Below are positions 1-64,000 of a DNA stretch of 64,000 bases, piece by piece. The stretch is taken from positions 160,001-224,000 of the forward strand of contig OZ219789.1 of assembly GCA_964291285.2 (NCBI GenBank), read 5' to 3'. Source of the DNA: Alphaproteobacteria bacterium. Lineage in GTDB: Bacteria > Pseudomonadota > Alphaproteobacteria > Bin95. Numbering within the stretch: position 1 is the first letter of the stretch; every line of letters begins with the position of its first letter. The notes under the pieces were generated by a model. The model saw only the letters and a list, made by a program, of their open reading frames with translations. It searched no databases and was not told the origin of the DNA. A program made the translations under genes and the position numbers.

Positions 1-357
1 CGCCGGCGGGATATTGGTCAGCACCACGATCTGCACACCGGCGCGGGCAAGCCGGGCGAGCCCTTCCGCAGCGCCCGGCACCGGCGGAATATCCTCGGCG
101 TGCGCGGCAAAGAACTCCTGCAGCAGAGCGAAGACCTGCGGCTGGTCCAGCACTGTGTCATCCGAAGCCCGGCGTACATTTCCGGTGAGGCGGAAGGACG
201 ACCAGTCGAAGGAATAGCCGCGAGCTTCGATATGTCCCACAAAGGTCTCGACGAAGCGGAACAGCACCTCGTCCGCATCTGAAATCAGCAGGGGGCGACC
301 GGGCTCGACGCCGGCCGCTTCCAGTTGCGCCAGCGTGGCGGCCGGCAGTGCGGTCAT
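1..357 (-). CDS. HAD-superfamily hydrolase-like protein (partial, runs off left edge)
   Basis: Manual translation from ATG 357: MTALPAATLAQLEAAGVEPGRPLLISDADEVLFRFVETF...QIVVLTNIPP. DxDxV motif I and LTN motif II; ATGA overlap with the upstream TPR gene stop. Not in the ORF track. Confidence 0.75.
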   Translation of the reverse strand, partial: MTALPAATLAQLEAAGVEPGRPLLISDADEVLFRFVETFVGHIEARGYSFDWSSFRLTGNVRRASDDTVLDQPQVFALLQEFFAAHAEDIPPVPGAAEGLARLARAGVQIVVLTNIPPA

Positions 358-902
358 GTCCGTTTGCCCTTCAGGCGTTCGCCGATCTGGTCCGCCAGAT
401 GGCGGACTCCGTCGAGATAGGGGTTGAGTTCGAGTGCGCGGTGCAGCCATGTCAGCGCGTCCTCTTCCCGGCCCAGCGCGACCAGGATCATGCCGAGGCC
501 CGACAGGGCGCCGTAATGACGCGGCTCCAGACTGAGCACATGCTGCACATCGGCCACGGACTCGCGGTGCCGGCCCATCATGTAGAGAACGGTGGCGCGC
601 TTGTTCCAGCCTTCCGCGAATCCGGGCGCATGCCTGACGATCTCATTGAAGCGTTCGAGCGCCCGTTCGAGCGCTCCGCGCTGCATGGCGATCACACCTT
701 GGGCCATCAGACGGTTCACTGCCCTGTCTTCGGAATGCAGCCAGAGCAGCCAGATGCGCTGGTCCACCTCTAAGGCTTCCTGCGGCGTCAACTCCTGCTG
801 AAGGCGATCGAACAGCGCCGGTAATTCGGGATCGTTCTGGTCGGCGGCGGCAATGCCGCCCGAGAGCGCCAGAAGAACCGCGAACGCCAGCGCGCGCAGC
901 AG
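354..902 (-). CDS. Exported tetratricopeptide-repeat protein
   Basis: Signal-peptide-like LLRALAFAVLLALSGGIAAA followed by TPR helices (AEGWNKRATVLYMMG, HYGALSGLGMIL). Start uncertain: CTG 902 or GTG 962 inside rpmJ. Confidence 0.8.
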   Translation of the reverse strand: MLRALAFAVLLALSGGIAAADQNDPELPALFDRLQQELTPQEALEVDQRIWLLWLHSEDRAVNRLMAQGVIAMQRGALERALERFNEIVRHAPGFAEGWNKRATVLYMMGRHRESVADVQHVLSLEPRHYGALSGLGMILVALGREEDALTWLHRALELNPYLDGVRHLADQIGERLKGKRT

Positions 903-903
903 T

Positions 904-1029
904 TTAGCCCTGCCGGGCCTTGAACCGGCGGTTGGTCTTGTTGATGACGTAGATGCGGCCACGGCGTCTCACGACCTGCGAGTCCTTGTGGCGCTTCTTC
1001 AACGTCTTCAGAGAGCGAACGACCTTCAT
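904..1029 (-). CDS. rpmJ: 50S ribosomal protein L36 (type B, lacks Zn-ribbon cysteines)
   Basis: Manual translation [41 protein letters not shown] (41 aa), the typical L36 signature; below the ORF-track size cutoff. Confidence 0.97.
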
Positions 1030-1057
1030 CCTGTCCATCCCGGCCCGGAAGCCCCGG

Positions 1058-1087
1058 CTTCTACCTGCGCTCTCCGCTCGCTGTCAA
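1058..1087 (-). promoter_or_regulatory. Putative sigma70 promoter of rpmJ operon
   Basis: Minus strand TTGACA-N18-TAGAAG about 30 nt upstream of the rpmJ ATG. Confidence 0.55.
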
Positions 1088-1214
1088 CATGCAGGCCGCC
1101 GCAAGAAGGGCTCGCTCACCCCGAAACGGTCGTTGACCTTACCCTGCGAGGTGCCACAAGGCCCGAACGCGAACCGGCGGAATACTGGCCGCAGGCAATT
1201 GTTCCCGGGGGCTT

Positions 1215-2012
1215 TCAGGCTGACGGCCAGGCTTCGCCAAAATCCCCGAGCGAGAAGTCGGTGCCCGGATGCCGGTTCCGGCCGCGGACCAGTTCCACAG
1301 GCAAGTCTCCCCAGTCCGCCGCCGCATTCTCGATGCGCCGGTGGACGCAGCTCGTGGCCGGCATGTAGCGCATGGCGAACCCGGCCCGGCGTCGCCCGGA
1401 GCTGTTGGCGGCCGAGCCGTGGACGATGCCGATATCGTGGACCGACACCTGTCCCGGCTCCAGTTCGATGGTGTGCGCTGCGCTTTCGTCGAAATCCTGA
1501 AGCCCGATCTCCCGGTTCAGGGTCGAGTCCGGATCGTCCACAAGCTCGTGGCGGCGAAAGGGCTCACGGTGAGAGCCGGGAATGACACGCATCGCACCAT
1601 TGCCGGCATCGACCTCGTCGAGGGCCAGCCAAGCCGTGCAGGAGGCCATCGGCTCAATAGGCCAGAACGGCCCGTCCTGATGCCACGGAACGATGCGACT
1701 GCTCCGGGGCGTCTTGCAGAAGAGATGAGTGAACAGCAGCACGAGATCCGGTCCCATGACCGCCTCCGCCATGTCCAGGATGCGGCAGTCATGCGCGATG
1801 GCATGGAAGGCGCGGCTGCCGCGCAGCCGGTAGGGCCGGCCCCGGTCCAGATGCGGGTTGATGATCCGGTCCGGCTCGGCGTCCGGATTGTCGCGGAGCA
1901 CCTGCTCGACGGCCGATTGCAGGACCCTGAGTTCGTTTTCGTCGAGGCGAAATCCGGCCGGAACCACATAGCCATCGCGCCTGTAGGTTTCGACCTCCGC
2001 TTCGGTCAGCAT
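1215..2012 (-). CDS. Phytanoyl-CoA dioxygenase (PhyH) family Fe(II)/2OG oxygenase
   Basis: PWHQD and VHGSAAN..RR motifs; AAGGAGG SD before ATG 2012. Confidence 0.9.
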   Translation of the reverse strand: MLTEAEVETYRRDGYVVPAGFRLDENELRVLQSAVEQVLRDNPDAEPDRIINPHLDRGRPYRLRGSRAFHAIAHDCRILDMAEAVMGPDLVLLFTHLFCKTPRSSRIVPWHQDGPFWPIEPMASCTAWLALDEVDAGNGAMRVIPGSHREPFRRHELVDDPDSTLNREIGLQDFDESAAHTIELEPGQVSVHDIGIVHGSAANSSGRRRAGFAMRYMPATSCVHRRIENAAADWGDLPVELVRGRNRHPGTDFSLGDFGEAWPSA

Positions 2013-2060
2013 CAGCGCCTCCTTCCCCGCAAGCCTGTCCATTCCAAGCGCCCGCGACAG

Positions 2061-2088
2061 TTGCGGTCCGGGCGGCCCGCGCTATAAG
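2061..2088 (+). promoter_or_regulatory. Putative tRNA promoter
   Basis: TTGCGG-N16-TATAAG just upstream of tRNA-Gln. Confidence 0.5.
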
Positions 2089-2101
2089 TGCAGCGCTCCG
2101 G

Positions 2102-2176
2102 TGGGGCGTAGCCAAGCGGTCAAGGCAGCGGGTTTTGATCCCGCGATCCCTGGTTCGAATCCAGGCGCCCCAGCCA
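2102..2176 (+). tRNA. tRNA-Gln(UUG)
   Basis: TGGGGCG/CGCCCCA acceptor stem, anticodon arm GCGGG-TTTTGAT-CCCGC, T-loop GGTTCGAATCC, encoded CCA. Confidence 0.98.
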
Positions 2177-2199
2177 TCGCCGGGCCGGTCCCCTGCCGG

Positions 2200-3024
2200 T
2201 CAGAACGGACGGTCGCCCTGGATCGTTACCCGGTTGCCGGACCGCACATTGGGATAGTAGTCCCACATCGCCAGGTGCTGAACGCTGCGATTGTCCCAGA
2301 ACGCCACGGAATTCGGCCGCCAGCGGAACCGCGCCTGGAATTGCGACTTGGCATTGTGCCGGTAGAGAAATTCCAGAATCGCGTCCGACTCGTCGCGCGG
2401 CAGGTCTTTCAGCCGCATCGTGAACACGGGGTTCACGAAAATCGTCTTTCTGCCGGTCACCGGATGGGTACGGATGACGGGATGCTCGCTGCGCGGATAG
2501 AAATTCTTGTCTTCCCTGCCATCGCGCCGGCTGCGGTCGCGGTAGTTCCGTGTGCCGTCGTGGATGGCGGTCAGCCCGCCGAGGAACTCCTTCATCGGCT
2601 CCGACAGTGCGTCATAGGCCGCTGTCATGCTGGCGAAGAGTGTGTCGCCGCCTTCCTCCGGCACGGTGTGCAGATGCAGGATCGAGCCCATCGGCGGCTC
2701 GGGGTCGCAGGAGACGTCCGAATGCCAGGCCTCGCCGGCGATCTGGGTCGAATTGGCATCGGTGTGGATCCGAAGGATCTCCGGATGGCCGTCCGGGCCG
2801 GGACGGAAGGGGTGGATATGCAGCTCCCCGAACCGCCGGCCGAAGTCCTTGTGCTGGTCCAGCGTCATCTCCTGGTCGCGGAAGAAGATCACCTGGTGGC
2901 GCATCAGCGCGTCGTGGACTTCGGTGAATTGGTGGTTGCCCATCGGTTCGGCCAGATCGACGCCATGGATTTCGGCGCCGATGGTCGGCGTCAACGGGCG
3001 GACTTCGATGGTCTCGTAAGTCAT
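2200..3024 (-). CDS. TauD/TfdA family dioxygenase
   Basis: WHSD, HPVIRTHPVTGRK, FWDNRSVQH motifs; AGGAGG SD before ATG 3024. Confidence 0.95.
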   Translation of the reverse strand: MTYETIEVRPLTPTIGAEIHGVDLAEPMGNHQFTEVHDALMRHQVIFFRDQEMTLDQHKDFGRRFGELHIHPFRPGPDGHPEILRIHTDANSTQIAGEAWHSDVSCDPEPPMGSILHLHTVPEEGGDTLFASMTAAYDALSEPMKEFLGGLTAIHDGTRNYRDRSRRDGREDKNFYPRSEHPVIRTHPVTGRKTIFVNPVFTMRLKDLPRDESDAILEFLYRHNAKSQFQARFRWRPNSVAFWDNRSVQHLAMWDYYPNVRSGNRVTIQGDRPF

Positions 3025-3043
3025 GTCTGCCGGTCTCCTCCTG

Positions 3044-3994
3044 TCAGCTCGCCTTGTAGCCGATCGTGTCCAGCATGACCCTGATTGCGGCCGCGGACTC
3101 CTCGACAAGTTCCGATGCCTCCGCAGCCGTTTGGTACACAATCGGCATCAGGATCGCTTCCGAAATCTTGATCATGTCGGGGTCCGTGGACGCGACTTTC
3201 AGCGCAGCCTCCATCCTGGCGACGATGACCGGGTCGATCCCTTTCGGGAAGGAGACGACGGTCGGCGCGTCGATGGCAAGGCCCTCATAGCCTGCCTCGA
3301 TCAGGGTTTCGGTGTCGGGGTAGTTCCCTAGGCGCTTGGTCGAGGCGGCCGCGATGGTCTTGAACTTGCCCGGATAGCGCGCATGGATGCCGCCCGAATA
3401 GGCGAAATCGACTTGGCCGGACAGCACGAGTTGGACCATGCCGCGCCCACCCTTGGTCGGAATGTAGTCGACTTCGAGCCCCGACTGGCGCGCGATGGAC
3501 TGCATGATGATCTTCGCGCCGGGGCTGAGGGAGGCGTATTTGATCTTGCCCTTCTCCTTCGCATAGGCGACGAGGCCGGCCATGTCGTCGAAGGGTGCGT
3601 CTGCAGGCGCGACCATGCTGACCTGGAATTCGGTGAGGCCGCCGGCATAGACGAAGTCGTCGGCGGTGAACTGGAGCGCCGAGTTGATCTGCGGATTCAG
3701 GGTGATGCCCGACACGGCCCCGAAGAAGAACATGTCGCCGTTCGGTTCCTCGTTCTTGAAACCCTCGAGCGCTACCGCCTGCCCGCCGCCCGGGCGGTTA
3801 ATGACGTTCACCTGCTGTCCGAGTTCGCGCGTCAGGATTTTCGCGAGTACGCGCCCCTTGGTGTCGGTGCCGCCGCCGGCCTTGTAGCCGATCAGCATGG
3901 TGATCGGCCCGGTCGGCCAGTCCGTCGCCGATGCCGGCAGTGCTGCGCCGAGCGCGAACATCGCCGCGACAAATGCCTTCAGAAGCCCCTTCAT
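3044..3994 (-). CDS. tctC: Tripartite tricarboxylate transporter substrate-binding protein (Bug/TctC)
   Basis: Signal peptide, WPTGPITMLIGYKAGGGTD, VINRPGGG motifs; downstream of tctA/tctB. Confidence 0.9.
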   Translation of the reverse strand: MKGLLKAFVAAMFALGAALPASATDWPTGPITMLIGYKAGGGTDTKGRVLAKILTRELGQQVNVINRPGGGQAVALEGFKNEEPNGDMFFFGAVSGITLNPQINSALQFTADDFVYAGGLTEFQVSMVAPADAPFDDMAGLVAYAKEKGKIKYASLSPGAKIIMQSIARQSGLEVDYIPTKGGRGMVQLVLSGQVDFAYSGGIHARYPGKFKTIAAASTKRLGNYPDTETLIEAGYEGLAIDAPTVVSFPKGIDPVIVARMEAALKVASTDPDMIKISEAILMPIVYQTAAEASELVEESAAAIRVMLDTIGYKAS

Positions 3995-4047
3995 CTTTCC
4001 CCTCTCCATGAAAATACTGCGTTGGACGGGAACGAATCCCGTCCGGG

Positions 4048-5553
4048 CTAGTCGCCAACGATAGCTTCCCGTTGGCGGCGCTGCAACACGGTCAGCCGCC
4101 AGACACCGAACACGGCCAGTACACCGAAGGCAAGCGCCACGGGATGGTCGAGAAGTTCCGAGACGTCTGTGACGAGGCCGAGCGTCTGGCGCAGCGATAA
4201 TTCGAAGGACGGCCCGATGACGAAACCGATCAAGAAGGTGACGAAGGAGAAGTCGTATTTCTTGGCGAAGAATCCGATGACTCCGAACACGACCATGACA
4301 CCGATCCCGAAGGCGCCGCCGCCCTGGAGGTAGGCGCCGAGGCAGCAAAGGAACACGACCACCGGCATCACAAGCGCCGGCGAGATGCGCACGATCCTGG
4401 CAAAGACGTTCTGCCCGAAATATCCGATCAGCAGCAGGAACAGGCTCGCCGCGATCATCGACATGTAAACGCCGAGAATCAGGTCCCTGTTCTCCAGGAA
4501 GAGCAGCGGCCCGGGCGTGATGCCCTGGATCGTGAAGGCTCCGATCAGGATGGCGGCAATGACGCTGCCGGGGATGCCGATGGCGAAGAGCGGCACGAAG
4601 GAGGCGGGCACCACGGCATTGTCTGCGCTCTCGGCCGCGGCCACGCCTTCGATGGCTCCCGTCTCTTCAAAATCGGCGCCGCGGCCGGAGGCCCTGCGCT
4701 CGGCCCCGTAGGAGAGGAAGGAGCCGACGCTAGCGCCGAGGCCCGGCAGGATGCCGACCCCGGTGCCGATCAGGCAACCTCGAAGGATCGCGCGGGCGGA
4801 ACGGCGCCAATCGCCGAGGGTGACGATCCTGTCCTCACGCAAACCCGAGCCCCGCAGCAGGTCGGCCTCTTCCTGAAGCCGCTGGCGCTGGCCGATCTGG
4901 ATCATCATCTCCGAGAGCGCCAGCATGCCGATAGCGACCGGGATCAGCGGCAGGCCGTCATAGACCTCGATCAGGCCGAAAGTGAGGCGCGGCGACCCGG
5001 TCTCCACTTCAAGGCCGATGCAGGACACAAGGATACCGAACAGACCGGCGATCAGGCCCTTTATCATCGACCGCCCGGACAGGCCGGCGATGAAGACCAT
5101 CGAGAAGGCTAGAATTCCGGTGAGTTCCACCGGGCCTATGCCGAGCGCATATTCCGCCAGTTCCTGAGCGACGAGGATGAGCACGATCGTCGAGAACAGG
5201 TCGCCGATAACAGAGGCGAACAGGCCCATTTTCAGCGCCTTTTGCGCCTTGCCGGCGCGCGCGAGCGGATATCCTGCCATCGCCGTCGGCGTCGAGGACG
5301 GCTCGCCCGGCGTGTTCAGCAGGATCGCCGAAACAGCGCTGCCAGCAGTCGAGCCCTTGGCGATGCCGACGAGGAAAGCGATGGCCGCGAGCGGCGAGAG
5401 ATAGAAGGTGAGCGGGATTGCGACGGCTGTCGCCGTACCCTTGCCGAGGCCCGGCAACGCGCCCACCAGATAGCCGAGCGTGACCCCGAACAGGATCCAG
5501 GCGAGGTTGCCCGGTGCGAAGGCGGCCTCAAGAACAGGCAGGAAGGATTCCAA
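4048..5553 (-). CDS. tctA: Tripartite tricarboxylate transporter large permease TctA
   Basis: GALPGLG, AILLNTPGEP, VAAAESADNA, GIPGS motifs; multi-TM, 501 aa. Confidence 0.93.
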   Translation of the reverse strand: MESFLPVLEAAFAPGNLAWILFGVTLGYLVGALPGLGKGTATAVAIPLTFYLSPLAAIAFLVGIAKGSTAGSAVSAILLNTPGEPSSTPTAMAGYPLARAGKAQKALKMGLFASVIGDLFSTIVLILVAQELAEYALGIGPVELTGILAFSMVFIAGLSGRSMIKGLIAGLFGILVSCIGLEVETGSPRLTFGLIEVYDGLPLIPVAIGMLALSEMMIQIGQRQRLQEEADLLRGSGLREDRIVTLGDWRRSARAILRGCLIGTGVGILPGLGASVGSFLSYGAERRASGRGADFEETGAIEGVAAAESADNAVVPASFVPLFAIGIPGSVIAAILIGAFTIQGITPGPLLFLENRDLILGVYMSMIAASLFLLLIGYFGQNVFARIVRISPALVMPVVVFLCCLGAYLQGGGAFGIGVMVVFGVIGFFAKKYDFSFVTFLIGFVIGPSFELSLRQTLGLVTDVSELLDHPVALAFGVLAVFGVWRLTVLQRRQREAIVGD

Positions 5554-5568
5554 GGCGCGGCTCCGTTT

Positions 5569-6015
5569 TCAGCCTATCGCCGTGCCGAGCACACGATAGA
5601 AGAGGAACCAGGCCCCCACCAGAAGCACGGCGGGAATGCCGACGAGCAGCCAGATCCGCCGTTCGCCCATGTAGAGCATCGGCCCCACGATCAGCAGCAC
5701 GGCCGCCACGGCCGGCGACACCCAGACGAAGAGGGCGATGGCCGCGCCGACCGCAAGCATGACCGCGAGCATCGCCCACCATTCGGCGGCCGGCACGGCC
5801 ACGCCGGCCGCCACGCCCCGGCGCAGGCGGCCGGTCGCCTGCAGGGTCAGCAGGACGGCGAGGCCGGTAATCCCGACGGAGCAGATTTGCGGCAGCAGCG
5901 CCGGCGATATGGTGGCGTCGCCGCCTTCGGAGGTCTGGGTCGGGATCACCACGGCCAGCATGGCCAGGCCGAATACAAGCAGCACGATGCCGGCGATCAG
6001 GTCCGATTTCGGCAA
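5569..6015 (-). CDS. tctB: Tripartite tricarboxylate transporter small permease TctB
   Basis: 148-aa hydrophobic protein directly upstream of tctA. Confidence 0.8.
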   Translation of the reverse strand: MPKSDLIAGIVLLVFGLAMLAVVIPTQTSEGGDATISPALLPQICSVGITGLAVLLTLQATGRLRRGVAAGVAVPAAEWWAMLAVMLAVGAAIALFVWVSPAVAAVLLIVGPMLYMGERRIWLLVGIPAVLLVGAWFLFYRVLGTAIG

Positions 6016-6111
6016 CTGGCAGTCCCCCGAACTCCCCCGGTCCCCGCCCAGCAGGCGAGGTCCTTCAGGATAGCCGTCCCCGAACCCGCCTGTCGAGGCG
6101 GCGCTCCGTTC

Positions 6112-7302
6112 TCAGACGACACCCTTCCGGGCAAGCTTGGCAACCTCCTCCGGGGAGAGGCCGAGCGCGCCGTAAACCTCCTCGTTGGCCTCGCCGAGCG
6201 CGGGGCCGAGCCGCTCCACCCGGCCGGGCGTGCGCGAGAGCTTCGGCACGACGCCGGGCACCGCGATCTCGCCGGTATCCGCGTCGCTCACCCGCAGGAT
6301 CGCTTCCCGGGCCGCGAAGTGCGGGTCCGCAAAGATTTCATCCACGGCGTTGACCGGGCCGACCGGCACCTCCGCCGCGAGGCAGCGATCCATTGCCTCG
6401 TCGCGGTTCATCGCGCCGAGCCACTCCGCGACGGCGCTGTCCACGATGCCGCGTTCGGCCAGGCGGGCCGGGGCCTCGCCGTAGCGCTCCTGCAGGTCGG
6501 GCCGCTCCATGGCGCCGGTCAGCCGCTCGAACATCTTGTCGCTGGTGCAGGCAATGGCGATCCAGCGTCCGTCGCTGCATTCGAAATGCCCGTGCGGACA
6601 GGCATTGAGCGTGTTCGACCCCTCGCGGCCGCGTATCGTTCCCGCGGCGTCGTAAGCGGGCGCGAGTTCGTCCAGCACCCGGAACACCGGCTCGAAAAGC
6701 GCGAGGTCGATGACCTGGCCGAGGCCCGACCGCTCCCGTTCGCGGAGCGCCATCAGCACGCCCAGCGCCCCGTACATGCCCGTCATGTAATCGCCGAGCG
6801 AGGTCGAGCCGGGCGTCACCGGCGGGCCGCCCGGAAAGCCGGCGAGGTGGGTCAGCCCGCCGAAGGCATGCGCGATGCGCGCGAAACCCGGCCTCTGGCG
6901 GTAGGGCCCGGTCTGGCCGTACCCGGTGACCCGCAGCATCACCAGGCCCGGATTGGCGGCGGCCAGATCGTCGTAGCCGAGGCCCCAGCGTTCCATCGTG
7001 CCGGGGCGGAAGTTCTCGCACACGACATCGGCGTCCGCCGCCAGCCGGCGGAACAGCGCCGCCCCCTCCGGTGCGCGCAGGTTGAGGGTGATCGAACGCT
7101 TGTTGCGAGACTCGCTGAGCCAGGCGAGGGAGCTGTCGGCGCGCGCGCTCGGCGTGCCGTACCGCCGCCAAGGATCGCCTGCCGGCTGTTCTATCTTGAG
7201 AACCTCCGCGCCGAACTCGCCAAGGATGGTCGCCGCGTGGGGGCCTGCAATGAAAGTTGCCGCATCCAGAACCCGGATGCCGTTCATCGGCCGCTCGCCC
7301 AT
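6112..7302 (-). CDS. CaiB/BaiF class III CoA-transferase
   Basis: GIRVLD..IAGP, RNKRSITLNL, ENFRPG motifs. Confidence 0.93.
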   Translation of the reverse strand: MGERPMNGIRVLDAATFIAGPHAATILGEFGAEVLKIEQPAGDPWRRYGTPSARADSSLAWLSESRNKRSITLNLRAPEGAALFRRLAADADVVCENFRPGTMERWGLGYDDLAAANPGLVMLRVTGYGQTGPYRQRPGFARIAHAFGGLTHLAGFPGGPPVTPGSTSLGDYMTGMYGALGVLMALRERERSGLGQVIDLALFEPVFRVLDELAPAYDAAGTIRGREGSNTLNACPHGHFECSDGRWIAIACTSDKMFERLTGAMERPDLQERYGEAPARLAERGIVDSAVAEWLGAMNRDEAMDRCLAAEVPVGPVNAVDEIFADPHFAAREAILRVSDADTGEIAVPGVVPKLSRTPGRVERLGPALGEANEEVYGALGLSPEEVAKLARKGVV

Positions 7303-7372
7303 TCCCTCGCCCCCTCCGCTTCCGTCAGGCACGGCTTTATAGCAGCCCCGCGAGCGGATAGAGTGGCGCCCC

Positions 7373-9130
7373 ATGTTCACCACGAGGCCCGAAATACTCG
7401 GAACCTTCGGCGTCGCCGCCTCTACGCACTGGCTCGCGACAGCCACCGCAATGGCCGTGCTGGAGGAGGGCGGCAACGCTTTCGACGCGGCGGTGGCGGC
7501 CGGTTTCGCGCTGCAGGTGGTGGAGCCGCATCTGAACGGTCCCGGCGGCGACATGCCGGCGCTGGTCTGGAGCGCGGCCGAAGAGCGGCTGCGGGTCGTC
7601 TGCGGCCAGGGGCCGGCGCCCGCGGCGGCAAGCATCGACGCCTTTCATGCCCTCGGCCTCGACATCGTGCCGGGAACCGGCCTGCTTGCGACCTGCGTGC
7701 CGGGAGCCGTCGATGCCTGGCTGTCGATTGCGCGCGACTACGGGACGATGGGCCTTGCGCGGCTGCTGCGCCCGGCCATCGAATTCGCCGGCGGCGGCTA
7801 CCCGCTGGTCGGTCACGCGGTCGCTACCATCACCTCGGTGGAGGCGCTGTTCCGCGAGGAATGGCCGACCTCCGCCGCGGTCTATCTGCCGGGCGGGCGG
7901 CTGCCCGAGGCCGGCAGGCTCTTCCGCAACCCGGCGCTCGCCCGGACATGGACGCGGCTGATCGAGCAGGCCGAGGCCGCCGGCGGGTCGCGGGAGGACC
8001 GGATCGAGGCCGCGCGGCGCATCTTCCAGCAGGGCTTCATAGCGGAGGCGATCGCCGATTTCGCGGCCGGCAACGAAGTCATGGACAGCTCGGGCCGGCG
8101 TCATCGCGGCCTGCTCGCCGGCGACGACATGGCGAACTGGCGGGCGAGCTACGAGGAGCCGCTGACCTACGACTACGGGCGCTACCGGGTCGCCAAGGCG
8201 GGGCCCTGGTCGCAGGCGCCGGTATTCCTCCAGCAACTGGCGCTGCTCAAGGGGTTCGATCTCGCCGGCATGGACCCGCTCGGTGCCGATTTCGCCCATG
8301 CCGTCACCGAGTGCGCGAAGCTCGCCTTCGCCGACCGCGAAGCCTTCTACGGCGACCCGGCGCATGTCGATGTGCCGATGGAGCGCCTGCTGTCCGACGA
8401 ATACAACGACACCCGGCGCAAGCTTGTCGGCGCGGAAGCCAGCCGGGAGATTCGCCCGGGCGTGGTCGAAGGCTTCGCGTCGACGGTTCGGGTCGGCGAG
8501 CGGCGCGGCCCGGTGCTGGGCGCGGGCGAGCCCACCATGGCGCTGGCGGACGGCGACACCTGCCATCTCGACGTGATCGACCGTTGGGGCAACATGGTCT
8601 CGGCAACGCCCTCCGGCGGCTGGCTGCAAAGCTCGCCCGTCATCCCCTCGCTCGGCTTCTGCCTCGGCTCGCGCATGCAGATGTTCTGGCTGGAGGAGGG
8701 CCTGCCCGGCTCCCTCGCGCCGGGCAAGCGACCCCGCACCACGCTCAGCCCTTCCTTCGCCTTCCGCGACGGCGAGCCCTGGATGGCGTTCGGCACGCCC
8801 GGCGGCGACGGGCAGGACCAGTGGTCGCTGATCTTCTTCCTGCGCCATGTCCACCACGGCATGAACCTGCAGGCGGCGATCGACGCGCCCACCTTCCAGA
8901 GCCACCATTTCCCGTCTTCGTTCTATCCGCGCCAGGCCGATCCCGGTCGGCTGGCCGTGGAGGAGCGCCTGCCCGGGGAAACCGTCGCCGAACTGACCCG
9001 GCGCGGCCACGATGTTGAGGTCATTGGCCCCTGGAGCATCGGGCGGATCAGCGCGTGCGCCCGGGAGAACGGGCTGTTGAAGGCAGCAGCCAATCCCCGC
9101 CTCATGCAGGGCTACGCAGCCGGTCGGTGA
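7373..9130 (+). CDS. ggt: Gamma-glutamyltransferase family protein (YwrD-like)
   Basis: GGNAFDAAVA, DTCHLDVID nucleophile Thr, PGKRPRTTLSP, GTPGGD motifs. Confidence 0.92.
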   Translation: MFTTRPEILGTFGVAASTHWLATATAMAVLEEGGNAFDAAVAAGFALQVVEPHLNGPGGDMPALVWSAAEERLRVVCGQGPAPAAASIDAFHALGLDIVPGTGLLATCVPGAVDAWLSIARDYGTMGLARLLRPAIEFAGGGYPLVGHAVATITSVEALFREEWPTSAAVYLPGGRLPEAGRLFRNPALARTWTRLIEQAEAAGGSREDRIEAARRIFQQGFIAEAIADFAAGNEVMDSSGRRHRGLLAGDDMANWRASYEEPLTYDYGRYRVAKAGPWSQAPVFLQQLALLKGFDLAGMDPLGADFAHAVTECAKLAFADREAFYGDPAHVDVPMERLLSDEYNDTRRKLVGAEASREIRPGVVEGFASTVRVGERRGPVLGAGEPTMALADGDTCHLDVIDRWGNMVSATPSGGWLQSSPVIPSLGFCLGSRMQMFWLEEGLPGSLAPGKRPRTTLSPSFAFRDGEPWMAFGTPGGDGQDQWSLIFFLRHVHHGMNLQAAIDAPTFQSHHFPSSFYPRQADPGRLAVEERLPGETVAELTRRGHDVEVIGPWSIGRISACARENGLLKAAANPRLMQGYAAGR

Positions 9131-11271
9131 AGGCGCTCCGTGTCCTTCTGCTGTTGAGCCTGGCGATAGGCTCCGGCGCAGCGGCTCAAACCGGCGCCGG
9201 CACGGGGCGCGACCCCCTGGTCTTCCGGGCGGACCGGATCGATTTCGACCGCGAGCGCAATCTCGTGACGGCCGATGGCGATGTCGAACTGGCCCGGGAA
9301 GGACGCATCCTGCGCGCGGACCGGATCGTCCTCGACCGCAATACCGGCATTGCGCGCGCGGACGGGGATGTCACGCTGATCGAACCGGACGGCGAGGTGC
9401 TGTACGCCGATTCGGTGGAGCTTACGGATGACCTCAGGGACGGCTTCATCGAGCAGTTCAAGGCCCGGCTCGGCACCGGTTCGCGACTGGCGGCAAGCTG
9501 GGGCCGGTTGCAGGGTGGAACGCGGGCCGAGCTCAACCAGGCCGTGTATTCCGCCTGCGAGCCCTGCGGCGAGGACCCGTCCGAACCACCCCTCTGGCAG
9601 GTAAAGGCGCGCCGCGTCATCCATGACAGGGTCCAGCAACAGGTGACTTACCGGGACGCCGTGCTGGAGATGTGGGGGGTGCCGGTGCTCTACAGCCCCT
9701 ATCTCAGCCATCCGGATCCGGAGGTGACCCGCAAGACCGGCTTCCTGACGCCGACGGTCGGGCATCGCAGCGACCTCGGCGCCCGGATCGAAACGCCGTG
9801 GTTCTGGAATATCGCGCCGGACCGGGACGCGACCCTTATCCCGATCATCGCCAGCGAGCGCGGCTTCGTGGGTGCCGGCGAATACCGGCAACTGTTCGAC
9901 CGGGGGCGCCTGGAGCTGTCCGGCAGCCTTGCGATGCTCGACAAGGAACCGAAAGAGCGGGCCGGAAGCGGGCCGCGCGGACATGTCCGTCTCAAGGGCG
10001 AGGCGCATGCCGGCGCCGACTGGCGGCTCCGGGGCGAGTTCTACCGGACCTCGGACGACGGCTATCTCGATCTGGTCGGGCTGGACAGCAGCGAGACATT
10101 GCCCAGCTTCGCGGAAGCGGAAGGCTTCTTCGACCGCGCCTATGTGCGCGTGGGCGCATTCGATGTGCAGGAACTGCGAAGCGGCATTTCCGGGGACGTG
10201 TCCCCGTTGGCGGCGCCCGAGTTCCTCTATGAGTGGCAGGGCCGTCCCTCGCCGGACGGCGCCTGGTCGATGCGGGCCGCCGGCGCCGCCCTGCACCGGC
10301 GCCGCGATGACGAGAACCAGCGCGTGACGCTCGAAGGCGGCTGGCGGCTGGAGCGCTTCACCGACGGCGGCCACCGGCTTGAAGCCGGCGCGGGCCTGCG
10401 GGGCGACTTCGCGCATGGGGACCTTGTGCGTAAGGACACAGCCGCGGACGACAATAATGCCCGCCTGCTGCCGCGGGCCTCCGCCGGCTGGAGCTACCTG
10501 TTGGCCGGCGGCATGGAAGACCTGCAGCTGACGCTCGAGCCCAGGGCGCAGATCGTGCTCGGCCGGAACAGCGCCGATGCAGACGAATTCCCGATGGAGG
10601 ACAACCAGGCCGTCGAGTTCGAGTATGCCAACCTGTTCGCCCTCAACAGGTTTCCGGGCCTGGACGGCGCGGAGACGGGCCAGCGCATCGACTACGGGGT
10701 GCAGACCGGCCTTCACGGCGCCGGCGACTGGCATGTGGACGCCGGCATCGGGCAGAGCCGGCGCCGGAAGGCGAACCCGGATGCGCCCGAGGACTCCGGG
10801 CTCGATACGGCCGTGTCCGACATCGTGGGCCGGGTCGGCCTGACGGCCGGAGAGACGACCTCGTTCGGCTACCGCTTCCGTCTCGACAAGGACGACCTCA
10901 CCGCCCGGCAGACCGCCCTCGACCTGTCCATGAACCTGGACCCGTTGTATTTCGACGCCCGCTACGCAAGGGCCGTCGGCGTTCCCGGCCCCTCGCAGGA
11001 GGAGGATGAGGCGGGGAAGGAGCGCGAGCAGGTCGATGTCGTTCTCCTCTCGAAAATGGACGCGAACTGGTCGGCCCTGAGCCGGTACAGGCGGGACCTG
11101 GATACCGGGCGCTCGCTGCTCGGCGGTCTGGGCCTGAAATACGAGGACGAGTGCCTGCTGTTCGAGGCGGCTTTCGAGCGCGAATACAAGATCGCCGGCG
11201 GCGATGCGGACAACCGGGTCACGGTCCGCCTCGTCTTCCGGGACCTGGGCGATACGTTCGCGACGCAGTGA
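9127..11271 (+). CDS. lptD: LPS-assembly outer membrane protein LptD
   Basis: Signal peptide, OstA-like N-terminus (LRADRIVLD), YSACEPC, SHPDPEVTRKTGFL, NLFALNRFPGLD, YEDEC; GTGA overlap with ggt. Confidence 0.9.
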   Translation: MKALRVLLLLSLAIGSGAAAQTGAGTGRDPLVFRADRIDFDRERNLVTADGDVELAREGRILRADRIVLDRNTGIARADGDVTLIEPDGEVLYADSVELTDDLRDGFIEQFKARLGTGSRLAASWGRLQGGTRAELNQAVYSACEPCGEDPSEPPLWQVKARRVIHDRVQQQVTYRDAVLEMWGVPVLYSPYLSHPDPEVTRKTGFLTPTVGHRSDLGARIETPWFWNIAPDRDATLIPIIASERGFVGAGEYRQLFDRGRLELSGSLAMLDKEPKERAGSGPRGHVRLKGEAHAGADWRLRGEFYRTSDDGYLDLVGLDSSETLPSFAEAEGFFDRAYVRVGAFDVQELRSGISGDVSPLAAPEFLYEWQGRPSPDGAWSMRAAGAALHRRRDDENQRVTLEGGWRLERFTDGGHRLEAGAGLRGDFAHGDLVRKDTAADDNNARLLPRASAGWSYLLAGGMEDLQLTLEPRAQIVLGRNSADADEFPMEDNQAVEFEYANLFALNRFPGLDGAETGQRIDYGVQTGLHGAGDWHVDAGIGQSRRRKANPDAPEDSGLDTAVSDIVGRVGLTAGETTSFGYRFRLDKDDLTARQTALDLSMNLDPLYFDARYARAVGVPGPSQEEDEAGKEREQVDVVLLSKMDANWSALSRYRRDLDTGRSLLGGLGLKYEDECLLFEAAFEREYKIAGGDADNRVTVRLVFRDLGDTFATQ

Positions 11272-11294
11272 GTCCTGCCCTGCGGGCGGCGGGC

Positions 11295-12509
11295 TCAGAC
11301 AACGCCCTCGGCGCGGAGCGTCCCGATCTCCGCTTCCGAATAACCGATCTCGGAGAGGATTTCGTCGCTGTTTGCGCCGTGCTCGGGCGGCGGACGGGCG
11401 GTGCCGGGGCCGTCGGTATCGGCAAGGAAGGCCGGATTGACGGTATAGACATCGCGCTCGATGCCCGCCGGTCCCGGGCGGCGTTCGATGAACCGCCTCT
11501 CGGCCAGGGCCGGATGGGCGAGCGCTTGGGCAATATCGTTGATCGGCGCGGCCGGAACGCCGGCGGCCGCCAGGTGCTCCTCCCACCCGTCCGGCGTATC
11601 GCTGGCGAACGCCTCCTCCAGCTCCTCCCGAAGCGCATCCGCATTGGCCCGTCGCGCCTCGTTGTCGGCGAAGCGCGGGTCGGCCTGAAGCTCGGGTCGT
11701 CCAAGTGCTTCGCAGAGCCCCTGCCACTGGCGCTCGGTCAGGCAGGTCATCAGGAGAGACCCGTCCTTGACGCGGAAGGAATCCGCCGTGGGAATGCGCG
11801 CCGGCGAGGAATTACCGACCGGCGCGGCCAGGCTGCCGGTGGTCAGGTAGTCGATCAGCAGCGGCGCGAGCATGGACAGCGACGACTCGAACATCGTCAC
11901 GTCCAGGCGCTGGCCCTCGCCCGTCGCCTGCTGGCGGTAGAGCGCCGAGGCGCAGGCGAAGGCGGCGGTGATGCCGGTGGAGAGGTCGACCGCGGTGAAG
12001 CCGGCGCGCACCGGTCCCGTATCGGGATGGCCCGTGACGGACATCATGCCCGAGGCCGCCTGGATGGCGCCGTCATAGGCCGGCGCGCCGGCATAGTCGC
12101 CGGTCTGCCCGTAGCCCGAGATCGAACAGAAGACGAGGCCCGGCCGGACCGCCTTCAGCGCCTCGTAGCCGAAGCCCAGCCGGTCCATGGTGCCGGCCTT
12201 GAAGTTCTCCACCACGATGTTCGCCCCGGCGACGAGGCGGTGCACCACCTCGCGGGCGCGGGGATGCTTGAGGTCGAGCGTGAGCGCGCGCTTGCCCGAG
12301 TTGATCGACAGGAACATCGGCGACATGCCGACGCGCCCGAGATCGTTGTCGCCGATCAGGTAGCGGCCCTGGTCGCCGCCGGTCCGCTGTTCCAGCTTGA
12401 TGACGTCGGCGCCCATCATCGCCAGGTGCTGGGTGCAGAACGGGCCGGCGATCACCTGCGTGAAGTCGATCACCCGCACCCCGTCAAACGCCTTCGCCAT
12501 GGCCCGCAT
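11295..12509 (-). CDS. CaiB/BaiF class III CoA-transferase
   Basis: GVRVIDFTQVIAGPFC, NSGKRALTLDLK, ENFKAG, SISGYGQTG motifs; start 12509 or 12500. Confidence 0.93.
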   Translation of the reverse strand: MRAMAKAFDGVRVIDFTQVIAGPFCTQHLAMMGADVIKLEQRTGGDQGRYLIGDNDLGRVGMSPMFLSINSGKRALTLDLKHPRAREVVHRLVAGANIVVENFKAGTMDRLGFGYEALKAVRPGLVFCSISGYGQTGDYAGAPAYDGAIQAASGMMSVTGHPDTGPVRAGFTAVDLSTGITAAFACASALYRQQATGEGQRLDVTMFESSLSMLAPLLIDYLTTGSLAAPVGNSSPARIPTADSFRVKDGSLLMTCLTERQWQGLCEALGRPELQADPRFADNEARRANADALREELEEAFASDTPDGWEEHLAAAGVPAAPINDIAQALAHPALAERRFIERRPGPAGIERDVYTVNPAFLADTDGPGTARPPPEHGANSDEILSEIGYSEAEIGTLRAEGVV

Positions 12510-12599
12510 CTCCCCCCGTGCCGCTGCGGCAATACTAGCCCCTGTCGGCAACATGCGGAATCCGGCAGACTCGACCCTCCCGCAATTCAGGAATGCCTT

Positions 12600-13271
12600 A
12601 TGCGACCGCGCGACGCCGCCACGCTGATTCTCTTTCGCCGCCAGGCAGGGGACATCGAGGTGCTGATGGGGCGCCGGTCTCCCCGCCACGCCTTCATGCC
12701 CAACACCTTCGTGTTTCCCGGCGGCAGGGTCGATCCCGAAGACGGGCGTGTCCGGCCGCTGGGAGACCTTCGCAAGCCCGTGCTCGATCGCCTGCAACGC
12801 AACGCGACGCCGAGGCGCGCCCGGGCGCTCGGTCTGGCCGCGATCCGGGAGGCGTTCGAGGAAACCGGGCTCGCCGTCGGCGCGCCGCATGGCGGACGGC
12901 CGGACATGGACCGCATCCCGGCCTCCTGGCATCCCTTCTACGAGACCGGCCTCGCCCCCCGGCTCGACGTGCTCGACTACGTGTTCCGGGCGATCACGCC
13001 GCGCGGCGACGTGCGGCGCTTCCACGCGCGCTTCTTCCTCGCCGACAGCCGCCATGCCGAGGGCGAGCTCGGCGGCAGCGGGGAGTTGCAGGACCTGCAG
13101 TGGATCGCCATCGACCGCGCCGTCGCGATGCCCGCCACGCCCGGCGTCACCGCCAGGGCGCTGGAGGAAGTGCGGCACCGGACGGCCGAAGCCGGGCGCC
13201 CGCATCCGTCCCATCCGGTGCCGCTCTACCACGGCACCCGGTATGGCGACCGGGTCCGCCTCGACCCCTGA
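12600..13271 (+). CDS. NUDIX hydrolase
   Basis: RDAATLIL, VFPGGRVD, AAIREAFEETGL Nudix box, RRFHARFF. Confidence 0.9.
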   Translation: MRPRDAATLILFRRQAGDIEVLMGRRSPRHAFMPNTFVFPGGRVDPEDGRVRPLGDLRKPVLDRLQRNATPRRARALGLAAIREAFEETGLAVGAPHGGRPDMDRIPASWHPFYETGLAPRLDVLDYVFRAITPRGDVRRFHARFFLADSRHAEGELGGSGELQDLQWIAIDRAVAMPATPGVTARALEEVRHRTAEAGRPHPSHPVPLYHGTRYGDRVRLDP

Positions 13272-13298
13272 CCCCTGCAAAGGAGCGCAGTCCTTCCC

Positions 13299-13982
13299 AT
13301 GTTGATCGAACAGCGCAGCTACGACTTCCACCCCGGCCGCATGGACGCCTGGCTGGAGATGTACGGCCGGCTCGGCATGCCCGCCTCGGACCGCCATATG
13401 GGTCCGAGCCTCGGCTGCTTCACCACCGTCATCGGCCCGGTCAACCGCTTCGTCTTCCTGCGCGGCTATGACGACATCGACGCGCGCGACGCCGGCCAGG
13501 CCGCCCGGGCGAAGGACCCGCAGTGGCAGGAGTTCCGGAAGGAGGCGGGCGCGCTCGGGGCGCTGAAATACCAGGAAAGCAAGTTCGTCCGCCCGACGGC
13601 TTTCCCGCCCGTGCAGAGCGAGGCCGACCTGCCGTGGAAGCGCACCCTTCCCGGCACAGGCATGATCGTGGACCACCGCACCTACGACATGCATCCCGGC
13701 AAGGGCGGCGCCTGGCTCGACGCCTACCGCGATGTCGGCCTCGCCGTGCAGCGCCGCCATCTCGGCCAGCTGCTCCTGTTCGCCACCACCGAGGTCGGCC
13801 CGATCAACCAGGCCGTCTTCATGTGGGCCTATGAGAGCATCGGCGACCGCGAGCGCCGGCGGGCCGGCATGGAGCAGGACCCGGGCTGGGCCGCGTTCCG
13901 CCTGCGCCACCAGCCGTTCCTCGCGCTCAAGCAGCAGACGAACCAGCTTCTGGAGCCGACCGCCTTCTCGCCCGTCCGCTGA
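13299..13982 (+). CDS. NIPSNAP family protein (two tandem domains)
   Basis: Two repeats (LIEQRSYDFHPGR / MIVDHRTYDMHPGK ... W.Y...RE..RA); AAGGAG SD. Confidence 0.88.
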   Translation: MLIEQRSYDFHPGRMDAWLEMYGRLGMPASDRHMGPSLGCFTTVIGPVNRFVFLRGYDDIDARDAGQAARAKDPQWQEFRKEAGALGALKYQESKFVRPTAFPPVQSEADLPWKRTLPGTGMIVDHRTYDMHPGKGGAWLDAYRDVGLAVQRRHLGQLLLFATTEVGPINQAVFMWAYESIGDRERRRAGMEQDPGWAAFRLRHQPFLALKQQTNQLLEPTAFSPVR

Positions 13983-14010
13983 ATGGCGGGCTCCGGGAGG
14001 ACACCCCCGG

Positions 14011-14093
14011 CATGTCATGAGATGTCATGTTTTGTCATGCGGGCCCGGCAGGACACTGCGCAACATGTCATGAAGTGTCATGTTTTCCATGCG
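14011..14093. repeat. Two blocks of 10-bp-phased TGTCATG direct repeats
   Basis: CATGTCATGAGATGTCATGTTTTGTCATGCG (14011-14041) and CATGTCATGAAGTGTCATGTTTTCCATGCG (14064-14093), starts 53 bp apart. Confidence 0.9.
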
Positions 14094-14099
14094 CAGGGT

Positions 14100-14464
14100 T
14101 CATATGCTGTAGCCGTTTCTGGCATGAAGCCGTCCACTCTTCGGTCTCCTTCTGCGTCTTGCGTTGACCGTCGCCCCGGCCCCGGAGCCGGGGTGACGAT
14201 AGGGGCTTGCGGACGAGGTCATTGCGGCCTGCACGGAGCCGGTCCTACCACCCGCCGGGGCCGGCGCCTCCACCTCCGGCTGCGGGACCCAGGCGTCGAG
14301 GTCGTTCGCCGGCTCCCCGGCAGGTGCGGGCACAGACTCGGGCAGATGGGCGGCGGCCCGGCGCTCATCTCCTCCACATAGGCCGTGGCAAGGGCCGCGG
14401 CGGCCGGCGCGAGCCTTTCGGCCGGCATCGCGGCCAGCCCGGGGCGGGGGTCGGTTGCCGTCAT
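14100..14464 (-). pseudogene. Probable frameshifted or internally deleted hypothetical gene
   Basis: Strong SD (GAAGGAGGA) and ATG 14464 MTATDPRPGLAAMPAERLAPAAAALATAYVEEM; GC3-rich codons continue in a different frame (HLPESVPAPAGEPANDLDAWVPQPEVEAP). Confidence 0.45.
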
Positions 14465-14695
14465 CGTTCCTCCTTCTCCGACGGGGAGCGGGTCCCTGTT
14501 TCCGCGCGTATCCTGCGCGGGCGCCCGCGCCTGCCCGGGCGCGTGTCGGCGCCGGCGCGGTTCGCGCGCCTGATTGCGCGCGCGAGGCAGAGGGCGCACG
14601 TCTCCCGTCGGCTTCTCACGGGTTTTCAGAAACTGGCGCCGCTCGGCCGCGCAGCACCCGGGGACGCGGCTCCGGAGTCCGCTTCCCTGGGGACC

Positions 14696-14737
14696 ATCAT
14701 ACCACAATCCGTCAGATGTCAAGATCAAAAAGCGAAC
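14696..14737 (-). promoter_or_regulatory. Sigma70-like promoter with adjacent LexA-like box
   Basis: Minus strand GTTC-gcttttt-GATC immediately followed by TTGACA-N15-TATGAT, with an extended -10 TGg. Confidence 0.55.
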
Positions 14738-14877
14738 AAAAATCAAAATCATTAGATTTTTTTCATGATTCCGCTAGGGCAGGAAACATGAAGCAGGGAT
14801 TCGGGTTGCGGTTGAGGACGGCCGGCGGCGGGGGCAAGATGGAAGCGGTATCCGGTAGCGGTCGGCGGACGAGGGCG

Positions 14878-15678
14878 ATGAGGCTGAAGGACAAGGTGGC
14901 GCTGGTGGTCGGCGCCGGACAGCAGGACGGCGACACGGTCGGCAACGGCCGCGCGGCGGCGGTCCTGTTCGCGCGCGAAGGGGCGAAGGTGGTGGCGGTG
15001 GACAACAACCTGTCGTCTGCCGAGGAGACCGCGGCCATGATCCGCGCCGAGGGCGGCGACTGCGCCCCCGTGAGGGGCGACGTGACCGACAACGGGGACT
15101 GCGCGGCGTTCGTCAAGGCCTGCACCGACCGGCACGGGCGCATCGATATCCTGCACTACAATGTCGGCATTACCGGAGACGGGCTGGACAACGACCCGAT
15201 GACGCTGCCGGAAGAGGTCTGGGACCGGGTGATGGACGTCAACCTGAAGGGCCTCTACCGCACCTCCCGGCTGGTGGTGCCGGTCATGCGCGAGCAGCGG
15301 TCGGGCGCGATTGTCGCGGTCTCCTCGATCATTGCCGTCTGCGCGGCCGACCGCGTGATCTACAAGGCGTCCAAGGCCGGCATGAACGCCTTCTGCCACA
15401 TGCTCGCCAGCACCAATTGGGACTATGGCATCCGCTGCAATGTCATCATGCCGGGCCTGATGGACACGCCCATCTCCATCGGCTACCGCGTCCGCAGGAG
15501 CGGCGTCTCCGCCGAAGAGGTCCGCGCGTCCCGCGACGCCCAGATCCCGCTGAACCGGAAGATGGGGACGGGCTGGGACACGGCCCATGCCGCATTGTTC
15601 CTCGCCTCGGACGAGGCCCGGTTCATCACCGGCGTCAACCTGCCGGTCGATGGCGGCATGACCGCCCGCATCGGCTGA
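14878..15678 (+). CDS. SDR family oxidoreductase
   Basis: KVALVVGAG...GNGRA, YKASKAG (YxxxK), PGLMDTP, LPVDGG motifs. Confidence 0.93.
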   Translation: MRLKDKVALVVGAGQQDGDTVGNGRAAAVLFAREGAKVVAVDNNLSSAEETAAMIRAEGGDCAPVRGDVTDNGDCAAFVKACTDRHGRIDILHYNVGITGDGLDNDPMTLPEEVWDRVMDVNLKGLYRTSRLVVPVMREQRSGAIVAVSSIIAVCAADRVIYKASKAGMNAFCHMLASTNWDYGIRCNVIMPGLMDTPISIGYRVRRSGVSAEEVRASRDAQIPLNRKMGTGWDTAHAALFLASDEARFITGVNLPVDGGMTARIG

Positions 15679-15696
15679 CCGCCGGCGCGCAAAGCC

Positions 15697-18600
15697 ATGA
15701 CCGTCAATGAAGCCCCGTACCGGATCGGCGTCGATGTCGGCGGCACCTTCACCGACTTCGTGCTCCGCGACGAGGACACCGGCCGCGTTGCGGTCCACAA
15801 GGTTCCCTCCACGCCCGCCGATCCGTCCGAAGCGGTCCGGAACGGCCTGCCGGCGCTGCTCGAAAAGGCGGGAGCGGGCGCGCATGGAATAGGACAGCTT
15901 CTCCACGCGACAACGGTCGCGACCAACGCGATCATCCAGCGGCGCGGGGCGAAGACGGCGCTGATTACCACGCGCGGCTTCCGCGACGTGCTCATCCTCG
16001 GCCGGCAGAAGCGCTACGAGACCTACGACCTGCACATGCTGAAACCGGACCCGCTGATCCCGCGCGAACGGATCTTCGAGGTGCGGGAGCGGGTGAGTTT
16101 CGAGGGCGAGGTGCTGGAGCCGCTCGACGGGGAAGAGCTTGCGCTGGTCCTGGAACGCATCGCGGAGGGCGGCTACGAGGCGGTCGCCGTGGCGCTGCTG
16201 CACGCCTATGCCAACCCGGCCCATGAGCGGGCCGTCGGCAGGGCCGTCGCCGCACGCCTGCCGGATACGGCGCTCAGCCTGTCGGTCGATGTCTCGCCGA
16301 AACTCAGGGAATATGAGCGCACCAACACCACGGTGGCGAACAGCTTCGTGAAGCCCCTGGTCGGCGCTTACGTGCGGCGGCTGGCGGAAGACTTCGCCGC
16401 TGCCGGCTCAGCGGCCGGGCTTTCCATCATGCAGTCGAACGGCGGGCTCGTCTCGCCCGCGCTGGCAGGTGAATATCCTGTGCGCATCGTCGAGAGCGGC
16501 CCGGCTGCGGGCGTGCTGCTCGCGGGGCGGATCGGAAGGGACATCGGCGCGGACCGCGTGCTCAGCTTCGACATGGGCGGCACCACGGCGAAACTCGGGG
16601 CCATCGACGGGGGCGAGCCGGCGATTGCGCCCGTCTTCGAGGTCGATCCGGTCAGGTTCAAGAAGGGCTCCGGCCTGCCGATCAATGTGCCGGCCGTCGA
16701 GCTGATCGAGATCGGCGCGGGCGGCGGCTCCATTGCCGCGGCCGTGGACGGCGCCATCCAGGTGGGTCCGGAGAGCGCGGGCGCGGACCCCGGCCCCGCC
16801 TGCTACGGCACCGGCGGCCTGCGGCCAACGGTGACGGACGCGAACCTCGCGCTCGGCTACCTCAACCCCGCCTATTTCAACGGCGGCGCGATGGCGCTCG
16901 ACCCGGCTGCGGCCGAGGCGGCGCTCCGCAGCCATGTCGCCGGGCCGCTCGGCCTGTCCGCGGCGGAGGCCGCCTGGGGCGTCCATCTGGTCGCGACCGG
17001 GAATATGGAGCATGCGCTGCGCGTCGTTTCGGTGGAGCGCGGCCGCGACCCCCGCAACTATGCGCTGGTGGCCTTCGGCGGGGCCGGGCCGCTGCATGCG
17101 GCGCGGATCGCGCGCACGCTGGGCGTCCGGCAGGTCGTGGTGCCCCGGGCCGCCGGCGTCGGCTCGGCCGTGGGCATGCTGGCGGCGGAGAGCCGGCTGG
17201 ACGCCTCCGTCACCCGCCTGCTGCGCCTGGACGAGGCCGCGCCCGGGGACATCGCCGCCGTCTATGCCGGGCTGGAGGCGCGGCTGGCGAAGGACCTTGC
17301 CCGCCTGCCCGGGGCATCGGAGCCGGAGTTCCGGCGCTTCGCCTATATGCGGCACACGGGCCAGGGCTTCGAAATCCATGTGGACCTGCCGGCGGGCCCG
17401 ATCGGAGAAGGCTATATCGACGCCTGCGAGGCCGCATTCCGCGCCGCCTACAAGGCCCGCTACCGCACGGAAGACCCGGCAAGCGCGGTCGAGGGCGTGG
17501 ACTGGGCACTGGCGGCCGTGGTTCCGGGCTCGCGGGACTTATCCGCCTTGGAAGCCGGCGCGCGGCCGACCGGCGGGCCGCCGGGCATGAGGCGGGCCTG
17601 GTTCCCCGAGGCGGGCGGCATGACGGAGACGGCGGTCTGGCGGCGCGAGGCCATCGGCCCGGATGCTGTTATCGAGGGACCTGCCATCGTGGAGGACGCC
17701 GAGGCGACGACCGTCATCCCGCCGGGCGACCGCGCGCGGCTCGGGCCGGGCGGCCACCTGCTGATCGACATCGAGCAGGCCGCGGCGCCCGGAGAGGAAC
17801 CGGAAGACCGGGCCGGGCCCGCCGCCGCCGGCCCGTGCAGCGGCGGCAGGGCGGCAGGGACGTCCATCGACCCCATCACCTTCACCGTCATCTGGAACTC
17901 CGTCGTCTCCATCGCCGAGGAGCTCGGCACCACCATGCGGCACACCGCCTTCAGCGAGGCGGTGCGCGAGGGCGACGACTTCTCCACAGCCGTGTTCGAT
18001 GCGAAGGGCCGGATGATCGCGCAGGGCAATTTCTCGCCGGGCCATCTGGGCTCCATGCCCTTCGTCATTCGCCATGCGACCGAGGTTTATCCGCCGGAGA
18101 CGCTGCGGCCCGGCGACAGCATCCTGATGAACGACAGCTGGATGGGGTCCGGCCATTTTCCCGACTTCTTCCAGGTCATGCCGGTGTTCGAGGGAGGAGA
18201 GCTGCTGGGCTATGTGGCGGCCTCGGCCCACCAGATGGACGTGGGCGGCGCGGCGCCCGGCTCGCAGAAGGTCCACGGCGTGACCGAGTCCTTCCAGGAG
18301 GGCTTCCGCATCCTGCCCGTGCGCTTCTGCCGGGAGGGCGAGATCGACCGCGACATCCTGTCGATGGTGCTCGCCAACACCCGCGTGCCGGACAAGGTGC
18401 GCGGCGACGTGATGGCGCAGCACACCGCGAACCTGACCGCCGCCGAGCGCTTCCGCCAGCTTTTCCGGGACCACGGCCGGCCCGTTGTCGAGCAGGCCTT
18501 CGACGACACTCTGGACCGCAGCGAAGCGCGCATGCGCGCCGCGCTGGCGCGGGTGCCGCCGGGCACCTACAGCTTCGACGACCGAATGGACGATTACGGC

Positions 18601-19446
18601 CCCGGCACGACGCCGATCCATTTCGGCGTCGATATCACCTTCGCCGAAGGGCCGGAGGGCGCGGAGGTGACGGTCGATTTTTCCCGCTCCTCGGACCAGG
18701 TGCCGGCCGCCATCAACAGCTATATCAACTACACCCGCGCCTACACCTACTTCGCGATCAAGATATTCTGCGACCCGTTCAGCCCGCAGAATGCGGGCGC
18801 GATGCGCCCGATAAGGCTGGTGGCGCGGGAAGGCAGCTTCTTCAATCCGAAATTCCCCGCCCCTTCGGGCGGCCGGGCGGCGCTGCAGGTCCGCATTTTC
18901 GACACCATCAACGGCGCGATGGCCCAGGCCATGCCGGAGCGCGCGATGGGCGCCTTCAGCCACTGGTCCAACCCCAATATCGGCGGCATCGACGACCGCA
19001 CCGGCAAGCCCTACGTCTTCTACGACCTGATCCTGGCAGGCTACGGAGGACGGGCGGACAGCGACGGCCCCGAGGGCCTGAGCCCGGTGATGAACTGCTC
19101 GAACATCCCGGTGGAAGTGCATGAGACCAACCTGCCGGTGCTGATACACCGGGTGGAGCTGCTCGACGGCACCGGCGGCGCAGGCCGGCACAAGGGCGGA
19201 AGCGGCCTGCGCAAGGATATCGAACTGCTGGCCGGCGAAGGCGTGCTGACCTTGCTCGGCGACCGGCATGAGAGCCGGCCCTACGGCGTGTTCGGCGGCG
19301 AGCCCGGCGCGCTCGGGGAGACGGTACTCAATCCCGACGGCAACGGCGAACGGCTGGGCTCCAAGGAAATCCGCACGCTGAAGCGCGGCGACGTGTTGAG
19401 CATCCGCACGAGCGGCGCCGGCGGTTACGGAAAGCCCGGCGGGTAG
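15697..19446 (+). CDS. Fused hydantoinase A/B (5-oxoprolinase-like) ATP-dependent amidohydrolase
   Basis: GVDVGGTFTD, ESGPAAG, DMGGTT (A part); AFSEAVREGDDFS, GHFPD, HQMDVGG, GAGGYG (B part); 1249 aa. Confidence 0.92.
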   Translation: MTVNEAPYRIGVDVGGTFTDFVLRDEDTGRVAVHKVPSTPADPSEAVRNGLPALLEKAGAGAHGIGQLLHATTVATNAIIQRRGAKTALITTRGFRDVLILGRQKRYETYDLHMLKPDPLIPRERIFEVRERVSFEGEVLEPLDGEELALVLERIAEGGYEAVAVALLHAYANPAHERAVGRAVAARLPDTALSLSVDVSPKLREYERTNTTVANSFVKPLVGAYVRRLAEDFAAAGSAAGLSIMQSNGGLVSPALAGEYPVRIVESGPAAGVLLAGRIGRDIGADRVLSFDMGGTTAKLGAIDGGEPAIAPVFEVDPVRFKKGSGLPINVPAVELIEIGAGGGSIAAAVDGAIQVGPESAGADPGPACYGTGGLRPTVTDANLALGYLNPAYFNGGAMALDPAAAEAALRSHVAGPLGLSAAEAAWGVHLVATGNMEHALRVVSVERGRDPRNYALVAFGGAGPLHAARIARTLGVRQVVVPRAAGVGSAVGMLAAESRLDASVTRLLRLDEAAPGDIAAVYAGLEARLAKDLARLPGASEPEFRRFAYMRHTGQGFEIHVDLPAGPIGEGYIDACEAAFRAAYKARYRTEDPASAVEGVDWALAAVVPGSRDLSALEAGARPTGGPPGMRRAWFPEAGGMTETAVWRREAIGPDAVIEGPAIVEDAEATTVIPPGDRARLGPGGHLLIDIEQAAAPGEEPEDRAGPAAAGPCSGGRAAGTSIDPITFTVIWNSVVSIAEELGTTMRHTAFSEAVREGDDFSTAVFDAKGRMIAQGNFSPGHLGSMPFVIRHATEVYPPETLRPGDSILMNDSWMGSGHFPDFFQVMPVFEGGELLGYVAASAHQMDVGGAAPGSQKVHGVTESFQEGFRILPVRFCREGEIDRDILSMVLANTRVPDKVRGDVMAQHTANLTAAERFRQLFRDHGRPVVEQAFDDTLDRSEARMRAALARVPPGTYSFDDRMDDYGPGTTPIHFGVDITFAEGPEGAEVTVDFSRSSDQVPAAINSYINYTRAYTYFAIKIFCDPFSPQNAGAMRPIRLVAREGSFFNPKFPAPSGGRAALQVRIFDTINGAMAQAMPERAMGAFSHWSNPNIGGIDDRTGKPYVFYDLILAGYGGRADSDGPEGLSPVMNCSNIPVEVHETNLPVLIHRVELLDGTGGAGRHKGGSGLRKDIELLAGEGVLTLLGDRHESRPYGVFGGEPGALGETVLNPDGNGERLGSKEIRTLKRGDVLSIRTSGAGGYGKPGG

Positions 19447-19465
19447 GCCCCGGAAGGTCCGGTCG

Positions 19466-20779
19466 ATGGCGGCGCGCAAGATGCACCTGCTGGGCTTCAT
19501 GATGTACACGCCCATCAACCACATGACGCTCAGCTGGGCCGACCCCGAGGACCGGCAGGTCGAGGGCTTCGGCTCGATGGAACACTGGCAGGACCTTGCG
19601 CGGACAATGGAGCGCGGGCGCTTCGACGGCCTGTTCTTCGCCGACGTGCCCGCCGTTTACGACTTCTACAAGGACACGACCGATGTCGCCGTCCGGCACG
19701 GGGTCAGCTGGCCGGCGCACGATCCGGTCGCGCTCATCGGCGTGATGGGGGCGGCCACCCGGCATCTCGGCATCGCGGCGACGGTCTCCGTCGCGAGCCA
19801 GCACCCGTTTCTCACCGTGAGATCGCTCTCCAGCCTGGACTACCTGACCGGCGGCCGGGTCGGGTGGAACATCGTGACCGGCAATGCGCGCTCGGAGCAC
19901 CGGGCGCTCGGGCTCGAGGTGATGGACCATGACGAGCGCTACGACCGGGCCGATGAATATATGGAGGTCTGTTACAAGCTGTGGCGGGGCATCCCGGCGG
20001 ACGCGATTGCCGCAGACAGGGCGGCCGGGGTGCTGGCGGACCCTTCGAGGATCGGCAAGATCGCGCATGAGGGGCGGTATTTCCGCTGCCGCGCCACGCC
20101 CTCGGTCCTCCCGTCGGCGCAGGACCGCCCGGTGCTCTTCCAGGCGGGGTCCTCGGGCCGGGGGCAGCGTTTCGCCGTCACCCATGCCGATGTGATCTTC
20201 TCCATCCAGCCGGACCTGAAGCGCATGCAGGCCTTCATGGCGCAGATCCGCGCCGCCGCCCGGGACGGGAGACGCGCGCGCGAGCCGAAAGTCACCTTCG
20301 CGGTCCAGCCCTTCGTGGCCCGCAGCCGTGAGGAGGCCGCCCGGCGCCGGGACGAAATGCTCGCGCGCATTCCCATCGACGCGGCGCTGACGCGCATATC
20401 CGGCACATTCGGCGTCGATCTCGCGACCGTGGATATCGACAGGCCGCTCCAGGACATCGACACGCAGGCCTCGCAAGGGCTCGTCAAGGCGATGGCGGGC
20501 ATGTTCGGCGACGAGCGGATTTCGCTTCGCGAGGCCGTTCGGCTCTCTGGCCTGGCGGGGCTGATTCCGCAGTTGCTGGGCACGCCGGAGGAGATCGCGG
20601 ACGATCTGGAGGCGATCTGGCGCGAGACCGGCTGCCACGGCTTCAACGTCACCCCGGCGGTCGTGCCCGGCGGCTACGAGGACTTCGTGGACCGGGTGGT
20701 GCCGGTCCTGCAGGAGCGCGGCATCTTCCGCCGGGAATACGAAGCGGCGACTTTCAGGGGAAACCTGGTCGGCGGATAG
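19466..20779 (+). CDS. NtaA/DmoA family FMN-dependent monooxygenase (LLM class)
   Basis: ERGRFDGLFFAD, SSLDYLTGGRVGWNIVT, HDERYDRADEY, PVLFQAGSS motifs. Confidence 0.93.
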   Translation: MAARKMHLLGFMMYTPINHMTLSWADPEDRQVEGFGSMEHWQDLARTMERGRFDGLFFADVPAVYDFYKDTTDVAVRHGVSWPAHDPVALIGVMGAATRHLGIAATVSVASQHPFLTVRSLSSLDYLTGGRVGWNIVTGNARSEHRALGLEVMDHDERYDRADEYMEVCYKLWRGIPADAIAADRAAGVLADPSRIGKIAHEGRYFRCRATPSVLPSAQDRPVLFQAGSSGRGQRFAVTHADVIFSIQPDLKRMQAFMAQIRAAARDGRRAREPKVTFAVQPFVARSREEAARRRDEMLARIPIDAALTRISGTFGVDLATVDIDRPLQDIDTQASQGLVKAMAGMFGDERISLREAVRLSGLAGLIPQLLGTPEEIADDLEAIWRETGCHGFNVTPAVVPGGYEDFVDRVVPVLQERGIFRREYEAATFRGNLVGG

Positions 20780-20786
20780 GAGGCGC

Positions 20787-21779
20787 TCACGTCTCCAGGC
20801 CGAGCCTGTAGGCCCTGTTGGCGTTTTCCCGGTAGAGCAGGCGCTTCTCGTCGTCGGAACAGCCGGCCGTCAGGCGCTTGAAGGCATTCCAGAGGGCCGT
20901 GAAGGTCGTCGTCTGCCCGTCCACAGGGTAGTTGCTCTCGAGGATGACGCGCTCGGTCCCGAAGAGTTCCAGCCCGGTCTCGAAGAACGGCCGCCAGAGT
21001 TCCGCCAGCACGTCCGAAGGGGGCCGTTCGCCTCCGGCAATGTCGAACCCCCACAGCCTTATGCCGAAGCCGCCGCCCTTCATCAGGACATTCGGGCATT
21101 CAGCGACCGCGGCCAGCCCGCGCCGCCACTGCTCCGTCGCCCCGGCCGGGTCGAGGGCGTGGCGCCCGACGCCCAGGCGGAAGCCGAGATGGTTGAGGAT
21201 TATCGGCGTGTCCGGGAACCGCCGCGCCAGGTCCGCGAGTTCCGGCAACTGCGGGTGGAAGAGCACGGCGTCGAACGAAAGGCCGCGGGCGTGCAATTGC
21301 CGGAAGCCGCGCGCGAATTCCACATCCAGCAGCAGGCCTGGCGGCGGGCGCACGCTGATATGGCCGTAAACGGCCTCGTCGGCGTCCCAGTAAACGCCCC
21401 GGCGAATGCCCTTGAAGCGCCCGCCGCCGGCTTCGATATGGGCGTCCAGAACCTCGCCCGCCCTGTCCCCGATGGCGAGGTCCGCATAGCCGACGATGCC
21501 GGCGCAGAGCCTGCGGCCTCCCCAGGCGCCCTGCTCGGCCCGCGCCGCCAGCGACGCGACGAACTCCGTCTCTCCGACGGGCCTCAGATGCTCGGGGCCG
21601 GCGTCCCGGTAGTGCTGGCGCACCTCGATATAGACCGAGGCGCGGATATCGTGGCCCAGGGCGCAATCGGCCGCATAGTCGTCGATGGTGTAGCGGTGGC
21701 CCGGCCCGTCCATCAGATGGTGGTGGGCATCGACGATTTTCAGATCCGGCTCGAGTATCGACTCCATCTCTTCGCTCAT
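20787..21779 (-). CDS. Amidohydrolase family protein
   Basis: VDAHHH, PVGETEF, ILNHLG, ESNYPVD motifs; ATGA overlap with GMC gene. Confidence 0.9.
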   Translation of the reverse strand: MSEEMESILEPDLKIVDAHHHLMDGPGHRYTIDDYAADCALGHDIRASVYIEVRQHYRDAGPEHLRPVGETEFVASLAARAEQGAWGGRRLCAGIVGYADLAIGDRAGEVLDAHIEAGGGRFKGIRRGVYWDADEAVYGHISVRPPPGLLLDVEFARGFRQLHARGLSFDAVLFHPQLPELADLARRFPDTPIILNHLGFRLGVGRHALDPAGATEQWRRGLAAVAECPNVLMKGGGFGIRLWGFDIAGGERPPSDVLAELWRPFFETGLELFGTERVILESNYPVDGQTTTFTALWNAFKRLTAGCSDDEKRLLYRENANRAYRLGLET

Positions 21780-23407
21780 GATTGCTGTTCCCCCTCGATA
21801 AGCGCGGCCGCTTTTTCCCCGATCATGATGACGGGCGCGTGCAGGGCCGCATTGGGAATGCGCGGGATGATCGAGGCGTCCACGATCCACAGCCCTTCGG
21901 CGCCGCGCACCCGAAGCCCACTGTCCACGACGGAATCGTCCCTCGGCCCCATCGCGCATGTCCCGCACTGGTGGTAGGCGGTGGCGCCGTTGCGCCTGAT
22001 ATCCGCCACCAGGCTCCGGTCGTCCGAGACCGCTTCGCCCGGCAGCAGCTCGCGGTCGATATATTTCGCCATTGCGGGACGGCGCATCATGCTCCGCATC
22101 CGCTTCACCGCCTTCAGCAGCACCTCCATGTCGCGGGGGTCGGAAAAATAGCCCGCCTCGATCCGGGGCCGGTCGAGCGGGTCCGCCGAACGGAGCGACA
22201 CGGCGCCCCGGCTCAGCGGCGAGCCCTGATAGACCGTCAGGCCGAAGCCGTGCCGGTCGGGAAGCAGGTCGCGGATGCGGAACGCCGCCCCGCCGGTCCT
22301 CGCGGGACCGAGGGCGGAGAGCAGCACGACCTGCGCATCCGGGACTTCGAGCGCCGGGTCGGTGCGGAAATAGCCGCCGGCAACGGCATAGGTCTCGGCG
22401 AGCGGCCCGCTCCGGAAGAGCGCATAGCGCAGCGCCGCCGCCGCCGCGTTGTGCGGGCGGAGATGCCGGCTCGCGGAAACGGGCGCATTGCAAAGATACT
22501 GAAGGCGGTAGCAGGCATGGTTCTGCAGGTTGCGGCCCACATTCGGCGCGTCGTGGATGACGGGAATCCCGTGCGAGGAGAGGGCGCCCGCCGGCCCGAT
22601 GCCCGAGAGCATCAGCAATTGCGGCGTCTTGATCGCGCCGGCCGAAAGGACGACCCCGCGCCGGGCCGCAATACGGACCTGCCGGCCGCCGATCGACGCT
22701 TCGACGCCGGAAGCCCGCCTGCCCTCGAAGAGGACCCGCAAGGCAAGGGCGCCGGTGCGGACAAGGAGGTTCGGCCGCCCTGCCGCCGGTTCGAGATAGG
22801 CCGTAGCGGCGCTCATGCGCCGGCCCCGGCCGGCATTGATGTCGTAGAGGGCGAACCCCTCGCCCGCACCGGTGTTGAGGTCGTCCAGCACCGGGAACCC
22901 GTCTTCCGCCGCCGCCGCCAGAAAGGCGTCGCAGATCGGCAGGTCCGGGCGGGCGCGCCGGACATGCACGGGGCCCGCACCGCCATGCCACGGCCCGTCG
23001 CCGCGCTCGTTCGCCTCCGAGCGCCTGAAATAGGGAAGCAGGTCCTCGAACGCCCAGCCGGCGCAGCCCATCTGGCGCCAGATGTCGTATTCGCGCGGGT
23101 GGCCGCGCGTGTAGATCATGCCGTTGATGGAGCTGGACCCGCCCAGCACCCGGCCCTGAAGCCAGGTGAGTTCGCGACCCTCCATTTCCGGGACCGGGTC
23201 GGCCTTGAACGCCCAGTTGAACCGGGGATGGTTGGCGGCCACGAAGCCGAGGCCGGGAAGCCGGAGCAGCGGGCTGCGGTCGGGCCCGCCCGCTTCCAGT
23301 AGCGTGACCGAGACGTCCGGGTCCTCGGACAGCCGCGCGGCCACCACGGAGCCGGCCGCCCCGGAGCCGATGACGAGATAGTCGCAGGACAACGAACGGT
23401 CCCTCAT
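21776..23407 (-). CDS. GMC family oxidoreductase (choline dehydrogenase-like)
   Basis: IGSGAAG FAD motif, GRVLGGSSSINGMIY, YHQCGTCAMG, VDASIIP. Confidence 0.94.
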   Translation of the reverse strand: MRDRSLSCDYLVIGSGAAGSVVAARLSEDPDVSVTLLEAGGPDRSPLLRLPGLGFVAANHPRFNWAFKADPVPEMEGRELTWLQGRVLGGSSSINGMIYTRGHPREYDIWRQMGCAGWAFEDLLPYFRRSEANERGDGPWHGGAGPVHVRRARPDLPICDAFLAAAAEDGFPVLDDLNTGAGEGFALYDINAGRGRRMSAATAYLEPAAGRPNLLVRTGALALRVLFEGRRASGVEASIGGRQVRIAARRGVVLSAGAIKTPQLLMLSGIGPAGALSSHGIPVIHDAPNVGRNLQNHACYRLQYLCNAPVSASRHLRPHNAAAAALRYALFRSGPLAETYAVAGGYFRTDPALEVPDAQVVLLSALGPARTGGAAFRIRDLLPDRHGFGLTVYQGSPLSRGAVSLRSADPLDRPRIEAGYFSDPRDMEVLLKAVKRMRSMMRRPAMAKYIDRELLPGEAVSDDRSLVADIRRNGATAYHQCGTCAMGPRDDSVVDSGLRVRGAEGLWIVDASIIPRIPNAALHAPVIMIGEKAAALIEGEQQS

Positions 23408-23536
23408 CGCGCCCGGCCAGTCGTGCCCAAGCCGCTGCCCCCCTTTCCCGTTCCGCGAGTCCCGAAAGCCGTGCAGCCGTCCCGCGATTCATGCCTTATA
23501 CCCTTCCCCGCCGAAACCGCGCAGGAAGGAACCCGG

Positions 23537-24145
23537 ATGCCGTTGCAAAATCGCGTGACGCCTTTCGGAGACATCATCGCCACGCCGGAGCGCGGGACGA
23601 TGATGGGCAATCGCGGCATCCTGCATGACGAGCGCCGGGCGCTCGGCCGGCGGCGCTGGACGCACAAGGCCTGGATCTGCTGCGTCACCGAGTTCCGGGG
23701 CAGGACGCGGCAGGTCATGGCCCCCCGGCGCTACACGGAACTCTTCTTTCTCGACGAGGCGGTGGCGCTCGCCGCCGGGCACCGGCCCTGCTTCGAATGC
23801 CGGCGCGAGGCCGCCAGGGCCTATGCCGCCTGCTGGGGCGGCCATCCGCGGGCCGGAGAGATGGACCGCGTGCTGCATGCCGAACGCCTCGAAGGACGCC
23901 GCCGGCATATCCACATCCGTGACTCCGCGGAACTCCCCGATGGCGCGTTCGTGAGCCGGGACGGGTCCGCCTGGTTGGTCAGGGGCCCGCTGCTGCTGCG
24001 CTACACGCCCGGCGGATACGACGCCGCGACCGAGCGCCCCGCCGGCGCGGTCGAGGTGCTGACGCCGCCCGCCACGCTCAGGGCGCTCAGGGCCGGCTAC
24101 GCCCCGCTGCTGCACCCGTCGGCCGGAGCTCCAACCGCGCCCTGA
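23537..24145 (+). CDS. Conserved hypothetical protein with Cys-rich AGHRPCFEC motif
   Basis: MPLQNRVTPFG..GTMMGNRGILH, YTELFFLDEAVALAAGHRPCFECRR; SD AGGAAGGA. Confidence 0.8.
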   Translation: MPLQNRVTPFGDIIATPERGTMMGNRGILHDERRALGRRRWTHKAWICCVTEFRGRTRQVMAPRRYTELFFLDEAVALAAGHRPCFECRREAARAYAACWGGHPRAGEMDRVLHAERLEGRRRHIHIRDSAELPDGAFVSRDGSAWLVRGPLLLRYTPGGYDAATERPAGAVEVLTPPATLRALRAGYAPLLHPSAGAPTAP

Positions 24146-24950
24146 ACACAAGGTCCGCAATGCCCGAGGCCGCGCCCTCGGCGGCCGCAGCGGCAAGGGA
24201 AGTCCACGCGCCCTCCAGCCATTCGGCCGGTACGGCATTGGCCTGATCCACCCTGCCGACCTCGTTCCCGTCCGACCAGACGACGGACCAGCCGAGCCGC
24301 AGTTCCCGCAAGCCCGAATGGTCCGGGCCGACCTCCACACTGCCGAAGACATGCAGGTGGCTCGGCGCGGCGGGCGGCACGACATCCAGCCCCCCGCCCG
24401 CAAGCGCCGCTTCGAGCGCGCGCAAGAGCGGCGCGGTCGCTTCGGGGGCGGCGCCGGAAATCGGTGCAACGGAGATTTTCAGCCGGACAGGATCGCCCGC
24501 GCCCGGACTTTCCGCGCGAACCCGCTCGGCAACCTCGTCCGCCAGTTCTTCGAGAAGCACGGCCAGGGCCTCCTGCCGGCCGCCCTCGACCTGCTGCTCG
24601 AAACGCCCGGCCAGCCTGCCCTCCCAGTCGCGGAGTTCCCAGGCGAGACCGGACGGAGCGAACCCATCCGGCATTGCAGCGAGTTCGACGCGACCGGTCA
24701 CCCGGTAGCTGAGTCGATTGCCTGCGCGCCGGCTGGCCGGCAATCCGCGGCGGTGCAGCGCCCCCTCAAGGTCCCGCCGCAACCGGTTTTCGAGTTCGGG
24801 CGTTGCTCCGTGGATACGTCCCACCCGCACCCCGACGCTTTCAGGAAGCGCCAGCAGGGCGCTGGCCTTGTCGCGCTCCATGACCTGCGGCAGGGGCTGG
24901 CAGGCCGCGGCAAACAGCGCCACGGCGAGAAGGCCGCCCGCCCTAGACAA
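24087..24950 (-). CDS. Putative lipoprotein
   Basis: TTG start, lipobox LFAAAC, two internally similar halves; overlaps the convergent gene end by 59 nt. Confidence 0.7.
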   Translation of the reverse strand: MSRAGGLLAVALFAAACQPLPQVMERDKASALLALPESVGVRVGRIHGATPELENRLRRDLEGALHRRGLPASRRAGNRLSYRVTGRVELAAMPDGFAPSGLAWELRDWEGRLAGRFEQQVEGGRQEALAVLLEELADEVAERVRAESPGAGDPVRLKISVAPISGAAPEATAPLLRALEAALAGGGLDVVPPAAPSHLHVFGSVEVGPDHSGLRELRLGWSVVWSDGNEVGRVDQANAVPAEWLEGAWTSLAAAAAEGAASGIADLVFRARLELRPTGAAAGRSRP

Positions 24951-25011
24951 GGATGCAGCCCACGAGGAGGCCGAGCAGGCAAAGCCCGAGGAAGATCACC
25001 AGATGCGGCAT
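24943..25011 (-). CDS. Putative 22-aa hydrophobic small protein
   Basis: MPHLVIFLGLCLLGLLVGCILV*, GGAG immediately upstream, GC3-rich codons, stop overlaps the lipoprotein TTG. Confidence 0.4.
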   Translation of the reverse strand: MPHLVIFLGLCLLGLLVGCILV

Positions 25012-25114
25012 CTCCGCGCCGTTCCCGCCTTCAATCGGGATAGGGGGGAGCCTCACGGCTCCACCCCTCCCACACCACCGTGCATACGGGTCCGTACACG
25101 GCGGTTCGACGGAT

Positions 25115-26503
25115 TTAAGCTGCGGGACGGCATCGCAGGGAGGCGAGGCCGAGCCTGTCGAAGAAGGCATTGGGTAGCGCTTGTGCGAGCGCGGGACTGT
25201 TGCTGAGCCGCCATGGGCCGTGGGCACTGCCGGCGGTTTTCGCCGCCAGATCCTTGCCCACGCCGAGGCGGCGCAGCGCCGCAAAGCGGGTACGCCCGCG
25301 CTTCCACTGCCGCCAGACGATGGCGCGGAGCCGCCGCCTGACCCATCGGTCGAGGGTGAGCAGTACCGAAGGGGTCTCGCAGAAGCCGAAGTAGCCCCGC
25401 CACCCGATGAGGTAGCGGGAGAACTCCCTGACGAGGCGGGCAAGTTTGACGCTCTTTGTGCAGCGCGTCATGTCCCGGACCCGTGCCTTGAACCGGGCGA
25501 GCGCCTGCGGCGCGATGCGCCGCTTCGTTGCCCACGCGGCGGTGAAGCTGAAGCCCAGGAAGGCCCTCGCCGACGGGCGGTCCACCGCGCTCTTGTCTGC
25601 ATTGACCGTCAGCTTCAGCCGTGGGGCGAGGAACCTCGTCACGCTCGCCATGACCCGCTCGCCCGCCCGCCGGGACCGCACGTAGATGTTGCAGTCGTCG
25701 GCATAGCGCACGAAGCGGTGACCGCGCTTCTCCAGTTCCTTGTCCAGAACGTCGAGCATCAGGTTCGACAGAATCGGTGAGAGTGGGCCGCCCTGTGGCG
25801 CTCCCTCAGTGGTTGGGCCGACCAGTCCGCCCTCCAGCACCCCCGCGGTCAGGAAGCCGCGGATGAGCCCGAGCAGGCGTTTGTCGGCCACGCGCTTGGC
25901 CACCAGCCCCATCAATATGTCGTGGTTCACCCGGTCGAAGAACTTCTCCAGATCGAGATCGACGACATAGCCATAGCCCGCGCGGATGTGCTCTTGCGCG
26001 CGTTCTACTGCCTGATGGGCCGAGCGTCCGGGCCGGAACCCGTAGCTCGCATCCGAGAAGCCGGGGTCCCAGTCTCCTTGCAACACCTGCATCGCCGCCT
26101 GCTGGATGAAGCGGTCGAGCACCGTCGGCACACCGAGCGGGCGAACGCCGCCCGATGCCTTCGGTATCTCTACCCGCCGGACCGGCTGCGGTTCATAGCT
26201 GCCGTCGAGAAGTCGGGCCTTCGTCTCGGGCCAGTGGTCTTTCAGATAAGCGTCCAACTCTTCGACGGTCATGCCGTCGATGCCGGGCGCCCCCTTGTTG
26301 CGCCGGACACGCGCCAGCGCCTTCTTCAAGTTGCCGGGTTCGACCACCGCTTCCATCGGTGGTCCGCGCCCAGCCGCCGGGTGTTCGGGGTCGGCACGCG
26401 CCATGCGGGCTTCGGTCCCTCGGTCTCCGGCGCTCCGGGCTTCACCCTTCGCCTCCGGCTCCAAGGCCAGTTCCAGCTGGATGTTCTGCCGCCTGGTCCG
26501 CAT
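25115..26503 (-). CDS. ltrA: Group II intron reverse transcriptase/maturase (no endonuclease domain)
   Basis: NKGAPGIDG, RPLGVPTVLDR, DLEKFFD, PQGGPLSP, RYADD, GWRGYF maturase X; 462 aa. Confidence 0.96.
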   Translation of the reverse strand: MRTRRQNIQLELALEPEAKGEARSAGDRGTEARMARADPEHPAAGRGPPMEAVVEPGNLKKALARVRRNKGAPGIDGMTVEELDAYLKDHWPETKARLLDGSYEPQPVRRVEIPKASGGVRPLGVPTVLDRFIQQAAMQVLQGDWDPGFSDASYGFRPGRSAHQAVERAQEHIRAGYGYVVDLDLEKFFDRVNHDILMGLVAKRVADKRLLGLIRGFLTAGVLEGGLVGPTTEGAPQGGPLSPILSNLMLDVLDKELEKRGHRFVRYADDCNIYVRSRRAGERVMASVTRFLAPRLKLTVNADKSAVDRPSARAFLGFSFTAAWATKRRIAPQALARFKARVRDMTRCTKSVKLARLVREFSRYLIGWRGYFGFCETPSVLLTLDRWVRRRLRAIVWRQWKRGRTRFAALRRLGVGKDLAAKTAGSAHGPWRLSNSPALAQALPNAFFDRLGLASLRCRPAA

Positions 26504-26515
26504 GAGCCTGTCGTC

Positions 26516-27297
26516 CTAGGTCCTGTGGACGGATTTGATCAAGATGAAGGCAGCGGCGAGTGCGACGAAGGAGCTGAAGTTTGTGGCGGTCTTTTCGCAG
26601 CGCAGGGCGATGCGTTTGAAGCGTTTGAGCTTGCCGACGGCCTGTTCGATGCGCGCCCGTCCTCTGTAGAGCGCGCTTGCGAAGCGCTTTGGCCTGTTTT
26701 TGATGTTCTTCCGGTAGGGAATGACGGTCAGGGCGCCTCTTTTCCGGGCGAGTTGGCGGTTTCCGGCGCTGTCATAGCCCTTGTCGGCGACGATGGCGCG
26801 GGGCCGGACATCGGGGCCGATGTCCATCAGGGTCTCGAAATGCGGACTGTCGGCTGCCTCGCCGCCGGTCAGGTCGAAGGCGATCGGCAGGCCGTCGAAA
26901 TCGGTCTTCAGGTGGATTTTGGTGCTGAAACCGCCCCGCGAGCGTCCAAGCGCCTGACCCTGCTGCCCCCTTTTGCGCCGGCCGCCGATACATGCGCGCG
27001 GGTCACGGTCGAATCGAACATCTGAACCAGGTGCGCCGTGCTGCTCAAATCCGCCAGCGTGGCGAAAAAGTCCTCGAACACCCCTGAACGGCTCAGACGG
27101 TGAAAACGCCGCCATACCGTATTCCAGTGCCCGAACCGCTCCGGCAGCGCCCGCCAGGTGATGTTGTGAACCGCAAAGAAGTGCAGCGCCTCCAGAAACA
27201 GACGGTCGTCCTTCGCCTTCGCACCCCGCCTCGGAAGGCAAAGCCGGAAAACCTCCAGCGCAACCTCCCAGTCTCCATTCGTCATCTTCGTCGACAT
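26516..27297 (-). CDS. IS5 family transposase in two frames (orfA 27297-26908 plus orfB), probable programmed -1 frameshift
   Basis: orfA WRALPERFGHWNTV, FDSTVTRAH; orfB GRSRGGFSTKIH, ADKGYD, R.RIEQ..GKLK.FKRIALR; slippery AAAAGGGGG at 26966-26974. Confidence 0.9.
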
Positions 27298-27393
27298 CAA
27301 CGAAACCCCCGAATCGCCGACGCCTCATGATTCAGACAAATCCTCGCACGGGAATCCCTGAACACGCTCCTGAGTCAATACGTCCACAGGGCC
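26519..27393 (-). mobile_element. IS5 family (IS427-like) insertion sequence, 875 bp
   Basis: IRs GGTCCTGTGGACGGATT / GGCCCTGTGGACGTATT (15/17), TA duplication at 26517-26518 and 27394-27395. Confidence 0.93.
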
Positions 27394-27787
27394 TAATAAC
27401 CCTGTCCGTCGTTCGGGCCTTCGCCGGCGAGCCGGCTACTATGCCCTCTGCTGACTTCTGCGCCGCGATCACGGTCCTTGCGGAACCGCTCAGTCCGGGA
27501 CTTCCGGACACCGCGCAGATCTCCCGAGGTAAGACCAACCGCCTTCACCGCACACCCGCCGGATTTACCACCCCGGCCCTTGATGGCTATGGACTTCGCG
27601 GTCATCTGCCCGCTCGTCCGGCCGGGTAGGCCTCGTATCCGGTTCTTGTCCATCGGGTCGCGGCTTTGCTCCACGCTTCCTTCAGACCCCGCCTCGCGAC
27701 GACGCCCTTGCGCTTCGCTAATCCTTCGCCGCCATCGGGCTGGATAGAGGACTTGCACCTCCAAGCTGTTGGTCATGCTCGGCACAC

Positions 27788-27820
27788 AGAAAAAAGCCCG
27801 CGCCGGGTAGGCGCGGGCTT
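27788..27820 (-). terminator. Rho-independent terminator (IIC intron target)
   Basis: Minus strand AAGCCCGCGCC-taccc-GGCGCGGGCTT-TTTTCT downstream of the SBP gene. Confidence 0.9.
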
Positions 27821-27861
27821 GCATCGTTCCGGCACGGCCGCGTCGGACCGTCCGGTATCGG

Positions 27862-29556
27862 CTACTTGTCGAGCCAGAAGGTGTCGAACCGTCCGACATC
27901 GTAGAGGCCGAAATAGTTGTAGGGGTTGTGGCCCTTGACGTAGTTGTACCAGCCGTCGTTGATCTTCTCCCAGCAGATCGGGAGCACCGGCGGGTTCTCC
28001 TCCATCACCATTTCGGCCGCGGTGATCGCTTCTTGCCGCTTCACCGGATCGACCTCGTTGTCGATGGCCGCCAGCAGCTCGGTGAAGCGCGGGTCTTCCC
28101 ACTGCGAATAGTTCTGCGGGCCGTTCGGGCCGTACCAGGTGTTGAAGTAGTCCGACGGGTCGATCAGGGTCGAGACGATGGCGCCGACCGAGAGGTCGAA
28201 CTTGCCGTTGTTGGTGTCGTCGAACCAGACCGATTCCACGACGGTGCGCAACTCGCACTCGACGTTGAGCGCCTGTGCCAGCATCGCCTGGATCGCCTGC
28301 GACCAGATCTTGAAGGTCGCCACGTCGCGCACCACGAAGTCGAGCCCCTTGATGCCGCCGCCGTGGCCGGCGGCCTCCAGCAGCGCCCTGGCTTCCTTGA
28401 TGGAGGCCGTCGTGTCCGGCTGGTAGCCGACGCGCTTGGTAAGCTCCTCCGTCGGCGTCGCCACATCCGAGAACGGATAGATGAAGCCGCCGACCAGCAT
28501 CGGCGCCACATCCTTGACGGCTTCCACCAGCACCGGCCGGTCGAAGACCAGGTGCATGGCCCGGCGCACCCTCGGGTCGTTGAAGGGCTCGCGGTCGGCA
28601 TTGAGCCAGACCGCCTGGATGACGCTCTGGTAGTAGTCGGTCGCCGTCATGTCGTCGCGCGCGTCGGCTTCCCTGCGCGTCACCGGGTCGATCAGCCGGG
28701 CGTAATCCGTCCGGCCTGCCAGGAAAGCGGAGCCGAGTTCCGGCGAGAACGGCAGGCCGTGGTAGAACTCGATCCCGTCGAGATAGGGCAGCCCTTCCAT
28801 CCAGTAGTCCGGGTTCTTCTGCATCACCCAGATTTCCTGCTCGACGCGCCGGACGCTGCGGAACGGACCGGTACCGGGGACGTCGAGGGTCTTGCGCAGA
28901 TTGTAGTTGTTGTCCTCGAGCGTCTTCTTGCGGACGATGCCGTTCCAGCCGCTGGAGATCGCGCCCATGATGAAGGCCGGCGGCCTGGGCGCGGCCAGCT
29001 TGAACTGGACGGTGTACTTGTCGGGCGCGGTGACCTCATCGACCGAGGTGAACAGCGCGCTGCGCGGGATGTTGATGCCCTCCGGCGGCTTGGTGATGCG
29101 GTCGAAGGTGGCTTTCACATCCGCGGAAGTGAGTTCGGCGCCGTCGGAGAAAAGCACGCCCTTGCGCAGGAAGAACGTGTAGGTCTTGCCGTCTTTCGAG
29201 ATTTCCCAGCTGTGGGCGAGGTCGGGGATGATCGACTGTCCGCTGTCGCGGGGGTCATGGCGAATCAGGTTGTCGTACATGCAGGCCTGACTGCCGAGAT
29301 TGTTGATCGTGCCCGACTGGTGGAAGTCGAGATGCGGCGGACGCATGGTGATGCCGTAGCGCAGCACGCCACCCGATTTCGGGTTCGGCTCCGTCGCCGC
29401 AAGCTGGAATTTCGAGCCGTCATATTCCATCGGAATGGCGGCATTGGCCCTGCGGGAATGCAGGCCGTACGCCCCCGCAGCGGCCAGCGCCGCGCTTCCC
29501 TGAAGGAAGTGCCGCCGACTCCAGTGCGGGTTCATGAATCCTTTGCGAGCCATCAT
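27862..29556 (-). CDS. Peptide/nickel ABC transporter substrate-binding protein (family 5), Tat-exported
   Basis: SRRHFLQ twin-arginine motif, PDLAHSWEIS, GTGPF, DPRVRRAM. Confidence 0.93.
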   Translation of the reverse strand: MMARKGFMNPHWSRRHFLQGSAALAAAGAYGLHSRRANAAIPMEYDGSKFQLAATEPNPKSGGVLRYGITMRPPHLDFHQSGTINNLGSQACMYDNLIRHDPRDSGQSIIPDLAHSWEISKDGKTYTFFLRKGVLFSDGAELTSADVKATFDRITKPPEGINIPRSALFTSVDEVTAPDKYTVQFKLAAPRPPAFIMGAISSGWNGIVRKKTLEDNNYNLRKTLDVPGTGPFRSVRRVEQEIWVMQKNPDYWMEGLPYLDGIEFYHGLPFSPELGSAFLAGRTDYARLIDPVTRREADARDDMTATDYYQSVIQAVWLNADREPFNDPRVRRAMHLVFDRPVLVEAVKDVAPMLVGGFIYPFSDVATPTEELTKRVGYQPDTTASIKEARALLEAAGHGGGIKGLDFVVRDVATFKIWSQAIQAMLAQALNVECELRTVVESVWFDDTNNGKFDLSVGAIVSTLIDPSDYFNTWYGPNGPQNYSQWEDPRFTELLAAIDNEVDPVKRQEAITAAEMVMEENPPVLPICWEKINDGWYNYVKGHNPYNYFGLYDVGRFDTFWLDK

Positions 29557-29673
29557 GCTCCTCCTGCCTGACGGGGCCCTTTCGGCCCCTCCCTAAATCG
29601 GTATGCTTCACTTGTTGGCGTCTTGCCGCTCTGGCCCTCCCGGAGGCCGACCACGTATCTAGGAGTGTCGATT

Positions 29674-30735
29674 ATGGACCGAACCCAGCCGCTCGAACAA
29701 GAGGGCGGGCAGGAGGCCCCGGCAGGAGCAGGCGAGAGCGTTCTCGAAGTCGAGAATCTGCAGACGCATTTCTTCACCAATGACGGGGTGGTGCGCGCGG
29801 TGGACGGCGTTTCCTACGGCGTGCGCCGGGGCGAGACCCTCGGTGTCGTCGGGGAATCCGGCTGCGGCAAGAGCGTGACGGCGCTTTCGATCCTGCGCCT
29901 GGTGGCGAGTCCGCCCGGCCGCATCGTCGGCGGCGCCATCCGGCTGGAGGGACGGAACCTCCTCGAAGCGACCGAGACCGAGATGGAAGATGTCCGGGGC
30001 AACGAGATTTCCATGATCTTCCAGGAGCCGATGACCTCCCTCAATCCGCTGTTCACGGTCGGCAGGCAGATCAGCGAGGCCATCGCGCTCCATCAGGGCC
30101 TCTCGAAGCGCGACGCGATGGACCGCGCCATAGAGATGCTTCGCGAGGTCCATATTCCGGAGCCGGAGCGCCGCGCGCACGAATATCCGCATCAGCTCTC
30201 CGGCGGTATGCGCCAGCGGGTGATGATCGCCATGGCGCTCTCCTGCAACCCGAAGGTGCTGATCGCCGACGAGCCGACGACCGCGCTCGACGTCACCATC
30301 CAGGCGCAGATCCTCGACCTCATGCGCGAGACGCAGCGCACCCAGGGCCAGGCCGTCATCCTGATTACCCACGACATGGGCGTCGTTGCCGAAAACGCCG
30401 ACCGGGTGGTGGTGATGTATGCGGGCCGGAAGGTCGAGGAGGCCGAGGTGGACGAACTCTTCGACCATCCGGGCCATCCCTATACCGAGGGGCTTCTGGG
30501 CGCCATTCCGAGCCTCGAAACCGCAGCGCACACGGAGAGCGGCCGGGGGCGCCTGAACGAGATCGAGGGCATGGTGCCCTCGCTCGCCAACCTGCCGCCG
30601 GGATGCACCTTCGCGCCGCGCTGCCTTTACGCGAGCGAGCGCTGCCGGCAGGAATTTCCGCCGCTGGAACACCACCGTCCGGGCCACTGGGTCGCCTGCT
30701 GGCACGCAGACCGCCTGCTGGGAGGAACGGCATGA
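29674..30735 (+). CDS. Peptide ABC transporter ATP-binding protein (DppD-like)
   Basis: [29 protein letters not shown]-terminal Cys cluster; AGGAG SD. Confidence 0.95.
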
Positions 30736-31769
30736 GCACCGCGACCGGGAACGCTACGCCGCTGCTCGACGTGCAGGGCCTCAAGAAGCACTTCCCCATC
30801 TACAAGGGCGTCTTCTCGCGGGTCCGGGGGCATGTCTATGCCGTGGACGGCGTGAGCTTCCGGATCGGGCGCGGCGAGACGCTGGGGCTGGTCGGAGAAT
30901 CCGGCTGCGGAAAATCCACCGTCGGCCGGACCGTGCTGAAGCTGCTGGAGCCGACCGAAGGGCGCATCCGCCTGGACGGTGAAGACATCACCGACCTCGG
31001 CGCTGCGGACATGATGCCCTACCGCCAGCGCATGCAGATGATCTTCCAGGACCCCTACGCCTCGCTGAACCCGCGCATGCCGGCCAGTTCCATCGTCGGC
31101 GAGCCCATGACCATCCACGGCGTGTCGGAAGGCGCGGAGCGCGAGGAGCGGGTGGAGGCGCTGTTCGAGCGCGTCGGCCTCGGCCGCCGGCACCTGGACT
31201 CCTATCCGCACGAGTTCTCCGGCGGGCAGCGCCAGCGCATCGGCATCGCACGCGCGCTGGCGCTCAATCCGGACCTCATTGTCGGGGACGAGCCGGTTTC
31301 TGCGCTCGACGTGTCGATCCAGGCGCAGATCATCAACCTGCTGATGGACCTCCAGGACGAGCTGAAGCTCTCCTACCTGTTCGTCGCGCACGACCTTGCG
31401 GTGGTCGAGCATATCAGCCACCGGGTCGCGGTCATGTATCTCGGCCGCATCGTCGAGATCACCGACAAGACGAGCCTGTTCGACAGCCCGCTGCACCCCT
31501 ATACGGAGGCGCTGCTCTCTGCGGTGCCGATGCCGAAGGCGCGCGCCCGCGGCCGCAAGCGCGTCATTCTGGAGGGCGACGTGCCGAGCCCGATCAACCC
31601 GCCCTCCGGCTGCCATTTCCACTCGCGCTGCCCCTATGCGATGGCGCGCTGCCGCAGCGACGTGCCCGTGCTACGCGAGGTGCAGGCCGGCCACTGGGCC
31701 GCCTGCCACCTGCACGACGGCACCGGCGCGGAGCCCGTAGCCGCCCTGGGGACGGCGGCTACCGCTTAG
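30732..31769 (+). CDS. Peptide ABC transporter ATP-binding protein (DppF-like)
   Basis: [32 protein letters not shown]; ATGA overlap. Confidence 0.95.
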
Positions 31770-31774
31770 TTCGG

Positions 31775-32686
31775 TCAGACCGCGCCGCGCAGGCGCGGGT
31801 CGAGCACGTCGCGGATGCCGTCGCCGAACAGGTTGAAGGCGAGCACGGTGATGGTGATCGCCACGCCCGGGAAGAGCACCAGCCACCAGGGCGGCACGAT
31901 GCCGGCATTGAGCGCGTCCGCCAGCATGTTGCCCCAGGTCGGCGCGGGCGGCGGGATGCCGACGCCGAGGAAGCCGAGCGAGGCCTCGATGATGATCGCG
32001 ACGCCGAGATGGGTCGTGGCGAGGATCAGGTAGGGCGCCACGCACTGCGGCAGGATGTGGAAGAGCATGATGCGCATGTTGGAGGCGCCGAGGCTGCGCG
32101 CCGCCTCCACGAACGACATTTCCTTGAGCGACAGCACGACAGAGCGGATCACGCGCCCGCCGAACGGTATTCGCGTGATCGCGATGGCGATGATGACCGT
32201 CCCGGTGCCCGAACCCAGCGCCATCGCGATCGCCATTGCGAGTATCAGGTCCGGAAATGACTGGAGAAATTCGATGATGCGCTGGCTGACAATATCGAAC
32301 CGCCCTCCGAGAAAACCGCATGCCAGGCCCCAGAACGACCCGAGCGTGGTGCCGAGCAGCACCGCGGCGAAGGCAACGATGAGCGAGGTGCGGCTGCCGT
32401 GGATGACGCGGCTCAGCGTGTCGCGGCCGATCTGGTCGGTGCCGAACAGATGTTCTTCATAGGGTGCCTTCTGCATGCTCCGGAAATCGGACTTGAGCGG
32501 CGGATAGGGCGCGATCACCGGCGCGGCCACCGCCATGGCCACGATCAGGAGCGCAACGCAGCCCCAGAACGCCGACAGCGGAGAGCGGCGCCCGAAGTGC
32601 CTGAGGCCGCCCCACACACGGGCCGGCAGCGGCCGCCCGGCCCGGCGGGACTCTTCCGCGGTCGGGGTTTCGGGCTGCACGGTCAT
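31775..32686 (-). CDS. Peptide ABC transporter permease (DppC-like)
   Basis: GTDQIGRD, FVEAARSLGA EAA loop, EASLGFLG. Confidence 0.94.
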   Translation of the reverse strand: MTVQPETPTAEESRRAGRPLPARVWGGLRHFGRRSPLSAFWGCVALLIVAMAVAAPVIAPYPPLKSDFRSMQKAPYEEHLFGTDQIGRDTLSRVIHGSRTSLIVAFAAVLLGTTLGSFWGLACGFLGGRFDIVSQRIIEFLQSFPDLILAMAIAMALGSGTGTVIIAIAITRIPFGGRVIRSVVLSLKEMSFVEAARSLGASNMRIMLFHILPQCVAPYLILATTHLGVAIIIEASLGFLGVGIPPPAPTWGNMLADALNAGIVPPWWLVLFPGVAITITVLAFNLFGDGIRDVLDPRLRGAV

Positions 32687-33645
32687 TGGTATCTGATCCT
32701 CGGGTCGATCCAGGCAATGATAATATCGACGGTGATATTCAACATCACGAACACCACGGCATAGAGGAAGACGAGGTTCTGCATGACGAAGATGTCGCGC
32801 TCATTCACCGCCGTGAACATGGCGTAGCCGAGGCCCGGCGTGCCGAAGGCGCGTTCCACCGGGATCGACCCGGCCAGCACGAATCCCAGCAGGATTCCGG
32901 ACAGCGTGATGACCGGCAGCAGCGCATTGGGCAGCGCGTGGAGGCTGACCACGAGGCGCCCGTTGAGGCCCTTGGCCCTGGCGGTGCGCACATAGTCCTC
33001 GCGGATCACCTCCAGCAGGCTGGAGCGGGCCATGCGGGCGATGTAGGCGGCCTGGCCGAGCGCGAGCACGAAGGCGGGCCCGATGATGATCTGCAGCACC
33101 GTTCCGGGGTCCTCGAACAGCCCTGCCCCGCCGGCGGTCTGCGGCGCGCGGTAGCCGAAGCCGAACAGGAGGCCCAGCACGATCAGCATGCCGAGCCAGA
33201 ACCCCGGCACGGCTAGGCAGGTGATCGAGATCACGCGGGCGGTGTTGTCCGCCATGGTGTTGGGCCGCAGCGCGCTGATGATCGCCACCGGAATGCCGAG
33301 GATCCAGGAGAGGATGACCGACAGGATGGCGATCTGCGCCGTCAGCGGCCCGCGGCGCAGCACCATCTCGCCGACGCTTTCGGCACGGAAGAACGAGCGG
33401 CCGAGCTCGCCCCTCGCAATGTCGAGAACCCAGTTGAGATACTGGACGATCAGCGGGTCGGCGAGGCCGAGCTCCTCCATGTAGCTCTGCCGCTGCGCCT
33501 CGGTGAGCTTGGTCATGCCCTCCGGGCCGAAAATCGCCGTCAGCGGATCGCCCGGCATGATCCGCATGATGAGGAACACGATGATCGACACGCCGAACAC
33601 CGTGATCCCGCCGAACGCAAACCGGCGCACGATATAGCTATACAT
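32683..33645 (-). CDS. Peptide ABC transporter permease (DppB-like)
   Basis: MPGDP, DYVRTARAKGL, HALPNALLP, DPRIRY. Confidence 0.94.
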   Translation of the reverse strand: MYSYIVRRFAFGGITVFGVSIIVFLIMRIMPGDPLTAIFGPEGMTKLTEAQRQSYMEELGLADPLIVQYLNWVLDIARGELGRSFFRAESVGEMVLRRGPLTAQIAILSVILSWILGIPVAIISALRPNTMADNTARVISITCLAVPGFWLGMLIVLGLLFGFGYRAPQTAGGAGLFEDPGTVLQIIIGPAFVLALGQAAYIARMARSSLLEVIREDYVRTARAKGLNGRLVVSLHALPNALLPVITLSGILLGFVLAGSIPVERAFGTPGLGYAMFTAVNERDIFVMQNLVFLYAVVFVMLNITVDIIIAWIDPRIRYQ

Positions 33646-33754
33646 CCGGTTCCCGCCAGCCGCGCATCGTGACGAACGCCCTCCCCTCGCTCCGCCCGGC
33701 AGACTGCTTGCAGGGCGGCGGCACTGTCAAGGCGGTGCCGCCCGCGCCTCCGCC

Positions 33755-34740
<986 letters not shown>

Positions 34741-34744
<4 letters not shown>

Positions 34745-35811
34745 GAGGCGGCTCCGAACAGGCGCTCGGAATGCCAGCAGGCGGCCCAGTGGCCGGGCTG
34801 TTTTTCCAGATAGGGCGGATATTCCGCGCGGCAGCGGTCGTCGGCGAAGCGGCAGCGGGGCGCGAAGGCGCAGCCGGGCGGCAGGTTGTTCAGCGGCGGC
34901 ACGATGCCCGGAATCTCCTCAAGCCGCTCAGCGGCGGCGCTGTCCTCGCCGCTCATGATGGCGAGGCGCGGCACCGAGGCCATCAGGCCGTGCGTGTAGG
35001 GGTGCATCGGGTTGGAGAAGAGCGGCACGACATCCGCCTCCTCCACCTTCCGGCCCGCATACATCACGATGATGCGCTGGGTCGTTTCCGCCACGACGCC
35101 GAGGTCGTGGGTAATCAGGATGACGGCCGTGCCGAGCTCCTGCTGCAGGCGCACGATGAGATCGAGTATCTGCGCCTGGATGGTGACGTCGAGCGCCGTG
35201 GTCGGCTCGTCGGCGATCAGCACCTTCGGGTTGCAGGCGAGCGCCATCGCGATCATCGCCCGCTGGCGCATGCCGCCGGAAAGCTGGTGCGGATATTCCC
35301 TCGCGCGCTGCGCCGGCTCGGGAATGCGCATCATGTCGAGCATCTCCACCGCCCGCGACAGCGCCTGGGCCCGGCTCAGGTCCCGGTGCAGGATCAGGGC
35401 TTCCGCGATCTGGTAGCCGATGGTCAGCACCGGGTTGAGCGAGGTCATCGGCTCCTGGAAGATCATGGAGATGTCATTGCCGCGCACGAGGCGCATCTCC
35501 GCCTCGCCGAGGTCCAGCAGGTCGCGTCCGTCCAGGGTCACGCGGCCGCCGATGATGCGGCCCGGCGGGTCCGGCACGAGGCGCATGACGGAAAGCGCCG
35601 TGATGCTCTTGCCGCAGCCGGACTCGCCCACGATCCCGAGCGTCTCTCCCTTGCGCAGGTTGAAGGAGACTCCGTCCACGGCCTTGACGATTCCCTGGCG
35701 CGTGTAGAACCAGGTCTGCAGGTCCTTCACCTCCAGCGCGCTGTCCCCGGCCGGCGCTTCCGTCGCCGCCGCCGCTCCCTCGTCGAGGGCGGGCATGGTG
35801 TCGGAGGTCAT
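34741..35811 (-). CDS. Peptide ABC transporter ATP-binding protein (DppD-like)
   Basis: [24 protein letters not shown]. Confidence 0.95.
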
Positions 35812-35833
35812 GTCTCGCACCCCATCTTCCGGC

Positions 35834-36727
35834 TCAGCTCCGCTGCCGCGGGTCGAGAATGTCGCGAACCGCATCCCCGAACAGGTTGGTGCCGAACACG
35901 GCGAGGCTGATCGCAATGCCCGGGAAGATCACCAGCCAGGGCGCGACGCGCACATATTCCGCCGCCGACTCCGACAGCATCCGGCCCCAGGACGGGTGCG
36001 GCTCCGGCACGCCGAGACCGAGGAAGGAAAGCGAGGCCTCGACCAGGATCGCGGAGCCCAGCTGCGCGGTGAACAGCACGATCAGCGGCGCCAGCGTGTT
36101 CGGCAGCACATGGCGCACGGCGACGCGGAGCTCGCTCATGCCCGCCGCCCGCGCCGCCTCCACGAAGGGCATTTCCCGGAGTGACAATGTGCTCGACCGC
36201 ACCACACGCGCCACATTGGGCACGAGCGGTATCGAGATGGCGATGATGGTGTTTTCCAGCGACGGCCCGAGCGAGGCCGCCATGACGAGCGCCAGCACGA
36301 GCAGCGGCAGGGCCTGCATGATGTCGATCAGGCGCTGCATCAGCAGGTCGAACCAGCCCATCAGGTAGCCCGACATGAGGCCGATCACGATCCCGATCAC
36401 GCCGCCGAGCAGGATCGAGGCGACGCCGACGGTCAGCGAGATGCGCGCGCCGTGGATGATGCGGCTCAGCACATCCCGGCCCATCATGTCGGCGCCCATG
36501 AGGAATGCGGCGCCCGGCTCCTTCAGCGAGTCTGGAGCGGAAGTATGCAACGGATCGCGAGGCGCGAGGGCGTCGGCGAACAGCGCAGACAGCACGAAGA
36601 CGATCACAATCGCAGCGCCGATGGCACCCAACGGGTGCTGGCGCATGTAGAAAACGAGCCGGCTCCAATGGCCGGAAACATTCGCGCCGGCGCGCGTGAG
36701 CTCGGCCTGATGGTCGATTTCAGCCAT
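35834..36727 (-). CDS. Peptide ABC transporter permease (DppC-like)
   Basis: [30 protein letters not shown]. Confidence 0.94.
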
Positions 36728-36762
36728 CGTGGCGCTCCGGGAACGGAGGGTCGGTGGATCGC

Positions 36763-37710
36763 TCAGTCGGCATATTTGATCCTCGGGTCGAGCACCGCGT
36801 AGAGCATGTCCACGAGGAAGTTGATGAGCACGGTCACGAGCGCGATCAGCATCACGAGGTTCTGCACGATCGGGTAGTCGCGCATCAGGATCGCCTCGAC
36901 CAGGAAGTGGGCGACGCCCGGGATGTTGAACACCGTCTCGGTGATGATAAGCCCGCCGATCAGGAAGGCGGCCTCGATGCCGATGATGGTCGTCACCGGC
37001 AGCACCGCGTTCTTGAGCGCATGGTGGTAGTTGACGGAGTTGTCGGTCGCCCCCTTGGAGCGCGCCGTGCGGATATAGTCCTGGCGCATCACCTCCAGCA
37101 TGGAGGAGCGCGTAAGCCGCATGATGAGCGCGGACGACCGGAAGCCGACCGCTGCCGCCGGGATGCTGTAGAGCAGCAGTTCGTCCCAGAGATTGTCCGG
37201 TGGGTCCGTGTAGATCGGGATCGTGCCTGCATACTGGACGAAGGCCATCAGGATCAGCAGGGCGAGCCAGAAGGACGGCAGCGAAAGCCCGCTCAGCGAT
37301 ATGCAGCGCAGGACGTAGTCCATCGCCGAGTTCTGGCGCACGGCGCTGATCACGCCGAGCGGCAGCCCGAACAGGACCGAGAAGAAGAGCGAGAGCGCGG
37401 CGAGCTTGGCGGTGATCGGAATGCGCGGCTGCAATTCGTCCACCACCGGCATCTCCGAGACGTAGGAGAAGCCGAGGTCCCAGACGATCAGGCCGCGAAT
37501 CCATTCGTAATACTGAACCGGAATCGGCTGGTCGAGGCCGAGTTCCCGCTCGATATTGGCCTTCTCCTCCGGGTCCACGAACCCGGCGGAGTCGAACATG
37601 ATGTCGGCGATGTTGCCGGGCATCAGCCGCAACAGCACGAAGATGATGATCGACATCCCGACAAGCGTCAGGATCATCAACAGGAAGCGCTTGACGATAT
37701 AGGCGCTCAA
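36763..37710 (-). CDS. Peptide ABC transporter permease (DppB-like)
   Basis: DYIRTARSKG, HALKNAVLP, RDYPIVQ, LDPRI; TTG start. Confidence 0.94.
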   Translation of the reverse strand: MSAYIVKRFLLMILTLVGMSIIIFVLLRLMPGNIADIMFDSAGFVDPEEKANIERELGLDQPIPVQYYEWIRGLIVWDLGFSYVSEMPVVDELQPRIPITAKLAALSLFFSVLFGLPLGVISAVRQNSAMDYVLRCISLSGLSLPSFWLALLILMAFVQYAGTIPIYTDPPDNLWDELLLYSIPAAAVGFRSSALIMRLTRSSMLEVMRQDYIRTARSKGATDNSVNYHHALKNAVLPVTTIIGIEAAFLIGGLIITETVFNIPGVAHFLVEAILMRDYPIVQNLVMLIALVTVLINFLVDMLYAVLDPRIKYAD

Positions 37711-37761
37711 GGCCTGCCCCCTCTTGCCCGTGCTCCAGGCAGCAGATCGATTGCAGGAAAA

Positions 37762-37787
37762 CCGGGGCGCCTCAAGGGACGCCCCGG
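37762..37787 (-). terminator. Intercistronic stem-loop after SBP gene
   Basis: CCGGGGCG..CGCCCCGG inverted repeat between SBP and permease. Confidence 0.55.
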
Positions 37788-37812
37788 CTCATCGCATGTT
37801 GAAAGGGTCCGG

Positions 37813-39411
37813 CTACTTGTCGAGCCAGACGTCTTCCAGACGCCAGTTGTTGTAGAGGCTGTTCACATGCGTGACGAAGCCCTTGACGTAAGGCTGCCAG
37901 CAATTGGCTCCCTTGCTGTGCATGATCATCGGCCTGGCCGCATCTTCCTGCAGTTTCCTGTCGATCTCCCAGACGAGCTTCCTGCGCTCTTCCTGGTCGG
38001 TCATCATCGACTGCTTCTCGAACAGCGCCTCCATCTCCTCCTTGCAGTAGCCCGTGTAGTTCCGCTGCGAGCCGCAGGAGTAGTTCTCGTAGAAATTGGA
38101 GTCTGGATCGTCCACACCCGAGCCGGTCAGGTTCAGGCCGACCATGTAGTCCTTGCGGGCTACCTTTGCATGCCAGTTGCTGGTCTCGACCGTATCAAGT
38201 TCGGCGGCGATGTGGATATGCTTCAGGTGGTCGATCAGGATGACGGCCGCATCGCGATAGACTGCGATATTCCGGGTCGATACCTTCACTTCAAGCGGCT
38301 TGTCGGGCCCGTAGCCGAGGCCCTCCATGATCTTGCGGCCCTCCGCCCGGTTCGCCTCGATATCCGGGCCGTAGCCGGCCACCTTCTCCAGGACTTCCGG
38401 AGGCATGCCCCAGACGCCCGACGGCGGCGGCATCATCGCTCCGCCCGCCACAGCCTCTCCGTCGGCGAGGATGTCGATGAACGCCTGCCGATCGATCGCG
38501 AACACCATGGCCTTGCGGATGTCCGCATTGTCGAAGGGCGGGTTGTCCTGGTTCACGATCAGATTGTAGCTGACATTGGTCGTGACCAGTTCGCAGACCG
38601 CGTGCGGCGCCTGGGACCTGACGTCCTTCAGCAGCGGAACGGTGACATCGACATTGAAGGTCATGTCGAACTCGCCGGCGATGAAGGCCAGCACACGGGT
38701 CGCGCGGCTCTTGATGATCGTCCACTCATGCCCGTCGAGATGCGGCTTGCCTTCCTTCCAGTAGTTGTCGTTCTTCGTGAACTTCACATGCTCGTTCTGC
38801 TTGAGGCTCACGAATTTGAAGGGGCCGGTGCCGATCGGGTTCGTCCGCATCTTCTTCGGCGGCACATGGCAGGGATAGACCGGCGAATAGCCCGAGGCCA
38901 GCAGCGCGATGAAGGCCGGCTGGCGGCGCTTCAGGTGGAAGGTCGCCTCATGGTCGCCGTTCGTGGTGATTTCCTCGAGGTTCTTGTACCAGGCCTTGCG
39001 CGGGTTCTTGCGCAGCTTCGCCTTGCTCTTGCCGAGCACGAGCTCCCAGGTGCATTTGACGTCCGCCGAAGTGAACGGCTTGCCATCGTGCCACTGCACA
39101 CCCTCGCGCAGCTTGAAGGTGATCTCGGTGCCGTCCTCGTTCCAGCTCCAGCTTTCGGCCAGGTCCGGAACGATGGTGTCCAGGCTGTTCTTCGCCACAT
39201 CCTGCTTGTACATGACGAGGTTGTTGTAAACGCCCATGTAAGGCGAGACCGTCGAGTTGGTCGCCTCCTCGTGGATCGAGCCGCTGGGCGGGGTGCCGCG
39301 ATGGTAGAATTTGAGGACGCCCCCGTCCTTCTGCGCGAGCGCCGTCCCGGCATAGCCCGCGAGCATTGCCACGCCGAGGCCGAACGCCGCGGCGCGTGTC
39401 AGATTACCCAT
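37813..39411 (-). CDS. Peptide/nickel ABC transporter substrate-binding protein (family 5)
   Basis: Sec signal peptide, PDLAESWSW, PIGTGPF, IRKAM; GGGAGG SD. Confidence 0.93.
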   Translation of the reverse strand: MGNLTRAAAFGLGVAMLAGYAGTALAQKDGGVLKFYHRGTPPSGSIHEEATNSTVSPYMGVYNNLVMYKQDVAKNSLDTIVPDLAESWSWNEDGTEITFKLREGVQWHDGKPFTSADVKCTWELVLGKSKAKLRKNPRKAWYKNLEEITTNGDHEATFHLKRRQPAFIALLASGYSPVYPCHVPPKKMRTNPIGTGPFKFVSLKQNEHVKFTKNDNYWKEGKPHLDGHEWTIIKSRATRVLAFIAGEFDMTFNVDVTVPLLKDVRSQAPHAVCELVTTNVSYNLIVNQDNPPFDNADIRKAMVFAIDRQAFIDILADGEAVAGGAMMPPPSGVWGMPPEVLEKVAGYGPDIEANRAEGRKIMEGLGYGPDKPLEVKVSTRNIAVYRDAAVILIDHLKHIHIAAELDTVETSNWHAKVARKDYMVGLNLTGSGVDDPDSNFYENYSCGSQRNYTGYCKEEMEALFEKQSMMTDQEERRKLVWEIDRKLQEDAARPMIMHSKGANCWQPYVKGFVTHVNSLYNNWRLEDVWLDK

Positions 39412-39636
39412 GCTTGTATCCCTCCCGGTTAGCATGACGCCGTATGGATTATGTCGGCCCCGCTCCGTTCTGCCAAGCCGGAACCATGCGCGACGCAAAC
39501 GCAGTGCAAAAAAAGATGGCGGAAGAGCTGCCTTCGCCGTTTCCGGTACAGGTTTACCGCGCCCTTTCAGGCGTCAAATCCATAATCTCGAAACGATCCC
39601 GGGCCGCCCGAATGCGGCGAGCCGCCGACCGGCCCG

Positions 39637-39975
39637 TCAGTTCTCCACCGCGTCCAGCGCCTCGCCCTCGGACCCGTGAATCTGGATGATCTTGTCGAAA
39701 CCGGAGAGCTGCACGATCTCCCGGACGGTATCGGGCAGCGCGCAGAGCGCGAAGCTCGCATCGCGCCGCCAGAGGCCCTTGGCGATCACCAGAACCGCGC
39801 GGAGGCCGGCGCTGCTGATATAGGAAAGCTGGGACAGATTCACGACCACGGCGCGGTCGTCGTCCTGGATCGCGGCCTTCATCTTGCTCTCGAAATCGCG
39901 GGCCGTGGCGCTGTCTATGCGGCCTTCCGGCACCGCGAGCAGGGCGCCGCCGCGCCGTTCCATCCTTACTTCCAT
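39637..39975 (-). CDS. STAS-domain anti-sigma factor antagonist
   Basis: GRIDSATA, LSYISSAGLR phospho-Ser motif, SGFDKII; AGGAGG SD. Confidence 0.92.
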   Translation of the reverse strand: MEVRMERRGGALLAVPEGRIDSATARDFESKMKAAIQDDDRAVVVNLSQLSYISSAGLRAVLVIAKGLWRRDASFALCALPDTVREIVQLSGFDKIIQIHGSEGEALDAVEN

Positions 39976-40163
39976 CCCGGTTCCTCCTGACCTCGCTTGA
40001 CGGATTCCGGCGCTGCCCAGGCACCGTTCCATCACATTATAGCGGCTACTCTGCGCATTGTTACACGAACCTGCCGCCGGACACAGCCTCCGATGGCCGC
40101 AATCCTCGAAGGCGGAGGATCGAGACCGCAGTGGACCGGACCGGGACCGCTCCCGGCGGCGCG

Positions 40164-43100
40164 TCAGCGCCCTCCCGCCAGCAACGCATCGACATGCCCG
40201 GCCGCACGGACGGAGACCTCTTCGACTGACCGGGAGAGGGCTTCGAACACCAGTTTGCCGCCGGACCGGCCGATCACGCCGGCCAGCGCCAACCTCGTCG
40301 CGTCTTCGACAAGCCGTCCGTCGGCGGCCAATTGCGCAAGGCCCCATAGGTTGCGCCAGAGCCGCGCGGCTTCCGCAAGGTCCTCCGCCGCCCCGGCGCC
40401 GATGGACCCCAGGGCGTGTGCGGTCTCGAAGACCTCCGCCGCACCGCCCTCCAGGATTGCCGGCCGCTCGGCTGCGTGGAGCAGCCGCAGGAAATCCGCC
40501 GCCGCGTCCACGTCCCGCAACCCGCCCGGTCTGTGTTCGATGGCCCAGACACCGCCATCGCCCTCCGCCCTCTGTCCGCGCATGGCGGCCAGCCCGGAGG
40601 CCAGCGGGCCCGCCGGGCGGGGTGCAGCCAGCGCGGCCCGCTGCGCCTCCTCGAACCCGTCTCCCAATCCGCCCTCGGACCAGATGGCCCGGGCGTGCCG
40701 CAGCGCCGCGAGTTCCGGGGCTTCGGCGCGCTCGTGCGGATAGTCCAGAAAGGCCTGCAGCGAACAGGCGAGCGGACCGCTGCTTCCCGTCGCCCGCGGG
40801 CGCATGTCGGTCCGGTAGAGACCGCCTTCCGCCGTTTCCGCCGTCAAGGCGGCCATCAGGCGGCGGCAGAGCCGCGCATAATAGGTGTCCGGGTCCAGCG
40901 GCCTCGGGCCGTCCGACGCCTTGCCTTCATGGTCGTAAAGCAGCATGAGGTCGAGCTCCGAGCTGACCGTCATCTCGCGGCACCCGAGGTCGCCGAACGC
41001 GAGCACCGCCGCCCGTCCGCCCGGCACGCGCCCATGGGCCGCGGCGAACACCTTCTGCACCGCCGGCATCAGCGCGCCGACGCACACATCGGCAATGTCG
41101 GCCAATGGCGGCGCGGCCTCTTCCGGAGAGAGCCGCCCGCGCAGCATATGGGCGCCGATCTGGAACAGGCGGTCGTTCGCCCAGCGCCGCACGGCATCCA
41201 GCAGGTCCAGAAGGTCGCCCGCACGGCCTGCCGCCGCCTCCAGCTCCGCCTGCATCTCCGCCCGGCCGAACTCCCGCGCGTAGAAGAGCCGCACCAGCCC
41301 CCTCCGGGCGGCCTCGGCCATCTCCGGCTCCAGTCCCTCGTCGTCCGGCAGGTCGAGATCGGTAAAATCGCGGCTGAGCGCGCTTTCCAGCAGCAACGGA
41401 CGGCGCGTCATCCAGCCGGCAAGCAACGGCGCGGACCCGACGACATCGGTGACGATGCCGAGCAGTTCTGGCCGCGCCGCCAGCAGGGAAAACAGCCGCC
41501 GGTCTGGCGGCAGCCCGGCCAGGAACCGGTCGAAGCGCGACAGGGCCGCATCCGGGTCCGGCGCAGCCGCAAAGGCCGCAAGGATATTCGGTAACAACCT
41601 TGCAAGCAGCGCGCGCGCCTCCTCGCTTCGCAACACCGGCGCCCCGCCCGTCAGCCAGCGCCGCACCATCGCCGCGCCCTCTCCGGCACCGGCATAGCCC
41701 ATGCCCGTCAGCGCCGTTTCCGCTGCGCCCTCCGCCTGGAAATCCACGCCTTCGGCGTCCGGCGCGTCCAGCCGATCCTCGAACAGCGCCCCGTAATGGC
41801 GTTCCACCGCCGCAATATGCGCATTCAGCCGGTCTTCGAACGCGCCGGCGGAGGGGAAAGCCAGGAAGGCCGCTATGCCGGCGATACCCGAGTCGCTGTC
41901 GGGCAGGCTGTGGGTCTGCCGGTCGTCCACCATTTGCAGGCGGTGCTCGACGCCGCGCTGAAAGCCGTAAGCCGTCCGAAGCTCCGCCGCCGCATCGGGC
42001 TCGACATGGCCCGCCGACACCAGCGCCTCCAGCGACTCCAGCGTGGCGCATCCGCGAAGGCCGAGGTCCCGCCCGCCCCAGAGGAGCTGCTGCGCCTGCA
42101 CGAAGAACTCGATCTCGCGGATGCCGCCGCGGCCGAGCTTGACATTGTGCCCCTCGAGCCCCTCGCCGCCCGCGCCGCGAGAGGCGTCGATCTGCTCCTT
42201 GATCGCGCGGATGTCCTGCGCCGCGGCGAAATCGAGATGGCGGCGCCAGATGAAGGGCTGCAGGGTCTCCAGGAACGCCTCGCCCGCCTCGATATCGCCG
42301 GCGACCGGCCGCGCCTTGATCATCGCCGCCCGTTCCCAGTTGCGCCCGGCGGTGCGGTAATAGACTTCCGCGGAGCGCACCGAGACGGCGGGCGGGGTCG
42401 ATCCCGGGTCGGGGCGCAGCCTGAGGTCGGTCCGGAAGACATAACCCTGCGCGGTCTGCTGGCCCATGATGCGCACCAGGCCCTGCGCCAGCCGCGCGAA
42501 GGCCCGCTGTACGCCGCGCCTGCCGATATAGGGCGTGCGATCCTGATCGTAGAACAGGATCAGGTCGATATCGCTGGAATAGTTGAGTTCCGAGGCGCCG
42601 AGCTTGCCCATGCCGAGCGCAAACAGGCCGGAACCCCGCTCCGGATCGTCGGGATCCGGCAGCGCCAGTTCGCCTGCCTCGTGCAGGCCGCGCAGCAGAT
42701 GCCGCATGGCCGCACCGAGCGTCGCCTCCGCAAACCCGGAGAGCGCGCCCGTCACCTTCTCCAGCGGCCAGACGCCGGTGATGTCCCCGAGCGCGATGGC
42801 GAGCGCCGCGCGCCGCTTGGCGCGGCGGAGACGGAGCATGATGTCGGCTGTCGATTCCTCCGCGAAGCCCGTGCGGTCGACAGCCGCCTCATGGGCCGCC
42901 CGGCCGGCCGCATCCGGCCCGGCCTCCAGCGCCAGCCGCGCGAAGCCGGGATCGGAGATCAGGCTCTGGCTCAGATAGGGGCTGTTGGAGAATATCGAGG
43001 ACAGGAGCCGCCCGGCCGCCGGGTCCTCCTCCGCCTCCAGCATGAAGGCGCGGAGCCCGCCGTCTTCCGCCTCGTCCGCCGCCTCGCGCCAGCGCCGCCA

Positions 43101-43181
43101 GCAGGTCTCCGCCGCCTCGATATCCGCAACGACCGGCAGTTCGCCGCCGCCGTCGATCCACTCTCCCGGCAGACCTGCCAT
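40164..43181 (-). CDS. glnE: Glutamine synthetase adenylyltransferase/removase GlnE-like (C-terminal domain divergent)
   Basis: N-half GMGKLGASELNYSSDIDL, FRTDLRLRPDP, WERAAMIKAR, HNVKLGRGGIREIEF; duplicated second nucleotidyltransferase domain; 1005 aa. Confidence 0.9.
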   Translation of the reverse strand: MAGLPGEWIDGGGELPVVADIEAAETCWRRWREAADEAEDGGLRAFMLEAEEDPAAGRLLSSIFSNSPYLSQSLISDPGFARLALEAGPDAAGRAAHEAAVDRTGFAEESTADIMLRLRRAKRRAALAIALGDITGVWPLEKVTGALSGFAEATLGAAMRHLLRGLHEAGELALPDPDDPERGSGLFALGMGKLGASELNYSSDIDLILFYDQDRTPYIGRRGVQRAFARLAQGLVRIMGQQTAQGYVFRTDLRLRPDPGSTPPAVSVRSAEVYYRTAGRNWERAAMIKARPVAGDIEAGEAFLETLQPFIWRRHLDFAAAQDIRAIKEQIDASRGAGGEGLEGHNVKLGRGGIREIEFFVQAQQLLWGGRDLGLRGCATLESLEALVSAGHVEPDAAAELRTAYGFQRGVEHRLQMVDDRQTHSLPDSDSGIAGIAAFLAFPSAGAFEDRLNAHIAAVERHYGALFEDRLDAPDAEGVDFQAEGAAETALTGMGYAGAGEGAAMVRRWLTGGAPVLRSEEARALLARLLPNILAAFAAAPDPDAALSRFDRFLAGLPPDRRLFSLLAARPELLGIVTDVVGSAPLLAGWMTRRPLLLESALSRDFTDLDLPDDEGLEPEMAEAARRGLVRLFYAREFGRAEMQAELEAAAGRAGDLLDLLDAVRRWANDRLFQIGAHMLRGRLSPEEAAPPLADIADVCVGALMPAVQKVFAAAHGRVPGGRAAVLAFGDLGCREMTVSSELDLMLLYDHEGKASDGPRPLDPDTYYARLCRRLMAALTAETAEGGLYRTDMRPRATGSSGPLACSLQAFLDYPHERAEAPELAALRHARAIWSEGGLGDGFEEAQRAALAAPRPAGPLASGLAAMRGQRAEGDGGVWAIEHRPGGLRDVDAAADFLRLLHAAERPAILEGGAAEVFETAHALGSIGAGAAEDLAEAARLWRNLWGLAQLAADGRLVEDATRLALAGVIGRSGGKLVFEALSRSVEEVSVRAAGHVDALLAGGR

Positions 43182-43247
43182 CCGGAGCCGCCTCGCGATC
43201 AGGGGATTCCTGAAAAGCTGCGCCTTTTTGCGCGGGCGTTCAACGGG

Positions 43248-44396
43248 CTAGCCGGCGCCGGCGCCCGCACGTGTTTCCTCCAGCACCTGGTCCACCACGG
43301 CGTGCAGCGCCTCCCGATGGTCCGCCCCTTCGATCCGGCATAGCTCGTAGCGCTCAAGCTGCCGGTCCGCGGACGGGCCGTCATACAGGATCGCCGCAAT
43401 CCGGCGGAGGTCCTCCTCGCAGCCGAGGGCGCGGGCGTCCTCGGCAACATCCTCCACCAGCGCCTCGGCGCAGTCCGCGATATCGACCCGCCCACCGCCT
43501 TCCACGTCGCCGATAAAGGCAAGCGTTCCATAGCGTTGGGCCAGCCAGCAGTTCTCGGTGATGATCTCGGTCCGCGGCTCGGGCGGCAGCCCTTCACCCT
43601 CGTCCTGCCGCAACAGCCTCCGCAGCAGCGAGGCGTAGAGGGCGGCCAAGGCTATCGACTCGTCCATGCGCGGGCAGATGTCGCAACTCCGGAGTTCGAT
43701 CGTCGGATAGGCGTGGGAAGGACGGATATCCGTGCGCAACTCGCTGCTGTCCCGGATCGCGCCGATACGCCTGTACGCTTCCACCAGGCCGTCGAACTCG
43801 GCCTGCGAGCGGAACGGGCCGGGAAGGCCGGTGCGCGGGAGCGCCCCGATGATGATCGGCCGGTATGACTTGAAGCCGGTATAGCCGCCCGAGTTGAAGG
43901 GAGAGGACGCCGAGAGCGCGATGAACACCGGCAGATGGCGCCGGATCGCCGTCATCACGCGCAGGCGCGAGTCCGGACCGCCGAAGCCGGCATGAATGTG
44001 CATGCCGCCGACCAGGAAGCGGCGCACGGCTTCCTGCATCGCCATCTCGGCTTCGCGGTAGCGCGCCTTCGGCGTCACCTGCTGCTCCCGCCAGGCTGCG
44101 AAGGGGTGCGTCGAGGCCGCCATCGCCCGCGCGCCGTGCGCCTCCGCCGACTCGACCACCAGCCGGCGCGTTTCGGCAAGCGCCGTGCGCAGGTCCGCTA
44201 TCGAGGAGCAGACCCGCGTGTTGGTCTCGACCTGGGAGCGCAGCAGCTCCGGCACCACCGTATGCGGGCCGCTCTCGCGTTCGCAGCGTTCCATGATCCC
44301 CGGGTCGGGGTCGGCGATGATGTCGCGCGTGTCGGGATCGACCAGGAAGAACTCCTCCTCGATGCCGAACGTGAATGTCAGGCCGGAATCCGTCAT
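43248..44396 (-). CDS. Carboxylate-amine ligase (YbdK/GCS2 family)
   Basis: FGIEEEFFLVD, AASTHPF, GMHIH, LSASSPF, DIRPS..YPTIELR. Confidence 0.92.
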   Translation of the reverse strand: MTDSGLTFTFGIEEEFFLVDPDTRDIIADPDPGIMERCERESGPHTVVPELLRSQVETNTRVCSSIADLRTALAETRRLVVESAEAHGARAMAASTHPFAAWREQQVTPKARYREAEMAMQEAVRRFLVGGMHIHAGFGGPDSRLRVMTAIRRHLPVFIALSASSPFNSGGYTGFKSYRPIIIGALPRTGLPGPFRSQAEFDGLVEAYRRIGAIRDSSELRTDIRPSHAYPTIELRSCDICPRMDESIALAALYASLLRRLLRQDEGEGLPPEPRTEIITENCWLAQRYGTLAFIGDVEGGGRVDIADCAEALVEDVAEDARALGCEEDLRRIAAILYDGPSADRQLERYELCRIEGADHREALHAVVDQVLEETRAGAGAG

Positions 44397-44438
44397 CGAC
44401 CGTCCTCCCGCTGGCGGCAGCTTTACGACTCCCGGGTA

Positions 44439-45569
44439 CTACGGCAGCGGCGGCGTCATTTGAAGGGTGAGACATGCCTTCCGGGCATGCGTCCAGTCTT
44501 CCTCGCTCATAGCGGGTCGAACGCTCCGGCGTTCGGCGCTCCGGATATGCGCCAGACGCTCTTCGGTCGGGGGGTGGGTGGAGAGCATGCGGACCAGCAG
44601 CCCGTCCCCGTCCTTCTCCCGTTCCTTCAAGCGCGCAAAGAAATCCGCGAGTCCCTGCGTGCCGATTCCCGCAGCCTCCAGGCGCGCCAGGGCGAAAGCA
44701 TCCGCATCGCGCTCGGCGTCGCGCGAATAGCCGGTGTTGACCAGCCATTCCGCAAGCCCGCCGGCCAGGGTGCCGCCCGTCAGGTCGCCGAACAGCACGC
44801 CGACCAGGAGCGCTACGGCGAAGGACCGGTAGAGGGCGCGGGTGGAATGGTCGTGGGCGAGGTGGCCGAGCTCGTGCGCCGCGATGCCCGCGATTTCCTC
44901 CGCGCTGCCGGCATGGACCAGCAGCCCCCGGGTGAAGACCATGATTCCTCCTGGCAGCGCAAAGGCATTGACCAGGAGGGTATTCACCACGACCACCCGC
45001 ACCGTCGGCGGGTCCGGCAGGTCCGCGGCGAGACGGTCCGCAAGCCGTTGCAGCGCGGCCTGCCCGTCTTCCCAGGAGCAGAAGCGCTGGCGGCTTGCCG
45101 GCCCGGCCGGCCCCGGCAGCAGCTCGGCGACCTGCACGAGAACCGTCCGCCCCAGGCGGTATTTCGCGGAGTCCGGGGTGACGGCCGCAAGCTGCGCCGC
45201 CAGCAATGGAATAAGCACCAGCACGATCCCGGCAACCGACCCGGCGGCCAGCGCGGCCCAGACCGCAATCCGCGCGACCGCCCGTCCGGAGGTCCTTTGC
45301 CGGCTCCGGAGGCGCGGCGCCGCTTCGCCGAGTGCCGCCACTATGCCCGGATCCTCCACGACAAGCCGCGCCGTCGTGCCGGCCAGCCCGAGCCGCACCG
45401 GTTCGCCCGGCCTCGGCTTCTCGACCAGCCGGACGCGCTCGCCCGGCCAGGAGCCGACCACCGGCCCCGCCTCGTCGAAGATGGCGAGCCCGGTCGCCGC
45501 AATCTCCACCTCGACCGGCCGGGACCGCGCCGTCAGCCCGTCATAGTAGCGCGCCGGATACCGGGCCAT
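44439..45569 (-). CDS. M48 family metallopeptidase
   Basis: NAFALPGG, AHELGH (HExxH), YSRDAERDAD, LSTHP. Confidence 0.92.
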   Translation of the reverse strand: MARYPARYYDGLTARSRPVEVEIAATGLAIFDEAGPVVGSWPGERVRLVEKPRPGEPVRLGLAGTTARLVVEDPGIVAALGEAAPRLRSRQRTSGRAVARIAVWAALAAGSVAGIVLVLIPLLAAQLAAVTPDSAKYRLGRTVLVQVAELLPGPAGPASRQRFCSWEDGQAALQRLADRLAADLPDPPTVRVVVVNTLLVNAFALPGGIMVFTRGLLVHAGSAEEIAGIAAHELGHLAHDHSTRALYRSFAVALLVGVLFGDLTGGTLAGGLAEWLVNTGYSRDAERDADAFALARLEAAGIGTQGLADFFARLKEREKDGDGLLVRMLSTHPPTEERLAHIRSAERRSVRPAMSEEDWTHARKACLTLQMTPPLP

Positions 45570-45572
45570 GCT

Positions 45573-46778
45573 TCAGAACCCGCCGACATCGAAGGCCTCC
45601 GCCGCCCCCTCGCCGTAGCCCGGCACGGCGGCGGAGGCCTGCAAGACCTCGTCCAAAGCCCCGGCGTTCGAGATGTCCAGCGTCTCGCAGGCATGCTTCA
45701 GCAGAGGGATGTCCAGGAACAGGACTCGGACTATTCCGGAGAACAGCAGCACTAACAGAGCCGGGACAAAGACAATCATAACGGCAATTACGCCTTCTAT
45801 CCCCCCGGTACTTACAGAGATAAACGCGATCAAAAATGCAATGGTCCCGAGCAATACACCCAACGCTAACATGACAAGGGAAAAGATAAAGAAGCGGCCA
45901 AAAACGAATTGGCTCCGGACCGCAGACGAAAAACCTGTACCGCCGACGGTCAGGCACCCTGCCATATGCCGGAATTCGACCACCCGGTACCAAATCCAGA
46001 GGAAAAAGCTCGTCAACAACAGAAACAGCGGCCAGTATGTCATGGAAGCGAAGACAATATCCGTTGTCTCATAAAGCTCCTGATCGATGAAGAACGCGAT
46101 CGTTTCGAGGTTTTCGAAATTCAGGATCGCAAAAAGCCCCAAAGCCCCGGCAAACGAACCAGGGACGGCTGCCCAGCGCCGAAGCAGCCAGACGGGATTC
46201 GGTGTAAGACCGAGACCCGCAGTGCCGAAATAGGCATGTTGCGCGAAGTAACGGAGAGTCGCGCTCCGCATCCAGGGATAGGCGAGCCCGAGCGTCGCCG
46301 CCGTCAGCAGGCCGTAGCCGAAGGCGATGCGCGCATAGGCGAGCGACGAGCCGCCGAGCCCGAAACGCACGCCGCGCCAGGCCGTGCGTGTCAGCCGGTA
46401 GCGGCGCATGCGGTAGATGGCGATCTGGATCAGGAAGAACAGCACCAGATAGTAGAGCACTTCGAGCGCGAGCAGCGCATGGCCCGGTCCGTCCGCGAAC
46501 AGGAATTGCAGCAGCGAGTAGGCAGCGAACACGGGCAGCAGCACGGCGACGGCGATCAGGAAGCCGATGAACAGCTCGCCGCCCGTGCCGAGATATTCGA
46601 GCGCGTCGTCCAGCAGCGCCGTATGGCGCCAGACGAACCGCCGGACATGCGTGCGCCCCCAGAAGCGGTAGATGCCGAGCGTCAGGATCGAGAAGAGGAG
46701 ATTACGGAACAAAAGCCCCGCCAGCGGGCCCCGCCGGCCCTTGAACCGCGCCGCCTGCCCCGGTATGCCGTCCGCCAT
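45573..46778 (-). CDS. YjgN (DUF898) family membrane protein
   Basis: LTLGIYRFWG, LEYLGTGGELF, TAWRGVRF, TLGLAYPW; usual partner of the M48 peptidase. Confidence 0.88.
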   Translation of the reverse strand: MADGIPGQAARFKGRRGPLAGLLFRNLLFSILTLGIYRFWGRTHVRRFVWRHTALLDDALEYLGTGGELFIGFLIAVAVLLPVFAAYSLLQFLFADGPGHALLALEVLYYLVLFFLIQIAIYRMRRYRLTRTAWRGVRFGLGGSSLAYARIAFGYGLLTAATLGLAYPWMRSATLRYFAQHAYFGTAGLGLTPNPVWLLRRWAAVPGSFAGALGLFAILNFENLETIAFFIDQELYETTDIVFASMTYWPLFLLLTSFFLWIWYRVVEFRHMAGCLTVGGTGFSSAVRSQFVFGRFFIFSLVMLALGVLLGTIAFLIAFISVSTGGIEGVIAVMIVFVPALLVLLFSGIVRVLFLDIPLLKHACETLDISNAGALDEVLQASAAVPGYGEGAAEAFDVGGF

Positions 46779-46888
46779 CCGCCCTGCTCTCCGGTCCTGC
46801 AACTCCCCCGGAGCCGCTATAGCATGAGCCGGCGGCGCCCCGTAAGCTGGCGGGCCGTTGCGAGGCAGGATTGGAAGGCGACGAAACC

Positions 46889-47512
46889 GTGAGCGCAGTC
46901 GCATCCGGCGGAAAGAGCTTCTACGGCGCCCGGCTCGGGCTGCTGGTGCGCCGGACGCGCTTTCCCCGGCTGCCCGGCGACCCGGCCAATGCCCGCAGTT
47001 TCCCTTTCAGCCTGCGCTACGCCGTGCTGGAGCAGGCCGACCGGGAGACGGCGCTGGAAGCCGCCGAACGCCTGCTGGACGAGGGCGCGGAAGGCATCGG
47101 CCTCGCCTTCAACGCGGAATTCGACCTTGCGGACGCACTCGATGCGCCCTTCGCCGGCAGGCTCGCGGCGCAGCGCAGCCTCGTCGAAGCCATGCTCCCG
47201 CCCGACGCCGAGGTCGGCGTGCTGGCTTTCTCCGGAGACAATGACAGGATCGCGGCGCCCGGCTATCTCGCCGACGCCGTGGCGGCGGACGAGGACAGGC
47301 TCGATGTGGAGCGCGCGCGGAACAGCCTCCTGGATGCGGCGACGCAGGCCGCGTCCAACCGGCCCGCCATCGCCGCCTGGCTGCTGGACGAGCCGGAGAT
47401 GGGCCCCTTCGCAGCCGATGTCCGCGCCGCCACCGCCCGGCCCGTCTATGACCGGACCCGCTTCCTCGCCTGGTTCCACGCCAGCCTCGCGCCGAGGGCG
47501 TTCCCGCGATGA
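46889..47512 (+). CDS. Aspartate/glutamate racemase-like protein lacking catalytic cysteines
   Basis: RFPRLPGDPANARSFPF N-terminus parallels the next gene (RFPRVPGDMGNGDTWPF); no Cys in 207 aa. Confidence 0.75.
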   Translation: MSAVASGGKSFYGARLGLLVRRTRFPRLPGDPANARSFPFSLRYAVLEQADRETALEAAERLLDEGAEGIGLAFNAEFDLADALDAPFAGRLAAQRSLVEAMLPPDAEVGVLAFSGDNDRIAAPGYLADAVAADEDRLDVERARNSLLDAATQAASNRPAIAAWLLDEPEMGPFAADVRAATARPVYDRTRFLAWFHASLAPRAFPR

Positions 47513-48219
47513 CGGTCGCGCTCGGAGGCGCGCCCACAGGCGGGGCGGCGCTCGGCATCCTCATGCTGGACGCCCGCTTCCCGCGCGTGCCGGGCGACAT
47601 GGGCAATGGCGACACCTGGCCCTTCCCGGTGCTCTACGAGATCGTGCGGGGCGCCACGCCGGAGCGGGTAGTGCGCCGCCGCGCCGAAGGGCTGGACGGC
47701 GACTTCCTCGACGCCGCCCGGCGGCTGGTGGACCGCGGCTCAACGGCGCTCACCACGGTTTGCGGCTTCCTGTCGCTCTTCCAGTCCGAACTCGCCGCCC
47801 ATGCCGGCGTGCCGGTCGCCTCATCGACCCTGATGCAGGTGCCGGCGCTGGACGGGATGCTCCCGCCCGGCAAACGCACGGGCGTCATTACGGTCAGCCA
47901 CGAGAGCCTTTGGGACGACCACTTCACCGCCGTCGGCGCGCCGGCCGACACGCCGGTCGAGGGCACCGAAGGCGGGCGCGAACTCACCCGCGTGCTGATC
48001 GGCAACCGGCCCTGGCTCGACATGGGCGCCGCCGAAGCCGATGTCACGGCCGCCGCCCGCCGCCTCACGGCGCGCTGCCCGGAGGTCGGCGCCATCGTGC
48101 TCGAATGCGCCAACATGGCCCCCTACGCCGCCGCCGTCCGCCGCGAGACGGGCTTGCCCGTCCACGACATCTACAGCTTCATCACCTGGGTGCATTCCGG
48201 CTTCGCCGACGCGCGGTAG
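47509..48219 (+). CDS. Aspartate/glutamate racemase family protein
   Basis: TTVCGF and LECANM two-Cys motifs; ATGA overlap. Confidence 0.88.
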   Translation: MTVALGGAPTGGAALGILMLDARFPRVPGDMGNGDTWPFPVLYEIVRGATPERVVRRRAEGLDGDFLDAARRLVDRGSTALTTVCGFLSLFQSELAAHAGVPVASSTLMQVPALDGMLPPGKRTGVITVSHESLWDDHFTAVGAPADTPVEGTEGGRELTRVLIGNRPWLDMGAAEADVTAAARRLTARCPEVGAIVLECANMAPYAAAVRRETGLPVHDIYSFITWVHSGFADAR

Positions 48220-48233
48220 ACGGCCAGCGGCTC

Positions 48234-49298
48234 CTATCCCCCGGAAATACCGGCGACCACCCTGTCGGCGAAGGCGCGCGTGCCGAGCGGGCCGCCGAGG
48301 TCCGGCGTGCGCGTCTCCGGCGAGGCGAGCAGCGTCTCGACGGTCCGTTCCAGCACCCGCGAGGCTTCCATGAGCGTGTTGTTCTGCTCCCGCACCCCCT
48401 TCCAGGCGAGCAGCTGGGCCGTCGAGAACAGGAGCGCGCTCGGGTTGGCCTCGTCCCTGCCGGCGATGTCGGGCGCGCTGCCGTGCGCGGCCTGCGCCAC
48501 CGCCACCCGGTCGCCCGCATTGATCGAGCCGCCGAGCCCGAGGCCGCCCGAAAGCTCGGCGGCGAGGTTGGACAGTATGTCGCCGAACATGTTGGTGCAG
48601 AGCAGCACGTCGAAGCGCTCGGGCTCGCGCACGAGCAGCGCCGCCGCCGCGTCCACATGCACATCGTCCGCCTCGACGTCGGGCCATTCAGCGGCAACGT
48701 CGTATGCCACGCGCTCGAACAGCCCGTCCGTGTGTTTCAGCACGTTCGACTTGTGGACGATCGTGACCTTGCGCCGCCGGTCGCGCGCCGCTGCAAAGGC
48801 CGCGCGCGCAATACGCTCCGAGCCCTTGCGGGTGATCTTGCGGACCGCGAGCCCCACATCCTCGGTCGCCATGAACTCGCCCGTCCCCGCAAACATGTTG
48901 CGGTCGGCGTAGAAGCCCTCGGTGTTCTCGCGCGCGACCAGCAGGTCCATGCCGGGCGCGAGCGCCGGCACGCCCTCGAGCGCCCGGCTCGGACGCATGT
49001 TGGCGTAGAGTTCCAGCCGCGTGCGGACGGCGGCGCTCGGATTGACGCCGCCCTCCTCCGGCGGCGGGTAGGCCGCCGTATCGACCGGGCCGAGGATCGT
49101 CAGATCCGCCGCGCGCACCGCCGCCTCTGCGGCATCCGGCCACGTCGTCCCGTCCCGTTCCAGCGCATCCAGGCCGACGCGGCCTTCCGAGAGTTGCAAT
49201 CCGAGCGCGAAGCGGGCGTCCAGCGCCTCCAGCGCCCGCCTTGCCGCCGCCGCGATCTCGGGACCGATGCCGTCGCCCGGAAGGATCAGAACCTGCAT
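48234..49298 (-). CDS. Isocitrate/isopropylmalate dehydrogenase family protein
   Basis: LPGDGIGPEI, RENTEGFY, NMFGDILS, HGSAPDIAG, TPDLGG. Confidence 0.93.
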   Translation of the reverse strand: MQVLILPGDGIGPEIAAAARRALEALDARFALGLQLSEGRVGLDALERDGTTWPDAAEAAVRAADLTILGPVDTAAYPPPEEGGVNPSAAVRTRLELYANMRPSRALEGVPALAPGMDLLVARENTEGFYADRNMFAGTGEFMATEDVGLAVRKITRKGSERIARAAFAAARDRRRKVTIVHKSNVLKHTDGLFERVAYDVAAEWPDVEADDVHVDAAAALLVREPERFDVLLCTNMFGDILSNLAAELSGGLGLGGSINAGDRVAVAQAAHGSAPDIAGRDEANPSALLFSTAQLLAWKGVREQNNTLMEASRVLERTVETLLASPETRTPDLGGPLGTRAFADRVVAGISGG

Positions 49299-49386
49299 TG
49301 GAGCTTTGCCTCCTGCGCCAATTGATTTCCTGCGCCGCTCGCCTATGGTCCGGCGCCCACTCAGGCAAGAGAGGAGTTCCCTGCCA

Positions 49387-50685
49387 GTGTCAAGCAACCG
49401 CAGCCTGCATCCGGAGACCGTCGTGCTCCATGCAGGCCACCGGGGCGACCCCAATACCGGTTCGGTCGCCGTCCCGATCCACCAGACCACGTCCTACCAG
49501 TTCCGGGATACCGAGCACGCCGCGAACCTGTTCGCGCTCTCCGAGCTCGGCAATATCTACACCCGGATCATGAATCCGACCCAGGCCGTGTTCGAGGATC
49601 GAATGACGGCGCTCGAAGGAGGGGTGGCGGCGCTGGCGCTGGCCTCGGGCCAGGCGGCGACGGCGTTCTCGCTCCAGAACCTCGCCCATGCCGGCGACAA
49701 TGTGGTGAGCTCGACCGACCTCTACGGCGGCACCTGGAACCTGTTCGCCAACACGCTGAAGGACCAGGGCATCGAGGTGCGCTTCGTCGATCCGGCCGAC
49801 CCGGAGAGCTTCCGCCGCGCCATCGACGACCGGACGCGCGCCTTCTATGCCGAGACGCTGCCGAACCCGAAGCTCGAAGTCTTCCCGATCAGGGAAGTCG
49901 CCGATATCGGGCGCGAATACGGCATCCCGCTCATCATGGACAACACGGCGGCGCCGCTGATCTGCCGGCCCTTCGACCACGGGGCGGCGGTCGTCATGTA
50001 TTCGACGACGAAATATATCGGCGGGCACGGCACCTCCATCGGCGGCCTGCTCATCGACGGCGGCAATTTCGACTGGGAGGCGTTCCCGGAGCGCCAGCCC
50101 TATCTGAACCGGCCGGACCCGAGCTACCACGGCGCGGTCTGGACGGAGGCGGTCAAGCCGCTCGGCCCCATCGCCTACATCATCAAGGCCCGGACGACGC
50201 TCTTGCGCGACCTCGGCGCGGCGACCACGCCGATGAACGCCTTCCTGTTCCTGCAGGGGCTGGAGACGCTACCGTTGCGCATGGAGCGGCACAACAGCAA
50301 TGCCGCGGCCGTCGCCGAATATCTCAACGGCCATCCGAAGGTCGCGAAGACGATCTATCCGGGGCTGATGGACGGAGAGGCGCGGCGCCGCGCGGACGCC
50401 TATCTCGCGGGCGGCTACGGCGCGCTGGTCGGCTTCGAACTCGCGGGCGGCCGCGAGGCCGGGCGGGCGTTCATCGACGCGCTGGAGCTGTTCTTCCATG
50501 TCGCCAATATCGGCGACGCGCGCAGCCTCGCCATCCACCCGGCGACCACCACCCATTCGCAGCTCTCGGAGGAGGAGCAGGCGGCCACCGGCGTCACATC
50601 CGGCTATGTCCGCCTCGCCATCGGCCTGGAGCATATCGACGACATCCTCGCCGACCTCGACCAGGCGCTGGCCGCAGCGGGCTGA
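49387..50685 (+). CDS. metY: O-acetylhomoserine aminocarboxypropyltransferase/sulfhydrylase
   Basis: PIHQTTSY, GNIYTRIMNPT, YSTTKYIGGHG (PLP Lys), HVANIGD, HPATTTH; GAGGAG SD, GTG start. Confidence 0.93.
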   Translation: MSSNRSLHPETVVLHAGHRGDPNTGSVAVPIHQTTSYQFRDTEHAANLFALSELGNIYTRIMNPTQAVFEDRMTALEGGVAALALASGQAATAFSLQNLAHAGDNVVSSTDLYGGTWNLFANTLKDQGIEVRFVDPADPESFRRAIDDRTRAFYAETLPNPKLEVFPIREVADIGREYGIPLIMDNTAAPLICRPFDHGAAVVMYSTTKYIGGHGTSIGGLLIDGGNFDWEAFPERQPYLNRPDPSYHGAVWTEAVKPLGPIAYIIKARTTLLRDLGAATTPMNAFLFLQGLETLPLRMERHNSNAAAVAEYLNGHPKVAKTIYPGLMDGEARRRADAYLAGGYGALVGFELAGGREAGRAFIDALELFFHVANIGDARSLAIHPATTTHSQLSEEEQAATGVTSGYVRLAIGLEHIDDILADLDQALAAAG

Positions 50686-50710
50686 GGCGGGTCAATCGAT
50701 TGCGCTTCGA

Positions 50711-50748
50711 CGGGGCCGCGCCTTGCACGGGCGCGGTCCCGCTTCCTT
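50711..50748 (+). terminator. Hairpin terminator after metY
   Basis: 12-bp stem CGGGGCCGCGCC/GGCGCGGTCCCG followed by CTTCCTT. Confidence 0.55.
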
Positions 50749-50797
50749 GCGAACAAAAGCCGCTGTGCCGCGTCAAAATATTATCTCTTCTCGTTAT

Positions 50798-50817
50798 TAT
50801 CGTATGCCGTTACGATA
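50798..50817 (+). promoter_or_regulatory. Palindromic operator overlapping -10 of higBA
   Basis: TATCGTA-tgccgt-TACGATA inverted repeat; TACGAT ends 7 nt before the ATG. Confidence 0.65.
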
Positions 50818-50823
50818 GGCCGA

Positions 50824-51102
50824 ATGCAACTGTTCAAGGACAAAACGACAGCCGATGTCTTCGCCGGAAGGAGCGTCCGAAGGCTCCCACCGACGATCCT
50901 GCGCCGAGCCAGGATGCGCCTTCAGCGGGTGGTTGCGGCACAGAAGCTCTCGGACCTCCGGAATCCTCCTTCGCACCGCCTTGAAGCGTTGTCCGGGAAC
51001 CGCAATGGGTTCCACAGCATACGGATCAACGATCAGTGGCGAGTGTGCTTTCGCTGGACGGAGAACGGAGCCACTGACATCGAGATCGTCGATTACCACT
51101 GA
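50824..51102 (+). CDS. higB: HigB toxin (RelE/ParE superfamily)
   Basis: DLRNPPSHRLEALSGNRNGFHSIRINDQWRVCFRW..IEIVDYH. Confidence 0.93.
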   Translation: MQLFKDKTTADVFAGRSVRRLPPTILRRARMRLQRVVAAQKLSDLRNPPSHRLEALSGNRNGFHSIRINDQWRVCFRWTENGATDIEIVDYH

Positions 51103-51120
51103 AGCGCACCGGAGCCGCCC

Positions 51121-51399
51121 ATGACAGTTCCAATTCACCCCGGAGAACACCTTGCGGAGTTCCTCGACGAGCTCGGCGTCAGCCAATACCGCCTGGCCAA
51201 GACGATCGGCGTCGCACCGCGGCGGATAAACGAGATCGTGCTCGGGCGCAGGTCGGTAACGGCCGACACGGCCCTGCGCGTAGGCAAAGCCCTCGGCACG
51301 ACACCCGAATTCTGGCTGAACCTGCAGGCTGCCTATGATCTCGATTGCGCGCGGAATTCGGTCAGCACCGATTCCATCGAATCCCTGGTCGCGGCTTAG
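51121..51399 (+). CDS. higA: HigA antitoxin (HTH)
   Basis: PIHPGEHL, RRINEIV.GRRSVTADTALR, PEFWLNLQ. Confidence 0.94.
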   Translation: MTVPIHPGEHLAEFLDELGVSQYRLAKTIGVAPRRINEIVLGRRSVTADTALRVGKALGTTPEFWLNLQAAYDLDCARNSVSTDSIESLVAA

Positions 51400-51411
51400 G
51401 ACGCGAGCCGC

Positions 51412-52239
51412 CTAGAACCCGTACATCTCGCCCGCCTTGCTACGGGCGCCGGAGTGCTCCATCAGGAAGGCGCGGAGCGCGGTGTTGAAGCCGAGCGAGT
51501 CCTCGATGTTCGAGAGATGGCGCGCACGCGGCAGCACCAGCAGGTCTGCAGAGGGGATCCTGGCCGCGATCACCTCATGCGCGGAAACCGGCGTGCCGGG
51601 GTCGTTCTCGCCGACGATGGCGAGCGTCGGCACATGGATCGCGTGCAGCCGGTCGGTCAGGTCCAGCTGCGAGATGGCCGCCGCACAGCCCTTGTAGCCG
51701 GCAAGCGGGGTCGAGCGGATCATGGCGCGCACCGCGTCCACCTCCTTGCCGTGATGCTCGCAGAACTCCGGCGAGAACCAGCGGTCGATGGTGGCCTCGA
51801 CCATGGACTCCATGCCGTTCTCCTCCGCGGCCGCGATGCGCTCCTGCCATTGCTGGCGGGCCTCGGCGTCGTAGCGGCTGGAAGTGTCGCAGAGGATCAG
51901 CCCGCGCAGCAGGTCCGGGCGCTTGAGCGCGAGCGTCTGCGCGGTCATCCCGCCCATCGAGAGCCCGCAGAACACCGTCTTTTCGATGCCCAGCTCTTCC
52001 AGCAGCGCGATGGCGTCGTCGGCCAGCATCTCCAGCGTGTAGGGGCCTTCGGGAGCCGCCGAGGCGCCGTGGCCGCGCGTGTCGTAGCGGAGCACGCAAT
52101 AGTCCCGGAGCGCGGGCATCTGCGCGTCCCACATGCGGTGGCTCGCCATCAGCGAGTGCGACAGCGTCACCACCGGGCGGGTTTGCGGGCCCTCGAGGGA
52201 ATAGAAGATCTCGGTGCCGTTGACATGGGCGGTCGGCAT
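51412..52239 (-). CDS. pcaD: 3-oxoadipate enol-lactonase-like alpha/beta hydrolase
   Basis: LSHSL..MWDAQ, YDTRGHG, GLSMGG, HLSNIE. Confidence 0.85.
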   Translation of the reverse strand: MPTAHVNGTEIFYSLEGPQTRPVVTLSHSLMASHRMWDAQMPALRDYCVLRYDTRGHGASAAPEGPYTLEMLADDAIALLEELGIEKTVFCGLSMGGMTAQTLALKRPDLLRGLILCDTSSRYDAEARQQWQERIAAAEENGMESMVEATIDRWFSPEFCEHHGKEVDAVRAMIRSTPLAGYKGCAAAISQLDLTDRLHAIHVPTLAIVGENDPGTPVSAHEVIAARIPSADLLVLPRARHLSNIEDSLGFNTALRAFLMEHSGARSKAGEMYGF

Positions 52240-52278
52240 GATGCGCGTTCTCCTCCACGCGGAAACGGGGCGGCCGTG

Positions 52279-52653
52279 TCAGCGGCCTCCGGGCGCCGGG
52301 CCGGCCTGGTGGAGCGCCATCCGCCAGACGCCGTCTTCCAGCACGAACCCGTTGGTCGCCACCAGAACGCCGCCGGACAGCCGCTCCACGCAGCTTACCA
52401 GAGCGAAACCGTCATAGCACAGCGCGTTCGGCGAGAGGCAGACGATGGCCGGCCGCGTCGGCGCGCCCAGGATCGCGTCCCAGCTCGCGAGCACGGCTTC
52501 GCGCCCGATGATCGCCGCGCCGCCCGGATGGACGCAGACGACGGGTGCGCGTTCGGCCCAGAGCCGGCGCATCGCCTCGCGGTCGCCGTCGTCGAAGGCG
52601 CGGTAGAACGCCTCGTTCGCGGCAAGCGCCTCGTCTTCGTGCATGGCCGTCAT
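52279..52653 (-). CDS. Nuclear transport factor 2 / SnoaL-like protein
   Basis: ANEAFYRAF, VCVHPG, SWDAIL, ATNGF...WRMALHQ. Confidence 0.85.
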   Translation of the reverse strand: MTAMHEDEALAANEAFYRAFDDGDREAMRRLWAERAPVVCVHPGGAAIIGREAVLASWDAILGAPTRPAIVCLSPNALCYDGFALVSCVERLSGGVLVATNGFVLEDGVWRMALHQAGPAPGGR

Positions 52654-53885
52654 GTCCTTCCCGGTCCGGGACGGATCGCCCGGTCGCCCGCAAGGTCCGC
52701 TGGCTTCAGGAAGAGCAGCGCCAGCGGCCCGAGTGCCATCACCAGCGCTATATGCGCGAAAGCCACGCCCCAGGCGAGCACGCTCTCGCCGCCCATGAGG
52801 TCGAGGATGGCGCCCAGTGCCACCGCCCCGACAAAGCCCAGCCCGTAACCGCAGAGCGAATGGACGGCGAGGGTGGCGCCGCGCCGTTCGGGCTCCGAGG
52901 CGCCGACGGTGCCGGCCGTGAGTGAGGCGGAATCCGCGTAGATCGCCATATTGTAAAGGATGCAGAGCACCGCCGCCGCCCAGTAGCCCCAAGCCGAGAT
53001 GAAGCCCGCGGCGCAGGCGAGCGCCATGCACACGCTCATGGTGAGCAATACCCAGCGCTGGCGCCCGATGCGGATCGCAAGCTCGTTGCCGGCGATACTG
53101 CTCGCGGTGCCGAGAAGCTCCATCAGCATGGCGATCACGGTTGGCGCAAACCAGTATTCGGGCTCGTAGCCGGCATTCATCGCCGCGAAGGTCAGGAATG
53201 CGACCGCCCAGGAGCGCACCGCGAACATCTCCCAGGTATGCACGCCGTAGCAGGCGATATAGGCCATGGCCGAGCGGTTGCGGAACACATGCCCGAAATC
53301 GGCCAGCGGATTGGTGCCGGAGGGCGTCGGCTCGCGGCGCGGGAAGAGCAGCAATGCGACCAGGAAGGCGCCCGCCGTGCCGGCGGCGCTGACCAGGAAG
53401 GCCGCCTCCCAACCGAGCCACCGGTCGATCTCGCCCGCAAGGAAGAAGGAGAGCGATCCGCCCGTGCCCATCGCGGCCGCGTGGAAGGCCACGCCGCGCG
53501 AGCGTATGCGTCCTTCCAGCTCGTCGCTCAGCACCCTGAGCCCGACCATGTAGGTTCCGGCCCAGCCGAAGCCGGCGATCGCGCGGAAAATCATGCCCGT
53601 GACGAAATCATGGGCCACATAGGCCATGCCCAGATGGCTGACCGTGCTGGCCAAGACGCCGATCATGTAGATCCGGCGGGCCTGATAGCGGTCGGTCGCC
53701 GTCACCAGCACCAGCACCGAGAGCGCATAGACGCCGAAGATGATGCCCGACATCAGACCGCCCTGGGTGTTGCTCATCCCCCACTCGTCCCTGAGAACCG
53801 GGAGCAGGCCGTTGAACGTGGTAGAGCCCATCTGCCCGATGAACTGGGCGAAGCAAACGGTGACGATGAGGGCCGTCGTGTTCAT
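52650..53885 (-). CDS. MFS transporter
   Basis: 411 aa with about 12 hydrophobic segments, TDRYQAR motif A-like. Confidence 0.9.
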   Translation of the reverse strand: MNTTALIVTVCFAQFIGQMGSTTFNGLLPVLRDEWGMSNTQGGLMSGIIFGVYALSVLVLVTATDRYQARRIYMIGVLASTVSHLGMAYVAHDFVTGMIFRAIAGFGWAGTYMVGLRVLSDELEGRIRSRGVAFHAAAMGTGGSLSFFLAGEIDRWLGWEAAFLVSAAGTAGAFLVALLLFPRREPTPSGTNPLADFGHVFRNRSAMAYIACYGVHTWEMFAVRSWAVAFLTFAAMNAGYEPEYWFAPTVIAMLMELLGTASSIAGNELAIRIGRQRWVLLTMSVCMALACAAGFISAWGYWAAAVLCILYNMAIYADSASLTAGTVGASEPERRGATLAVHSLCGYGLGFVGAVALGAILDLMGGESVLAWGVAFAHIALVMALGPLALLFLKPADLAGDRAIRPGPGRT

Positions 53886-53929
53886 CGGGCAGGCCCGCTA
53901 GGCACCGGCCAGATTGCGGCTGACCACGC

Positions 53930-55540
53930 TCACGCGAGGCCCGCCTTCTCGCGTTCCCGCTGGCGCAGGTCGCGGCGGCGGATCTTGCCGGTGGCGGTCA
54001 TCGGCAGCTCGTCCACGAACTCCACCGCGCGGGGATATTCATGCGCGGACAGGCGGTCGCGGACATGGGCGCGGAGCGCGGCTTCCAGCGCTTCCGTCGG
54101 CGCCTCGCCCTCGCGCAGCACCACGAACGCCTTCACGATGTCGCCGCGCACCGGGTCCGGCGCGCCGACGGCCGCGGCCATGGCGACCGCCGGATGGCCC
54201 ATCAGGCATTCCTCGATCTCGCCGGGGCCGATGCGGTAGCCGGCCGAGGAGATCACGTCGTCCTCGCGCCCGACGAAGCGGAAGGCGCCGTCCTCGTCCA
54301 TGACGCCGAGATCGCCGGTCAGCAGCCAGTCGCCGTTGAACTTGGCCGCCGTTGCCTCCTCGTCCCGCCAGTAGCCGAGGAACATGACCGGGTCCGGGCG
54401 GCGGACGGCAATCTCACCCGACTCGCCGGGCGGCAGCGGGTTGCCGGCGCCGTCCAGCACCGCGACCTCATGGCCCGGAATCGCGCGCCCGAGCCAGCCC
54501 GGCCGGACCGGGAACAGGCTCGCGCAATTGCCGACCACGAGATTGCATTCCGTCTGCCCGTAGAACTCGTTGATGGTGAGGCCGAACACATCGCGCCCCC
54601 AGCCGAGCAGCTCCTCGCCCAGGCTTTCGCCGCCGCTGCCGATGCTGCGCATGGCGAGGCCGGGCGTGCGCTGCGCGGCCTCCGACGCCTGGCGCATCAT
54701 CTTGAGCGCCGTCGGCGGCAGGAAGGCGTTGCGCACGCCGTGGCGCGCTATGAGCGCAAACGCCTCCTCCGGGTCGAACTTGCCCGCGCGCGAAGCCAGA
54801 ACCGGCACGCCCGCCGCCCAGGCCGGCAGCAGCACGTCCAGCAGCCCGCCGGCCCAGGCCCAGTCCGCCGGCGTCCAGAACAGGTCCCCCGGCTGAGGGA
54901 AGAACTCCTGCGGCAGCGCCACGCCCGGCAAGTGCCCCGGCAGGACCTGGTGGCCGTGCAGCGCGCCCTTGGGCGGGCCGGTGGTGCCGGAGGTGTAGAT
55001 GAGCAGCGCCGGATCGTCGGGGCCCGTATCGACCGTCTCGAAGCGGTCGGAGGCCCGCTCGACCACGTCCCAGAAATCCTCCGCGATCACGGTCGAGAGC
55101 GCCGGCAGGTCGAGCGCGGCCACCTTCCCGCGGCCTTCCGCGTCGGTGATGAGCGCCTTCGCGCCGGAGTGGCCGAGCCTGTAGGCCAGCGCTTCCTCGC
55201 CAAAGAGCGTGAAGAGCGGCAGCGCGACCGCGCCGAGCTTGTAGGCGGCGAGATGGGCAAGCCCGGTCTCCACGTCCTGCCCCAGCAGCACCGCCACCCG
55301 GTCGCCGCGGCCGACGCCGGCGGCGGCGAGCGCATTGGCCAGCCTGTTGGAGAGCCGCGAGAGCTCCCGGAACGACCAGAGGCGGGGCTCGCCCCCTGCC
55401 GGGTCCGGGCAGATCATCGCGGGGCGGTCGCTCCCGACATGCCGCTCGCAGGCGTGCTCCGCGATGTTGTAGCGGGCCGGCACCTGCCAGCGGAACGCCG
55501 CGCGCACCGCCTCCCAGCTTTCGCGGCGCTCGACGATCAT
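53930..55540 (-). CDS. AMP-binding acyl-CoA synthetase
   Basis: YTSGTTGPPKG, EFYGQTE, TGD, GREDD, LPMTATGKIRR. Confidence 0.94.
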   Translation of the reverse strand: MIVERRESWEAVRAAFRWQVPARYNIAEHACERHVGSDRPAMICPDPAGGEPRLWSFRELSRLSNRLANALAAAGVGRGDRVAVLLGQDVETGLAHLAAYKLGAVALPLFTLFGEEALAYRLGHSGAKALITDAEGRGKVAALDLPALSTVIAEDFWDVVERASDRFETVDTGPDDPALLIYTSGTTGPPKGALHGHQVLPGHLPGVALPQEFFPQPGDLFWTPADWAWAGGLLDVLLPAWAAGVPVLASRAGKFDPEEAFALIARHGVRNAFLPPTALKMMRQASEAAQRTPGLAMRSIGSGGESLGEELLGWGRDVFGLTINEFYGQTECNLVVGNCASLFPVRPGWLGRAIPGHEVAVLDGAGNPLPPGESGEIAVRRPDPVMFLGYWRDEEATAAKFNGDWLLTGDLGVMDEDGAFRFVGREDDVISSAGYRIGPGEIEECLMGHPAVAMAAAVGAPDPVRGDIVKAFVVLREGEAPTEALEAALRAHVRDRLSAHEYPRAVEFVDELPMTATGKIRRRDLRQREREKAGLA

Positions 55541-56334
55541 GCCCGCGCAGGCTCCAGGTCGAAGCGCAGGATTTCGCCCTCCAGCTCCGGCCCGGCCGCC
55601 GGGAAGCACCGCGCAAGCTCCGGGTCGTGGCCCGGGATCAGGTGGTCGCGGGAGAGCATGCGCGCGCCCAGCGTCCGGTAGCCCTCCAGCATTTCGCGCA
55701 GGTCGTAGAAGACGCGGAAGGGCCGCACCTGCTCCATCTCCTCATAGAGATGCACGGCATCGGAGGCGACGATCACGGGTCCCCGCCGGGTCGCCACCTC
55801 AAGCGCGATCTGGCCGCGCGAATGGCCGCCGATCAGGATCTGCGAAAGGCCGGGCGCGAGCGCGCCGTCGCCGTCGTAGAACCGGCAGCGCCCGTCATAG
55901 TTCAACCCGACCAGGGTGAGCGTGTTGCGCTTGCCGTACATCTTCAGCGCCGGATGGGTCACGTCCCGGCCGGTCACGGTCAGCATCTCGCGGTCCTGGA
56001 TATGGAACACCGCCTGCGGGAAGGCTTCCAGATTGCCGACATGGTCGTAATGGCAATGGGTGACGATGACGTCGGAGACGGTCGCGGGGTCGATACCGAG
56101 CCGGCGCAGGCCGTCGGCCGGGTCGTAGAGCGTGTCGTGGCCGAGCCGGTCGCCGACGCGCACCGCATAGCCGCAATCGACCACCCAGACCCGCCCGCCG
56201 CCGCGTATGACCCAGAAATAGAAATCGAGGCCGGGCGCCTGCACCGCCGGGTCGCCGTCCAGATACATCTCGCTCTCCGGGCGGAAATCCTCGCGTCCGT
56301 AGCGCAGGCCGTAGATCTCGTAGTCCGGGGTCAT
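55537..56334 (-). CDS. N-acyl homoserine lactonase family MBL-fold hydrolase
   Basis: THCHYDH (HxHxDH), GHSRG, ASDAVH, PGHD. Confidence 0.88.
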   Translation of the reverse strand: MTPDYEIYGLRYGREDFRPESEMYLDGDPAVQAPGLDFYFWVIRGGGRVWVVDCGYAVRVGDRLGHDTLYDPADGLRRLGIDPATVSDVIVTHCHYDHVGNLEAFPQAVFHIQDREMLTVTGRDVTHPALKMYGKRNTLTLVGLNYDGRCRFYDGDGALAPGLSQILIGGHSRGQIALEVATRRGPVIVASDAVHLYEEMEQVRPFRVFYDLREMLEGYRTLGARMLSRDHLIPGHDPELARCFPAAGPELEGEILRFDLEPARA

Positions 56335-56399
56335 GCAGGCTCCTCCCTCCCACCAGCATAGCGCGGGCCGGGCGCGAGGCGTATAAGCCGCCCGCGCCC

Positions 56400-57944
56400 A
56401 TGTCCGATAGTTCCGCCCCCGCCGCGCCCGCCGCCGCGCAGCCCGAATACACCGAGCTGCAGCGCTGGCTGACGCTGATAACGGTCACGCTCGCCACCAC
56501 GCTCTACGCGATGACGGTGACGATCGCCAATGTCGCCCTGCCCAAGATGCAGGGCACCTTCGGCGCGACGCAGGACGAGATCGCCTGGGTCGTCACCTTC
56601 AACATCATCGCCACGGCCGTGATGACGCCGGCCACCGGCTGGCTCGCGGAGAAGGTCGGGCGGCGCAACGTCATGGTCTGGGGCATCGCGGTCTTCACCC
56701 TGGTCTCCGCCGGCTGCGGCCTCGCCGAGAGCCTGGAGCAGCTGGTCTTCTTCCGCATCCTGCAGGGGCTCGCGGGCGCGCCGCTGGTGCCGGTGAGCCA
56801 GGCCATCGTGATGACGATCTTCCCGCGCGAGCGCCACGGCACCGCGCTTGCGGTCTGGGGCATCGGCGTCACCATCGGGCCGATCATCGCGCCGACGCTC
56901 GGCGGCTATGTCACCGAGCTCTACAACTGGCGCTGGATCTTCTTCCTGCTGGTGCCGGTGGGCATGGTCGCGTTCCTGTGCGCCGCGGCCTTCGTGCGCC
57001 GCCGGGCGCAGCGCCATCCGACGACGCTCGACTGGACGGGCTTCATCGCGCTCTCGCTCGCCATCGCCGCGCTGCAGCTGATGCTCGACCGGGGCGAGCG
57101 GCTCGGCTGGTTCAACTCCAACGAGATCATCCTGGAGGCGTTCGTCGCCTGCCTCGCCTTCTATGTGTTCGTCGCCCACATCTTCACGACCGACCGCCCG
57201 TTCCTGCAGCCGCGCATCCTCACAAACCGCAATTTCGTCATCGGGCTGGCGCTCACCTTCGTGTTCGGCCTGCTCAATTTCACGCCCATGGTGCTGTTCC
57301 CGTCGCTGCTGCAGGGCCTGCGCGGCTATCCGGACAGCATCATCGGCTACCTGCTGGCGGTGCGCGGCCTCGGCACGTTCTGCGGCTTCCTGTTCATCAT
57401 GTTCTACGGCCAGCGCATCGACCCGCGCCTGCTGCTGCTCGCGGGCTTCCTCACCCAGGGCATTTCCGGGCTCGCCATGGCGCAGTTCGACATCAACCTC
57501 ACTACTTTCGGCGTCGCCTGGACCTCGATGCTGCAGGGCTTCGGCGTCGGGCTGATCTGGGTACCGCTCTCGATCGCGACCTTCTGGACGCTCGCGCCGA
57601 GGGACATGACCGAAGGCACCGCGGTCTTCCACCTCATGCGCAATATCGGCTCGTCCATCCACATCTCGCTCTCGGTAGCGCTGGTGATCCACACCGCCAA
57701 GATGAGCTATTCCGAGCTTTCGAACTTCGTGAACCCGTACAATGCCGCGCTCGGCCGGGCCGCGTCGGAAGGGCCGTGGAGCCTGGAGGGCGGGGCCGGC
57801 ATGGCGGCGCTGGTGCGCGAGATCGGCCGCCAGGCGCAGATGATCGGCTATGTGAACGCCTTCTACTTCTTCGCCGCCACGGCCTTCGTCTGCATCCCGC
57901 TCCTCTTCTTCGTCCGCAAGCCGACGGCGGCGACGGCGGGGTAG
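56400..57944 (+). CDS. DHA2 (EmrB/QacA) family MFS efflux permease
   Basis: TIANVALP, FRILQG, GPIIAPTLGG, WRWIF, RNIGSS; 514 aa. Confidence 0.93.
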   Translation: MSDSSAPAAPAAAQPEYTELQRWLTLITVTLATTLYAMTVTIANVALPKMQGTFGATQDEIAWVVTFNIIATAVMTPATGWLAEKVGRRNVMVWGIAVFTLVSAGCGLAESLEQLVFFRILQGLAGAPLVPVSQAIVMTIFPRERHGTALAVWGIGVTIGPIIAPTLGGYVTELYNWRWIFFLLVPVGMVAFLCAAAFVRRRAQRHPTTLDWTGFIALSLAIAALQLMLDRGERLGWFNSNEIILEAFVACLAFYVFVAHIFTTDRPFLQPRILTNRNFVIGLALTFVFGLLNFTPMVLFPSLLQGLRGYPDSIIGYLLAVRGLGTFCGFLFIMFYGQRIDPRLLLLAGFLTQGISGLAMAQFDINLTTFGVAWTSMLQGFGVGLIWVPLSIATFWTLAPRDMTEGTAVFHLMRNIGSSIHISLSVALVIHTAKMSYSELSNFVNPYNAALGRAASEGPWSLEGGAGMAALVREIGRQAQMIGYVNAFYFFAATAFVCIPLLFFVRKPTAATAG

Positions 57945-58009
57945 CGCACGATCCAATCTGCATGGATCGACTGTTTGTCGACGGGCAGCCGCAGGCCTTG
58001 CCCCCACTT

Positions 58010-58114
58010 CGTCGCCCCGGACCCCGACCCGGGGCCCATCCATAACCGCTTCGGCCCGGCGGAGAGGCCGGGAGATGGACCCCGGCTCTCCGCTTCGCTC
58101 CGGCCGGGGTGACG
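58010..58114. repeat. REP/RPE-like palindromic intergenic unit
   Basis: Ends CGTCGCCCCGG / CCGGGGTGACG inverted; inner CCGGGGCCCATC / GATGGACCCCGG inverted. Confidence 0.7.
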
Positions 58115-58206
58115 CTTGAGGCTTTACGGACGAAGCCGTTTCAACCCGAACGGGTACCGTTCCAGGCCCGACTTCCCATCAAGGTCGCGGCCTGTGGCAA
58201 GTCCGG

Positions 58207-58294
58207 TTACGGCCCGCCCGCCGCGGCCACGACTGCCCGGAGCGCCTGCCAGTCCGGCGGGCCGGCGGCTGCAATGGGCTGGATGCAGACCTGG
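58207..58294 (-). repeat. 88-bp duplicate of the 3' end of the LLM oxidoreductase gene (copy of 59199-59286)
   Basis: 85/88 identical; reads QVCIQPIAAAGPPDWQALRAVVAAAGGP* versus ...VVAGAGGP*. Confidence 0.95.
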
Positions 58295-58313
58295 GCGGCA
58301 CGGAAGATGGCAT

Positions 58314-58763
58314 TCACCGCCGCTCAGCGGCCCAGGGATCGGCGACCTCAACGCCTGTGTTACGGAACTCGCCTACATTGCGCGTCACAACCGCCAGCCC
58401 GCGACAAGCCGCAGCCGCCGCGAGAAGAGCATCCGGCAAATGATCGTCAAGAGGTTCGCCGCGCCGACGCTTCACCTCCATGATCCGGGCGCAGACTTGG
58501 GCGTCGGCCAGTGACCAATCGACGATTCGGTCCTCGAACAACTCATCGAGAAGCCTGCGGAACCGGCTTGCAAGATCGTTACGGCGCCTTCCGGGAGTGA
58601 GACGGCCGATGCCATCCAGGATCTCCCAAACCGTAATCGACGCCATGCCAATGCCGTCGCCAGCGATCGAATCGAGAAATGTAGCGACGCGCGGGTTTGG
58701 GTTCGGCCGCATCATTTCCGAGACGACGTTCGTGTCGATGAGCCAAGCCAGCGGCTCCGTCAC
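58314..58763 (-). CDS. vapC: VapC/FitB PIN-domain toxin
   Basis: LIDTNVVSEMM, ITVWEI, DALLAA, VTRN..EF; GTGA overlap with antitoxin. Confidence 0.92.
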   Translation of the reverse strand: MTEPLAWLIDTNVVSEMMRPNPNPRVATFLDSIAGDGIGMASITVWEILDGIGRLTPGRRRNDLASRFRRLLDELFEDRIVDWSLADAQVCARIMEVKRRRGEPLDDHLPDALLAAAAACRGLAVVTRNVGEFRNTGVEVADPWAAERR

Positions 58764-59017
58764 ATCTCGCCCTCGTCCCGGAAAGATGCAGGCCTGTATC
58801 GGGTCGCTGCCGGAGGCGGTAACTCGACCCCGTGCTCCGGTCCGAAATGGCGGGCGAATACTTCGGACGGTTTGAGTTGGAGCCTGCCTTTCTCCCGTTT
58901 CTCGCGAATCAGGCGGCGCACGAATTCTTCCATTGACACGCCGACATGTCGTGCCTCCCGCCTCAGCCAGGATTTGTCCTCGGGATCGATATCCCGGACG
59001 GTTAGGCTGGAACCCAT
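58760..59017 (-). CDS. FitA-like ribbon-helix-helix antitoxin
   Basis: SLTVRDIDPEDKSWLRREA..GVSMEEFVRRLI; GGAGG SD. Confidence 0.85.
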   Translation of the reverse strand: MGSSLTVRDIDPEDKSWLRREARHVGVSMEEFVRRLIREKREKGRLQLKPSEVFARHFGPEHGVELPPPAATRYRPASFRDEGEM

Positions 59018-59198
59018 TGCAACACCTCCATTACGACCGGAAGCAAGTTCGCGGCACCGACGCGCAAGGGGGCAAACTATGCCATTGCCTAAAGGCAGGC
59101 AAAACGCAGTCGTGCGCCAGCTTACTTTTCTTGCGGAGGCAGTTCGGACAAAGAGCTTTGAGGCCGCCACGGCAAAAAAGGTCAGCCGATGATTGTCG

Positions 59199-60071
59199 CT
59201 ACGGCCCGCCCGCCCCCGCCACGACTGCCCGGAGCGCCTGCCAGTCCGGCGGGCCGGCGGCTGCAATGGGCTGGATGCAGACCTGGTCGGCGCCGGCGTC
59301 GAAATGCGCGCGGAGCCGTTCCGCAACCGTCTCCGCGCCGCCCCATGCCACCATGGCGTCCATCAGCCGGTCGGAGCCGCCGCCTTCCATGTCGTCGGCG
59401 GCGAAGCCGGTGCGGAGCCAGTTGTTGCGGTAATTGTCGAGCGTCATGTAGCGCGCGAGCTCCCTGCGCGCCGCCGCGCGGGCCGCTTCGGCATCTTCCA
59501 GCAGGCAGATTTTCTGCTCGACCGCGAGCCAGCGTCCGGGGCCGAGGATGGCGCGGGCGCGTTCCGTGTGCTCCGGCGTGACATTGTAGGGGATGGCGCC
59601 CCGGCAGAGTTCCGCCGCCAGTTCCAGCATGCGCGGCCCGAGCGCGGCGATCACCACCGGCCGGTCCGGGTCGTCGAGCGGCGGCCCGTCGGCCGCGATG
59701 CCTTCCAGGTAGCGGCGCATGGTGGCCACGGGGCCGGCATAGCGGTGGCCGCGGAGCGTCTCCACCAGCGGCGGGTGGCTGACGCCGAGCCCGAGCACGA
59801 AGCGCTCCCCGGAGAAGTCCGCGAGCGTGCGCCGCCCGTTGCGCGCCGTGACCGGGTCGCGGGCATAGATGTTGGCGATGGAGCTGCCGACGGCGATCCG
59901 CGAGGACCCGGCCAGCAGGTGCCCCGCCAGCGACAGGCTCTCGTATCCGGTCGATTCCGGATACCAGAGATGCGAGCAGCCGAGCGCCTCCGCGCCGCGC
60001 ACCAGCTCGCCGAGCCCCGCCCCGTCCAGCCGGTCGGTCGGATACCAGAAGCCGAATCGTCCGTAATGCAT
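59199..60071 (-). CDS. LLM class (putative F420-dependent) oxidoreductase
   Basis: WYPE, GSSIANIYARD, RFVLGLGVSH, AALGPRML, PYNVTPEHT, AGADQVCIQ. Confidence 0.9.
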   Translation of the reverse strand: MHYGRFGFWYPTDRLDGAGLGELVRGAEALGCSHLWYPESTGYESLSLAGHLLAGSSRIAVGSSIANIYARDPVTARNGRRTLADFSGERFVLGLGVSHPPLVETLRGHRYAGPVATMRRYLEGIAADGPPLDDPDRPVVIAALGPRMLELAAELCRGAIPYNVTPEHTERARAILGPGRWLAVEQKICLLEDAEAARAAARRELARYMTLDNYRNNWLRTGFAADDMEGGGSDRLMDAMVAWGGAETVAERLRAHFDAGADQVCIQPIAAAGPPDWQALRAVVAGAGGP

Positions 60072-60290
60072 GACTGGAATGTTCCTTTCCGTCGGGGCCC
60101 TGCGCCGTCTCCAGCAGCATAGCGTCCACCGTTGCCGGCGGCGATGAGGTCCGCGCTGTGCGTGGCTCGCATGCGGCGATTTAAACACCCTCGGAATTTC
60201 CCGACAGCGACAGGCCGCCGGATTGCGGCGCGAAGCGCGTCGCGTTACAGTTGTCCGGTGAGGATCAGGCACAAAGCTCGACTTTGTGCA

Positions 60291-61673
60291 TTATGCTGCG
60301 AAGCAGAGGGCGTACTGCATCCGCCTTATCTTGTCGGGCGGAATTATGTTTGGTTCCCGGTGTGGCGGGGAGCGCGATAAATTGTTTCCAAGCCAGAGTT
60401 GGCATCGTATGGCCGCGATTGCATCGGAGAATGTGACGCTGGTTTTCTGGTACCAGGCGGCGGCGTAGGACAGGTGGTTTGTCGAGAGCACGTCTGTGGC
60501 CCAGAGGCAGACGAGGCTGTAGAGCCCGCAGAGGACGGGGGTGGTTCGTGCGATCGCCGCGTGTGACCACTGGCGTTGTGTTTCGAGCCCGAGATGGGCG
60601 CGCAGTTCCTGGAAGGTGACCTCGACCTGCCAGCGCCGCACGAAGGTGGCGATGATCTTGGCCGGCTCCATGTTGGTGTCGGTGCAGAAGAACGCCTGCG
60701 GGTCCCGCTCGCCTTCCGGGTCTCGCACCAGCACCCATCGGATGGCCTTGGGAGGTGTGCCGGGACGATACCAGAGCGCGGTATCGGAGATGATCTGGAG
60801 TGTCTTTTCCTTCGAACTTCCGTACCAGCGCGGAAGCGTGATGCTTGTCCAGCGGGCATCGGGGTCGTCAAGGCGGGTCTGGAGCTTGGGCAGGGGCGGC
60901 CCCTTTTGCCGGGGTCGACCGCGTTTGTTCGGGTCGCGCGGCGGCGGGGGCGCGAAGAGGTTGGCATCGAGCCTCAGCCTGCTGATGAGGGTTGCGCGCT
61001 GTCCGATGCGCCAGGCGAGTTCGTGGGTTCCGAAACTGCTGTCGGCGACGAAGACGATCGCGCGTTGCGGGACCCAGCGAAGGATTTGAAGCATGCCCTG
61101 TCGCGCCCAGTCGGTGAGTTGCTTGTGACGCCGGCCTTGCCTGGCGGCGAAGCGTTCGGACGGGGCCAGGATGGTCAGGAAGGGCAGGGCCCTGATGCCC
61201 GGCGACCAGGGCAGCGGGACAAGCAGCATGAAGCTGAGCCAGCGCAGCCCGCTGGTCTTGACGAAATGGCCATGGCTGGAACGCACCGGGTCGCGATAGA
61301 TGCCGCGCGCCTTGATACGCGCGCCCCAGCGGCGCTCGATGGTGTCATCGAGCCCGATGATGATCGGTCCCTGCCCGGCAAGCCGCGCCACCAGCACGAG
61401 CACGAGCCGGCGTGAAAGGTCACGCGGGTCCCAGCGGGCGCGATTGAGAACCTGATGGTAGGACGAGAATGTCTCGCACATCGCCCGCCCGGTCACCCGC
61501 AGGCAGGCCGACACGGTTCTCTTGCCCGGCGCCAGCAACGCTCCCATGACCAGAACCGCCACCAGCCGCCAGGTCGGGGATGAGAAGGCGCCTCGAAAGG
61601 GCTCCAGCCAGTCGATCAGGAACGGCGGAACCGGATCGCCGATGGCGCTCGAAGGGTCGTCGAAATGTGTCAT
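60291..61673 (-). CDS. IS701 family DDE transposase
   Basis: GLDDTIERR, YRDPVRSS, VADSSF, RRWQVEVTFQE..HLG.ETQRQW; stop abuts the left IR. Confidence 0.92.
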   Translation of the reverse strand: MTHFDDPSSAIGDPVPPFLIDWLEPFRGAFSSPTWRLVAVLVMGALLAPGKRTVSACLRVTGRAMCETFSSYHQVLNRARWDPRDLSRRLVLVLVARLAGQGPIIIGLDDTIERRWGARIKARGIYRDPVRSSHGHFVKTSGLRWLSFMLLVPLPWSPGIRALPFLTILAPSERFAARQGRRHKQLTDWARQGMLQILRWVPQRAIVFVADSSFGTHELAWRIGQRATLISRLRLDANLFAPPPPRDPNKRGRPRQKGPPLPKLQTRLDDPDARWTSITLPRWYGSSKEKTLQIISDTALWYRPGTPPKAIRWVLVRDPEGERDPQAFFCTDTNMEPAKIIATFVRRWQVEVTFQELRAHLGLETQRQWSHAAIARTTPVLCGLYSLVCLWATDVLSTNHLSYAAAWYQKTSVTFSDAIAAIRCQLWLGNNLSRSPPHREPNIIPPDKIRRMQYALCFAA

Positions 61674-61782
61674 GACGACCTTCGAATCCAGAAGCATCCG
61701 GCATGCAAGGGCGCCCGCATGCGACCGGGTGAATCAGCATCGCTGCAGCGACAGAAGCCATCCAATCCGATATCACTGCTTC

Positions 61783-62070
61783 ATGGCCGCATCCGACCCC
61801 TGTCTGGCGCGCATCGAAGCGTTCAACAAATCCAGGGGCGGGGGCGTGACGGTCACCAGGGTGCGCGGCGGCTACAATCTGTATCTCACGGCCACGCAGG
61901 CACCGATCGCAAGGCTCCAGCCGAAAGGCTCAGGTGACAAGATGAGGGTGCGCTACTGGTCCTGGCGCCAGTCCTGGCAGGACGTCGGAGACATGGGGGG
62001 CATCGTGCTCCCGCTCGAACAGGCCCTCGACGAAATCGCCAAAAACGAGATCTTCTGGACATGGACGTGA
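61783..62070 (+). CDS. Hypothetical 95-aa passenger protein inside the IS
   Basis: MAASDPCLARIEAFN...PIARLQP..MRVRYWSWRQSW..LEQALDEI; GC3-rich; ends 8 nt before the right IR. Confidence 0.7.
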   Translation: MAASDPCLARIEAFNKSRGGGVTVTRVRGGYNLYLTATQAPIARLQPKGSGDKMRVRYWSWRQSWQDVGDMGGIVLPLEQALDEIAKNEIFWTWT

Positions 62071-62077
62071 GGTAATT

Positions 62078-63592
62078 TTGTACAAAGTCGAGCTTAGAGG
62101 TTCCGCCAGAGCCGATGTCATCCATGGATATGAAGGCGGAGACACTATTCGTGGAAAGGGCGGCGACGACTACCTCCATGGCGGCGGCGGCGACGACACG
62201 ATCCATGCCGGCGATGGCGACGATACGCTGTATGGAGGCACTGGAGACGACCATCTGCTTGGCAACCAGGGCAAAGATCGGTTCGTTTTCGAAATCGACG
62301 ATAACGGCGACGACACGATATACGATTTCAACAAGGCGGAGGATGTCATCTCTTTCGTCGATGACCTTGGCAGCAGCAGGATTTTCATCCGCCAGGACGG
62401 CAGGGATACCATCATCAGCTATGATGGCGGGACTGTCAGGCTGAAGAACACGCAGGCATTCGACGTGACCGCGGAGAGTTTCGCCGCGAAGGAGGTGTCG
62501 AACGACCGCATCGTTTATGGCGGAACTGATGGCGTCGACAGCATTATCGGTGGTGCCGGCGATGACCTGATCGAGGGCCTCGCTGGCAGCGACAACATCG
62601 AGGGCGGTGCCGGGGACGACACCCTCAAGGGCGGTGCCGGTGACGATACTCTCGCGGGCGGTGCCGGTGACGACATCCTTTATGGCGGCGATGGGGCTGA
62701 CACCCTCAAGGGCGGTGCCGGTGACGACATCCTTTATGGCGACGATGGCGCCGATACTCTCCACGGCGGCGGCGGGGACGACACCCTCAGGGGCGGCGCT
62801 GGGAAAGACCGGTTCGCCTTCAGTGCGGATAACGGCAACGACACGATCGTCGATTTCGAGGACGGGAAGGACTACATCGTCTTCACGGACCATGATACGG
62901 AATGGAACGATGTCACCATTACCCAACAGAATCGCCTTGGCGGCCGTATCGACACGGAGATCAAGCATGACGGCGGATCCGTCACGTTGAAAGGAATCAG
63001 GGAGACGCAGTTAAGCAAGGCAGATTTTCGTTTCAAGGGCATTGACTACGAGGGCGGCGACGGGAACGATTCCCGCATCGGCACCGACAACAACGATACC
63101 CTTTCGGGCGGTGGTGGCAATGACGTCTTGAAGGGGGGCGGCGGCGACGATGTCCTTGACGGCGGCAACGGTGTCGACGAGCTCTACGGCGAACAGGGTG
63201 ACGACAAGCTTTATGGCGGCGGCGATAACGATATCCTGACCGGCGGCATCGGCGACGACATTCTCGAAGGTCAGGGCAGCAACGACACACTCTCGGGCGG
63301 GGCTGGCGACGACACGCTGGTGGGAGGCGCCGGCAACGATACGCTTTCGGGCGGGGACGGAACCGACAAGTTCATCGTCCAGGTAGTCAATAATGGCGCC
63401 GACGTGATCAAGGACTTCGAAGACGGGAAGGACACTATCGGCTTTACCAGTGCTGATATCGAGTTCGATGATCTCACGATAAGCACCAGCAATATCTACG
63501 ATACGCTCATCACGTACAGCGGCGGAACCATCACGCTTGAAGGAATACGGACGTCGCAACTCACCGAGTCCGATTTCGATTTCATGGGTTGA
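62078..63592 (+). CDS. RTX (hemolysin-type Ca-binding) repeat protein, 5' end formed at the IS junction
   Basis: Many GGxGxDxL nonamers in three modules, each ending in D.F.F...GDD.I.DF...D.I...GGT/SV.L; no Sec signal, consistent with a type I secretion substrate. Confidence 0.88.
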   Translation: MYKVELRGSARADVIHGYEGGDTIRGKGGDDYLHGGGGDDTIHAGDGDDTLYGGTGDDHLLGNQGKDRFVFEIDDNGDDTIYDFNKAEDVISFVDDLGSSRIFIRQDGRDTIISYDGGTVRLKNTQAFDVTAESFAAKEVSNDRIVYGGTDGVDSIIGGAGDDLIEGLAGSDNIEGGAGDDTLKGGAGDDTLAGGAGDDILYGGDGADTLKGGAGDDILYGDDGADTLHGGGGDDTLRGGAGKDRFAFSADNGNDTIVDFEDGKDYIVFTDHDTEWNDVTITQQNRLGGRIDTEIKHDGGSVTLKGIRETQLSKADFRFKGIDYEGGDGNDSRIGTDNNDTLSGGGGNDVLKGGGGDDVLDGGNGVDELYGEQGDDKLYGGGDNDILTGGIGDDILEGQGSNDTLSGGAGDDTLVGGAGNDTLSGGDGTDKFIVQVVNNGADVIKDFEDGKDTIGFTSADIEFDDLTISTSNIYDTLITYSGGTITLEGIRTSQLTESDFDFMG

Positions 63593-64000
63593 CCGGGCGG
63601 CATTCCGGTTCCGGCGGCGACCGCAGTGCTCCATTTTGCGTGGCGCACGGAATTTGATAATCGACTCCGCAGTGGGCGGAGCCGCCTGCATTCCGTCCAT
63701 GGGTGCTCGAGGATTGGGCGGATGAACATGGCGCCGGGGGGACCTTGGCCGGTGAGTGTTCAAGCTTTCTTGGGCAGACAGCGCCTGTACATCGGCCTTG
63801 CGCGAACGCGCCATGGTGAACCGTCGCTGCTGATGCCGGTCGAGCCGGATACGAATCTGGACGACGTTGGCGTGGATGCGCTGAACCGGGCGGTCGTCAG
63901 GACGAAGGCAAAGGGCTGCCCAATTGCTGACAGCCGAGAATGACAGTCAGAACGATCCAAGATCAAGGTGTGCTTGATTTAAGGCATGTTTCTGTCGCAG

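Follow-up and report, generated by a model that had tools for sequence, protein, structure and literature searches.

The stretch between a NIPSNAP-like gene and a short-chain dehydrogenase (SDR) gene in the window (the whole 64,000-nt stretch of DNA analyzed here) is one degenerate member of a family of approximately 104 dispersed, intergenic loci, found on all five contigs of the genome. On balance, we consider it probable that this stretch is a protein-dead copy of a lineage-specific, high-copy, phage-derived cassette, and that the tails of the family's units are bound by a protein resembling the small subunit of phage terminase (TerS). A sequence-only reading had proposed a self-contained unit, perhaps the decayed remnant of a dispersed element not described before, and sequence comparison bore this out: the stretch is not unique, and all of the features listed in that reading were found on the minus strand at the coordinates it gave.

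According to the reading we favor, each unit would be an expression module made up of a promoter, a two-hairpin leader, a ribosome-binding site, a cargo ORF and a CATGACA tail phased to the helical turn. Some ten autonomous-looking units would supply the TerS-like protein, which would most likely form oligomers and act in trans, binding the phased arrays in the tails of every unit and marking approximately 160 genomic sites. The window copy retains the promoter, leader and tail together with approximately 39 codons of an acidic cargo; its possible roles would be limited to those of a promoter or RNA source and of a binding site.

Organization of the unit and its sister copies

All members of the family share one plan, in which an AT-rich tract is followed by a predicted promoter (TTGACA-N15-TGnTATGAT), a GC-rich leader of approximately 230 nt, a ribosome-binding site, a variable ORF and a tail. 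A full unit is approximately 1.3 kb long and holds one gene, but the units form a modular mosaic of 0.35–1.4 kb in which the promoter part, leader core and tail blocks occur in varying combinations, and internal deletion derivatives retain both ends. The conserved architecture that the earlier reading had sought in relatives was present: of 16 other genomes of the genus, 13 retain this plan (14 of 17 counting the genome of the window, G000), and the family also occurs in related uncultured alphaproteobacterial MAGs. It was not found in 300 other genomes sampled across the class Alphaproteobacteria.

Table 1. Positions, within the window, of the parts of the unit and of its flanking genes.
Feature	Position	Strand	Remarks
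Whole unit	13983..14785	−	Degenerate copy, acidic-protein ('MTATDP') subtype; fuzzy ends
AT-rich upstream tract	14723..14770	−	Contains GTTC-N7-GATC (14737-14723)
Promoter-like element	14696..14722	−	−35 TTGACA 14722-17, 15-nt spacer, TG 14704-03, −10 TATGAT 14701-14696
GC-rich leader (putative 5′ UTR)	14465..14690	−	~226 nt; most conserved part of the family, up to ~92 BLAST hits
Leader hairpin 1 (GGGAAGCGG...CCGCGTCCC)	14661..14687	−	84% of cells paired, 43 sequences; compensatory changes in 2 pairs
Core hairpin CGCGCGC-AATCAGG-GCGCGCG, invariant loop (GCAATCAGGC)	14563..14584	−	89% of cells paired
Ribosome-binding site AAGGAGG (14475-69) and ORF remnant	14219..14475	−	ATG 14464-62, stop 14219-21
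Nested small palindromic repeat remnant (GTCACCCCGG...CCGGGGCGAC)	14170..14197	−	~100-bp version at this place in sister copies
Conserved tail	14013..14126	−	Block 1 14082-14066 (2 x CATGACA), block 2 14039-14013 (3 x CATGACA)
GC hairpin after tail (CCGGGGGTGTCCTCCCGG)	13993..14010	−	Approximate 3′ end of unit
NIPSNAP-like gene	13299..13982	+	Flank, outside unit; stop codon ~30 nt from last tail repeat
Short-chain dehydrogenase (SDR) gene	14878..15678	+	Flank, outside unit; divergent from the unit's promoter

Similarity between copies ends approximately 195–210 nt upstream of the core motif and at most approximately 45 nt past the last repeat array. For the window copy, coverage by other copies drops to 1 outside approximately 13990–14785, and the flank homology of relatives stops at 13982 and picks up again at approximately 14808. 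The GC content is 0.34 at 14700–14749, 0.42 at 14750–14799, 0.50–0.60 at 14000–14149, and 0.66–0.86 over the remaining stretch outside the tail. A scan of the window copy for terminator-like sites called none; sister copies carry a semi-conserved ccgggggGTCC after the last repeat.

The flanking genes were compared with their counterparts in relatives. Homology to the NIPSNAP-like gene stops at its stop codon in 12 of the 15 relatives with a match, and neither core nor tail motif was found downstream of the gene in four of five fetched relatives. At the SDR loci (fetched with approximately 1.5 kb of sequence to either side), core and tail motifs were absent in six of seven relatives, and the seventh has a core motif approximately 1.27 kb upstream of the gene. 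Since the NIPSNAP and SDR genes are not neighbors in most relatives, these comparisons show absence one-sidedly only, and provide no strict empty site. A clean empty-site allele of the kind the sequence-only reading had called for was found at the position of a sister copy, which G000, G002 and G015 carry and G013 and G003 lack.

The promoter-like element and the leader

A consensus scanner that admits spacers of 16–18 nt called no promoters here, since the spacer in the window copy is 15 nt long; the TG preceding TATGAT makes for an extended −10 element. A promoter pair agreeing at 9 or more of 12 positions was present in 26 of 89 units (among them, 22 with the 15-nt spacer and 24 with the TG), compared with 1 of 89 in a control region 2 kb upstream. 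Across subfamilies, the only recurring parts of the upstream tract are TTGTTC and a GAAATAATTC-like box, and the family plan is kept although promoter sequences diverge between subfamilies. We infer from these sequences that the units would be transcribed from the predicted promoter. In contigs from an RNA library, summed depth was approximately 1553 on the leader and 8–11 on the flanking genes, a ratio of the same order as the copy number; given that these are contigs, that the repeat has approximately 100 copies and that DNA carry-over is possible, this depth shows neither a transcription start nor expression.

The GTTC-N7-GATC motif that abuts TTGACA had been read as LexA-like, in view of the alphaproteobacterial LexA consensus GTTC-N7-GTTC, and this interpretation did not hold up. 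The genome's own SOS boxes resemble GTTC-TATATAA-GTTC or its complement, in the lexA promoter (GAACCAATATAGAAC) and in approximately 14 others, whereas the window motif matches in one half-site and is mismatched in the second, which is not conserved in sister copies either (GATC, GAGC, TGGC or GGGC). Among loci related to the TerS-type sister units, 41 of 80 do have a perfect GAAC-N7-GAAC box just upstream of the ORF, and relatives with a short leader have it right after the −10 element, with a spacer that is AT-rich, but the window copy has no such box upstream of its ribosome-binding site. That LexA represses the window copy by way of the motif beside its −35 element, and that DNA damage induces it, is highly improbable.

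The claim that the leader is structured beyond its composition fared no better. Its minimum free energy of −123.4 kcal/mol corresponds to z = −1.39, with 17 of 200 shuffles folding equally well, and the minimum free energy structure of the window leader is not kept across the family. The consensus structure is weak (RNAalifold covariation term −0.7), and compensatory changes occurred in 12 pairs, compared with 9.9 in shuffles, a number reached by 77 of 500 shuffles. The sequence-only reading had recognized no intron, CRISPR or riboswitch, and a cmscan search of 13700–15000 for Rfam families (riboswitches, sRNAs, ribozymes, group II introns, CRISPR repeats), with E-values up to 10, returned just three chance-level matches, the best at 17.8 bits (gathering score 70).

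These results bear on whether the leader RNA could itself be the functional product, as a multicopy small RNA or a cis-regulatory RNA family, with the ORFs and tails secondary. No part of the unit is more often repeated or less variable than the leader core: CAATCAGGCG occurs 107 times in the genome and 0 times in the reversed control (89 times under a stricter pattern), and an alignment of 43 leaders drawn from several genomes shows no change in the columns GCAATCAGG in any of them. Summed contig depth in the RNA library also peaks on the leader. The folding score, the covariation results and the Rfam search argue against this proposal, as do distant relatives that retain the gene and the tail with a short leader of approximately 40–60 nt that lacks the core, and we regard it as very unlikely.

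Cargo proteins and the phased CATGACA tail

Intact versions of the ORF, which the earlier reading had looked to find, are present elsewhere in the family: ten copies in the genome encode a TerS-like protein of 329–336 aa, and four encode an acidic protein of 192–218 aa. The 81-aa ORF of the window copy matches an intact 218-aa gene of the acidic type (L009:2398-3054) over approximately the first 39 codons only. The acidic 'MTATDP' protein had no usable match in Pfam, NCBIfam, PHROGs or PADLOC and belongs to no known family; its AlphaFold model (pLDDT 76) had no PDB match at E ≤ 0.001, and its protein-atlas scores of at most 0.83 provide a lead at most. In a profile-profile comparison, the sole part common to the acidic and TerS-like families was the tail-encoded P.HDKT, and a search of the PADLOC defense models (E up to 1) with each of the two cargo proteins returned 0 families.

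Short units encode conserved peptides of 31–41 aa (MPKTRSR...YPEPMPE...) behind the same leader, an arrangement of promoter, long folded 5′ UTR and short ORF that recalls type I toxin-antitoxin repeats such as LDR and hok/sok of Escherichia coli. However, these peptides are not hydrophobic but basic and rich in proline, an antisense promoter was not called in the window copy, and the conserved gene of the family is the TerS-like one, so that a toxin-antitoxin-like origin of the units is extremely improbable.

Residues 11–70 of the TerS-like protein match the Pfam family Terminase_2 (PF03592) at 45.2 bits (cut-off 26.1), and the protein also matches PHROG 51 (terminase small subunit; E = 9e-13) and the PDB sequences 4zc3, 2cmp and 3zqp. 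Its N-terminal model superposes on the DNA-binding domain of phage SF6 TerS, with TM scores, normalized by target, of 0.85 for 4zc3 (rmsd 1.6 Å) and 0.82 for 2cmp. Judged by profile and model, then, the N-terminus is a small-terminase helix-turn-helix DNA-binding domain, which makes this protein of the sister units a candidate for binding the downstream repeats.

The remainder of the protein is less typical. The Terminase_2 match is limited to positions 2–61 of the 141 in the profile, and so provides no confirmation of an oligomerization core; a few phage TerS proteins align as far as residue ~122, at 28–35% identity. The full-length model matches 3zqq weakly (TM score 0.38), with long helices at 52–106 and a remainder that is acidic and disordered. 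A homo-oligomer prediction for four copies of residues 1–120 scored 0.16 (mark 0.42), a value that speaks neither for nor against an oligomer, and 36 deposited phage records cover at most 35% of the protein. The median dN/dS was 0.33 (45 pairs among 10 copies, picked for being intact), and 0.22 over the N-terminal 110 codons.

In the window copy, CATGACR repeats start at 14082 and 14072 in block 1 and at 14039, 14029 and 14019 in block 2, in 10-bp steps. Genome-wide, 273 neighboring CATGACR pairs lie exactly 10 bp apart, while a spacing of 9 bp occurs in 0 pairs and one of 11 bp in 5, and the reversed sequence held no CATGACR pair within 60 bp. The genome has 164 arrays, with two (61 arrays), three (92) or four repeats (11), and the triple repeat is kept in relatives in which the protein has diverged to 45–58% identity and the leader can no longer be aligned. 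Because of the 10-bp spacing, ATG and TGA fall in all three frames, so the arrays would stop translation in every frame and any cargo or deletion derivative would end cleanly inside the tail. The cargo ORFs do terminate there, with ...HDKT, ...HDIS or ...HDIP before the stop codon, and the tail-encoded ...HDKT is the ending common to every cargo family.

In phages, TerS proteins recognize pac or cos sites by binding to boxes that are repeated there, as G1P of SPP1/SF6 does at pac boxes and gpNu1 of lambda at the R sites of cosB. The units resemble these systems in encoding a helix-turn-helix of the Terminase_2 / SF6 G1P type and in having a short direct-repeat array at or inside the end of the gene. 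They differ in number, with 10 intact genes and approximately 160 arrays per genome where a phage has one each, as well as in the 200-aa acidic C-terminal extension of the protein, in the promoter-like element and long leader of each unit, and in the lack of an adjoining large terminase (TerL), portal or capsid gene. No phage head or packaging ORFs were found within or beside a full unit, and each of the genome's 12 Terminase_2 matches is a copy of the dispersed unit.

It is also conceivable, though quite unlikely, that the family amounts to a genome-wide terS-plus-recognition-site system, in which some ten SOS-linked TerS-like genes and approximately 160 phased arrays over all replicons would act together, the arrays serving as pac-like entries at which the large terminase of a headful phage, whether infecting or resident, is captured. 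Such capture could either let host DNA and units spread through transduction or disrupt the packaging of the phage as a decoy defense, and units would multiply through recombinogenic DNA ends made at the arrays, rather than through a transposase. The TerL families PF03237, PF03354 and PF04466 had 0 matches in G000, and the sole TerL-like gene, in a prophage-like region (C2, ~89.8–91.4 kb), has no adjoining terS and lies approximately 13 kb from the nearest unit. This prophage-like TerL is present in 4 of 17 genomes of the genus, compared with 14 of 17 for the repeat family, so a resident packaging partner is not general, and this counts against the reading favored here.

Inheritance, mobility and relation to known elements

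The copies are old and sit at synteny breakpoints; their inheritance has been largely vertical, at fixed sites, and recombination among them has kept them homogeneous. In 46 pairs of paralogs compared over at least 900 bp, identity is 89–97% (median 91.5%), five positional orthologs are only 76–83% identical, and the flanks of positionally matching loci are 82–94% identical; synteny blocks of relatives break at the positions of units.

A classical non-autonomous DNA transposon (a MITE or mobile insertion cassette) would account for several of these observations, if a transposase encoded elsewhere acted on the leader/5′ end and the tail, with the cargo proteins as passengers. MITEs and mobile insertion cassettes are non-autonomous, have inverted ends, and in some cases carry passenger genes and promoters, and the units resemble them in their high copy number (approximately 100 intergenic copies on all replicons), in deletion derivatives in which both ends are retained, as is usual for non-autonomous elements, in their place at synteny breakpoints, and in the existence of a presence/absence site. 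In a related MAG, locus L096 holds a 1.66-kb insertion, for which G000 has the empty site; its inverted ends measure 28 bp, and it has a duplicated hairpin of 22 bp; these inverted ends, considered as family termini, recur in no other locus nor in G000.

The units differ from such elements in having two dissimilar ends and no known transposase. Inverted repeats of 12 bp or more in the flanks were at control level (4 of 79 units, 18 of 232 mismatched-flank controls), as were direct repeats of at least 12 bp (4 of 79 and 10 of 232, respectively), although the fuzzy ends could hide short duplications. No transposase domain was found in unit ORFs using Pfam, NCBIfam and PHROGs. Full-length unit pairs (at least 900 bp aligned) are at most 96.8% identical, and matches of at least 97% over at least 300 bp are confined to flanks. 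Finally, the passenger idea leaves unexplained why the tail and the TerS-like gene are retained at 45–58% protein identity. Taken together, this makes a transposon origin rather unlikely.

Three further sites were set aside. A 30-bp flanking direct repeat at C3:1213734, considered as a target duplication, stems from the duplication of an ABC-ATPase gene segment. In G012, the site of L007, considered as an empty site, holds an unrelated 480-bp gene, and in a relative the L073 site consists of several repeats that form a 2.2-kb patchwork, which makes its borders unreadable.

Among other repeats, the classical BOX, ERIC, RIME and REP/BIME elements are non-coding and 30–300 bp long. The units share their mosaic modules and GC-rich hairpins but are 0.35–1.4 kb long and have a ribosome-binding site, a promoter-like element and genes under purifying selection. 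Phage satellites of the SaPI/PICI type carry their own TerS and redirect packaging; like these, the units have a terS-like gene apart from terL, possibly under an SOS-type control box, but they are approximately ten times smaller, are repeated approximately 100-fold, and had no integrase, replication or regulatory genes in their ORF content. The approximately 100-copy, promoter-bearing TerS-like unit is not described by the categories of IS, MITE, REP/BOX, integron, toxin-antitoxin or satellite, the defining features having been looked for and found lacking for several, not all, of these. The titles and abstract beginnings returned by a full-text literature search do not describe such an element.

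If the TerS-like protein binds the phased tails, the family would be a clear case of a packaging-recognition module turned dispersed genomic repeat. This would have consequences for genome rearrangement, because synteny breaks fall at units, for gene expression, because units carry a predicted strong, outward-facing promoter, and possibly for transduction or phage interference. The hosts are apparently uncultured sponge-associated symbionts, going by record titles and run labels, and with hundreds of units per clade they provide a natural data set for the concerted evolution of dispersed repeats.

A dispersed cassette family and its copy in the window

All of the sequence items claimed for 13983-14770 on the minus strand were found on re-reading (see table), and the sequence-only reading of this stretch as a dispersed element was borne out by a BLASTN check against its own genome (6.13 Mb, five contigs), which gave 71 scored matches. 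With flanks added, the search returned 147 HSPs at 104 loci, distributed over every contig, and the number of copies depended on the module: approximately 20-35 for the promoter part, up to about 92 for the leader core, 15-28 for the ORF start, 2-8 for the variable middle and 25-47 for the tail. The CAATCAGGCG motif occurred 107 times and the two-repeat tail pattern 175 times in this genome, versus no occurrence of either in a reversed control, and for 85 of the 107 cores a tail followed at no more than 6 kb, in most cases 159-1220 nt downstream. A stricter core pattern kept 89 of the 107 CAATCAGGCG matches; among the rest is a second repeat family, unrelated to this one, which numbers at least six copies and has only CAATCAGGCG in common with the leader core (...caacaatcaggcgggagccgctctcccgatggcg...).

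One plan was seen in all of the long and short copies aligned: an AT-rich tract that contains TTGTTC and a box resembling GAAATAATTC, then a -35 hexamer, 15 nt, TGn and a -10 hexamer, followed by hairpin 1, a GC-rich leader, a ribosome-binding site with an ORF, and the tail. The loop of the leader hairpin CGCGCGC-AATCAGG-GCGCGCG was invariant across these copies. The layout of the promoter was kept across subfamilies, while its sequence was not; a promoter match at 9 or more of 12 positions was present in 26 of 89 units (22 with the 15-nt spacer, 24 with the TG), compared with 1 of 89 for a control region. The family conserves the layout of the promoter, the hairpins of the leader and the phasing of the tail, and we infer that the promoter is active. 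In the window copy, where the hexamers are also 15 nt apart and a TG at -15/-14 makes an extended -10, a scanner restricted to 16-18 nt made no promoter call because of this spacing.

Similarity between copies extends to approximately 195-210 nt on the upstream side of the core and to at most about 45 nt past the last array, which sets the borders of the window unit at approximately 13983-14785. This copy is a remnant of the acidic-ORF class (see below), with homology over approximately the first 39 codons and then again in the tail, and as a member of the cassette family it is protein-dead. A small palindromic repeat, GTCACCCCGG...CCGGGGCGAC (about 100 bp if complete), is nested in it at 14197-14170 on the minus strand. 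The repeat is likewise found inside sister copies and at related MAG loci (L071, L084 and L116), and it occurs commonly between genes in related genomes.

Features of the window copy, and of other repeats and insertions in the source genome (contigs C1-C5)
Feature	Position	Strand	Remarks
AT-rich tract	14723-14770	-	GC 0.34-0.42, versus 0.66-0.86 in the remaining non-tail stretch; tail 0.50-0.60
GTTC-N7-GATC	14737-14723	-	adjoins TTGACA at 14722-17
-10 TATGAT	14701-14696	-	
GC-rich leader		-	~226 nt, downstream of TATGAT
Ribosome-binding site AAGGAGG	14475-69	-	4 nt ahead of ATG 14464-62
ORF remnant	ATG 14464-62, ends 14219	-	
CATGACA block 1	starts 14082, 14072	-	
CATGACA block 2	starts 14039, 14029, 14019	-	
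Second repeat family	C1:60348, C1:801062, C1:828107, C3:407001, C5:310759, C5:393357		
IS3-family IS after tail	C2:1255460 region, C2:1111096, C1:691027, C2:1315452		outside window
599-aa-transposase IS in leader	C1:257877, C2:676546, C3:685895, C3:201455, C4:199406		
~1.1-kb leader insert	C1:640069-641457, C3:1276370-1277764		

Cargo proteins, tail repeats and leader

Intact versions of the broken ORF, which the sequence-only reading had proposed to look for, exist in sister units of the same genome. Three classes of cargo were identified: an intact 329-336-aa ORF (MPVIDPAVALSTRQEAFCRHY...) in ten units, with many further internally deleted remnants; an intact 192-218-aa acidic ORF (MTATDPRP...) in four units; and conserved 31-41-aa ORFs (MPKTRSR...) in short units. 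Residues 11-70 of the 329-aa protein correspond to Pfam Terminase_2 (45.2 bits; cut-off 26.1), and the protein matches small-terminase PHROGs and, by sequence, the DNA-binding domains of phage small terminases (TerS) in the PDB. Its AlphaFold model (mean pLDDT 64.6; >90 over residues 11-50 and ~80-93 up to residue 100) can be superposed on 4zc3 (TM 0.85) and 2cmp (TM 0.82), and beyond the TerS domain come long helices, a C-terminal half that is acidic and disordered, and an end rich in lysine. The protein is labelled "terminase small subunit" under two source names in a large protein set, and the 36 matching records in a phage collection each cover at most 35%. For the acidic protein, the candidates scored included 155 relatives at E ≤ 0.001, two of them named "hypothetical protein" by NCBI and the others without a name; a family search gave zero matches, and its model (pLDDT 76; two long helices and two beta-hairpin-helix repeats) had zero structural matches in the PDB. 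Among the ten intact TerS-type copies, median dN/dS was 0.33 (0.22 in the N-terminal 110 codons), and between positional orthologues it was 0.22-0.48; the copies analysed had been selected for being intact.

Genome-wide, 273 adjacent CATGACR pairs lie exactly 10 bp apart, versus none at 9 bp and five at 11 bp, and a reversed-sequence control had no pairs within 60 bp; this phasing is far above chance. With their 10-bp period, the repeats supply ATG and TGA in each of the three frames, so that every intact or frameshifted ORF ends within the tail. All that the two cargo families share is a C-terminal P.HDKT, encoded by the first tail repeat. Phage TerS recognises repeated boxes at pac and cos, and by analogy the TerS-like protein may bind the phased tails in trans.

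A leader fold beyond that expected from composition was not supported (-123.4 kcal/mol, z = -1.39; equalled by 17 of 200 shuffles), and an Rfam search found nothing. RNAalifold on 43 leaders from several genomes gave a weak consensus (covariation term -0.7), and the minimum free energy structure of the window copy was only 65.6% paired across the family, with two hairpins well kept (84% and 89%). Pairs with compensatory changes numbered 12, versus 9.9 in shuffles, 77 of 500 of which attained 12. In sponge metatranscriptome contigs, summed depth was ~1553 on the leader versus 8-11 on flanking genes, a ratio of the order of the copy number, to which DNA carry-over may contribute.

Classification, SOS boxes and packaging partner

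We conclude that the family comprises new, lineage-restricted, high-copy cassettes built around a TerS-derived predicted DNA-binding protein. The closest known systems are phage TerS-pac modules, MITEs and mobile insertion cassettes, modular intergenic repeats, and terS-carrying satellites, and from the units at least one tested defining feature of each is missing. Broadly, we rated the family as a dispersed promoter-bearing repeat or cassette, with a real chance of it being a categorically new, genome-wide set of terS with recognition sites. No such element was described in the titles or abstract openings returned by a full-text literature search.

The GTTC-N7-GATC had been read as a LexA box, a reading that fails because the second half-site is mismatched and varies between sister copies. 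In the source genome, the box in the lexA promoter (C3:1242688) is GAACCAATATAGAAC, and approximately 14 other boxes have the sequence GTTC-TATATAA-GTTC or its complement. Several of these have near-identical contexts (ggaacttatatagaacaaaaagggataat.tcaagc), suggestive of repeated SOS-controlled cassettes. A perfect GAAC-N7-GAAC was present shortly upstream of the TerS-type ORF at 41 of 80 related loci (locus positions 1201-1510 scanned, including some loci whose match does not start at 1501), and in short-leader relatives its spacer is AT-rich and the box is directly 3′ of the -10. Judged from these sequences, SOS control is a reasonable idea for TerS-type units, but not for the window copy.

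All 12 Terminase_2 matches in the source genome are units of this family, and a search there for three large terminase (TerL) families gave zero matches. A prophage-like cluster on contig C2 (~85.3-92.4 kb; 11333-18363 of locus L137) holds genes for a portal, a prohead protease/capsid, a TerL (PHROG 9, E 1e-48) and a C-terminal fragment of a primase, with no small-terminase gene beside the TerL. This TerL was excluded as a general packaging partner of the units, since only 4 of the 17 genomes of the genus have it.

Distribution, insertion sites and rearrangement

At the DNA level, 13 of the 16 other genomes in the genus were positive for the family, versus none of 24 searched genomes from other genera. 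The TerS-like gene had 117 confirmed relatives in a species-representative collection; the 80 loci listed were all from records titled as MAGs of uncultured Alphaproteobacteria or Rhodospirillaceae, each genome having many copies, and the protein profile had no match at E ≤ 1e-20 in 300 other genomes sampled across the class. Even at only 45-58% protein identity, relatives retain the promoter and a triple 10-bp repeat, with a leader of only ~40-60 nt that has no GC-rich core.

The sequence-only reading's proposal of an empty site held for a sister copy: two convergent genes nearly abut in G013 and G003, two relatives without the repeat family, and flank a unit in the source genome, G002 and G015. 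At the window copy, the flanking NIPSNAP and SDR genes are non-neighbours in most relatives. NIPSNAP homology stops at its stop codon in 12 of the 15 relatives with a match, and unit sequence also adjoins NIPSNAP in G006, G007 and G014; the core/tail motif was absent downstream of NIPSNAP in 4 of 5 fetched relatives and from the fetched SDR locus (~1.5 kb either side of the gene) in 6 of 7. Synteny blocks of relatives stop at unit positions, and empty sites in the source genome correspond to insertions seen in relatives, one of which, at L096, is 1.66 kb long and has 28-bp inverted ends, which did not recur elsewhere, and a duplicated hairpin of 22 bp. At 79 units of the source genome, inverted or direct repeats in the flanks were not above mismatched controls, and no transposase was found within a unit.

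Within the source genome, identity between full-length units is 89-97% over 46 pairs of ≥900 bp, with a median of 91.5% and a maximum of 96.8%, while five positional orthologues in other genomes show only 76-83% identity, a range that excludes a sixth pair, L116, with a truncated 133-aa ORF. That paralogues are closer than positional orthologues, despite 82-94% identity in the flanks of the matching loci, suggests that copies have exchanged sequence by recombination or gene conversion, and the units probably persist through vertical descent together with gene conversion.

A short unit at C3:1213419-1213794 lies between the end of an intact ABC-transporter ATPase gene and a 5′-truncated paralogue that has ~95 bp in common with it, which looks like a rearrangement at the unit. 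In at least five units, an IS3-family IS (end TGGGCCCCTGGTCTCGGACAG...) is directly 3′ of the tail (...GGAG/TGGG), which suggests that it targets the unit end. Another IS, with a 599-aa transposase, splits the leader at an identical position (after ...cgcgaattag) in five units, and a ~1.1-kb insert, with copies 98% identical, cuts the leader at one shared point, ~170 nt into the unit. Where the source genome has a tRNA-adjacent unit, the relative G012 (C5:2599511-2600027; L040) has an unrelated ~480-bp segment, which carries a small ORF and a TTGACA promoter-like site of its own.
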